36,665 nt of DNA from Sandaracinaceae bacterium (GTDB lineage Bacteria; Myxococcota_A; Polyangia; Polyangiales; JADJQN01), in contig CANKOL010000007.1 in NCBI GenBank assembly GCA_947483975.1, positions 1 to 36,665 on the forward strand, read 5' to 3'. Below the pieces are notes generated by a model. That model saw only the letters and a program-made list of their open reading frames with translations. It had not been told where the DNA came from and ran no database searches. The position numbers and the translations under genes are program-made. Every line of letters starts with the position of its first letter. Position 1 is the stretch's first letter. Positions 1 through 36,665 of this stretch are shown piece by piece.

Positions 1-117
1 CGTCTTGCCATCGAAGGGCAGCGCCGTCGGACCGTGGATCTCGGTGACGTGCGCCTTCGTCGGCTCTGCCTCGAGCTGATCGAGAAAGACCTGAATGAAG
101 GAGCGAGCCTCAGTCAC
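1..117 (-). CDS. 5' portion of a gene running off the left edge; possibly an AMP-binding/acyl-CoA synthetase N-terminus
   Basis: GTG at 117-115 overlaps the TGA of the upstream gene (GTGA). The frame MTEARSFIQVFLDQLEAEPTKAHVTEIHGPTALPFDGKT stays open to position 1. The product is guessed from operon context only. Confidence 0.5.
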   Translation of the reverse strand, partial: MTEARSFIQVFLDQLEAEPTKAHVTEIHGPTALPFDGKT

Positions 118-1733
118 GCGCACGGCTCCGCGACGGCTTCGACGCCTGCGGGGGATGGGCTCGCGGCGCCCGCAGACTGACCATCACGATATCGCGCGAC
201 GAGCGCCGCGACGGCCGGCGGCAGCGAGGGCAAGTGCGCCCACGGGTCGCCGCGCCCGCCGCCGTCGACGCTCCCGAGCCCCGCGCGCAGCGGCATCTCG
301 GGGTGACGCGCGCGGACGAAGTCGACGAGCGTGATGCCCATCTCGCCCATGCGCTCGAGGTTCGTCACGACCGTGCGACCGATGCCGTCCGCGACGGACT
401 CCCCATCTTGCCAGAGCCTCTCGAGCACGGTGCTGACGCCGGACGCCAGCGCCTCGTCCTCGACGCCGAGGCACAGCTCCGGCTGACCGCGGTCGGTCAT
501 CAGGTTGCGAATGCGCTCGTCCATCGTGACGCCCGCCGAGGGCACGAGCCCAGGCATCGAGGTGACGATGGCGTGATAGCGCGACGAGAGCAGCACGCGC
601 GCGCGCCGAATCACGCTGACCATCTCGTACATATCGTGCTTGTCGGACACGATCACCGCGGGCAGCGGGCGCCCGGTGCGCTCGCTGACGAGCGCCGCCA
701 AGGACTCACACGCGCGCCGGTCGAGCTGCTCCATCCCGACGATCACGGGGAAGGCGTCGTGCCGCCCGAGGAACGAGGTGATGCCGTCCGCGAGCTCCGT
801 CAGATAGCGCTGCTGCTTCGTGCGGACGGTCTCGCCGTCCCGATGGAAGTAGAACGAGTCGTAGTGAGACTCCGTGTGTGCGCCGGTGAGCGCCTGCACG
901 ATGCCTTTGCCGACATCGGGCTTCACAGGCCACCAGAACGGGTTGATCGGACAGACGACGAGCACGGGAGTCGTGCCGTTCCAGCCGGCCGCGCGGAGCA
1001 CGCGCTCGCCGACCTCGGGCCCCGCGGGCTCGAAGGTCCACGCCGTGTCGGTGCCCGGCTTGCTGCGCACCCCGAGGTCCGCGAGCACCTCGCCGCTCTC
1101 CTTGTTGCGCACGACGATCAGCGCGTCGCGGCAGTAGGTCCGCACGAGGTCTTGCAGCCCCGGATCCATCGCGCCCGCCTCGCCGCCGTAGCCGATCGCG
1201 AGCTTGTTCTCCGCCGTCGCGATCCCGAGCGCGCCGACCATCATGGTCGAGAGCGCGCTCGCGAACTTGGACTTGAACATCGAGCCTTCGCACGCGATCA
1301 CGCCGTGCACGCGGTGCACCTGCTCGAAGAGGAAGGGCGGGAAAAACTGGGGAAGATGCAGCTGCTCGACGGTGCGAAAGTACCCGCGCGAGAGGGCCGG
1401 ATCGATGGTCAGGAGGGACAGCGCGACGTGCTCGTCTCCGAAGAGAAAGCGCACCTGCCGCACGATCTCCTCGACGCGCACGTCGGCGCCGGTGTTGCGC
1501 GTGCCGCTGTAGCCCGCGAGCAGCAAGCGCAGCGGCTCGCCCGGGTGCCACTGCGCGCCAGGCTCCACCGCGTAACGGCTCGCCGCCGCCTCGATGGTCG
1601 TCGCCATCGTGCGCTGCAAGAGGCGATCAGGGTCGAGTTCGCGGCTCGCGACGTCGATCGCCGCGCGGGCTGCGCGCCCGGCCACCTTCACGAACGAGTC
1701 GAAGAGCGCACTACGAGCACCGCGGTCAGACAC
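114..1733 (-). CDS. Polysaccharide pyruvyl transferase family protein
   Basis: 539 aa; GYSGTRNTGAD near the domain start, IVVRNKES, GTDTAW and SSRYHAIV resemble PS_pyruv_trans/CsaB-type motifs; overlaps both neighbours. Confidence 0.75.
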   Translation of the reverse strand: MSDRGARSALFDSFVKVAGRAARAAIDVASRELDPDRLLQRTMATTIEAAASRYAVEPGAQWHPGEPLRLLLAGYSGTRNTGADVRVEEIVRQVRFLFGDEHVALSLLTIDPALSRGYFRTVEQLHLPQFFPPFLFEQVHRVHGVIACEGSMFKSKFASALSTMMVGALGIATAENKLAIGYGGEAGAMDPGLQDLVRTYCRDALIVVRNKESGEVLADLGVRSKPGTDTAWTFEPAGPEVGERVLRAAGWNGTTPVLVVCPINPFWWPVKPDVGKGIVQALTGAHTESHYDSFYFHRDGETVRTKQQRYLTELADGITSFLGRHDAFPVIVGMEQLDRRACESLAALVSERTGRPLPAVIVSDKHDMYEMVSVIRRARVLLSSRYHAIVTSMPGLVPSAGVTMDERIRNLMTDRGQPELCLGVEDEALASGVSTVLERLWQDGESVADGIGRTVVTNLERMGEMGITLVDFVRARHPEMPLRAGLGSVDGGGRGDPWAHLPSLPPAVAALVARYRDGQSAGAASPSPAGVEAVAEPCA

Positions 1734-2892
1734 TTTGCACCTCTGGGGACTGGGCGAGGACGGGACGCGCGGGCAGCGGCGCGTAGGGATAGGCGAACTC
1801 GTGCTTCTTGGCCCAGCGGTAGAGTTCGGCGCAATACGCGGTGAAGGGCACCGGGGAGGCGCCGATCTCCGAGACGATGCGCGTGTTGTCGAACACCGTG
1901 TCGTAGGTGATGTAGGGCAAGAACACGTGCAGCAGAGAGCCGACGAGCGCGACGCTGCTCTTGCGAGGGAAGCGCATCATCACCTCAGCCGCCGACGCGA
2001 ACGGCTTCTCGGCAGCGCCGACGAAGCGCGGGGCGCGCTTGCCGACCGCGAACGCGAGCTCCCGCGCGATGGCCTCCGCGGGCAGCGACTGCTCCCCCGC
2101 GGCGAGGTGATAAATGTCGTACTTCGGCTGGGCCTTCATGTGGACGGTGGCGATGGCGCGACCGACCCAATCTGCGTTGACGATGTCCTGTCGAGCCTCG
2201 GCGCGCACCGGGACGACGGGCAGATCCGCGAGCACGCAGAACGCGCGCACCATGTCGAATTGCGAGGTCTCTGGGCGCGTGGAGTCGCCCATCACGATGC
2301 TCGGGCGGAAGATCGTCTTCTGCACGCCGGGCAGCAGCACATGCGCCATGTGCTCGCAGAACTTCTTCGTGCGGCCATAGGGGTCGTAGTCCGAGCGGTC
2401 CCAGTCGACCGCGTCGTCCTCTTGCACGGTCTCGCGGTCGCGCTCTCCGCAAACAGCCACCGTCGAGACGTGCGAGTAGCGCCGCAGCCCGCCGCGCGCC
2501 TGAACGTCGCGCGCGAGCTCGATGACCGCGAGCGTCCCGCGGAGGTTGGTGTTGAGACACGCCTTCTCGCTCTTGCGGTTGAGCGAGGCGGCGATGTGCA
2601 GCACCGACTCGACGCTGCGCACGGTGCGCTCGTAGGCGTCCGGCGCAATGCCGAGGCGCAGCTTCGTGCTCGTCAGATCACCGAGCACGAAGTCGATGCG
2701 CGAGATCGCGCTCCAGAATTCGCGCGCGTCCATGTGCAGCTGCAGCGAGCGCCAGAGTTTCTCGGTCGCCTCGCGCTCGTCCTTGCCGCGGACGAGCAGG
2801 GCGAGGCGCAACTCCGGCTGATCGCGGAGCAAACGAGTGACGGTGTAGCCGCCGAGATAGCCGGTCGCGCCGGTGACGAAGACGGTCTTCAC
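1726..2892 (-). CDS. Extended SDR / NAD-dependent (thioester) reductase family protein
   Basis: TGATGYLG Rossmann motif, HIAA, HVST, YGRTK (YxxxK), RPSIV. Start placed at GTG 2892 (GTGA overlap, GGAGG 7 nt upstream) rather than 2898. Confidence 0.8.
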   Translation of the reverse strand: MKTVFVTGATGYLGGYTVTRLLRDQPELRLALLVRGKDEREATEKLWRSLQLHMDAREFWSAISRIDFVLGDLTSTKLRLGIAPDAYERTVRSVESVLHIAASLNRKSEKACLNTNLRGTLAVIELARDVQARGGLRRYSHVSTVAVCGERDRETVQEDDAVDWDRSDYDPYGRTKKFCEHMAHVLLPGVQKTIFRPSIVMGDSTRPETSQFDMVRAFCVLADLPVVPVRAEARQDIVNADWVGRAIATVHMKAQPKYDIYHLAAGEQSLPAEAIARELAFAVGKRAPRFVGAAEKPFASAAEVMMRFPRKSSVALVGSLLHVFLPYITYDTVFDNTRIVSEIGASPVPFTAYCAELYRWAKKHEFAYPYAPLPARPVLAQSPEVQSV

Positions 2893-4667
2893 GCGCACGC
2901 CTCCTCGGCGGTCTGCGCGTTCGTCATGGGGAGTGGTCCGTGGGAGTGCGTCGCCGGGAGGCTCGGCGGGAACTCCGAAGGAGAGGTCGAGCGCGCGAGC
3001 CTGAGGCGAGGCTCGGCCGGCGCGTCATCGGGCACGGTCTTGCCGTTCATCAGGGGCAAGCACCACGTCGCGAGGCCAGGGATCTGCACGTCGAGCCAGT
3101 ACGAGCGCCAGTCGAGGTCGCGCACGTTCCACGCGAAGTGCCCGCGCTCCGACGGCACGAGGCGCGCGCTGAGCGCCTCCATCCTGTCGGTGCGGTACTC
3201 CCAGTCGTGGTCGTGAATGAAGGGCTTGTAGAGCACCAGCATCTGATCGACGCGCCGCAACAGCGTCTCGAGTCCGCTCGTCGCGGAGTGCGCGCGCTCC
3301 TGTGTGCGCGACACCTGCTCGCCAGCGAGCTTGCGCATCGGATAGGGCAGCGCCTCGTCGAGGCGCATCTCGTGGAGCCAGCCGCGCACGCTCTTCGCGT
3401 GCCGACGCAGCGTCGGGATCGAGAGCAGCGAGCGACGCTCGGCGGGGACTGGCACAGCGTCGAGGTAGCGGAAGAGCATCCGCTCGAGGCTGCTCGCGCC
3501 CGGGCGATCGTGGTGTTTGCGCACGCCGAGCGCGGTCAGCTCGACGGCGCGACCGACGGTGAACGGACGCGCGTGCGAGGTGCCCATCTGGACGACCTCT
3601 GGCGCGGTGTCAGCGACCGCGGCGGCGACGACCAGCATCGTGCCCTTGGCGACGTCGTCGACCGGCACGACGTCGAAGCGCACGTCGGGGCGGCACGGCA
3701 ATTCGAAGAACGGGCCCGCGAGCAGCCACACCAGCGGTCCGCTCGTGTTGATGCCCTCGTTCCAGCCCGCGAACGGATAGGTGCGCGCGCACTCGACGAT
3801 GGCCGGACGCACGACGCTCACGCGCACATCGGTGCGCTCGGCGAGCAGCTGCTCCGCGAGCGCCTTCGAGAGCGTGTAGGTGTTCGGGAACGAGAGCTCC
3901 CGCGCGTACACGCCGCCAGCCTCCGCGCGCTCCTTGCGCAGCGCCGCGCCGCGCCGCTCGCTCACCGCCTCGACCGCGTCGGCGCGGGCGAGCAGCGTCT
4001 CGGTCACCGCGCGCACGTCGAAGACGTCGCCGTCGGGCGTGACGCCCCGCGCCGGCAGCTCGTCGATGCGCCCAGCGCGCTTGCCCGCGACGAAGCACGT
4101 CGAGACGTGCACGAGGCGCGGCTCACGCATGCGCGCGGTCACGTCGGCGATGTGCAGCGCGCCGTGCACGTTGACCTCGACGGCGTCCTTCGGGTCCGGC
4201 TCGAAGTCCGTGAGCCCGGCGAAATGCACGACCAAGTCCACGGTCTCGGCCAGCCGCGCGAGCTCGTCCGCGGCGATCCCACAGAGCGGCAGCGAGACAT
4301 CCCCCGCGACGACGTCGAGCTTCTCGTCGAGGTACGCGCCGAGGCGCGCGCCGTGCGTGGCGCGCAGCGGTCGGAGCGCCGGCGAGGTGGCCGCGATCTT
4401 CTCGAAGCGCGCCGTCGCGGCGACCGTCGGATCACCCTTCGAGCGGCGCGGCGGCCGCACGAGCACCGACACTCGGCCGACCTCCGGCACGAGGTCGAGC
4501 AGCATCCCGAGCCAGGTCTTGCCGAGAAAGCCCGTCACGCCCGTGACGAGCAGGTGCTTGCCCGCGAGCGCGCCGTGCACGGAGAGCTCGCGCACCGTGC
4601 TCTCCGTCGCGTGGAGATTCGCCTGAATGTTCGTGCTTCCGTTCGTCTTCATCGTCGTCGCCTTCAC
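2889..4667 (-). CDS. Fatty acyl-CoA reductase-like protein (NAD_binding_4 plus C-terminal Sterile-like domain)
   Basis: TGVTGFLGK, HVST, PNTYTLSKALAE, VRPAIV, DVVPVD and C-terminal DWRSYW..QIPGL are typical FAR motifs; GTGA overlap with the upstream HAD gene. Confidence 0.82.
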   Translation of the reverse strand: MKATTMKTNGSTNIQANLHATESTVRELSVHGALAGKHLLVTGVTGFLGKTWLGMLLDLVPEVGRVSVLVRPPRRSKGDPTVAATARFEKIAATSPALRPLRATHGARLGAYLDEKLDVVAGDVSLPLCGIAADELARLAETVDLVVHFAGLTDFEPDPKDAVEVNVHGALHIADVTARMREPRLVHVSTCFVAGKRAGRIDELPARGVTPDGDVFDVRAVTETLLARADAVEAVSERRGAALRKERAEAGGVYARELSFPNTYTLSKALAEQLLAERTDVRVSVVRPAIVECARTYPFAGWNEGINTSGPLVWLLAGPFFELPCRPDVRFDVVPVDDVAKGTMLVVAAAVADTAPEVVQMGTSHARPFTVGRAVELTALGVRKHHDRPGASSLERMLFRYLDAVPVPAERRSLLSIPTLRRHAKSVRGWLHEMRLDEALPYPMRKLAGEQVSRTQERAHSATSGLETLLRRVDQMLVLYKPFIHDHDWEYRTDRMEALSARLVPSERGHFAWNVRDLDWRSYWLDVQIPGLATWCLPLMNGKTVPDDAPAEPRLRLARSTSPSEFPPSLPATHSHGPLPMTNAQTAEEACA

Positions 4668-5323
4668 GCTTCCACCACAGGCCAGCCGTTGTCGCGCGCG
4701 AGCCGGCGCAGGGCGCGGTCGGGCGTGACCGCGCAGGCATGACCGACCGCCGAGAGGAGCAGCCCGTCGCCGCCGCTCGCGCCGTAGACGAACGAGCGCT
4801 CGAGGTCGATGCCGCGCTGCTTCGCGAACTCGCGCGCCCAGTTGCCCGCGAGCTGACCGCCGATGAACGGGTCACAGAGCCGCCCCGTGGCGCGCTGCTC
4901 CGCGTTCATCTCCGCGCGGTTCGCGACGACGTCCTCGGGGGGCACGCCGAGCGAGCGCGCGAGCGGACCGACGACGACGTCGAGCGACTCGCTGACGAGC
5001 ACGATGCGGTGCTTGCGCGCACGCGACTCGGCGAGCAGCTGCCGCGCGACCTCCTTCACGTCGGGGACGAGGTACTTCTCGCCGTACTCCTCGCCGAGCA
5101 CGACGAGGCGGTCCTCGCTCATGCCGCGCAGCCCCATCCAAGCGACGCGCGCGGCGAGCGTGCGGTCACCGCCGAGCCCGAGCGGGAACGCCGCCGCGAC
5201 CCCTCCGAGCCGCCAGAGGCGGTCACGAACGTGTTGCGCATTTGCCACGAGGTACGCCGCCGCCGCGATGGCTGGCCGACCGACGATCGCACCCTCGACT
5301 CGATAGAACGCCGCTGTGTCCAT
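4664..5323 (-). CDS. HAD-IB (SerB-like) family protein with degenerate catalytic motifs
   Basis: Overall HAD-IB layout (AAFY..EG, IVLVS.S, ATGRL..P, IDL.RSFVYG.S..D..LL..VG.A.AV.PD..L...AR..GWPV), but motif I reads YRVEG instead of DxD. Confidence 0.75.
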   Translation of the reverse strand: MDTAAFYRVEGAIVGRPAIAAAAYLVANAQHVRDRLWRLGGVAAAFPLGLGGDRTLAARVAWMGLRGMSEDRLVVLGEEYGEKYLVPDVKEVARQLLAESRARKHRIVLVSESLDVVVGPLARSLGVPPEDVVANRAEMNAEQRATGRLCDPFIGGQLAGNWAREFAKQRGIDLERSFVYGASGGDGLLLSAVGHACAVTPDRALRRLARDNGWPVVEA

Positions 5324-5348
5324 GGGGGACGACGGCTAGCACAGACTA

Positions 5349-5364
5349 GACTGGCATGTCAGTC
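5349..5364. promoter_or_regulatory. Candidate operator palindrome upstream of the lipid operon
   Basis: GACTGGCATGTCAGTC is a 16-bp palindrome with one mismatched pair, 25 nt upstream of the HAD start codon in a short intergenic region. Confidence 0.45.
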
Positions 5365-5395
5365 CTTTTCGAGTCGGGGCAAAGCAGCGCTGTAA

Positions 5396-5911
5396 TCATT
5401 GACCTTTTTCGTGACGCTCCGCAGCATCGCGGACCAGTGTCACGAAACAAACATCAATTTCTGACGCCGAGGGGCGCCGCTCGGCCTCCCGGAAGAGGCT
5501 CCGGTCGAGGGCTGGAAAGCGCACATCGCCCTGCACGTCGCGGTCGATCTCGGTGACGTAGACGGTCGTCGCGAGCGGCAGCGCCTCCGCGTAGAGCGCC
5601 GCGCCGCCGATGACGAACGGCTCAGGGTCGGTGAGGCGCGCGGCGGCGAGCGCAGCGGCGAGGGACGGGAACACCTCGACGCCCGCGGGGGCGTCTCGCA
5701 GCGTGCGCGAGACGACGAGGTTGCGGCGGTTCGGCAGCGCGCGCCCGATCGAGGCGAAGGTGCGGCGCCCCATCACGATCGCGTGCCCCGTGGTCAGGCG
5801 CTTGAAGTGCTGCAGATCCTCCGGGAGATGCCAAGGCAGCGCGCCCTCACGGCCGATGACGCCGTCGCGCGCGACCGCGACGATGAGCGAGAGCGGGAGC
5901 AGGTCGGTCAT
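5396..5911 (-). CDS. folA: Dihydrofolate reductase
   Basis: LIVAVARDGVIG, LPWHLPEDLQHFK, IVMGRRTFASI, LPNRRNLVVSR, VIGGA; start trimmed to ATG 5911. Confidence 0.96.
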   Translation of the reverse strand: MTDLLPLSLIVAVARDGVIGREGALPWHLPEDLQHFKRLTTGHAIVMGRRTFASIGRALPNRRNLVVSRTLRDAPAGVEVFPSLAAALAAARLTDPEPFVIGGAALYAEALPLATTVYVTEIDRDVQGDVRFPALDRSLFREAERRPSASEIDVCFVTLVRDAAERHEKGQ

Positions 5912-5950
5912 GGGTCGCGCGAGCCTAGCAGCGCGCGCTAACATCGCCCC

Positions 5951-6976
5951 ATGCGCCTCTTCGTCACGCTCGCCTCGCTCCTCGCCGCGGTGCTCCTCCC
6001 GTCGCTCGCCCGCGCGCAGGCGTCGCTCCCGGTCTCCGTGCAGGTCACCGAGCTGGTCGACCTCGAGCGGGCGCAGCCGAGCTTCACCGTCACGGTCAGC
6101 GGGGACATCCGCGGGCTGCGCCTCGCCGTGCGCGAAGCCGGGCGCTCCGTCCTCACGCGTCCGCTCGGCAACGTGCGCAGCGGCACGACGCGCGTCGTAG
6201 GCTTTCGCGTGCAGCCCGGCGTGCACGTCTATGCGGTCGAGGTCTCGGGGCAGACGAGCGAGGGGCGCGCGCGCCTCACCTTCGAGACGACCGTCACCGC
6301 CTCGCGCGGCTTGCAGATCTTGCTCCGCAAAGAGGACGTGGATCTCGAGCGGCGCTCGATGCGCTTCACGCTGACCAACCCCGCGGCGCGCGCGGTGCTG
6401 ACGATCCTCGACGGCGCGGGCTCACAGATGCACGCGGGCACGACGGACCTCGGCGGTGCCGCGCCGAACACTCCGCTCAGCGTCACCTGGCCGGCGCTCC
6501 AGCGCGCGGCGGGCAAGCTGACGATTCGCGTGTTCGACACCTCGGACTCGTGGACCGAGATGGAGGTCGTGCCGTTCAGCGTGCAGATCCCGCACGAGGA
6601 CGTCGCGTTCGAGACGGCGAGCGACGTCGTGCGCCCGACCGAGGAGCCGAAGCTCGAGGCGGCATATCAGCGCATCCTCGCGGCGGTGCGCGAGCACGGC
6701 GCCGACCTGCAGGCGAAGCTCTACGTGCTCGGCTACACGGACACCGTCGGCAGCCCGGCGGACAATCAGCGCCTCTCCGAGCGGCGCGCGCTCTCCATCG
6801 CGCGCTGGTTCCGACGCCGGGGCGGGCTCGCGATCGGAGTGCTCGCGCGTGGGCTCGGCGAGACCTCGCTCGCGGTGTCCACGCCCGACAACACCGACGA
6901 GGCGCGCAACCGCCGCGCGGAGTACATCGTCGGCGCGCAGCCGCCGATCGCGGGCGCGTTTCAGTCGGTGCCGTGA
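5951..6976 (+). CDS. Secreted OmpA/MotB C-terminal domain protein
   Basis: N-terminal signal peptide (ARA-Q); C-terminal GYTDTVG..DNQRLSERRA and ARNRRAEY peptidoglycan-binding motifs. Confidence 0.88.
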   Translation: MRLFVTLASLLAAVLLPSLARAQASLPVSVQVTELVDLERAQPSFTVTVSGDIRGLRLAVREAGRSVLTRPLGNVRSGTTRVVGFRVQPGVHVYAVEVSGQTSEGRARLTFETTVTASRGLQILLRKEDVDLERRSMRFTLTNPAARAVLTILDGAGSQMHAGTTDLGGAAPNTPLSVTWPALQRAAGKLTIRVFDTSDSWTEMEVVPFSVQIPHEDVAFETASDVVRPTEEPKLEAAYQRILAAVREHGADLQAKLYVLGYTDTVGSPADNQRLSERRALSIARWFRRRGGLAIGVLARGLGETSLAVSTPDNTDEARNRRAEYIVGAQPPIAGAFQSVP

Positions 6977-6988
6977 GCGCGCGGCGGG

Positions 6989-7831
6989 CTAGACGCTGAC
7001 CTCCGCCTTGATGTGCGGGTGTGGGTCGTAGCCCTCGAGCGCGAAGTGCTCGAAGCGGAAGTCGAAGAGCGACTTGACCGAAGGGTCGAGGGTCATGCGA
7101 GGCAAGGCGCGGGGCGCGCGCGTCAGCTGAAGGCGCGCCTGCTCGACGTGGTTCTTGTAGAGATGGACGTCGCCGAAGGTGTGCACGAATTCGCCCGGCA
7201 CGAGCCCCGTGATGTGCGCGAGCATCTGCGTCAGCAGCGCGTAGCTCGCGAGGTTGAAGGGCACGCCGAGGAAGAAGTCCGCCGAGCGCTGGTAGAGCTG
7301 ACAGCTGAGCGCGCCGTCCTGCACGTAGAGCTGAAAGAGCGTGTGACACGGCGGGAGCGCGACCTCGTCGGCCTCGCGCGGGTTCCAGCCGGTGACGATC
7401 AGGCGGCGGCTGCTCGGGTTGACGCGAAGCTGCTCGACGAGGCGCGCGAGCTGATCGACACCGTCGCTCGCGTAGCTGCCGTCGGCGCGCTTGGTCGCGC
7501 CAAAATTGCGCCACTGATGGCCATAGACGGGCCCGAGATCGCCCGCCGCGCGACCGAAGCGCGCCGTCTGCTCGGGCGTCGCCCACTCGTCCCAGATGCG
7601 CACTCCCGCCGCTTGCAGCGACGCGACGTGCGTGTCGCCCCGCAAGAACCAGAGCAGCTCGTGGATGATCGACTTCGTGTGCAGCTTCTTCGTCGTCAGC
7701 AGCGGAAAGCCGTCCTGCAGATCGAAGCGAAGCTGCGCGCCGAAGAGACCGAGCGTGCCAGTGCCGGTGCGGTCTTCGCGCTCACGCCCGCGCTCGAGCA
7801 GCGCGGACAGGAGCTCCAGATACTGCCGCAT
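6989..7831 (-). CDS. thyA: Thymidylate synthase
   Basis: [60 protein letters not shown]; start trimmed to ATG 7831. Confidence 0.98.
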
Positions 7832-7833
7832 CG

Positions 7834-9855
7834 CTAGGGCGCCGGAGACGTGGGCACGTCGTCGCCCACCGGCTGCGCGCCTTGCACCACGCGATAGCGG
7901 TGTCCGGCGGGTACGGTGAACGTCTCGCTCGTGAGCGCCGCGTCGGGCCAGCGCACGGTGACGCTCGCCTCGCAGCTCGCGCCGAGGCCCGCGTGCACGA
8001 TCAGGTCGTTCTGCGCGCCGTAGTGCCCGTAGCCGCCGCCGACCTCGAAGGTCTGCGTCGTGCCGCCCGCCGTCACGGACACGCGCGCGCCGATCGCGCC
8101 GTGGTTCGTGCCGGTCGCGCCGACCAACGCGAGCTGCACGAAGTTCTGCCGAGGCGAGATGTTCTCGAAGTAGCGCACCTGCGTCGTCGCGTAGCAGTCG
8201 TCGGGCCCGGTCGCGTCGCAGCGCGCGCGCGAGTGCCCGACGATCACGTCGAGGTCCCCATCGCGATCGAAGTCCGCGACGACCACGCCATGGCTGCGGT
8301 GGTGATCGATGCCCAGCTCGATCGGCACCGACTCGAACTGCCCCGGCGTGCTCTGGTGATAGAGCATCCCGTGGTTGCCCGCGTAGTCGGAGCCGCCGAG
8401 GTAGAAGTCGCGCCAGCCGTCGCCGTCGAAGTCGAGCACGGCGGCCGTCATGATGCCCTCGTCCCAGCCGCCACCGCCCGTGTGCGGCACATCCCAGCCC
8501 TGCGACGCGCGCCCCGGGCGCTCGAAGCGGACGTCGGGCTCCCCGGTGTTGATCAGCCACTCGGCGCGGTCGGCGCCCTCGCCTGCCCACCAGTGCTGGA
8601 TCTCGGTCGTCAGCAGGTCGGTGTCGCCGTCGTTGTCGATGTCGGCGCAGACCGTCGTGCCGGAGTTGCCCCCGAGGCGGAACGGGTTGCGGTCTTGATC
8701 GTGAGTCCAGCTCGGGGGAGTCGGGCAAGTCAGCGCGGGCGCGGGCACGTCCGCGCAGCCGTCCGCCGTGCGATTCGCGGCGCAGTAGCAGCGGGCAAAC
8801 TGGTTGTCGGACCACGCCTGATCGGCGTCGAACGCGTAGCCCGAGACGACGCTACGGTTGGTGAAGCTGAGCGCGCCGTCGGCGCCGCGCGCGCCCTGGA
8901 AGAGCAGGTTCGGCGCCCGCCCGTAGCTCGCCGCGAGGAGCTCCGTGGTGCCGTCGCCGTTGAGATCGCAGGCGGCCGCGGACCAAGAGCGTGCGTGCGC
9001 GAGGCCGTTGTCGAGCGCGCTGATGGCGCTCCAGCGCTGTGTGGTGAGCCCGGACGCGTCGGTGATGTCGGTGAAGGAGCCGGTGCCGTCGCCGCGATAG
9101 AGTCGCGACTGCGCGCCGGGCACGTCGCCGCCGTTCTCCGCGACCCAGAGATCGAGGTGCCCGTCGCGATCGGCGTCGATGAACGAAGCGCCCGCGGGGG
9201 TGTCGGCGCCCGTGAGGCGGAGCGCGCTCCCCTCCGGCCCGAGCACGAAGTGGCCCGTGCCGTCGTTGAGCAGCAGCTCGCTCGTCTCACCGAGCACGGC
9301 GACGGGGTCGGTGCGCGTCAGGCCCTGATAGACGTCGAGGTCGCCGTCCTCGTCCACGTCGCCGAACGCCCAGACCTCGCCCGGCCGACCGACGCCGGGC
9401 GCCTGCGGCAGGCGCGGCGTGCGGATGCCGGAGCTCTCCGTGACGTCCTCGAAGGTGCCGTCTCCGCGGTTGCGGAGCAGCCAAGTGACGCGAGTCCCCA
9501 TCACGAAGTCGTCGTGCCCGGTGCCGACCGCGCGAATCGCGAGATCGACGAAGCCATCTCCGTTGAAGTCGATCGCGTTGATCCGCTGCCCGAGCGCGCC
9601 CGCCTCGACGAGGCCGCTCGTCGCCGTCGCGTCGCGAAAGACGGGCCGTACGCCGTCCCAGGGAGTCGCGGCCGGATCGCACACGGCGACCGGCGCGCAG
9701 AGTCCGTCGGACGCGCCGCACGTATAGCCGGAGTCACAGCTGACAGCGGCGCAGCGGTCGACGGGCGGCGCGTCATCATCGCCGCACGCACAGAGAAACA
9801 GGGCGCAGAGGCCGAATCCGAGCGACACCGAGCGAACGGTTGCGGTGAGAAGCAT
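7834..9855 (-). CDS. CRTAC1-like lipoprotein with FG-GAP/VCBS repeats and ASPIC/UnbV domain
   Basis: Lipobox LCAC-GDDD; repeated D-x-D/N-x-DG-x-x-D motifs ([54 protein letters not shown]); C-terminal AIGARV...GGYG...HAGLG...VRWP. Confidence 0.88.
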
Positions 9856-9869
9856 GGGCCGATGGTAGC

Positions 9870-10097
9870 ATCCGGCCGACGCGAAGAATCCTGGCGACCG
9901 TCGTCGTCCTTCTCGCGGTCTGCCAGAGCGCCGGCGCCGGGCAGCCTCGGCGGCATCGACGACCGCAGCAGCCGAGCGCCGCAGACGCGACCCAAGCCGC
10001 GAATGACGCCTCCGCGCGTAGTCGCTTCGACGCGGGCTTCACGTTCGACGATGCGGGCGGCTTCGAAGAGGCTCGGACCGAGCTCCAGGCGCCTTGA
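9870..10097 (+). pseudogene. Possible fragment of a secreted TPR-type gene
   Basis: Open frame IRPTRRILATVVVLLAVCQSAGAGQ...ARSRFDAGFTFDDAGGFEEARTELQAP-stop has a signal-peptide-like start and a TPR-like helix pair but no in-frame ATG/GTG/TTG. Confidence 0.3.
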
Positions 10098-10136
10098 GAG
10101 CCATCACACCGGCATCGGTTCCCGCACGACTGCCGC

Positions 10137-12446
10137 TCAGCGAATGAGCGGCAAGCGTCGCTTGCCCGCACCCTCGCGCGCCTGCGCGGGGGTCGCTGAG
10201 AGCGTGTCGTACACGGCCAATCCATCAGCGCCGACGCGTCCGAAGCTGAGCACGCCCGTCGGGCACGCTTGCACGCACGCCGAGCAGCGCACGCACTGCG
10301 GATCCTCCATCGGCGCGCCGCGACTCGCGAAGCCCATCACGTCGACGCCCTGGTGACAGACGCTCGTGCAGACGTTGCACGAGATGCACTTCGGTTTGTC
10401 GGCGAAGATCCGAAAACGCGTGAACCGCGCGTACACATTCATCAGCGCGGCGAGCGGGCAGGCGAAGCGACACCACACCCGCCCGGACGCCCAGAAGTAG
10501 AAGCCGACGCCCACGATGCCTGACAAAAACAGGTCGACGAAGTGATAGTAGTCGACGTGCACGCCGAAGAGGTGCGCGTCGCTGAGCGCCGCGTAGAACC
10601 ACTTGCCGAGGTGCCGCCCGACGACGGAGTGCGGCCAAGTCCACGAGACGAGGCGCATCACGAAGAGGAGCGTGACGACGCCGAGAATCCCTTGGCCGAC
10701 GAGGTTGAGGCGATTCCAGAGCGGTCCGTGCGGCATCTTCTCGCGCTCGGTGTCGCCGAGCGTCTCGGCGAGCGCGCCGCACGAGCAGAGGAAGCCGCAA
10801 TACGCCCCTTTGCCCCAGCGCCAGACCATCAGCGGGATCACGACGAAGGTCTGCACCCCGCCGATCGCGAGCCACCAACCCATCGGTTGCGCGGTGAAGG
10901 CGTTCCAGATGAAGAGCGGCCACGCGAGGATGAACCCGCAGGAGCGCCAATACTCGCGCCCTTGCGGGTCCCACGGCACCACGGGGAAGAGGTTGTCGGC
11001 GACGGTCTTCCACGCGCCGTGATCGAAGGCGCCGAGGTGCCCCAGCCACGGCAGCAGGAGATACGGCAGCAGAAACAGCGGGCCGACCTGCACGGAGATC
11101 AGCGTGAGAGTCTGCGCGGTGACGTAGGGAGTTCGACGGCGCCGGATGCGTGCCATTCCGAACGCGACGACCGCGACGGAATACGCGAGCGAGTAGTAAA
11201 AAGCGGGCTGTCCGAGCGAGATGCGGAGTGTGCCGAAGACCGTCGCGGGGTCGCGCCCGAGGTCCGCGAGCGCGCCGGGCACCCAGTATGGGAACCAGCG
11301 GTGCTGCACGAAGAGCGCGTTGAGCGTGCCATTGCCCTTCCACAGGCCGAGGAAGGTGCAGAGCGCGACGAACGCCGCCAAGCCCGCCGCGGCGCGGAGC
11401 GTCCGCTCGCCGCGAATCGGCACTCCCGAGCGCCGAAAGAAGTCGAGCGGCGCCTCGCGCCCGATCAGGACGAAGACTTGGTCGCTCGGCACCGCTTCTG
11501 TTCGAACGGCCTCTCCTGCTGCGCCGACCTCGAGCGTGACCGCTTCGGGGCGAATCTCCCGCACCTGCGCGCTCGCCAAGAGGCGGAGTCGCGGGGCGTC
11601 GCCGGGCGCGCGCGCGAGCGCGTCGAGGCTCATGAGATTGTCCGGCTTGAGGCGCGTGAGCGCGGCGCTGCGGTGCGCGAGGGTGACGCGCGCGCCGGCG
11701 TCAGCGAGCGCGATCGCAGCCTCCGCCGCGCTGTCGCCTCCGCCGACGACGAGCACGGATTTGCCCATGAAAGAGGCGGGATCGAGCAGTCGATGGCGGA
11801 CGTGATCGCCGTCCTCGCCGGGCACGCCGAGCGTGCGATGGGCGCCGCTGCGGCCGAGCGCGACGACGACGCGGAGCGCGCGCACCTCCGTGGTGACGCC
11901 GCTGGCCGCCCCGTGTACGACGAGCTCGCCGCGGCGCGACTCGACGTGCGTGACGTGCAGCGTGCGCGGTTCGATGCCGGCGCTCACGCGCTGCGCCTCG
12001 AGGTCGGCGAAGAGCGCCTCTTTGGTGTCACCGCGGATCACCAATTCGCTCGCTGGCTCGAGCGCGAGCGGATAGGTGAAGATGGGCTTTCGCGCCGGGA
12101 AGTCCGTGATCGTCGCGAGCGACAGCCTCGACTCGAGGACGACGAACGAGAGCCCCGCCTTCTTCGCCTCGAGCGCCGCCGAGAGGCCGGCGACTCCACA
12201 GCCGAGGATCGCGAGGTCGAACACGTCGGTGTCCTGCCCGCGGCGCGCGGCGAACTCGGGCTCCGACAGCAGCGCGCGCACAGCCTTTGCACCGGATTCG
12301 GCCGCAAATTTCAGGAGCGGGACGCCCGCGAGGTCCCCGACGACGCGCAGCCCGGGGACGCGCGTCAGCCCGCCTTCGCGCACCTCGGGGACCGACTCGA
12401 CCCGGCCGGCGGGCCATCTCCCATGGAGCCAATCGAAGTAGCGCAT
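10137..12446 (-). CDS. FAD/NAD(P)-dependent oxidoreductase fused to a NapH-like membrane 4Fe-4S domain
   Basis: GCGVAG and VVGGGDSA dinucleotide motifs; several TM helices; YCGFLCSCG and WCRFACP motifs; two CxxCxxCxxxC(P) ferredoxin motifs at the C-terminus. Confidence 0.85.
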   Translation of the reverse strand: MRYFDWLHGRWPAGRVESVPEVREGGLTRVPGLRVVGDLAGVPLLKFAAESGAKAVRALLSEPEFAARRGQDTDVFDLAILGCGVAGLSAALEAKKAGLSFVVLESRLSLATITDFPARKPIFTYPLALEPASELVIRGDTKEALFADLEAQRVSAGIEPRTLHVTHVESRRGELVVHGAASGVTTEVRALRVVVALGRSGAHRTLGVPGEDGDHVRHRLLDPASFMGKSVLVVGGGDSAAEAAIALADAGARVTLAHRSAALTRLKPDNLMSLDALARAPGDAPRLRLLASAQVREIRPEAVTLEVGAAGEAVRTEAVPSDQVFVLIGREAPLDFFRRSGVPIRGERTLRAAAGLAAFVALCTFLGLWKGNGTLNALFVQHRWFPYWVPGALADLGRDPATVFGTLRISLGQPAFYYSLAYSVAVVAFGMARIRRRRTPYVTAQTLTLISVQVGPLFLLPYLLLPWLGHLGAFDHGAWKTVADNLFPVVPWDPQGREYWRSCGFILAWPLFIWNAFTAQPMGWWLAIGGVQTFVVIPLMVWRWGKGAYCGFLCSCGALAETLGDTEREKMPHGPLWNRLNLVGQGILGVVTLLFVMRLVSWTWPHSVVGRHLGKWFYAALSDAHLFGVHVDYYHFVDLFLSGIVGVGFYFWASGRVWCRFACPLAALMNVYARFTRFRIFADKPKCISCNVCTSVCHQGVDVMGFASRGAPMEDPQCVRCSACVQACPTGVLSFGRVGADGLAVYDTLSATPAQAREGAGKRRLPLIR

Positions 12447-12494
12447 GGCTCTCTCGGGTTCGTACGGCGACGGCGCGGGCCGCGCGCCGGGCGC

Positions 12495-13205
12495 TCAGCC
12501 GAGCGGGATACCGATCGTCAGCGCGGCCAGATCTTGCTCGGAGGCGGCCTCGATGCGCGTCGCGAATTCCGCGCGCAGCATCTGCTTGGTCCGCGCAAAC
12601 GCGACGTCCGGCAGCGTCGCCATCGCGCGCGCCTCGACGAGCGCGAGCTCGGTCAGCGCGTGCGGCGGCACCACTCGATCGACCATGCCCTTCTCGAGCG
12701 CGACGCCAGGCAAATACAGCTCGCCGCGCAGCACGGCGCCGGTCCACGAGGTCGGCGGGAGCGTCGCCTTCACGAGCTCACAGCCGAAGGTCGGCAGCGG
12801 GATCCCGATCGCGACCTCCCGGAGGCCGATGTGGAAGCTACCCTCCGCCATGATGCGGTAGTCGCTCGCGAGCGCGAGGATCGCGCCGCCCGCGATCGCG
12901 TGCCCGCCGACGGCGCACACGACGGGGCGCGGAAACAGAAACAGCCGCAGCATCAGCTGCTGATAGTCCCGCACGAAGGAGCGCAGCCCGTCGCGCCCGA
13001 GCGTCGGCAGCACCTTCAGGTCGAGCCCCGCGCAGAAGCGCCCCTCGCGCCCCTCGAGGAGCACCGCGCCCACGTCGCGCTCCGCGAGGTCGAGCGCCGC
13101 GCTCAGCTCCGCGACCCAGCGAGCCTCGATCGTGTTGGCCTTTCCGTCGTCGAGCCTGATGCGCAGCACGCGCCCATCGAGTGTGGAGTGGAGCTTGTCC
13201 GCCAT
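12495..13205 (-). CDS. Enoyl-CoA hydratase/isomerase (crotonase) family protein
   Basis: KANTI, FCAGLDL, PVVCAVGGHAIAGGAILALASDYR, IGLREVAIG; start trimmed to ATG 13205. Confidence 0.92.
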   Translation of the reverse strand: MADKLHSTLDGRVLRIRLDDGKANTIEARWVAELSAALDLAERDVGAVLLEGREGRFCAGLDLKVLPTLGRDGLRSFVRDYQQLMLRLFLFPRPVVCAVGGHAIAGGAILALASDYRIMAEGSFHIGLREVAIGIPLPTFGCELVKATLPPTSWTGAVLRGELYLPGVALEKGMVDRVVPPHALTELALVEARAMATLPDVAFARTKQMLRAEFATRIEAASEQDLAALTIGIPLG

Positions 13206-13291
13206 GCGGCGGAGCATCGCGGCGCGGCTCGCACTGCGCAAGCGGAACGCACGGTGCGCGCACGTCGCGGCGTGCGCTAAGCTGCCGGCGC

Positions 13292-14353
13292 ATGCCGACC
13301 GCAGAGCGCGAGTGGATGATCTATGGGGCGACGGGCTACACGGGGATGCTCATCGCCGAGCGCGCCGCAGAGGAAGGCCTCAAGCCGGTGCTCGCCGGTC
13401 GAGACGACGTGAAGGTCCGCGCGATCGCGGGGCGCCTCGGTCTGCCGTGGCGCGTCTTCTCGCTCGACGACCCGCACGCCGCGAGAGAGGGCGTCGCGGG
13501 CATGGCCCTCGTGCTCCACTGCGCGGGGCCGTTCTCGGCGACGAGCCGCCCGATGCTCGACGCCTGCCTCGCGGGGCACGCGCACTACCTCGACATCACG
13601 GGCGAGATCGACGTCTTCGAGGCCTGCTATGCGCGGGACGCCGAGGCGAAGGCGCGCGGCATCGTCGTCATGCCTGGAGTCGGCTTCGACGTGGTGCCCA
13701 CGGACTGCCTCGCGCGCCTGCTCGCGCATCGCCTCCCCGGCGCGACCAAGCTCGAGCTAGGCATCGCGGCGCTCGGCAAGATCAGCCAGGGCACCGCGAA
13801 GAGCGCGACGGAGGGGCTGCCGCAGGGGACGCGCGCGCGCCGCGCCGGGAAGGTCACCAAGATCGCGCCGCTCGTGCGGACGATCGAGTTCGCGGGCAAG
13901 TCGCGGAAGGCGATGGCGATGTCGTGGGGCGACGTCGCGAGCGCGTATCGCACGACGGGCATCCCGAACATCACCGTGTACATGGCGTTCCCGCCCGCGA
14001 TGATCACGACGGCGCGCGCCGTGCGACACCTGATGCCGGCGCTCGGCCTCGCGCCCGTGCAGCGCACGCTCAAGTCGCTGATCGAGCGCCGCGTCTCGCC
14101 GCCGACCGCCGAGGAGCGCGCGCGCGGACGTTCGCTCGTGTGGGGGCGCGTCGAGGACGAAGCCCATCGCTGCGTCGAAGGCCAGCTGAGCTGCGGCGAG
14201 GGCTACGACTTCACCGTCGCCTCGTCGCTCGCGATCGTCAGCAAGGTCCTCGCTGGCGCGGCGCCCATCGGCGCGACGACGCCCGCGCGCGCGCTCGGGG
14301 GCGACTTCGTGCGCACGCTGCCGGACGTCACCGTGACGCTCGCCGGGGCGTGA
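13292..14353 (+). CDS. Saccharopine dehydrogenase-like NADP-binding protein (trans-acting enoyl reductase family)
   Basis: YGATGYTG, LAGRD, LHCAGPF, YLDITGE, GVGFDVVPTD, SQGT; start trimmed to ATG 13292. Confidence 0.9.
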   Translation: MPTAEREWMIYGATGYTGMLIAERAAEEGLKPVLAGRDDVKVRAIAGRLGLPWRVFSLDDPHAAREGVAGMALVLHCAGPFSATSRPMLDACLAGHAHYLDITGEIDVFEACYARDAEAKARGIVVMPGVGFDVVPTDCLARLLAHRLPGATKLELGIAALGKISQGTAKSATEGLPQGTRARRAGKVTKIAPLVRTIEFAGKSRKAMAMSWGDVASAYRTTGIPNITVYMAFPPAMITTARAVRHLMPALGLAPVQRTLKSLIERRVSPPTAEERARGRSLVWGRVEDEAHRCVEGQLSCGEGYDFTVASSLAIVSKVLAGAAPIGATTPARALGGDFVRTLPDVTVTLAGA

Positions 14354-15438
14354 GCGTGAGCGTCGGCGCAGGGATCGACGCGGCGCGTCCCGTGCGCGCG
14401 GGCGAAGAGCTCGACGTGGGCAAGCTGAGCGCGTTCCTCGAGGCGCACCTCGTGGGCGGGCTCGGCGGCGCGCTCGAGATCACGCAGTTTCCCGCCGGGC
14501 ACTCCAACCTCACCTACCTACTCCGCGCCGGCGAGCGCGAGTACGTGCTGCGGCGCCCGCCCTTCGGCAGCAAGGTCAAGAGCGCGCACGATATGGGGCG
14601 CGAGGTGAAGCTGCTCGCGCCGCTCAGCGCCGTGTATCCAAAGGCACCGAAGCCGCTCGTCTACTGCGACGACGAGTCCGTGCTCGGCGCGCCGTTTTAC
14701 GTGATGGAGCGGCTTCGCGGGCGCATCTTGCGGCACGCCGCGCCCAAGGACGTCGACTTCTCGGCGCCCGTCGCGCGCGCGCTCTCGGAGGCGCTGATCG
14801 ACGAGCTGGCCGCGCTGCACGCGCTCGACTGGCGCGCCGCGGGGCTCGGCGGGCTCGGCAAGCCCGAGGGCTACGTCGCGCGACAGGTGAGCGGCTGGAC
14901 GAAGCGCTCGCACGACGCGACGACGGACGCCGTGCCGGAGCTGGTGCGCGTCGGTGAGTGGCTCGCGGAGCATCTGCCGCCCGAGAGCGGCGCGGTCCTC
15001 GTTCACAACGACTTCAAGTACGACAACGTCGTGCTCGCGCCCGACGACGTCACGCGCATCGTGGGCGTGCTCGACTGGGAGATGTCCACGATCGGCGATC
15101 CGCTCGTCGACCTCGGCGTGACGCTCGGCTACTGGGTCGAGGCTGGCGACGACCCGCGCCTGCGCGCCCTGCCCTTCGGTCCGACCGATGTGCCGGGCTC
15201 CCTCTCGCGGCGCGAGCTCGCCGCGCGCTATGCGCAGGTGACGGGGCGCGACGTCTCGAAGGTCCTCTATTACTATGTTTTCGCGCTCTTCAAGACCGCC
15301 GTCGTCTTGCAGCAAATCTACTATCGCTACCGGCACGGGCTGACCCAAGACGAGCGCTTCGCGGCGCTCGGCGCGGCAGTCGCGCTCCTCGCAGAGACGG
15401 CGAGCCGGGTGCTCACGCGCGGAGTGATCGGACGTTGA
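14350..15438 (+). CDS. APH/choline-kinase-like phosphotransferase (ACAD10/11 N-terminal type)
   Basis: QFPAGHSNLTY, VLRRPP, AHDMGRE, PFYVME, HNDFKYDN, VLDWEMSTIGDPLVDLG; GTG start overlaps the upstream TGA. Confidence 0.9.
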   Translation: MSVSVGAGIDAARPVRAGEELDVGKLSAFLEAHLVGGLGGALEITQFPAGHSNLTYLLRAGEREYVLRRPPFGSKVKSAHDMGREVKLLAPLSAVYPKAPKPLVYCDDESVLGAPFYVMERLRGRILRHAAPKDVDFSAPVARALSEALIDELAALHALDWRAAGLGGLGKPEGYVARQVSGWTKRSHDATTDAVPELVRVGEWLAEHLPPESGAVLVHNDFKYDNVVLAPDDVTRIVGVLDWEMSTIGDPLVDLGVTLGYWVEAGDDPRLRALPFGPTDVPGSLSRRELAARYAQVTGRDVSKVLYYYVFALFKTAVVLQQIYYRYRHGLTQDERFAALGAAVALLAETASRVLTRGVIGR

Positions 15439-18047
15439 CCGAGCGCGCGAAGACGAGCGACGAGAGCGCCCCTGCGCGGTCGGCGAGGCATGCGCGGGCG
15501 CCCGAGGTGCTCGCGCCGGCGGGCGATCGACGCGCGCTCACAGCCGCGCTCGCGGCGGGCGCAGACGCCGTCTATCTCGGCCTCGACGAGGGCTTCAACG
15601 CGCGGGCGCGCGCAGAGAATTTCTCGCTCGAGACGCTGCCCGAGGTCGTCGCGGAGGTGCATCGCGCAGGCGCGCGGCTCTACGTCACGCTCAACACGCT
15701 CGTCTTCGAGTCCGAGCTGCCGCACCTCGAGCGCGTGATCCGCGGCATCGCCGACGCGGGCGCCGACGCGCTGATCGTGCAGGACTTTGCCGTCGCGCTG
15801 CTCGCGCGCGCCGTGTGCCCCGCGCTCGCGCTGCACGCGAGCACCCAGATGACGATCTCGAGCGCCGAGGGCGCAGAGGTCGCGCGCGGGCTCGGCTTCG
15901 CGCGGGTCGTCGTGCCGCGTGAGCTATCGGTCGACGAGGTCGGCCGCTTCGCCGCGGGCACCGACGTCGAGCTCGAGGTGTTCATCCACGGAGCGCTCTG
16001 CGTGTCGTGGAGCGGGCAGTGCCTGACGAGCGAGTCTTGGGGCGGGCGCAGCGCGAACCGCGGGCAGTGCGCGCAGTCGTGTCGCCTGCCGTACGACCTC
16101 GTCGTGGACGGCGAGACGCGCGATCTCGGCGACGTGCGCTACCTGCTCAGCCCGAGCGATCTCGCGGGCGCGGAGTCCGTGCCAGCCCTGCTCGCGCTCG
16201 GCATTCGTGGCCTGAAGATCGAAGGTCGTCAGAAAGGTCCGGGCTACGTCGCGACGAGCGTTGGCGGCTATCGGCGCTGGGTCGACGCCCTCACGCAGCA
16301 CGGCGGCGCGCCCGACGCCGACGCGCGCGCGACGCTCGCCCACGACCTGCGCGAGATGCAGCTCTCGTTCTCGCGCGGCTTCGGCGACGGCTTCCTCACC
16401 GACGTCGATCATCAGACGCTCGTCGAGGGGCGCGCACCGAAGCATCGCGGCGTGTACCTCGGGCGCGTTCGCTCAGTCGGCGCTCACGAGGTCGTCGTCG
16501 TGCGCGATCCGCTCGCGCGCGCGTCGAGCGCGCCCGTCGCAGCGGAGCTCGAGCTGCGCGCTGGCATGGGCGTCGTGTTCGACGACGGGCAGCCCGAGGG
16601 CGACGAGGCTGGCGGGCCGGTGTTCGACGTCGAGCCGCGCCGACTCGCGGGCGGTGCGCAGGCGCTCGCGCTGCGCTTCGGCACGCCGGGCCCGGACCTC
16701 GCGCGCGTCGCCGCAGGGCAGCGCGTCTGGGTGACGAAGGACCCGGCGATCGCGGTCCGCACAGAGAAGCTGCTCGAGCGAGGCGCGCCCGAGGGCCGCA
16801 TCGCGCTCACCTTGGCCGCACACGGCGCGGCGGGCTCGACGCTCGTCCTCGACGCGCGCGCCGGCGCTCACACAGCGCGCGTCGAGACCTCGGCGGCGCT
16901 GAGTCCGTCACGCGGGGCGGGCCTCGACGAGGCGCTCTTGCGCGACAAGCTCGGCGCGCTCGGCGGGACGCCCTTTCACCTCGCGACGCTCGACACGACG
17001 GGCCTCGCGCCCGGGCTGCACGTGCCGGTGTCCGAGCTGAAGGCGCTCCGACGCGCGCTCGTCACCGACCTCGAGGCGCAGACGCTCCGCGGGCCGGTGC
17101 GCGCCATCGCCGCAGGCAGCGTGCTCGCGCAGGTGCGCGCCGACGCGCAGGCCAAGCTCGACGCGCTCCCCACGCGCGGGCTCGACGACACGGCGCGGCT
17201 CCTCCCGCTCTGTCGCACGGACGCGCAGCTCGACGCCGTGATCGCCTCTGGCCTCGGCGAGGTCGAGCTCGACTGGATGGAGCTCGTCGGTCTCGGGCGC
17301 GCGGTCGAGCGGGCGCGCGCGGCCGGCCTGCGCGTCACGCTCGCGACGATGCGCGTGCAGAAGCCCGGCGAAGAGGGCTTCGACGCGCGGCTCGCCGCGC
17401 TCCGACCGGACGCCGTGCTCGTGCGGCACTGGGGCGCGCTCACCACGCTCTCACGCGCCTCCGACGGCGGCGAGCGCCCGCTGCTCCACGGCGACTTCTC
17501 GCTGAACGTGACCAACGGCTTGAGCGCGGCGCACGTGCTCTCGCTCGGCCTCGACACGCTCACCGCGGCGCACGACCTCGACGCCGTTCAGCTCGACGCG
17601 CTGCTCGACGCCTCCGTGCCCGCGCGCGTGACCGTCGTGCTCCATCACCACGTGCCGACCTTCCACACCGAGCACTGCGTCTACGCGCATCTGCTCTCGG
17701 AAGGGCGCGACTTCCGTAGCTGTGGGCGCCCGTGCGAGGCGCACTCCGTCTCGCTGCGCGATCGCACCGGCGACGCGCATCCCGTCATCGTCGACGTCGG
17801 CTGCCGCAACACGGTGTTCAACGCGCGCGCGCAGAGCGCTGCGTCCCTCGTACCGAAGCTGCTGCTCCGCGGAGTGCGGCGCTTCCGCGTCGAGCTCGTG
17901 CGCGAGACCGAAGCAGAGACCCGCGTCGTGCTCGCCGCCTACGCAGAGCTGCTCGCGGGGCGAATCAGCGCGCGGGAAGCGATCCGCCGCGTCGGCACGC
18001 ACGAGCAGTTCGGCGTCACGGCTGGCACGATGCGCGTGCAAGGCTGA
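15435..18047 (+). CDS. Long U32 family protein (RlhA-like, DUF3656-type C-terminus); probably an Fe-S RNA hydroxylase rather than a protease
   Basis: EVLAPAG, GADAVY, HASTQ, EVFIHGALCVSWSGQC, RSANRGQCAQSCR, LKIEGR; C-terminal HTEHC...CGRPC...CRNTVFN; TTG start overlaps the upstream TGA. Confidence 0.85.
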   Translation: MTERAKTSDESAPARSARHARAPEVLAPAGDRRALTAALAAGADAVYLGLDEGFNARARAENFSLETLPEVVAEVHRAGARLYVTLNTLVFESELPHLERVIRGIADAGADALIVQDFAVALLARAVCPALALHASTQMTISSAEGAEVARGLGFARVVVPRELSVDEVGRFAAGTDVELEVFIHGALCVSWSGQCLTSESWGGRSANRGQCAQSCRLPYDLVVDGETRDLGDVRYLLSPSDLAGAESVPALLALGIRGLKIEGRQKGPGYVATSVGGYRRWVDALTQHGGAPDADARATLAHDLREMQLSFSRGFGDGFLTDVDHQTLVEGRAPKHRGVYLGRVRSVGAHEVVVVRDPLARASSAPVAAELELRAGMGVVFDDGQPEGDEAGGPVFDVEPRRLAGGAQALALRFGTPGPDLARVAAGQRVWVTKDPAIAVRTEKLLERGAPEGRIALTLAAHGAAGSTLVLDARAGAHTARVETSAALSPSRGAGLDEALLRDKLGALGGTPFHLATLDTTGLAPGLHVPVSELKALRRALVTDLEAQTLRGPVRAIAAGSVLAQVRADAQAKLDALPTRGLDDTARLLPLCRTDAQLDAVIASGLGEVELDWMELVGLGRAVERARAAGLRVTLATMRVQKPGEEGFDARLAALRPDAVLVRHWGALTTLSRASDGGERPLLHGDFSLNVTNGLSAAHVLSLGLDTLTAAHDLDAVQLDALLDASVPARVTVVLHHHVPTFHTEHCVYAHLLSEGRDFRSCGRPCEAHSVSLRDRTGDAHPVIVDVGCRNTVFNARAQSAASLVPKLLLRGVRRFRVELVRETEAETRVVLAAYAELLAGRISAREAIRRVGTHEQFGVTAGTMRVQG

Positions 18048-18106
18048 GCGCGGGCGACAGCCTGGGGCCGCCGACCGCCGAGCCCCTCGACCTCGGAATG
18101 GCCGCC

Positions 18107-18436
18107 TCAGCTCGCGTTGCGGCTCGCCGCAGACGCCTGGAGCGCGCGCGCGAGCGTGACGAACGCGTACGCGACGAGACCGAGCGTGACCACCTGAGCG
18201 AGCAAGTCCGCGCAGCTCAGCGCGACGCCGAACGGGCGCGGATCGCCGCCTGCTTGGCGCATCGCCATCGCGCTCGCCCGGGAGCAGCAGGTCATCAGGA
18301 GCTGCAGGCCAGCGGCGGCCGAGAGCAGGTACGCCCCCGTCGCGCTCGCGCGCCGCACGAGCACGAGCGCCGCCACGACGGCGCCCAACATCGCCAAGAT
18401 CTTCATGACGAAGACCAGCCAGGCCACGATGCTCAT
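18107..18436 (-). CDS. Small hypothetical membrane protein (paralog of 18441-18785)
   Basis: About 109 aa with three hydrophobic segments; shares VR.A...A..L, TCC and LARAL.A with its neighbour. An alternative GTG start lies at 18448. Confidence 0.65.
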   Translation of the reverse strand: MSIVAWLVFVMKILAMLGAVVAALVLVRRASATGAYLLSAAAGLQLLMTCCSRASAMAMRQAGGDPRPFGVALSCADLLAQVVTLGLVAYAFVTLARALQASAASRNAS

Positions 18437-18440
18437 CGGC

Positions 18441-18785
18441 TCAAACACGCGCGCCTCCTTCGACTGCGGCGGCCGCGAGGGCGCGCGCGAGCATGATGGC
18501 GGCGCCGACGACCGCCCCCCAGAACACGACGACCTCGAGGAGCGCCCCGAGCTGAAAGACCGGCGACAGCGTGTGCATGATGTCCCAGTTGCCGGAGCGA
18601 CGAAGCCCCTCGCCGCCGAACTCGACACAGCACGTCGTCAGCATCCGAAAGGCGGCGCCGCCGGCGAGCACGAACCCCGCCCCCGCGTTCGCCTTGCGGA
18701 CGTAGAGCAGCCCGAGAAGGAGCAGCCCGAGCATCAGCAGCGTGGTGAAGCACGTGCCGGCGAGGTCGATGTAATCGCTTGGCAT
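18441..18785 (-). CDS. Small hypothetical membrane protein (paralog of 18107-18436)
   Basis: 114 aa, hydrophobic; same shared motifs; start trimmed to ATG 18785. Confidence 0.65.
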   Translation of the reverse strand: MPSDYIDLAGTCFTTLLMLGLLLLGLLYVRKANAGAGFVLAGGAAFRMLTTCCVEFGGEGLRRSGNWDIMHTLSPVFQLGALLEVVVFWGAVVGAAIMLARALAAAAVEGGARV

Positions 18786-18926
18786 CGCGCGTTCGTAGCG
18801 CGGAAGGCTCGAGTCGCACAAGAGCGTTGCGGTCCGCAAAACAGCTGCGGCGGCCAAGCGGTCGGCGGGCGAGACAGGATCCGCGACAGCGAGGGCGGAG
18901 GTGTGCCATGCTGGTGAAAACGAGCG

Positions 18927-19619
18927 ATGGCGAGCCCCTCAGCGCGGTCCAGAAGCGGAGCAGTCGGCGTAGGCGTGCTCGTCGCACGTCTCGTCGACGA
19001 AGAGATCGGTGCGCTCGCGTCGCCGTCGATGCGGCGCGTGATCTTGGCGTCTGCGCTGACGCACGGCGGACACGACGCGATGCCGCTCGACCCCGACGTG
19101 CTCGCCGTCTTCGTGCGGACCGCGCTGCTCGAGGCGATGGAGATCTCGCTCGGTCGAGCCGCCGCGAACGAGGTCTGCGACCGCCTCTGCGCGCTGCTGC
19201 CTGAGCCGCCGCCGCTCTGCGGCGAGAGCGCGGAGCTGCTCGACGACGACGACGACGTCAGCGAGATCATCCCGCGGGACACGCTCCGGATCGCGGCGAA
19301 CACCGACGCCATCTGGATCGTCGCGGTGGACCTCGGGCGCGCCAAGACGCTCGCGCACGAGCTCGGCGAGCTCGGCATGACGGCGCGGATCTCGCCGTCA
19401 GTCCCGCACCTCGAAGGCAGCCGCTCGGCCTTGATCCTCGACCTCCGCTCCGTGCCGGAGGCGACCTCGGAGGCGTGGCTGCTGCGCGCGGTCGAGTGCG
19501 ACGCCGTCGTCATCGCCTGGGGCGCAGCGAGCGAGAGCGACGCGGCGAACATCTACGCGTGCGAGGGCATCCTCGGTGAGCGCGAGGTCGCCGTGTACTG
19601 CGCGTCCCTGCTCGTGTAG
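18927..19619 (+). CDS. Hypothetical protein
   Basis: 230 aa with protein-like composition and GC-rich third positions; fills the gap between neighbours; no family recognised. Confidence 0.6.
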   Translation: MASPSARSRSGAVGVGVLVARLVDEEIGALASPSMRRVILASALTHGGHDAMPLDPDVLAVFVRTALLEAMEISLGRAAANEVCDRLCALLPEPPPLCGESAELLDDDDDVSEIIPRDTLRIAANTDAIWIVAVDLGRAKTLAHELGELGMTARISPSVPHLEGSRSALILDLRSVPEATSEAWLLRAVECDAVVIAWGAASESDAANIYACEGILGEREVAVYCASLLV

Positions 19620-19694
19620 CCCGCCGCGCGGGGGAAGCTGCCCGCGAGAATCTGAGTCGCGTCCGCCGAGCTCCGCACGTACGCTCGGCGTCCG

Positions 19695-20489
19695 ATGAGC
19701 GACCCCATCTACGATCGACCTGGGCTCTACGACGTGGCCTTCGGCTTCCGCGACGTGAACAGCGAGCGCGACGCCCTGCTCGAATGGGCCGACGCGCGCC
19801 GAGGCACGTCCGCGCCCGGCCGGCTGCTCGAGCTCGCCGCAGGCCCCGCCGATCACGCGCTCGCGTTCGCCGAGCTCGGGTGGCATGCGGAGGCGCTCGA
19901 TCTCGCGCCGGCGATGGTCGAGCACGCGCGCGCGCACGCCGCGCGGCGCCGCCTCCCGCTGACGCTGCACACCGGCGACATGACCGCGTTCGCGCTCGGC
20001 GACACCTACGACCTCGTGCTCTTGATGCTGACGAGCGCGTCCCATCTGTACACGCTCGACGCGATGATCGCGCACCTGCGCTGCGTCGCCGCGCACCTGG
20101 CCCCTCGCGGGACCTACGTGATGGAGATGACGCACCCGCGCGATTTCCTCGGACGCGGTCCGCGCCCGACCGGCGTCTCAGCGCCGTGGCGCGAGGAGCG
20201 CGCCGGGCTCGTCGTCGAGACGACCTGGGGGCACGCGGACGACCCGTACGATCCCATCGCGCAGGTCTTCGAGGCGCACATCGAGCTTCGAGTGTCGAGC
20301 GAGCACGGCACCGAGACGGTGCGGGACGTCGTCCGGATGCGCGACTGGACGGCGACGGAGATGGAGGCTGCCGTACGCCTCGCCGGTGGGCTGCGCGTCG
20401 CGGCGCGGCGCGGCGACTTCGCGGCGAATGTGCCGCTCGACGGCAGCGAGGCGAGCTGGCGGATGCTCCTCGAGATCGAGCGTATTTGA
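19695..20489 (+). CDS. Class I SAM-dependent methyltransferase
   Basis: LLELAAGPA motif I, ALDLAPAM, GDMTAF, YDLV, HLAPRG. Confidence 0.9.
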   Translation: MSDPIYDRPGLYDVAFGFRDVNSERDALLEWADARRGTSAPGRLLELAAGPADHALAFAELGWHAEALDLAPAMVEHARAHAARRRLPLTLHTGDMTAFALGDTYDLVLLMLTSASHLYTLDAMIAHLRCVAAHLAPRGTYVMEMTHPRDFLGRGPRPTGVSAPWREERAGLVVETTWGHADDPYDPIAQVFEAHIELRVSSEHGTETVRDVVRMRDWTATEMEAAVRLAGGLRVAARRGDFAANVPLDGSEASWRMLLEIERI

Positions 20490-20611
20490 GTCGGCCGCGA
20501 CCGAACAGGGAAACGCCGCATTGAATCGGCGCGCGGAAGTGGCACACACACCGGCGCGTTCCGCAGCCGCGGGGCGCGCAGCCGGGCCTCGCGCCTGGGG
20601 ACGGAGGCACA

Positions 20612-21190
20612 GTGGCTGCGGTCGGCACAGGTAGCAAGACGGGCATCGGCAAGGCGGGCATCGGCACCAACGTCGGCAACGACATCGAGTCGATCTGCGG
20701 CAAGTGCGGCGACGTGTGGCACGTCGTGGTCGCCAAGGAAGGCGAGCGCATCGTCAAGGTGCAGTGCAAGCAGTGCAGCGCGGTCCATCGCCATCGCCCC
20801 CCGGTGAAGGCTGCCGCTGTGAAGGCGCCCCGCGTCCCGGGCGAGAAGGCGGCGCGCACCCCAGCCGCACCTCGCGCGCCCCGCGCGCCCGGCGAGAAGG
20901 CCCCCCGCGCCAAGCGCGCGTCCACGGCGAAGGCGCCGCCCGGACCGCGCGTCGTGGCCGATCCGCTGAAGCCGGTCCGCAAGTACCGCCCGGTCGAGAC
21001 GTTCCGCGTCGGCGACGCGATCGATCACCCGACCTTCGGGCGCGGCGTCGTCGAGTCCCTGCCCGAGCACGGCAAGATCGAGATCTGGTTCTCCGGCGAG
21101 CGCAAGGTGCTCGTCCACGCGCGCCTCGCGTCGCAGGAGAGCCCGTCGCTCCCCGCCCGCAAGCCGGGCGGCTTCGGCGAGAACCTCTGA
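20612..21190 (+). CDS. Hypothetical protein: Zn-ribbon-like N-terminus, Lys/Ala/Pro/Arg linker, Tudor/KOW-like C-terminus
   Basis: CGKC...H...CKQC...H; basic low-complexity linker; FRVGDAIDHPTFGRGVV...IEIWF; GGAGG upstream of the GTG. Confidence 0.75.
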   Translation: MAAVGTGSKTGIGKAGIGTNVGNDIESICGKCGDVWHVVVAKEGERIVKVQCKQCSAVHRHRPPVKAAAVKAPRVPGEKAARTPAAPRAPRAPGEKAPRAKRASTAKAPPGPRVVADPLKPVRKYRPVETFRVGDAIDHPTFGRGVVESLPEHGKIEIWFSGERKVLVHARLASQESPSLPARKPGGFGENL

Positions 21191-21302
21191 GCGGCTGGCG
21201 CGTCCCGCTCCTCGGCGCGCGGCGCCTCGACCGGGAATTCGACGGTCGCTCCGCGCGACGCGCTTGATTCGAGTCAGGGCTCACGCGAGCATCGCGGGGC
21301 TC

Positions 21303-22457
21303 ATGACCTCCTCCCCTCCGCGCGGCCTCACCCTCATCCTCACGGGCGCGGACGAGGCCCTCACAGGCGGTCACGACGCGGAGGCCGTGCAGGGCGTGGA
21401 CGCGTCGGTGCAGGCGATCCGCGCGGCGCTCGAGCGAGCGGGGAAGCGCGTCGCCATCGCGCGGGCCGACGACGTGCACTCGCTCATCGAGGCCGTGCGC
21501 GCTCATCGCCCGTCGATGGTCGTGAATCTCGTCGAATCACTGGGCGGGCGCGACGACCTCGAGTCCGCCGCTGCGTCGGTGCTCGAACTGCTGCGTGTCC
21601 CCTTCACCGGCTCCGCGCCGCTCGCGCTCGGCGTCTGTCAGCGCAAGCCGCTCACCAAGACCATGTTGCGCGGCCTCGGCGTGCCGACGGCCCGCTGGCA
21701 GGTGCTGCGCCCGGAGGATCTCCTCGTGCGCGGCAGCGACGGGGCGGTCTGCGCGACCCTCGCGCGACGCCTGACGTTCCCCGTGATCGTGAAGCCCGCG
21801 GTCGCCGACGCGAGCTGCGGCATCGACAGCGGCTCCGTGGTGAACGACGCGCCCGCCGCGCTCGAGCGTGCCGCGCTTCTGTGGGAGAAATACGGCCCCG
21901 AGGCGCTCGTCGAGGAGTTCATCGACGGCCGCGAGCTGAACGTGGGCATCGTCGGCAACGGCGCGAGCGCCGAGTGCCTGCCGGTCGCCGAGATCGAGTT
22001 CCGCTTGCCGGCAGGGATGCCCGCCATCGTCACCTACGACGCGAAGTGGATCGAGGGCAGCAGCGACTGGGGCGACAGCACCGTCCGCTGCCCCGCGGAG
22101 CTCACCTCGCGCCTCGCGAAGCGCGTGCGCGACGTCGCTTTGCGCGCTTATCGCGGGCTCGGCGTGCGCGACTATGGGCGCGTCGATCTGCGCATCACGG
22201 CGGGCGGTCACGTTCGCGTCCTCGAGGTCAACCCCAACCCCGATCTCGCGCCGGACGCTGGCTTCGCCAACGCCGCGCGCGCGCTCTCCTGGAGCTACGA
22301 TGAGCTCGTCCAACGAATCCTCGCGGCCGCCGAAGAGCGCACGATGCGTGATCCGGTCCTTGTCGCCGAGCGATCGCAGCGCGATTGGCTCGATTCTGCT
22401 GCGGACGCGCGTGTTCTCGCAGGACGAGGTCGACTGCGCGCTCTCCCTCCTGGATGA
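21303..22457 (+). CDS. D-Ala-D-Ala ligase-like ATP-grasp protein
   Basis: VNLVES, PFTGS, FPVIVKP..DASCGI, EEFIDGRE, TYDAKW, DYGRVDLR, LEVNPNP. Start at ATG 21303 is uncertain; the C-terminal tail overlaps the GNAT gene. Confidence 0.85.
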   Translation: MTSSPPRGLTLILTGADEALTGGHDAEAVQGVDASVQAIRAALERAGKRVAIARADDVHSLIEAVRAHRPSMVVNLVESLGGRDDLESAAASVLELLRVPFTGSAPLALGVCQRKPLTKTMLRGLGVPTARWQVLRPEDLLVRGSDGAVCATLARRLTFPVIVKPAVADASCGIDSGSVVNDAPAALERAALLWEKYGPEALVEEFIDGRELNVGIVGNGASAECLPVAEIEFRLPAGMPAIVTYDAKWIEGSSDWGDSTVRCPAELTSRLAKRVRDVALRAYRGLGVRDYGRVDLRITAGGHVRVLEVNPNPDLAPDAGFANAARALSWSYDELVQRILAAAEERTMRDPVLVAERSQRDWLDSAADARVLAGRGRLRALPPG

Positions 22458-22836
22458 GACGTTCGCGGATCCCGAACAGCCCGACCCCTATCGCTTCGTG
22501 GTCGCGGCGGACGTCGAGGACGCGGCCCTCGTGCTCGGCTACGCGTGCTTCGGCACGACGCCGCTGACCCACGGCACCTGCGATCTCTACTGGATCGCCG
22601 TGGACCCGGCGCTGCACGGCGGCGGCATCGGACGCGTGCTCTTCGACGAGGTCGCGCGCGTGCTCCGCGCGGACGGACAGCATCAGCTCGTCATCGAGAC
22701 CAGCTCGCGGGCCGACTACGAGCCGACGCGCGCGTTCTACCTGCGCGTCGGCTGCGTCGAAGAGGCCCGCGTGCGGGACTTCTATTCGCGCGGCGACGAC
22801 AAGGTCTTCTACGTGAGGCGCCTCGCGACGAGCTAA
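22348..22836 (+). CDS. GNAT family N-acetyltransferase
   Basis: GYACFG, DLYWIAVDP..HGGGIGR acetyl-CoA motif, IETSS...Y..TRAFY, DFY..GDDK; start trimmed to GTG 22348. Confidence 0.9.
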   Translation: MIRSLSPSDRSAIGSILLRTRVFSQDEVDCALSLLDETFADPEQPDPYRFVVAADVEDAALVLGYACFGTTPLTHGTCDLYWIAVDPALHGGGIGRVLFDEVARVLRADGQHQLVIETSSRADYEPTRAFYLRVGCVEEARVRDFYSRGDDKVFYVRRLATS

Positions 22837-23480
22837 CTGACCGTCCTGCTCGCTCGTCGCGGCGCAGCGAAGCGATAGCCGACGAGCCCCGCGACGACCG
22901 CGACGGCGCCGATGTAGAGCAGGCGCGTCCACGGGCGCCCGGTGTCGCTGCCCGCGAAGATGCCGTGCGCCGTCGCGAGCACGAACGCCGCGAAGCCGAC
23001 CATGTGGAGCTTCTTCCACAGGGCGGCGCCGAGGCGAGCCCGCCACGCGAAGCTCTCGCGGACGACGTAGAGCGCCGCGACCGCCACGATGCCGAGCGCG
23101 ACGGCGAGGGGCCGATAGGGCGCGAGCAGAGGCACGAGCAGATCGAGCACATCGAAGCGCACCTTGCCGTCGAAGACGAGCGCGAGCGCGTGCACCGCGA
23201 CCATCCCGAGCGCCACGCCGGAGAGCCAGCGATGCAGCTCCAGGCTGCGCGCGCGCGGGAGGAATCGGTCCGCCGCGCCGGTCGAGAGAAACACCCCAAA
23301 CACGACATCGAGGGTGAGCGCGACGTAGGCGACTAGACCGGCCGATCGGGACGCGACCCAGGCGGCGGTCCCCGCCGTGTGCGGCAGGAGCCCGCCGGTC
23401 CAGCCCGCGCGCGCGGCGAGCGCGTCGAGCAGGACGAGCAGCGCCACACCGCCGAGCACTCCGCGGAGGGCGTCACGCAC
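22833..23480 (-). CDS. Ferric reductase-like transmembrane (MsrQ-like heme b) protein
   Basis: SRSAGLVAY, ELHRWLS, VHAL, WKKLH, AHGIFAGSD: four His residues in TM helices. Confidence 0.88.
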   Translation of the reverse strand: MRDALRGVLGGVALLVLLDALAARAGWTGGLLPHTAGTAAWVASRSAGLVAYVALTLDVVFGVFLSTGAADRFLPRARSLELHRWLSGVALGMVAVHALALVFDGKVRFDVLDLLVPLLAPYRPLAVALGIVAVAALYVVRESFAWRARLGAALWKKLHMVGFAAFVLATAHGIFAGSDTGRPWTRLLYIGAVAVVAGLVGYRFAAPRRASRTVS

Positions 23481-24369
23481 CGATCACCTCCAGGTCGCCG
23501 ACCACCTCGAACCGACCGCCGCTGCGGACGAGCACGCCCGACGAGCGAGTGCGCTCGAGCACGTCGCGCGCCTCACGACCACCGAGCACCAGCGCCGTCT
23601 TGGCGACGACCTCGGCGAGCTCTGCGCTCTCCGCGAAGACCGTCACCTGCGCGACGTCCGAGCGCGCGGGGCGCTGCGTGCGCGGATCGATCAGGTGGTG
23701 CGCGCTCGCCCCTCCGACCTGCCAGCGGCGACGGTTCGGCGCGCTCGTCGCGACGGCGCGGTCCCGCACGCGCAGCGAGACGAGCACGCGCTCGGCGTCG
23801 CGAGGGTCCTCGACCTCGACGAGCCAGCCGTCGCCGTCCGGACCTGCGCCGCGCATCACGGCGTCCCCGCCCGCGTCGACGAACGACGGCGTCGGCAGCA
23901 AGGCGGCCGCGCGGTCACAGGTGTACCCCTTGATCATGCCGCCGAAGTCGAGGCGCACGGCGAGCGGGAGCCAGACCGTCCCGCGGGCGGCATCGATCTG
24001 CACGTCCGCAAAGTGCGCGGCGAGCGAGCTCCCGGGACCGGCCGCGCGATCGAGCGCCCCGGGCGCGAACGGGCGGTCGTAGCCGTGCGCCGCGAGGGCG
24101 CCGCCGATCGCCGGATCGAAGATCCCGTCGGTGAGCTCGACGTAGCCCCGCGCGCGGAGCAGCGCCGCGAGCAGCTCGGGCGAGACGTGCACCGCGTCGA
24201 CGCCGCCGTGCACGAGCGAGAGCTCGCTGTCGTCGCGGAAGCGACTGAAGCGCTGCTCCTGGGCCTCGAAGAGCGCGGCGACCGCCCGCGCGAGCGTCTC
24301 TTCCTCGCCGCTCTCGACGCCTGGCGCCGCGACCGCGACCTCGGTCCCCATCGCGCGGAAGCTGAACAT
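23473..24369 (-). CDS. apbE: FAD:protein FMN transferase
   Basis: FRAMGT, FSRFRDDSEL, TDGIFDP, LDFGGMIKGY..D, DAGGD, VATS, HHLIDPRT; start trimmed to ATG 24369. Confidence 0.93.
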   Translation of the reverse strand: MFSFRAMGTEVAVAAPGVESGEEETLARAVAALFEAQEQRFSRFRDDSELSLVHGGVDAVHVSPELLAALLRARGYVELTDGIFDPAIGGALAAHGYDRPFAPGALDRAAGPGSSLAAHFADVQIDAARGTVWLPLAVRLDFGGMIKGYTCDRAAALLPTPSFVDAGGDAVMRGAGPDGDGWLVEVEDPRDAERVLVSLRVRDRAVATSAPNRRRWQVGGASAHHLIDPRTQRPARSDVAQVTVFAESAELAEVVAKTALVLGGREARDVLERTRSSGVLVRSGGRFEVVGDLEVIGA

Positions 24370-24755
24370 CAGGAGCTCCTCGTGCGCACTCGCGCGCGGC
24401 GCTGGGTCGGCACGGGCACGGCGCGCAGGCCTTGGGCAGCGAACGCGGTCGACGCAGCGGGCAGGCGACCTGTGTCGAGCGTCCAGCCTGCGGGGAGCAC
24501 GACGACCGGACGCTCGGCTGGCGGCAGCTCCGTCAGCCACACGACCTGCGGAGGCGGGGCGCCCACCGAGGGCTCCGGAGTCGTCGAGCCCGACGGTGGC
24601 GCGCTCCCCGGCGAGAGCGCGAGCCAGGCGAGCACGTAGCCGCCCGCGAGGGCCGCCGTCAGCCAGAGCCGCGCCTCGAGCGGCGAGCGCTTCGGGGCCA
24701 CGGGCGCGCGCGGCCTCGCGGGAGGCCGACTCGGGGCGCGGCGCTCAGTCGTCAC
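24369..24755 (-). CDS. Small single-TM Pro-rich protein ending RVRTRSS
   Basis: TM segment LWLTAALAGGYVLAWLAL; TGATG overlap with apbE; start (GTG 24755 or 24761) uncertain. Confidence 0.65.
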   Translation of the reverse strand: MTTERRAPSRPPARPRAPVAPKRSPLEARLWLTAALAGGYVLAWLALSPGSAPPSGSTTPEPSVGAPPPQVVWLTELPPAERPVVVLPAGWTLDTGRLPAASTAFAAQGLRAVPVPTQRRARVRTRSS

Positions 24756-25182
24756 CTTCACGCTCCTCGCCACCGCGCCCACGCCCCTCGCCGTGCTCCT
24801 CGCCCTCCTCGTCCTCGTCGTCCTCCCGACGACCGCGGGCCTCATCGCCCTCCCCGCGCGCGTCGGCGGCCCACCCGCCGAGCGGCTCCCCTTCGACGAC
24901 GGTCGGCTCGAGACCGGGCGCAGCGGGAGAGGCGAGCGACGCCGACGGCTGCACCGGCACGAGCACGATCCCCGGCGAGCGCGCCGGCAGGGGCTGTACA
25001 GCGACGGGCTGGCCAGCGATGGCCGGCGCGTCGACCGCGGCGACGGACTCCGCAGCCTGCGTCGGCGCAGCGGAGTAGCCCGTGAGCGACGCGATGGTGA
25101 TGCCGACGGCCACGGTGACGGCGGCGGCGGCGATCCCCGTCGCGATGCGGAGTCGGGCTTGCAGCTGATCTTCTGTCGTCAT
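24745..25182 (-). CDS. Small single-TM protein with acidic/Gly-rich C-terminal tail
   Basis: ATG 25182 preceded by GAGAGGGA; TM IATGIAAAAVTVAVGITIASL; tail EGDEARGRREDDEDEEGEEHGEGRGRGGEEREGDD. Confidence 0.7.
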   Translation of the reverse strand: MTTEDQLQARLRIATGIAAAAVTVAVGITIASLTGYSAAPTQAAESVAAVDAPAIAGQPVAVQPLPARSPGIVLVPVQPSASLASPAAPGLEPTVVEGEPLGGWAADARGEGDEARGRREDDEDEEGEEHGEGRGRGGEEREGDD

Positions 25183-25303
25183 GGGGTTCCCTCTCGAGGC
25201 GTGGGTGAAAGGCGTGTCGACTACGGGGGTAGATTGCTCGCGGGCCCACGTCCATTCCATGCTACGGATGTGATACGCGCTGAAATCATGGAGCTTTTCG
25301 GAC

Positions 25304-25903
25304 GTGCCCCTCACGGATGACAGACACGAAAGAGCCGTCTCGATGGGCCTCATTGGGCTCTTCGGCGTGATCGCCGTGCTCGCCGCGCTCGATCTGGCGG
25401 GCGACATCGAGGAGGGCGCGGGGAGCTGGCACAACGGCGTCGAGGGCACCGTCGGGCTGATCGGAGCCTTCGGCGTCGCGTGGATGCTCGTGCGCCTCCG
25501 TGGGCTCCACCAACGTGCTCGGTCGGCCGAGGACCGCGCAGGCGTCGCCGAAGGGCGAGCGGGGGACCTCGAGCAGCGCCTCGAGGTGTCGACTCAAGAG
25601 GCCGGTCGCTGGCGCAACGAAGCGGCCGAGCTCGTCGCCGGGCTCGGCGCGGCGATCGACGCGCAGCTCGACCGCTGGGGCCTCTCTGCGGCCGAGAAGG
25701 ACGTCGCGCTGCTGCTGCTGAAGGGCCTGAGCCACAAGGAGGTCGCCGACGTGCGCGGCGTCGGCGAGGCCACCGTCCGGCAGCAAGCGCGCGCCCTCTA
25801 CAAGAAGGCGGGCCTCAGCGGACGCAGCGACCTCGCCGCGTTCTTCCTCGAGGATCTGCTCGCCGCCCGGCCGCCGCGCGAGGAGCGCAGCGACCAGGGT
25901 TGA
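25304..25903 (+). CDS. Membrane-anchored LuxR-family HTH transcriptional regulator
   Basis: Two N-terminal hydrophobic segments, a coiled-coil-like region, then WGLSAAEKDVALLLLKGLSHKEVA..R...EATVRQQARALYKK; no receiver domain. Confidence 0.9.
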   Translation: MPLTDDRHERAVSMGLIGLFGVIAVLAALDLAGDIEEGAGSWHNGVEGTVGLIGAFGVAWMLVRLRGLHQRARSAEDRAGVAEGRAGDLEQRLEVSTQEAGRWRNEAAELVAGLGAAIDAQLDRWGLSAAEKDVALLLLKGLSHKEVADVRGVGEATVRQQARALYKKAGLSGRSDLAAFFLEDLLAARPPREERSDQG

Positions 25904-25919
25904 CGTTCGCCCGCGCCGC

Positions 25920-28508
25920 TCAGAGCGAGAGCGAGAGCGTGACCGCGTTGTCGAAGCGGTCGCGGATGCTCAGCGAGGTCGCCATCGCGACGTCCGCGTC
26001 CGTCAGCGACGCGGCGCCATCGACGACGGGCACGACGTGCTCGGTGCCGAGCGCCGCGGCGCCGTTGAACAACTGCACGCGCAGATCGCCCGCGCGCAGG
26101 CGCGTCACCGCGCCCGGCGCCGTGTGCGCGTCGATCATGCGGAACGCCTTGGCGACCGCGGGGTAGCTGAGCGCCGAAAGATCCACCGTGGTGCCGGTGC
26201 GCGCGGCGGTGCCGGTGAGCGTCGCGGCGACGACCTCGAACGGCGCGCTGTCGAGCGTGTAGCCCGTACCCGCGACGTGGAAGCGATAGCGCCCGAGCGG
26301 CAAGCCCGCGCGGTCCGCGACGGCGGGAAGCGCGGCGTCACCGACCGGCACGACCGCCTGCCACTCGGCCACCCAGTAGTGCGTGCGCGGAGCCGTGCCG
26401 ACACGAACGAGGGGGTCAGGCGTGTGGATCAGGAGCAGATCCTCGTCGTGGACGGGGCGCCCGCTGCGGCGCGTGACCGTCTCGAACGTGCCGGGCGTGG
26501 TGCTGCTCTCGCGCTCGAGCCCGATCAGCGGCGTACCCGCGAGCGGGTCCTCGCCGATGAACACGAAGCGCGCGACGTCGAGCCGCGAGATCGTCGCGGC
26601 AGGCTGCGCCGCGGGGAGCGTCTCGCCGGCCGCCTGACGCCAGTAGACGAGCCCAGGGATCGTCGCCGGCACCGTGCCCGCGAGCGGCGCAGCGTCGGGC
26701 GGAGGCAGGTGGTCGTCGCGCATCGGCGTCGGCCAGTGATTCGTGCCGCCCGCGGCGCCGTCCTCGCGCGCGTCCGTGACGGCGAGCTGCGCGAGCTCGA
26801 GGAGCTTCTCCGCGACGTACTCGCCCTCGAGCGGTCCCCAGAACGTGATGTTCGGCTCGTAGCCGCCGCGGAGCCAGTCCTCCGGCGTCAGCACATAGCC
26901 GATGCTGCCCTGCGCGTAGCCGAGCACGACGGTGTGATCGGCGGGGTACGGGGAGCCGTTGCGCACGACGTCCGCGAGCAGCTGCGTAGACTCGCCCGGG
27001 ATCGTCGTGAAGAGGTAGTCGCCGAGGCGCAGCGCCGAGACCATCGTGCGCGTCGTCGCGCAGACCGGCGACTCGAACGCCGGCAGATCGAACACGGTGC
27101 CGAGGATCGGCGCGGCCTCCTCGATCTTCGTGCAGGAGCGGTACATCGGCAGCATATCGGCGCCGGGGAGCCGCCCGCTGAACACGATCGGCCCCATCTC
27201 CGGGTTGCCGCACAGCGCGGCGCCGCGCGGCGCGTTGAACTCGTCGATGGGCGACGCGATCGCGCCGGTGCTGGTGTAGACGACTCCGTCGCAGCGCGTG
27301 CGCCCGTCCCACGGCGAATAGCGCAGCGCGCCGCCACGGATCGTGAAGGTCTCCCAGTTGGGCCCTAGCTCCACGACGCGAGAGAGCATCTCCATCTTCG
27401 TCTCGGTCATCATCGACGCGGACGTGGCCTCCCAGAGCGCGAGGATCTCGCCGCGCGCGTTGATGCCCGTCTGCTCCGCGTTCGCGAAGGTGCAGCCGTA
27501 GTCGCCGCCGCAGTCGAAGTCCGCGCCGCCCGGCGAAACATCACCGCCCGAGCCTTGCAGGTGCATGACCATCACGTGCTCGTCGAACGATTCTTCGACC
27601 GCGCGCTCCACCGCGCCGAGCGCGTCCGTCGAGGCGAGCGGGTTGTTGCCGTCGTTGAGCGTCCCGTGCACGCCGAAGATCGGCACGATCGCGAGCGGGC
27701 TGTCGTCGAGCCGATCGACGCGCAGCACGTAGAGGTCCGTGTCCTTGCGATCGCCGCGCGGGAGGTCGTTGTTGACGCCGCGACGGTCGTGCGTGACAGC
27801 GTTCGTCGGGTCGAAGTCGGGGTTGTGGCCGATGCCGAACTTCACGTCCTGGCGCGTGTCGAGCGCCTCTTGCGCCGCAGCGACCGCGCGCTCGACGATG
27901 CGGTCGTAGACCGTGCGGCGAAAGACGCCGAAGCCGATCTGCAGCGCGTCATCGGCCGTGAACTGCCCCCAGCCCGAGTGCGTGTGGCTGATCTGCACGA
28001 CGACCTTGCCGTGGAAGTCGGCGCCGAGCCCTTCCTCGATGTCCATCGTCATGCCGTCGTACGCATCCCCGATGTCGAGGTTCATCAGCACGACCGTCTC
28101 ATCGCCCGCCGTGATCGCGAGCGCCTTCACCTGCGGCGCCGTCTGGATTCCGACCGACGGCATCCACGAGCCCGCGATCTCCTCGAAGCGACGGTCGACC
28201 TTGCTGTCGCCTTCGCCGCGCGCGGTGAACGCGCCGAGGCCCGTGCCGACCGGCACGTCGAGGCGCCGCTCGCCGACACCGGCGCGGATCGTTCCCGTCG
28301 TCACGGTGCCGCCCGCGCGCGCGGTCGCGGGCACCGGCGTGTAGGCGCAGTGCGCGGTGCTCGCGGGCACCGGCGGACCGAGGTCCGTGCCGCCGTCCAC
28401 GACGACGACGGGCGGTGCGACATCGTCATCGCCGCACGCGGGCAGCGCGAGCAGCGCACTCAGAGCAACGAAGGAGAGACGGCGGAAGGAGGATTGCGGC
28501 AGCTTCAC
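25920..28508 (-). CDS. Neutral/alkaline ceramidase-like lipoprotein
   Basis: Lipobox LPAC-GDDD; VKALAI, SHTHSG, FGVHGT, QGSGGDVSP, TIPGE, LGYAQGSIGY, GGYE; start placed at GTG 28508 (ATG 28529 is the alternative). Confidence 0.8.
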   Translation of the reverse strand: MKLPQSSFRRLSFVALSALLALPACGDDDVAPPVVVVDGGTDLGPPVPASTAHCAYTPVPATARAGGTVTTGTIRAGVGERRLDVPVGTGLGAFTARGEGDSKVDRRFEEIAGSWMPSVGIQTAPQVKALAITAGDETVVLMNLDIGDAYDGMTMDIEEGLGADFHGKVVVQISHTHSGWGQFTADDALQIGFGVFRRTVYDRIVERAVAAAQEALDTRQDVKFGIGHNPDFDPTNAVTHDRRGVNNDLPRGDRKDTDLYVLRVDRLDDSPLAIVPIFGVHGTLNDGNNPLASTDALGAVERAVEESFDEHVMVMHLQGSGGDVSPGGADFDCGGDYGCTFANAEQTGINARGEILALWEATSASMMTETKMEMLSRVVELGPNWETFTIRGGALRYSPWDGRTRCDGVVYTSTGAIASPIDEFNAPRGAALCGNPEMGPIVFSGRLPGADMLPMYRSCTKIEEAAPILGTVFDLPAFESPVCATTRTMVSALRLGDYLFTTIPGESTQLLADVVRNGSPYPADHTVVLGYAQGSIGYVLTPEDWLRGGYEPNITFWGPLEGEYVAEKLLELAQLAVTDAREDGAAGGTNHWPTPMRDDHLPPPDAAPLAGTVPATIPGLVYWRQAAGETLPAAQPAATISRLDVARFVFIGEDPLAGTPLIGLERESSTTPGTFETVTRRSGRPVHDEDLLLIHTPDPLVRVGTAPRTHYWVAEWQAVVPVGDAALPAVADRAGLPLGRYRFHVAGTGYTLDSAPFEVVAATLTGTAARTGTTVDLSALSYPAVAKAFRMIDAHTAPGAVTRLRAGDLRVQLFNGAAALGTEHVVPVVDGAASLTDADVAMATSLSIRDRFDNAVTLSLSL

Positions 28509-28565
28509 GCCGACGATGGTACGCCGCATCGCTCGGTCGACACCAGAGTCTCCGACAGAAAAGCC

Positions 28566-28593
28566 TTGACTCGCCTTCTGAGCGGCATATTGT
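28566..28593 (+). promoter_or_regulatory. Sigma70-type promoter of the cold-shock gene
   Basis: TTGACT (28566-28571), 16 nt spacer, TATTGT (28588-28593); implies a 5' UTR of about 165 nt. Confidence 0.6.
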
Positions 28594-28764
28594 CGGGCCG
28601 CCTTTGGGGGTTTCGATGTTCATCGAAATGGCTGCGGCTCAAGTCGAAGCGTGAAGCTTCCGGGGGCGTAGGCGCGGGGGGAATCTCCTCCACGCCAGGA
28701 GTTAGGCGCGCGGGAAGGATTCCTGCGCGTCGGGCGGAGACCCCGCCAAGCCGGAGGAAGTAGG

Positions 28765-28989
28765 ATGGCTGTCGGAACGGTTAAATGGTTCAACGATGCC
28801 AAGGGCTTCGGGTTCATCCGTCAGGACAACGGGCCCGATGTGTTCGTGCATTACTCCCAGATCATCGGCGACGGTTTCCGTACGCTCGAGGAGGGAATGG
28901 CGGTCGAGTTCGAGATCAAAGAGGGGCCCAAGGGGCTGCTCGCCGAGCGTGTGACCCGCTCTGCCGGCGGCGCCAGCGCGAGCGCCTGA
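28765..28989 (+). CDS. cspA: Cold-shock protein, CspA family
   Basis: [15 protein letters not shown] and DVFVHYSQI (RNP1/RNP2); GGAGG upstream. Exact paralog identity is not determinable. Confidence 0.96.
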
Positions 28990-29061
28990 GCTCAACGGGG
29001 GGCATCCACGGCCGACTCCGACGGGCGAGCAAGCGTCCGCTCGAAGCAGGCCACCAAGAGT

Positions 29062-29098
29062 AAAGGGCCGCGCGAATCTCGCGTGGCCCTTTCTTTTT
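29062..29098 (+). terminator. Rho-independent terminator of the csp gene
   Basis: AAAGGGCCGCGCGA-ATC-TCGCGTGGCCCTTT stem (one G-U pair) followed by CTTTTT; lies between convergent genes. Confidence 0.88.
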
Positions 29099-29163
29099 GT
29101 CGGTGACGATCGTGGGTGCCGCGCGACCCGCCGCAAGCAGCGAGGCGCGCCGCTCGCGGGCGC

Positions 29164-29595
29164 TCAGCCAGCGACGTACTTCTCTTGGGAGAGCGCCCAG
29201 AGCACCTCGCTCACGGCGTCTTCGATCGAGCCGACCGACTTCGCGAACGTGACCTCGTGCCAGACGTCGAGGATCTTCTGCGCGTCGATCGGGTCGGTCA
29301 CCTCGGTGGTGCCCGCGCTCTTCTCGGCGTAGCCGCGTGCCGACGCGGCGAGCCCCACCGTGCCGCGCACCTTGGCGAAGAGTTGGTCGGGCGCCTCGTG
29401 CGGGTAGTCGCTGCGCTGCGAGCGCGCGGTGAACACCACGGCGGAGGTATCGGCGATCGAGATACGGATCCCCGAGTCCATGATGTGAAGCCGAACGCGC
29501 TCCGCGATCTGGATCTCCTCGGGACGAGTCCGGTAAATCTCCACGCCCGCCGCTACGAGGGCCTGCTTGACTGCCTGGAGATCGCTGTTCTGCAC
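29164..29595 (-). CDS. Hypothetical protein
   Basis: 143 aa from GTG 29595 (AGAAGGA upstream); globular composition (AERVRLHIMDSGI...DPIDAQKILDVWHEV). Confidence 0.7.
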   Translation of the reverse strand: MQNSDLQAVKQALVAAGVEIYRTRPEEIQIAERVRLHIMDSGIRISIADTSAVVFTARSQRSDYPHEAPDQLFAKVRGTVGLAASARGYAEKSAGTTEVTDPIDAQKILDVWHEVTFAKSVGSIEDAVSEVLWALSQEKYVAG

Positions 29596-30025
29596 CGGTC
29601 CGTTCCTTCTCTCCCCCCCGCCATCCTCACGCGCGAGCCTCGACCGGCCGACGCAGGGACACTGTAGCAAAAGTCGCTCCTCCACGGCAATGGAGTAGGC
29701 ACGCGACACGCCGGTTCCGTCCGGGCGCTCGCGAGCGAGCCTCCGCGGCGGCTGGGCGACGATGCGCCCGAGGTGCGCCGGACCGTGAGCCAGAGGCGAC
29801 ACGTTCGTAACCGCAGCGCGTCAGAAATGTCACGGTTGGTGTGACGCACTACCGCCCACACCTCGCTCAATCACCGACCGACGTTGACGCAGCGCGTCCA
29901 TGAATGCTAGAAAATGCCATCGATAGCGGCGACGGCGCGTCCAAACGCACCAGCGCCGCCGTCTGGCCCATCCATTGCTTTACCGGGCCACAGTGTACGG
30001 GGCTGCCCCCGCAGGAGACACTTCC

Positions 30026-30352
30026 ATGCTGCGCGATCAACAGGCCCAGGCTTCCCTTGCGACCGTCCTCGAGGACGAGGACGGACTCGATCCTCGGCGG
30101 ATGGCGCAGCGCTGTGCCGTCCACGCGGGCGTCGAGTCTGTGGCGCCGCCGGGCGCGTCGGGCGTCGTGCTCAACGTGAGCGTCGGCGGTCTACGCATCG
30201 CCCTCGACCGCGCGCTGCCGGTCGGCGAGGTCTGCTTGCTCCGCGTCGAGCACGAGCCCGGCAACGTGACGCTCGAGCACGCCCGCGTCGTCTGGGTGAA
30301 GCTGAAGGCCGACGGCTGCGTCGTCGGCCTAGAGTTCGTCACCGCGCACTGA
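30026..30352 (+). CDS. Stand-alone PilZ domain protein
   Basis: RMAQR (RxxxR) and NVSVGG (D/NxSxxG) c-di-GMP motifs, ARVVW, GLEF; AGGAG upstream of ATG 30026. Confidence 0.88.
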   Translation: MLRDQQAQASLATVLEDEDGLDPRRMAQRCAVHAGVESVAPPGASGVVLNVSVGGLRIALDRALPVGEVCLLRVEHEPGNVTLEHARVVWVKLKADGCVVGLEFVTAH

Positions 30353-30421
30353 CGACGGGTCGGACGCGCTCCCAGAGCGCGCTGCGCGAGCGAGGCCGTC
30401 CTCGCCCGCGCAATCGGGGGA

Positions 30422-33400
30422 TCAGAGGTTGGCGGCGCCGGGGGTGACCGTGGACGTGAAGACCCAGTCGGTCTGGTCGTCCGCGCTGTCGTTGCCATTG
30501 GGCATCCGCGCGAGCGAGCCGACGGCCGTGTTGGAGTCAGCGGCGAGCGTGCGGCGTCCGGCCACGAGCGCGACCGCGGGGCCGCCCATCGTCACGGCCG
30601 CGGTGATCGCGCTCTCGTAGGAGAGCGCGTCGATGACGGCGCCGGTCGCGGTGTCGATCAGCGCGATGGCGTCGCCGGGGTCGGTCGCGGCGGTTCCGCC
30701 GTTCTGCACGGCGGCGAGCGAGATGACGGTCGTTCCTGCGGGGACGACGACCGCGGCCGACGCGAGCATCAAGTACGCGTGGCCGGCGAGCGAGCCGGTC
30801 AGCGGATAGGTCCCGTAGATCGACGTCGCGCCGCTGCCGTTGATCAGGACGACGGAGAGTCCGGTGAGCGTTCGCGCCGTGGCGCTCGGGTTGTAGATCT
30901 CGATGAACTCGGTGGTGTCGGTCCCGACCTGGTCGTAGTCGACCTCGTTGATGACGAGGTCTGCGGGCGGAGCAGCGACGACCGAGACGTCCGTGCCGAA
31001 GACCGCGAGGTCGAGCGTCGCGCTGACGTGCACGGTGGCCACCGCGGCGCCCGCCGTGAAGGTGAAGGTCGCGCTCAGCGCGTCCGCAGGGATGAGCACG
31101 GTCGCGGGCACCGTGCCGCCGGTCCCCGAGGCGAGCAGAACGGTCGTACCGCCGACGGGCGCGGGGAGGTTCAGCGTGACGGTGAAGGTCGCCATGCCAT
31201 CGATGCGCACGGTCGGCAGGAGCGGCGTGAGGCTCGTCAGCACGGGCACTTCGGTCGCACCGATCACGCGCACGGCGGCCGTCCGCGGCGTCCCGTCGAG
31301 GGTCGCCGTGACGGTGTATGGAGTGGCCGACATCGTCACGCCCGTGACGGGCACGACGACGCTGGTCGCGCCGGTCGGCACGACGACGTCCGCGACGACG
31401 AGCCCCGCGGCGCTCGAGGTCACCGTCACGGTCGTCGGCGCGGTCGCCGCGCGAGAGAGACGCACCGTCAGCGGCGCCGGGAAGGTGGGCGCCGCGACGC
31501 TGCCGACGCGCGTGAAGGTGAGCGCGGGCTCGAGGGCGACGATCACGGGCACGCCGCTCGAGACGACGTCGGCGGCGCTGCGCGGGAGCAGCTTGCTGTC
31601 GCCGTTGCGCAGCGCGAGCACGCCGGTGATGGACGAGTACGTGTCGCCGACGACGGGGAACGGCGTCGTGAGGTAGGCGAAGTCGTCGACGCGCAGGCCA
31701 TCGGCGACGAACTCGTTCGTCGGCGCGACGTCGGAGACGCCTGGCGCAGGCGCGATGTCCGTGACCGTCACGGCGCCGGTCTGCACGAGCACGCCCTCGA
31801 GGGCCGCCGCGCGCGCGCCGCCCGTCGTCAGCTCGGCCGTCGTCGCCGCGACGGGCGCGGGCAGCTCGTGGCCGCTCGACACGATCACCACCGTCGCGGT
31901 CGAGAGCTCGATCTGCCCATTGAAGACCGCGACCGTCGCGGTCGTCAGGTCGACGAGGTCGCCCATCGCCGCGGTCGGGGCCGCGCCCGTGTAGACGAAC
32001 ACGCCCGAGTTGTCGAAGCCGAGGTCACCCAGCGAGCCGGGCACGACCTGCATGAAGAAGCCGTTCGGACCGACCGCCGTGACGACCGCACCGCGGATGC
32101 CGACGAGCGCGCCGACGGCCACTACGCCGGTCTTCACGTCGTAGATCGTGCCGGGGCACGCGCTGCCGCCGGGGTTCGCGACCATCGGGCACGCGTCACA
32201 GAGGTCACCGAGGAGATCGCTGTCCGCGTCCGCCTGATCGGCGTTCGGGATCGACGCGCAGTTGTCGACGGCGTTGAGCACGCCGTCGCGATCGGTGTCG
32301 TTCGGGTTCACCGTGCTGCAGACGGTGGTGTCGGCGTCGAGCGGGCAGACGTCGCAGGAGTCGCCCGCGCCGTCGAGGTCGAAGTCCGCCTGCACGCCGT
32401 TGTCGAGCGGACGCACCGGGTTGAACACGCGCGGGCAGTTGTCCATCGCGTCGGGGAAGCCGTCGCCGTCGCCGTCCGTCCCGTCGATCACGCCCGTGTA
32501 ACGCGTGGAGCCATTGACCACGGGCGAAGGGGTCGCGCCGTTGCGGTCCGGAACGCACGAGGGCTCGTTGTCCGGCGCTCCGCAGAAGAAGAGCCCGTAC
32601 GCGGTGCCCTTCGCCACGGTGAGCGCGGCGAGGGTCTGCCCCGCTTCGCGCATCACGCACACGCGCTTCGGCGTGCCGCACACGTCCAAGGTGTCGCACG
32701 TCGCGCCGCCGGCAGGCATCGCCTCGATCAGCGCCGCGTCGCCGTAGAGCGGCGTGCCGCCGCGCACGACGAGCATCACGTCCGCGGGCTCGGCGTCGAT
32801 CACCGCGCGGTGGTCGGTGTGCACGCGCGCGTCGAAGATCGCGAGGTCCGCCACCTTGCCGACAGCGATCGTGCCGATCACATCGTCGACCGCGAGCGCC
32901 GCCGCAGAGTCGCGCGTCGCCATCAGCCAGAGCTGCTCGTCGGTGAAGAAGTTGTCGTAGTAGAGCGAGTTCAGCTCATCCGCGCACTGAAGCTCGCGGA
33001 GCATGTTCATCGAGCCGGTCGGGGTCCAGTCCGTGCCGAGCGCGATCTGCACGCCGAGGCGCGCGAACTCGGTCACGCGCGCCGTGTCGCCGTAGAGCGT
33101 GATGTTCGAGCGCGGCGACCAGATGAGCGCGGTGCCGTCGGTGCCCATCTCTGCGATGTCCGGCGGCAGGAGCCCGACGCCGTGGATGAACGCGCTCTGC
33201 GGCTGCACGAGGTCCGTCGTGCCCGCGCGCATGCAGAGGAACTCGTTGCGCGCGACCGAGTCGATGCCCTCGGCGACGTGCGGCGTGTACGAGGCGAACC
33301 GGCTGATCGACGCCGTCGTGCTGACGCCGGGATAGCCGCAGCCCATCTCGGGCGTGAGCTGCGTGCCGGCGGAGTCGCCGAGCGGGAAGGTGTCGTACTC

Positions 33401-34090
33401 GGCCGCGGGCTGACCGAGGCCCTCGCTCAGCGCGCCGTCGAGGTTGCGGAGCATCCCCGCCGCGCTGCCCGAACCGTTGATGCTGGTGCCGCCGCCGAGC
33501 ACGAAGCGCAGCTCGCCCCAGGTCATCTGAGCGGCCGAGGCCCCGCCCGCCGCGGGGATACTGTTGTGTCCGCGGAGATGCTTGCGCCAGTCGTGGCGCT
33601 GCTCGTAGCGCTCGTCGGTGCGGTTGTACGGGGAGTTCTGCGTGAAGGTCAGGTGGTCATGCGCGTTGACGAGGCCAGGCGACACGACGCCGTTCGGGCA
33701 GACGATGGCCGTCGCCCCCGCGGCGCTCGCGGCGCTCGCGCAGTCACAGCCGACGCACTCGATGGTGCCGCCCGCAGAGACGGCGACCTGCCCGCCGCGG
33801 AAGATCTCGCCCGGCGTGAGCACGTCCGCGGTGATCAGCATCGCGGCCGTGCCGGCGGTGATCTCACAGCGCCCGCCCGCCGCAGGGGGCAGCGCGTCGC
33901 CAGGGCAGATGGTGATCCGCGGGCCGACGACGGGCATTCCGCCGTCCGGCACGGCGCTGTCGCCGAGGTCCACTCGGCCGCCGTCGTTCGGCGTGGGTCG
34001 AACATCGTCGTCCCCACAGCCAACCAACCCGACGCCGACGAGTGCTGCTGCGAGCACCACCGAAATCACTCGAACGTTCTGCGCGCGCAT
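30422..34090 (-). CDS. Large lipoprotein: amidohydrolase domain, thrombospondin type 3 repeats, OB-fold, Ig-like repeats, lamin tail domain
   Basis: Lipobox LVGC-GDDD; PGLVNAHDH, HVAEG, IHGVG, ALGTD, GKVADL; DGDGDG..D..DNCP..NP repeats; VVTAV..NGFFMQ..SGVFVY..GDLV; LVINEVDYD...EFIEIYN. Confidence 0.85.
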   Translation of the reverse strand: MRAQNVRVISVVLAAALVGVGLVGCGDDDVRPTPNDGGRVDLGDSAVPDGGMPVVGPRITICPGDALPPAAGGRCEITAGTAAMLITADVLTPGEIFRGGQVAVSAGGTIECVGCDCASAASAAGATAIVCPNGVVSPGLVNAHDHLTFTQNSPYNRTDERYEQRHDWRKHLRGHNSIPAAGGASAAQMTWGELRFVLGGGTSINGSGSAAGMLRNLDGALSEGLGQPAAEYDTFPLGDSAGTQLTPEMGCGYPGVSTTASISRFASYTPHVAEGIDSVARNEFLCMRAGTTDLVQPQSAFIHGVGLLPPDIAEMGTDGTALIWSPRSNITLYGDTARVTEFARLGVQIALGTDWTPTGSMNMLRELQCADELNSLYYDNFFTDEQLWLMATRDSAAALAVDDVIGTIAVGKVADLAIFDARVHTDHRAVIDAEPADVMLVVRGGTPLYGDAALIEAMPAGGATCDTLDVCGTPKRVCVMREAGQTLAALTVAKGTAYGLFFCGAPDNEPSCVPDRNGATPSPVVNGSTRYTGVIDGTDGDGDGFPDAMDNCPRVFNPVRPLDNGVQADFDLDGAGDSCDVCPLDADTTVCSTVNPNDTDRDGVLNAVDNCASIPNADQADADSDLLGDLCDACPMVANPGGSACPGTIYDVKTGVVAVGALVGIRGAVVTAVGPNGFFMQVVPGSLGDLGFDNSGVFVYTGAAPTAAMGDLVDLTTATVAVFNGQIELSTATVVIVSSGHELPAPVAATTAELTTGGARAAALEGVLVQTGAVTVTDIAPAPGVSDVAPTNEFVADGLRVDDFAYLTTPFPVVGDTYSSITGVLALRNGDSKLLPRSAADVVSSGVPVIVALEPALTFTRVGSVAAPTFPAPLTVRLSRAATAPTTVTVTSSAAGLVVADVVVPTGATSVVVPVTGVTMSATPYTVTATLDGTPRTAAVRVIGATEVPVLTSLTPLLPTVRIDGMATFTVTLNLPAPVGGTTVLLASGTGGTVPATVLIPADALSATFTFTAGAAVATVHVSATLDLAVFGTDVSVVAAPPADLVINEVDYDQVGTDTTEFIEIYNPSATARTLTGLSVVLINGSGATSIYGTYPLTGSLAGHAYLMLASAAVVVPAGTTVISLAAVQNGGTAATDPGDAIALIDTATGAVIDALSYESAITAAVTMGGPAVALVAGRRTLAADSNTAVGSLARMPNGNDSADDQTDWVFTSTVTPGAANL

Positions 34091-34184
34091 CGAATACCTG
34101 CCCTTGGAAGAATTGGCAGGTAATGGGAGATGGGGCCTCTAGGGTCAAGCGAGGCCCGCGAACCTGCGCGCCGGCGCGCGCCTC

Positions 34185-34469
34185 TCAGAGCGTCTCGACG
34201 CTCTTGAGCATCTCGTTGATGTAGTGCACGCGCGGCTGGATCAGCGTGTCGCGGCGCGTGCGGCGCAGGACGCTGATGCCGCTGACGTCGGGCCCCTGCG
34301 TGCCGCCCGAGACGGCGTGATCGTCGAACCGATACTCGGTGACCGGCGCGCCTCCGTTGGCGGGCGTGCGCGAGGTCCCCGGGCGGGGCTCCTGCGCCAG
34401 CGCGCCTCCGACGGTGAGAGAAGCCGCCAGGAGGGTGAGAGCGAGAGCAGCAGCGAGCGTCTTCTTCAT
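34185..34469 (-). CDS. Small secreted CglF/GltF-like (gliding motility family) protein
   Basis: Signal peptide (ALA-Q), GAGGAG RBS; C-terminal Y.FDD..V.G....P......R.....LI.PR..Y..EMLKSVE.L pattern as recalled for the CglF family. Confidence 0.65.
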   Translation of the reverse strand: MKKTLAAALALTLLAASLTVGGALAQEPRPGTSRTPANGGAPVTEYRFDDHAVSGGTQGPDVSGISVLRRTRRDTLIQPRVHYINEMLKSVETL

Positions 34470-34547
34470 GGGCGTCTCCTCGGCGGCCGGGACTGCGGCG
34501 CGCACAGTGGACGCCAGACGGACGACCGCCGCGGATGGTCTCTCCGT

Positions 34548-34630
34548 CCGACCTCAACCTTGGTCATCCGCTCGCGCAGCCTTGGTCACCCGCTCGCGGC
34601 GCCGACCTCAACCTTGGTCGTGCGCTTCCG
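34548..34630 (+). repeat. Cluster of REP-like direct repeats upstream of the RAYT
   Basis: CCGACCTCAACCTTGGTC at 34548-34565 and 34602-34619; partial copy CCTTGGTCACCCGCTCGCG at 34580-34598 echoes CCTTGGTCATCCGCTCGCG of the first copy. Confidence 0.85.
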
Positions 34631-34718
34631 CATGCGACGCCGCCGGCGGCCTGGCGGCGGCCGCCAGCGATTCCGCCAATTGGCCTCCGTAACCCTTTGA
34701 AATCACACGCCCGCTCTC

Positions 34719-34734
34719 CGGCACACGCCCTGCT
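34719..34734 (+). promoter_or_regulatory. Sigma54-like -24/-12 promoter upstream of the RAYT
   Basis: CGGCACACGCCCTGCT: GG at 34720-34721 and GC at 34732-34733 with the canonical 10-nt spacing of TGGCAC-N5-TTGC. Confidence 0.4.
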
Positions 34735-34746
34735 CTGCGTCCGCGC

Positions 34747-35652
34747 ATGTCCCGCGCTCGCCCGGTCATCGCCGGCTCGTCCGTCCTCGTCACGCGCCGA
34801 ATACTGCGCCGGCACTTCCTGCTGCGCCCCGACAGCGACTCGCGCCAGCTCTTCGTCTACGCGCTCGCGGTCTCGGCCGCGCGCTACGGGCTGCAGGTCC
34901 ACTCATTCTGCGTGATGTCGACTCACTACCACCTCGTCGCGACCGATGTGCGCGGCGAGCTGCCGGACTTTCTCGCTCACTTCCATCGGTCGATGGCGCT
35001 CGGCCTCAAGGTGGTCCGCAAGTGGGAGGGCGCGGCGTGGGACGACGCGCAGACGTCGGCAGTCCGACTCAAGACGCCCGAGGCGATCCTCGACAAAGTG
35101 GGATACACGCTCGCCAATCCCGTCGCCTCTGGCCTCGTGCGCTACGCGCGCGACTGGCCCGGCGCGAAGAGCCGCGTCGCCGATCTCGCCGGCGGCCGCA
35201 TGCGCGCCGCGCGCCCCGACTACTACTTCGACCCCGAGAACGACGACTGGCCTGACTACGCCGACCTCGAGCTCACGCTCCCGCCGAGCGTCGCGCCCGA
35301 AGACGCCGACGCCTGGCGCGACGCCGCCCGCGCGTCCGTCACCGACCACGAGACGCGCGGCCGCTCGGAGGTCGGCGAGAAGGGCTGGAACTTCGTCGGC
35401 GCAGAGCGCGTCGAGAAGGCATCTCCATACGACCGCGCGACGAGCTTCGAGCCGCTCGTGTCCCGCAATCCGACCTTCGCCGTCGGCGCCGTCGCCGGCG
35501 CGTACAAGGCAGCCGTCAAGGAGTTGCGCGCGTTCGCCGCCGCCTACGAGGCCGCCCTCGAGCGATGGTGTGCGGGCTTCCGAGACGCAGTGTTCCCCGC
35601 CGGCACCTGGTGGATGGTGCGCCACCACGGCGCGGCCGTTGCCACCGCCTAG
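34747..35652 (+). mobile_element. REP-associated tyrosine transposase (RAYT, Y1 HUH family) with long C-terminal extension
   Basis: LVTRR, FCVMSTHYHLV (HUH), YTLANPVASGLV (catalytic Tyr, NPV), DWPG; 301 aa; flanked by repeats. Confidence 0.9.
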
Positions 35653-35800
35653 CGCCGCCCGACGCGCTGACGACGAACGAGGCAGCCGCTGAGCGCTTGG
35701 CCGCGGGAGACGTACGTCTGCGCGGCGTGTAAGGGTGGGTTGCGAGGCCGAAAACGCGCAGAAGCGGGCCCTGAGCGGGCTCGCGCGCGGCCCCGCGGTC

Positions 35801-36010
35801 CAAGGAGCGCCCGGCGAGTGCCGTTGACGGGCGCGCGCGAGGAGGAATTCGTCAGCTGGAGCCGTGAGTGGTTCCTACTCGAAGCTCAACCTCGGTCAGG
35901 TCGCGCAAGGAGCGCCCGGCGAGTGTCGTTGACGGGCGCGCGCGAGGAGGAATTCGTCACCTGGAGCCGTGAATGGTTCCTACTCGAAGCTCAACCTCGG
36001 TCAGGTCGCG
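35801..36010 (+). repeat. Tandem duplication, 2 x 105 bp
   Basis: Units 35801-35905 and 35906-36010 differ at 3 positions; each ends in GCTCAACCTCGGTCAGGTCGCG. Confidence 0.95.
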
Positions 36011-36103
36011 CGTTTTCGTCGCCGCGTGACGGGCTTCGCGCGGCGTCTGTCCTCCTGCGGGCACTCCTGTGCCATTTGTAGGCGCCTGAACGGTCCGACG
36101 CGC

Positions 36104-36664
36104 TCAACCACAGTCCATCTCACTCGTACAGCAGCCGCGACTTTCCATGCAAGAGATTACACACGGTACCGTGAACTCCCCGTTCGTCGCGCAACTCTCC
36201 TGACAGCGGTCCTTGACGTTGTATCTGCAGTTTGTGTTGTGCCGAGCCCCATCCATCCCATCACTGCGCGTTGAACCGCTCGCGGGTCTTGAACGTCTGC
36301 TGTCCCGTTCTTCGGCCAACGCCTGGCGATCACTCCGTCGCTGCGCGTCCGCCTCGGCACGTTCCTCCCGACGTCGGACCGCTTCGTCCGCACGCGCCTG
36401 CGCTCGTGCCGCGGCCAACCGTGCCGAGCGCGCCTGGTCGAGAACCCGCGCAAGCCCCGGACTGACGTCCGCCAATTCAGCACGGAGTCCCTGTATGTTC
36501 TCGTCCGCGAGGCCGTCTAGCACTACTGCGACAGCTACCGCCTGAATTTGCTCGTGAATCCAGGAATCGTCTGCGAGAAATTTCTCTTTCACACGCGAGG
36601 TGTGATCTACGTTCGGCATGCAGACCTGGAAGGACGCCGACGCGAGCCGTCGGCTGGAAGCGTA
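36104..36664 (-). CDS. Hypothetical protein with Cys-rich C-terminus, probably 5'-truncated by the window edge
   Basis: The frame of ORF 36104-36619 stays open to the right edge; coiled-coil-like Arg/Ala/Glu stretch, then 8 Cys in about 40 aa; lower GC (33 of 60 nt at 36121-36180). Confidence 0.55.
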   Translation of the reverse strand, partial: YASSRRLASASFQVCMPNVDHTSRVKEKFLADDSWIHEQIQAVAVAVVLDGLADENIQGLRAELADVSPGLARVLDQARSARLAAARAQARADEAVRRREERAEADAQRRSDRQALAEERDSRRSRPASGSTRSDGMDGARHNTNCRYNVKDRCQESCATNGEFTVPCVISCMESRGCCTSEMDCG

Positions 36665-36665
36665 C

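Follow-up and report, generated by a model that had tools for sequence, protein, structure and literature searches.

A long RAYT-like Y1 nuclease gene flanked by a short, genome-dispersed motif in Polyangiales

Introduction

Insertion sequences of the IS200/IS605 group carry both of their end motifs on one strand. REPs, as portrayed in the passages of PMC3479197, PMC8266576 and PMC2817692 that deal with them, are hairpins of 20-40 nt with a 5' GT[AG]G, found mostly as inverted pairs, and the enzyme that goes with them is a single-copy protein of about 165 aa; RAYT groups 2 and 3 are single-copy and vertically inherited (Bertels 2017). TnpA-Y1 subclasses 2.1 and 2.3 have, in the sections of Quentin et al. 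2018 (PMC6006769) devoted to them, C-terminal tails that are long and conserved, occur as several diverged copies in a genome, and are there stated to be 'not associated with REP'; of the two, subclass 2.1 is common in delta-proteobacteria, among others, with tails that resemble HTH/DnaA_C domains, and subclass 2.3 has core insertions and occurs in Chromatiales/Alteromonadales. Table 1 of the same paper gives Y---Q as the signature of IS200/IS605.

The closest known concept for the locus described here is the TIRYT/TIRtron of Di Nocera, De Gregorio & Rocco 2013 (PMC3733652), which the parts of that paper on flanking repeats describe as a RAYT-like Y1 gene flanked by repeats, usually inverted, that are unrelated to GTAG REPs; these repeats make up families of moderate abundance in certain genomes, lie 'in dimers or clusters' and include GGGGWSAS in a subset. 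The term TIRYT is little used in the literature, and we found no follow-up since 2013.

Here, we analyse a stretch of 36,665 nucleotides (the window) from the genome of an uncultured lake myxobacterium, which probably contains one repeat-associated element of the REPtron/TIRtron type, with a Y1/HUH nuclease gene. The system varies on repeat-associated transposase systems that are already known and does not represent a kind of its own: an earlier note on this DNA had taken the arrangement for a non-canonical REP system with a distinct motif, but RAYT-like genes with non-REP flanking repeats had already received the name TIRYT/TIRtron in the account given in PMC3733652. No myxobacterium is named in the main texts of PMC2817692, PMC3733652, PMC6006769 and PMC5581495 or in two supplement files of PMC6006769, and literature searches with the motif strings returned unrelated papers only. 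Long-tailed RAYT-type nucleases, reported without cognate repeats in the subclass descriptions of Quentin 2018 (PMC6006769), here gain a short and testable candidate recognition motif, along with natural end-orientation variants (inverted, direct and absent) in a single genome and two genomes of the same genus, of which one has, and one lacks, genome-wide spread of the motif. Such material offers a handle on site choice by HUH/Y1 enzymes that do not use hairpins, and bears on the origin of short tandem arrays in GC-rich genomes.

An intact nuclease of the TnpA-REP type

Judged by its sequence and its predicted structure, the product of the window gene (Table 1) is an intact HUH/Y1 nuclease with the fold and the catalytic residues of TnpA-REP; H60, H62 and Y120 are invariant among 64 family sequences, with conservation of at least 90% at N124 and P125. 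Family models recognise it poorly, NCBIfam REP_Tyr_transpos (NF047646) scoring the window protein at 38.4 bits, under the cut-off of 80, and Pfam Y1_Tnp matching 21 of the 64 family members at E<=0.01 and the window protein not at all at E<=1. A profile search among solved structures places E. coli TnpA-REP (4er8_A) first (E 4.8e-5), with the HUH and YxxxNP..WP motifs aligned, and the predicted structure of the full protein (pLDDT 97) leads to the same relative with Foldseek (4er8_A, E 2.1e-6, TM 0.74, rmsd 2.2 over 149 columns) and with VIA (4ER8, Z 14.2, rmsd 2.9, 156 residues aligned). The catalytic half accordingly has its best relative, in structure as in sequence, in the enzyme of the REPtron, and the two share the class-2 signature Y---NP. 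The HUH/Y1 fold is also that of IS200/IS605 transposases (IS608 and ISDra2 TnpA; 2VHG, 2XM3), IS608 TnpA being the next VIA match (2vhg_A, Z 8.8), but this locus departs from them in its Y---NP, in a length of 301 aa that is twice their roughly 150 aa, and in having no tnpB.

The C-terminal half (about residues 140-301) is conserved in the nuclease family and has no Pfam or PDB sequence match, its Atlas neighbours being unnamed Myxococcota clusters. Modelled alone it yields a weak model (pLDDT 73.5, pTM 0.40; top fold match Z 3.6), while in the full model it packs against the core domain as one body (pTM 0.94). A class-2 Y1 domain, a long conserved tail and diverged copies liken the family, by description, to the subclasses 2.1 and 2.3 outlined in PMC6006769; a Bac_DnaA_C, HTH_23 or HTH_28-like Pfam domain, as in the subclass 2.1 tail, was detected in 0 of 64 members at E<=0.01. 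The nuclease belongs to a very large, so far unnamed family of about 300 aa from Polyangiales/Myxococcota, with 3,551 representative clusters at E<=1e-3. The source genome holds six complete paralogs and two truncated ones, counts that, like all copy counts below, are lower bounds because the assembly (5.29 Mb, 71.1% GC) is 81% complete and in 524 contigs; relatives have up to 20 matches. Unlike the near-identical copies of IS200/IS605 elements, the paralogs are old (61-81% amino-acid identity), and the gene-carrying unit has therefore not been recently mobile in the source genome.

Copies of the core in the window

The same-strand flanking motif described in the earlier note is real, CTCAACCTYGGTC occurring in two copies before and two copies after the 301-aa gene, always on the plus strand. 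By inspection of the sequence and by pattern scan, exact TCAACCTYGGTC lies at 34554-34565, 34608-34619, 35886-35897 and 35991-36002, all plus, and each is preceded by C, so that CTCAACCT[TC]GGTC begins at 34553, 34607, 35885 and 35990. With up to one mismatch there are six matches in the window, against 0.17 expected (sd 0.40), and none of 100 shuffles reached six. The partial upstream copy that had been reported is likewise present, as CCTTGGTC with the same 3' spacer, at 34576-34587. The two downstream copies sit within a 105-bp tandem repeat of 2.0 units that had been missed and hence represent one event; each unit contains a GC hairpin, which in the first unit lies at about 35807-35834. 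As for the longer similarity proposed between GGTCGTGCGCTTCCG (34616-34630) and GGTCGCGCGTTTTCG (36004-36018), the 12 of 15 identities are correct, but the strings do not line up relative to the core, GGTCGCGCGTTTTCG beginning 5 nt past the core's own GGTC.

Table 1. Positions of the gene, its leader and the core copies in the window
Feature	Position	Strand	Detail
Upstream (left) array	34548..34619	+	two full cores CTCAACCTTGGTC (34553-34565, 34607-34619), a partial one (34576-34587), 54-nt period
Conserved gene-family leader	34636..34746	+	from leader comparison
GC-rich inverted repeat CTGGCGGC-G-GCCGCCAG	34651-34667		within leader
Conserved GTAACCCTTTGAAATCAC	34689-34706		within leader
Sigma-54-type -24/-12 element (predicted) GGCACACGCCCTGC	34720-34733		27 nt upstream of ATG
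301-aa HUH/Y1 nuclease gene, TnpA-REP type	34747..35652	+	H60-Y-H62, Y120 and N124-P125 intact
Downstream (right) array	35801..36011	+	105-bp unit x 2.0, 97% matches; core CTCAACCTCGGTC closes each unit (35885-35897, 35990-36002)
Degenerate core TCAACCACAGTC	36104..36115	+	2 mismatches

Rfam gave no match at E<=1, and scans for sigma-70 promoters and intrinsic terminators gave 0 sites. Assembled Logan contigs covering 34300-36400 (lake/freshwater metagenomes, four other lake samples) broke at the repeats, with no joints or circles seen; a variant right-end unit occurs in two metagenome contig records over the same interval. An empty site of the window element was sought in the same-genus genome G001, where synteny ends after a 1,222-aa gene.

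Shape of the core

The core is a 14-16-nt sequence, (A)(C/G)C-YCAACC-NN-GGTCGG, built on the quasi-palindrome C[AG]ACC-NN-GGT[CT]G, so that its orientation rests on two asymmetric positions and the flanks. The 4-5 bp GACC...GGTC stem ascribed to it forms in the upstream copies (DNA fold z -2.3) but not in the downstream ones (z -0.5). A stem of at least 4 bp occurs in only 26 of 116 core copies, inverted repeats near the core stay at shuffle level (7/38 singles and 8/77 array members, against 11.7%), and only 7 of 116 copies have a GT[AG]G in the 12 nt on the 5' side of the core. A hairpin hypothesis for the core was rejected on fold z-scores, stem counts and the shuffle comparison. Lacking both a conserved hairpin and GTAG, the motif is not a REP, and its description as non-GTAG, weakly structured and distinct from the canonical REP holds good. 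TCAA, by contrast, is not the conserved element that had been supposed, T preceding CAAC in 73% of copies in the source genome and C, G or A elsewhere.

End motifs and their orientation

Variants of the core flank each of the six complete paralogs on either side, at -120..-370 and +235..+390. A survey of 58 distinct full-length loci with a strict pattern, in which 54 loci with upstream and 45 with downstream sequence were counted, placed the downstream core between 150 and 450 nt after the stop codon, in the orientation of the gene at 22 of 45 loci and on the opposite strand at none; the remaining right ends carry core variants recognised by eye or BLAST. Upstream, the core is on the opposite strand at 14 of 54 loci and on the gene strand at five (one, L083, ambiguous), with none at the rest, and far-flank controls gave 2 plus and 1 minus of 49, and 0 plus and 3 minus of 42. 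A core-containing inverted match between the two flanks was found by BLAST at 16 loci. Chance or slippage alone as the cause of the motif-gene association is ruled out by the shuffles, the paralog flanks and the 58-locus survey.

The motif is thus tied to a long RAYT-like clade, as had been suggested, flanking the complete paralogs and also homologs in other genera, and the 14-base motif is probably the cognate end motif of the nuclease family across its order. The right core, about 190-340 nt after the stop codon and on the gene strand, would be the constant feature and the left core a frequent, usually inverted one, with cores at both ends commonly reiterated 2-7 times. Because the left core is absent in many loci (e.g. 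L100, L102, L103, L105, L106 and C399), the label 'terminal inverted repeat' fits part of the family only. Same orientation, which had been offered as the rule of the clade, is a minority, derived state: the three direct-type copies of the source genome form one derived clade (98/95 support), and it is to this 'direct' state that the left array and gene of the window copy, lying on the same strand, belong. The left core would have been flipped in the window copy and its two closest paralogs. A further direct-type locus, L099, lies on a metagenome contig.

The earlier note had proposed that the same-strand ends allow single-strand excision, circularisation or duplication in the manner of IS200/IS605, with cleavage at TCAA. 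The window copy does resemble those elements in having its end motifs on one strand, its clade of three has duplicated at least twice, the direct-type core variant has spread across the genome (of its 78 exact copies, 69 are on contigs other than C7, C460 and C69), and L099 is a further instance of the arrangement. Yet inverted ends outnumber direct ones in the family and the direct state accounts for only those five of 54 loci, there are no conserved subterminal hairpins, inverted-type copies have multiplied too (C139/C119 and the G016 pair described below), TCAA varies, and the metagenome contigs over the locus contained no joints or circles. The nearest solved relative, TnpA-REP, is moreover a monomer whose mode of action is unlike that of IS200/IS605 transposases, according to the account of it in PMC3479197, and we consider the same-strand model very unlikely.

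Duplication of the unit and dispersal of the core

In the relative G016, a 1,436-bp unit is common to two sites and 99.3% identical between them, and the shared block ends exactly at inverted copies of CCAACCTGGTC then ACGATCTCCCC, the ends being tandemly duplicated; a comparison of G033 with the G016 copies gave no usable synteny. This pair, together with the complete and truncated paralogs of the source genome, sets the family apart from the single-copy, vertically inherited groups 2 and 3 of Bertels 2017.

The core itself is far more abundant than the gene. The exact motif has 78 copies on 34 contigs of the source genome, where a composition estimate gives a chance expectation below one, and about 110-150 core copies in all are dispersed there as same-strand tandem arrays; the 16-mer ACCTCAACCTTGGTCG, which flanks the gene, has 26 occurrences. 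The relaxed pattern YCAACNNNGGTCGG occurs 112 times in the source genome (G000; reversed control 0), 52 times in G021 (control 7) and 1-17 times in the other 39 genomes. The copies form 31 clusters of 2-9, each on a single strand and with no inverted doublets. Of the 31 arrays, 22 lie outside coding-like ORFs, which cover 71% of the genome, and 20 adjoin no paralog and show no trace of the gene within 2.5 kb. Array spacers are locus-specific, neighbouring cores often being alike only over the 13-15-nt core.

Dispersal of the core is lineage-specific. The same-genus G001 has 15 copies of CAACNNNGGTCGG, six of them adjoining its single gene, and no solo arrays; a nine-copy array that C333 carries is not present in the orthologous spacer of G001 (433 vs 167 bp), and the region of an array on C38 has no counterpart in G001. 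The arrays of G021 are of the same kind as those of the source genome, and core expansion is seen in two of the 20 genomes that carry the gene; the 21 genomes in which a search did not find it show no expansion. Array periodicity starts and ends at scattered phases (offsets 0-27 and 0-20 from the core in 44 repeat pairs), which fit replication slippage as well as enzyme action, and from which no cleavage phase can be inferred.

These phases are what slippage predicts, and they enter into another explanation, namely that the element is an autonomous insertion sequence with composite ends, its arrays being solo-end relics of deleted copies enlarged by replication slippage and its core not separately mobilised. 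A multi-copy family, of which relatives hold as many as 20 matches, and a block duplicate bounded by inverted ends would suit such an element. It is harder to reconcile with the 20 arrays that have neither gene nor leader remnant nearby, with spacers that are locus-specific and so unlike decayed copies of one element end, with cores whose likeness stops short of those spacers, and with a same-genus genome that has the gene and no solo arrays; we regard this explanation as decidedly improbable.

A predicted sigma-54-type promoter

Sigma-54 promoters are defined by a GG and a GC spaced by 10 nt in a sequence resembling TGGCACG-N4-TTGC. The leader of the gene family (Table 1) is conserved in a promoter-like manner: GG[CT]A[CT]-N7-GC lies at -27..-31 in 39 of 49 leaders (2.5% of shuffles), at least 9 of 12 positions of the sigma-54 consensus are matched in 41 of 49 (3.9% of shuffles), and an inverted repeat lies near -100 in 34 of 49 (29% of shuffles). 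The source genome has rpoN, on C64 (219.6 bits). On the strength of this consensus, the gene family is predicted to be preceded by a conserved sigma-54-type promoter; its expression is probably under that promoter, with its upstream palindrome, which suggests control by a signal. We found no paper linking sigma-54-type, signal-controlled expression to RAYTs. A similar leader occurs upstream of an unrelated small ORF on C293.

With a promoter of this type so close to the upstream arrays, the core might instead be the binding site of a host double-strand DNA-binding regulator, for example a sigma-54 enhancer-binding or nucleoid protein, and the arrays iteron-like regulatory sites that the nuclease has not moved. 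The quasi-palindromic core, with symmetric half-sites CGACC..GGTCG in L009 and L026, the want of a conserved hairpin, arrays positioned just beyond the promoter and palindrome, and the C293 leader are all in keeping with such a site. The most conserved core, however, lies 190-340 nt beyond the end of the gene and strictly in its orientation (22 of 45 loci against 0 of 45), which is not where an activator site for this gene is expected; the nearly identical block of G016 ends at the motif, and expansion is confined to gene-bearing genomes, so that we give the regulator only a slim chance.

A proposed mechanism

In the explanation that we favour, and think likely as a whole, a motif-guided nuclease underlies both kinds of copy. 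The protein would recognise the core and, via Tyr120, nick and rejoin DNA at or near it. Nicking and rejoining would allow the whole gene-plus-ends unit to duplicate, giving blocks such as that seen in G016. In the source genome and one other genome of the order, the core would spread on its own, the nuclease presumably being the mover of the solo arrays, and the spread cores would then be amplified locally into same-strand tandem arrays, whether by the enzyme or by slippage. A bolder version, which is unlikely, holds that a family nuclease under a sigma-54 promoter with its own palindrome recognises the quasi-palindromic core, of which only the 3' copy is constant, and itself reiterates the core and seeds same-strand arrays, the flipped left end having set off the spread. 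If true, it would amount to a regulated, possibly one-ended (rolling-circle-like) making and moving of bacterial minisatellites.

Relation to described systems

The locus is like a REPtron in that a cognate repeat stands on either side of the gene and is scattered through the genome as well (78 copies of the exact and 112 of the relaxed pattern), and differs from it in having no conserved hairpin, GT[AG]G near few copies, no inverted doublets and a protein of 301 aa. A cognate flanking motif distinguishes it from subclasses 2.1 and 2.3 as their sections in PMC6006769 present them. With TIRYTs, as sketched in the relevant parts of PMC3733652, it shares a gene longer than classical RAYTs and clustered, non-GTAG flanking repeats, which are inverted at part of the family's loci. 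It differs from that description in a common core of only 14-16 nt that is quasi-palindromic, in a left copy that may be inverted, direct or absent (the window copy having both flanks on the same strand), and in dispersed copies that form same-strand tandem arrays with locus-specific spacers. The GGGGWSAS of that description is absent from the window flanks; the G016 relatives carry GGGGAGAT beside the core, which matches it at 7 of 8 positions.

A TnpA-REP-like nuclease gene

The nuclease gene of the window is intact and TnpA-REP-like. Its product had no Pfam match at E<=1 and scored 38.4 bits against the NCBIfam model REP_Tyr_transpos, under the model cut-off of 80; Pfam Y1_Tnp was matched at E<=0.01 by 21 of 64 aligned family members, an alignment in which H60, H62 and Y120 never vary and N124 and P125 rarely do. 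Among solved structures, the family profile best matched E. coli TnpA-REP (4ER8, E 4.8e-5), the alignment covering HUH and YxxxNP..WP. A very confident AlphaFold model (pLDDT 97, pTM 0.94) has the same best structural match, 4er8_A (Foldseek E 2.1e-6; VIA Z 14.2, rmsd 2.9 over 156 residues), with IS608 TnpA second by VIA (Z 8.8). The C-terminal half is conserved; it gave no sequence match and, modelled in isolation, a weak model (pTM 0.40) whose top structural match reached only Z 3.6.

A search of 1.84 billion representatives returned 3,551 proteins with E<=1e-3, of which 494 reached E<=1e-30; most have ~300 aa and match end to end. Named relatives include the 'transposase' of Sorangium and Minicystis and a JGI 'REP element-mobilizing transposase RayT', and where genome records of homologs carry a name, they are MAGs of Polyangiales, Myxococcales or Deltaproteobacteria. 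Of 41 genomes searched in the order, 20 have the protein, that of the window (G000) among them, with at most 20 matches per genome. The G000 assembly (5.29 Mb, 524 contigs, 71.1% GC, 81% complete), of which the window is one entire 36,665-bp contig (C7), holds six complete paralogs of 61-81% identity and two more interrupted by contig ends. A separate IS200-like Y1_Tnp gene on contig C47 (33 bits, above the Pfam cut-off) is unrelated to this family.

Features of the window and of related contigs and loci
Feature	Location	Strand	Remark
Nuclease ORF	window 34747-35652	+	301 aa
Sigma-54-type -24/-12 element (GGCAC-N7-GC)	window 34720-34733		27-31 nt before start codon across family
Exact TCAACCTYGGTC	window, starts 34554, 34608, 35886, 35991	+ (all)
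Tandem repeat	window 35801-36011		105 bp x 2, 97% matches
Open-ended ORF	window 36104-36665	-	just past right array
Large secreted ORF	window 30422-34090	-	1,222 aa
IS200-like Y1_Tnp gene	C47 14140-14364
Composite repeat	C5 13155-13349		88 nt
Leader-like stretch	C293 ~3650-3900	reverse
Further element copies	C56 1-130; C399 1-131		interrupted by contig ends
tRNA-Ala(GGC) gene	L102 1280-1355; L103 455-530		metagenome loci

The core as end motif of the gene family

The core, C[AG]ACC-NN-GGT[CT]G, is quasi-palindromic; in G025, another genome of the order, its half-sites are symmetric. The window has six matches with at most one mismatch to TCAACCTYGGTC, against 0.17 expected, a number reached in 0 of 100 shuffles, and sequence inspection bears out the partial upstream copy and the 12-of-15 extended similarity described in an earlier note. 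The upstream pair repeats with a period of 54 nt, and both downstream cores are parts of the one tandem repeat; the 4-5-bp GACC..GGTC stem proposed in that note is predicted for the upstream copies alone, and the TCAA that it placed in the core is not conserved across the core copies of G000 and homologous loci.

The association of motif and gene, claimed from the window, extends well beyond it. All six complete G000 paralogs carry core variants (YCAAC-NNN-GGTC) at -120 to -370 and +235 to +390. Pooling the genome loci with additional copies and 26 loci from metagenomes gave 58 distinct full-length loci. In the interval 150-450 nt beyond the stop codon, the gene strand bore the strict pattern CAAC-N2-3-GGT[CG] in 22 of 45 loci and the opposite strand in 0 of 45, with far-flank controls of 2+/1- of 49 and 0+/3- of 42; these counts are lower bounds, because variants such as CTCAAGGTGGGTCGG escape the pattern. 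When upstream flanks were compared with downstream flanks by BLAST, 16 distinct loci showed inverted repeats of 10-35 nt that include the core. In G016, a further genome of the order, 1,436 bp are common to two sites 13 kb apart at 99.3% identity; both boundaries of this block are inverted copies of CCAACCTGGTCACGATCTCCCCC, the ends themselves are tandemly doubled, and no target duplication was seen there. Together these results show that the core is the end motif of the family, and that the gene has been moved or duplicated with its ends as a block.

The leaders of C56 and C139 are nearly identical, so C56 could be an assembly variant or a copy that duplicated recently. The window ORF past the right array, by eye G+C-poorer than its surroundings, was not found beside other paralogs. 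At nt 369-384 of related genes (e.g. L026, L028, L084, L121), the A-N-P-V of the catalytic-helix motif is encoded by CAACCCGGTC, a sequence that conforms to the core pattern; eight of ten in-gene matches fall there, the window gene has AAT at this spot and hence no match, and the agreement is probably coincidence.

Orientation of the left core

The same orientation of all copies had been taken as the key feature, a view the wider family does not sustain: in the upstream flank, 14 of 54 loci have the strict pattern on the strand opposite the gene and 5 of 54 have it on the gene's own strand, both counts again being lower bounds. The paralogs with same-strand left arrays (C7, C460, C127) group in a single clade (98/95 support) beside an inverted-type sister (C69, C139, C119 and the gene of the same-genus genome G001), with mostly inverted outgroups, and the direct layout is therefore derived. 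It is seen again in metagenome locus L099; L083 is counted with the direct loci solely owing to the near symmetry of its end. Several loci miss the left core altogether. L102 and L103 are among them: here a tRNA-Ala gene stops 146 nt short of the start codon, leaving room for the leader only.

Dispersal of the motif and its distinction from REPs

Genome-wide, TCAACCTYGGTC has 78 exact copies in G000, YCAACNNNGGTCGG has 112 against 0 for the reversed control, and a weight matrix finds ~150 cores at a threshold where its reverse yields 4. The cores form 31 clusters of 2-9 copies 17-123 nt apart, every cluster on a single strand; 22 lie outside coding-like ORFs, which make up 71% of G000, and 20 have neither an adjoining paralog nor a gene remnant within 2.5 kb. 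Array spacers differ from locus to locus, and adjacent copies often have only the 13-15-nt core in common. Among 41 genomes, only G000 (112) and G021 (52, control 7) are enriched, and G021 also has same-strand arrays of this type. G001 has one gene, six adjoining cores and about nine scattered matches, and its spacer orthologous to that holding the nine-copy C333 array of G000 lacks the array. The dispersed variant is the one found at both flanks of C7 and at the upstream flank of C460. The motif alone has thus spread in a lineage-specific manner.

The core is not a REP. A stem of at least 4 bp with the 5' flank is possible in only 26 of 116 copies, GT[AG]G lies near 7 of 116, inverted repeats around the core occur at shuffle level, the 31 clusters include no inverted doublets, and Rfam gave no match.

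Two other repeat types were observed in G000. The composite repeat on C5 has core pairs 7 nt apart after a GTTTTACC..GGTAAAAC inverted repeat. The commonest 16-mers (up to 53 copies, e.g. TCGACGACGACTGCGA) are coding repeats of an aspartate-rich, Cys-containing type, which occurs in the large secreted ORF of the window.

Relation to known systems

The window thus holds a TnpA-REP-like gene with its cognate end motif, and the evidence supports well a real cognate repeat system that is a variant of an already known kind. That the 3' site is constant and the 5' site dispensable is reminiscent of one-ended rolling-circle elements. By analogy with TnpA-REP and REPs, in the aspects drawn on here from PMC3479197 and PMC8266576, the protein would recognise the core and cut and rejoin DNA nearby via Tyr120. 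Reiterated ends and solo arrays may be by-products of this activity or of slippage, the scattered array phases being compatible with either. Of the concepts in the sources consulted, TIRYT/TIRtron (PMC3733652) is the closest; long tails are also known from the class-2 subclasses 'without REP' of Quentin et al. (PMC6006769).

The leader and its putative promoter

The family also shares a conserved leader, the 110 nt ahead of the start codon. A sigma-54-type element, GG[CT]A[CT]-N7-GC, occurs at -27 to -31 in 39 of 49 leaders (2.5% of shuffles), and 41 of 49 agree with the commonly known sigma-54 consensus at 9 or more of its 12 specified positions (3.9% of shuffles). Near -100, 34 of 49 leaders have a GC-rich palindrome (29% of shuffles), and a conserved GAAATCAC box stands between this palindrome and the sigma-54-type element. 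G000 has rpoN; a literature search for a link between sigma-54 and RAYTs found no paper. With ~14 nt between the -12 element and the ATG, the transcript would have next to no leader. The stretch on C293, with the same palindrome, the GAAATCAC box and a GGCAC..TGC element, precedes an unrelated small ORF of ~95 aa, which hints at a regulator common to this ORF and the nuclease family.
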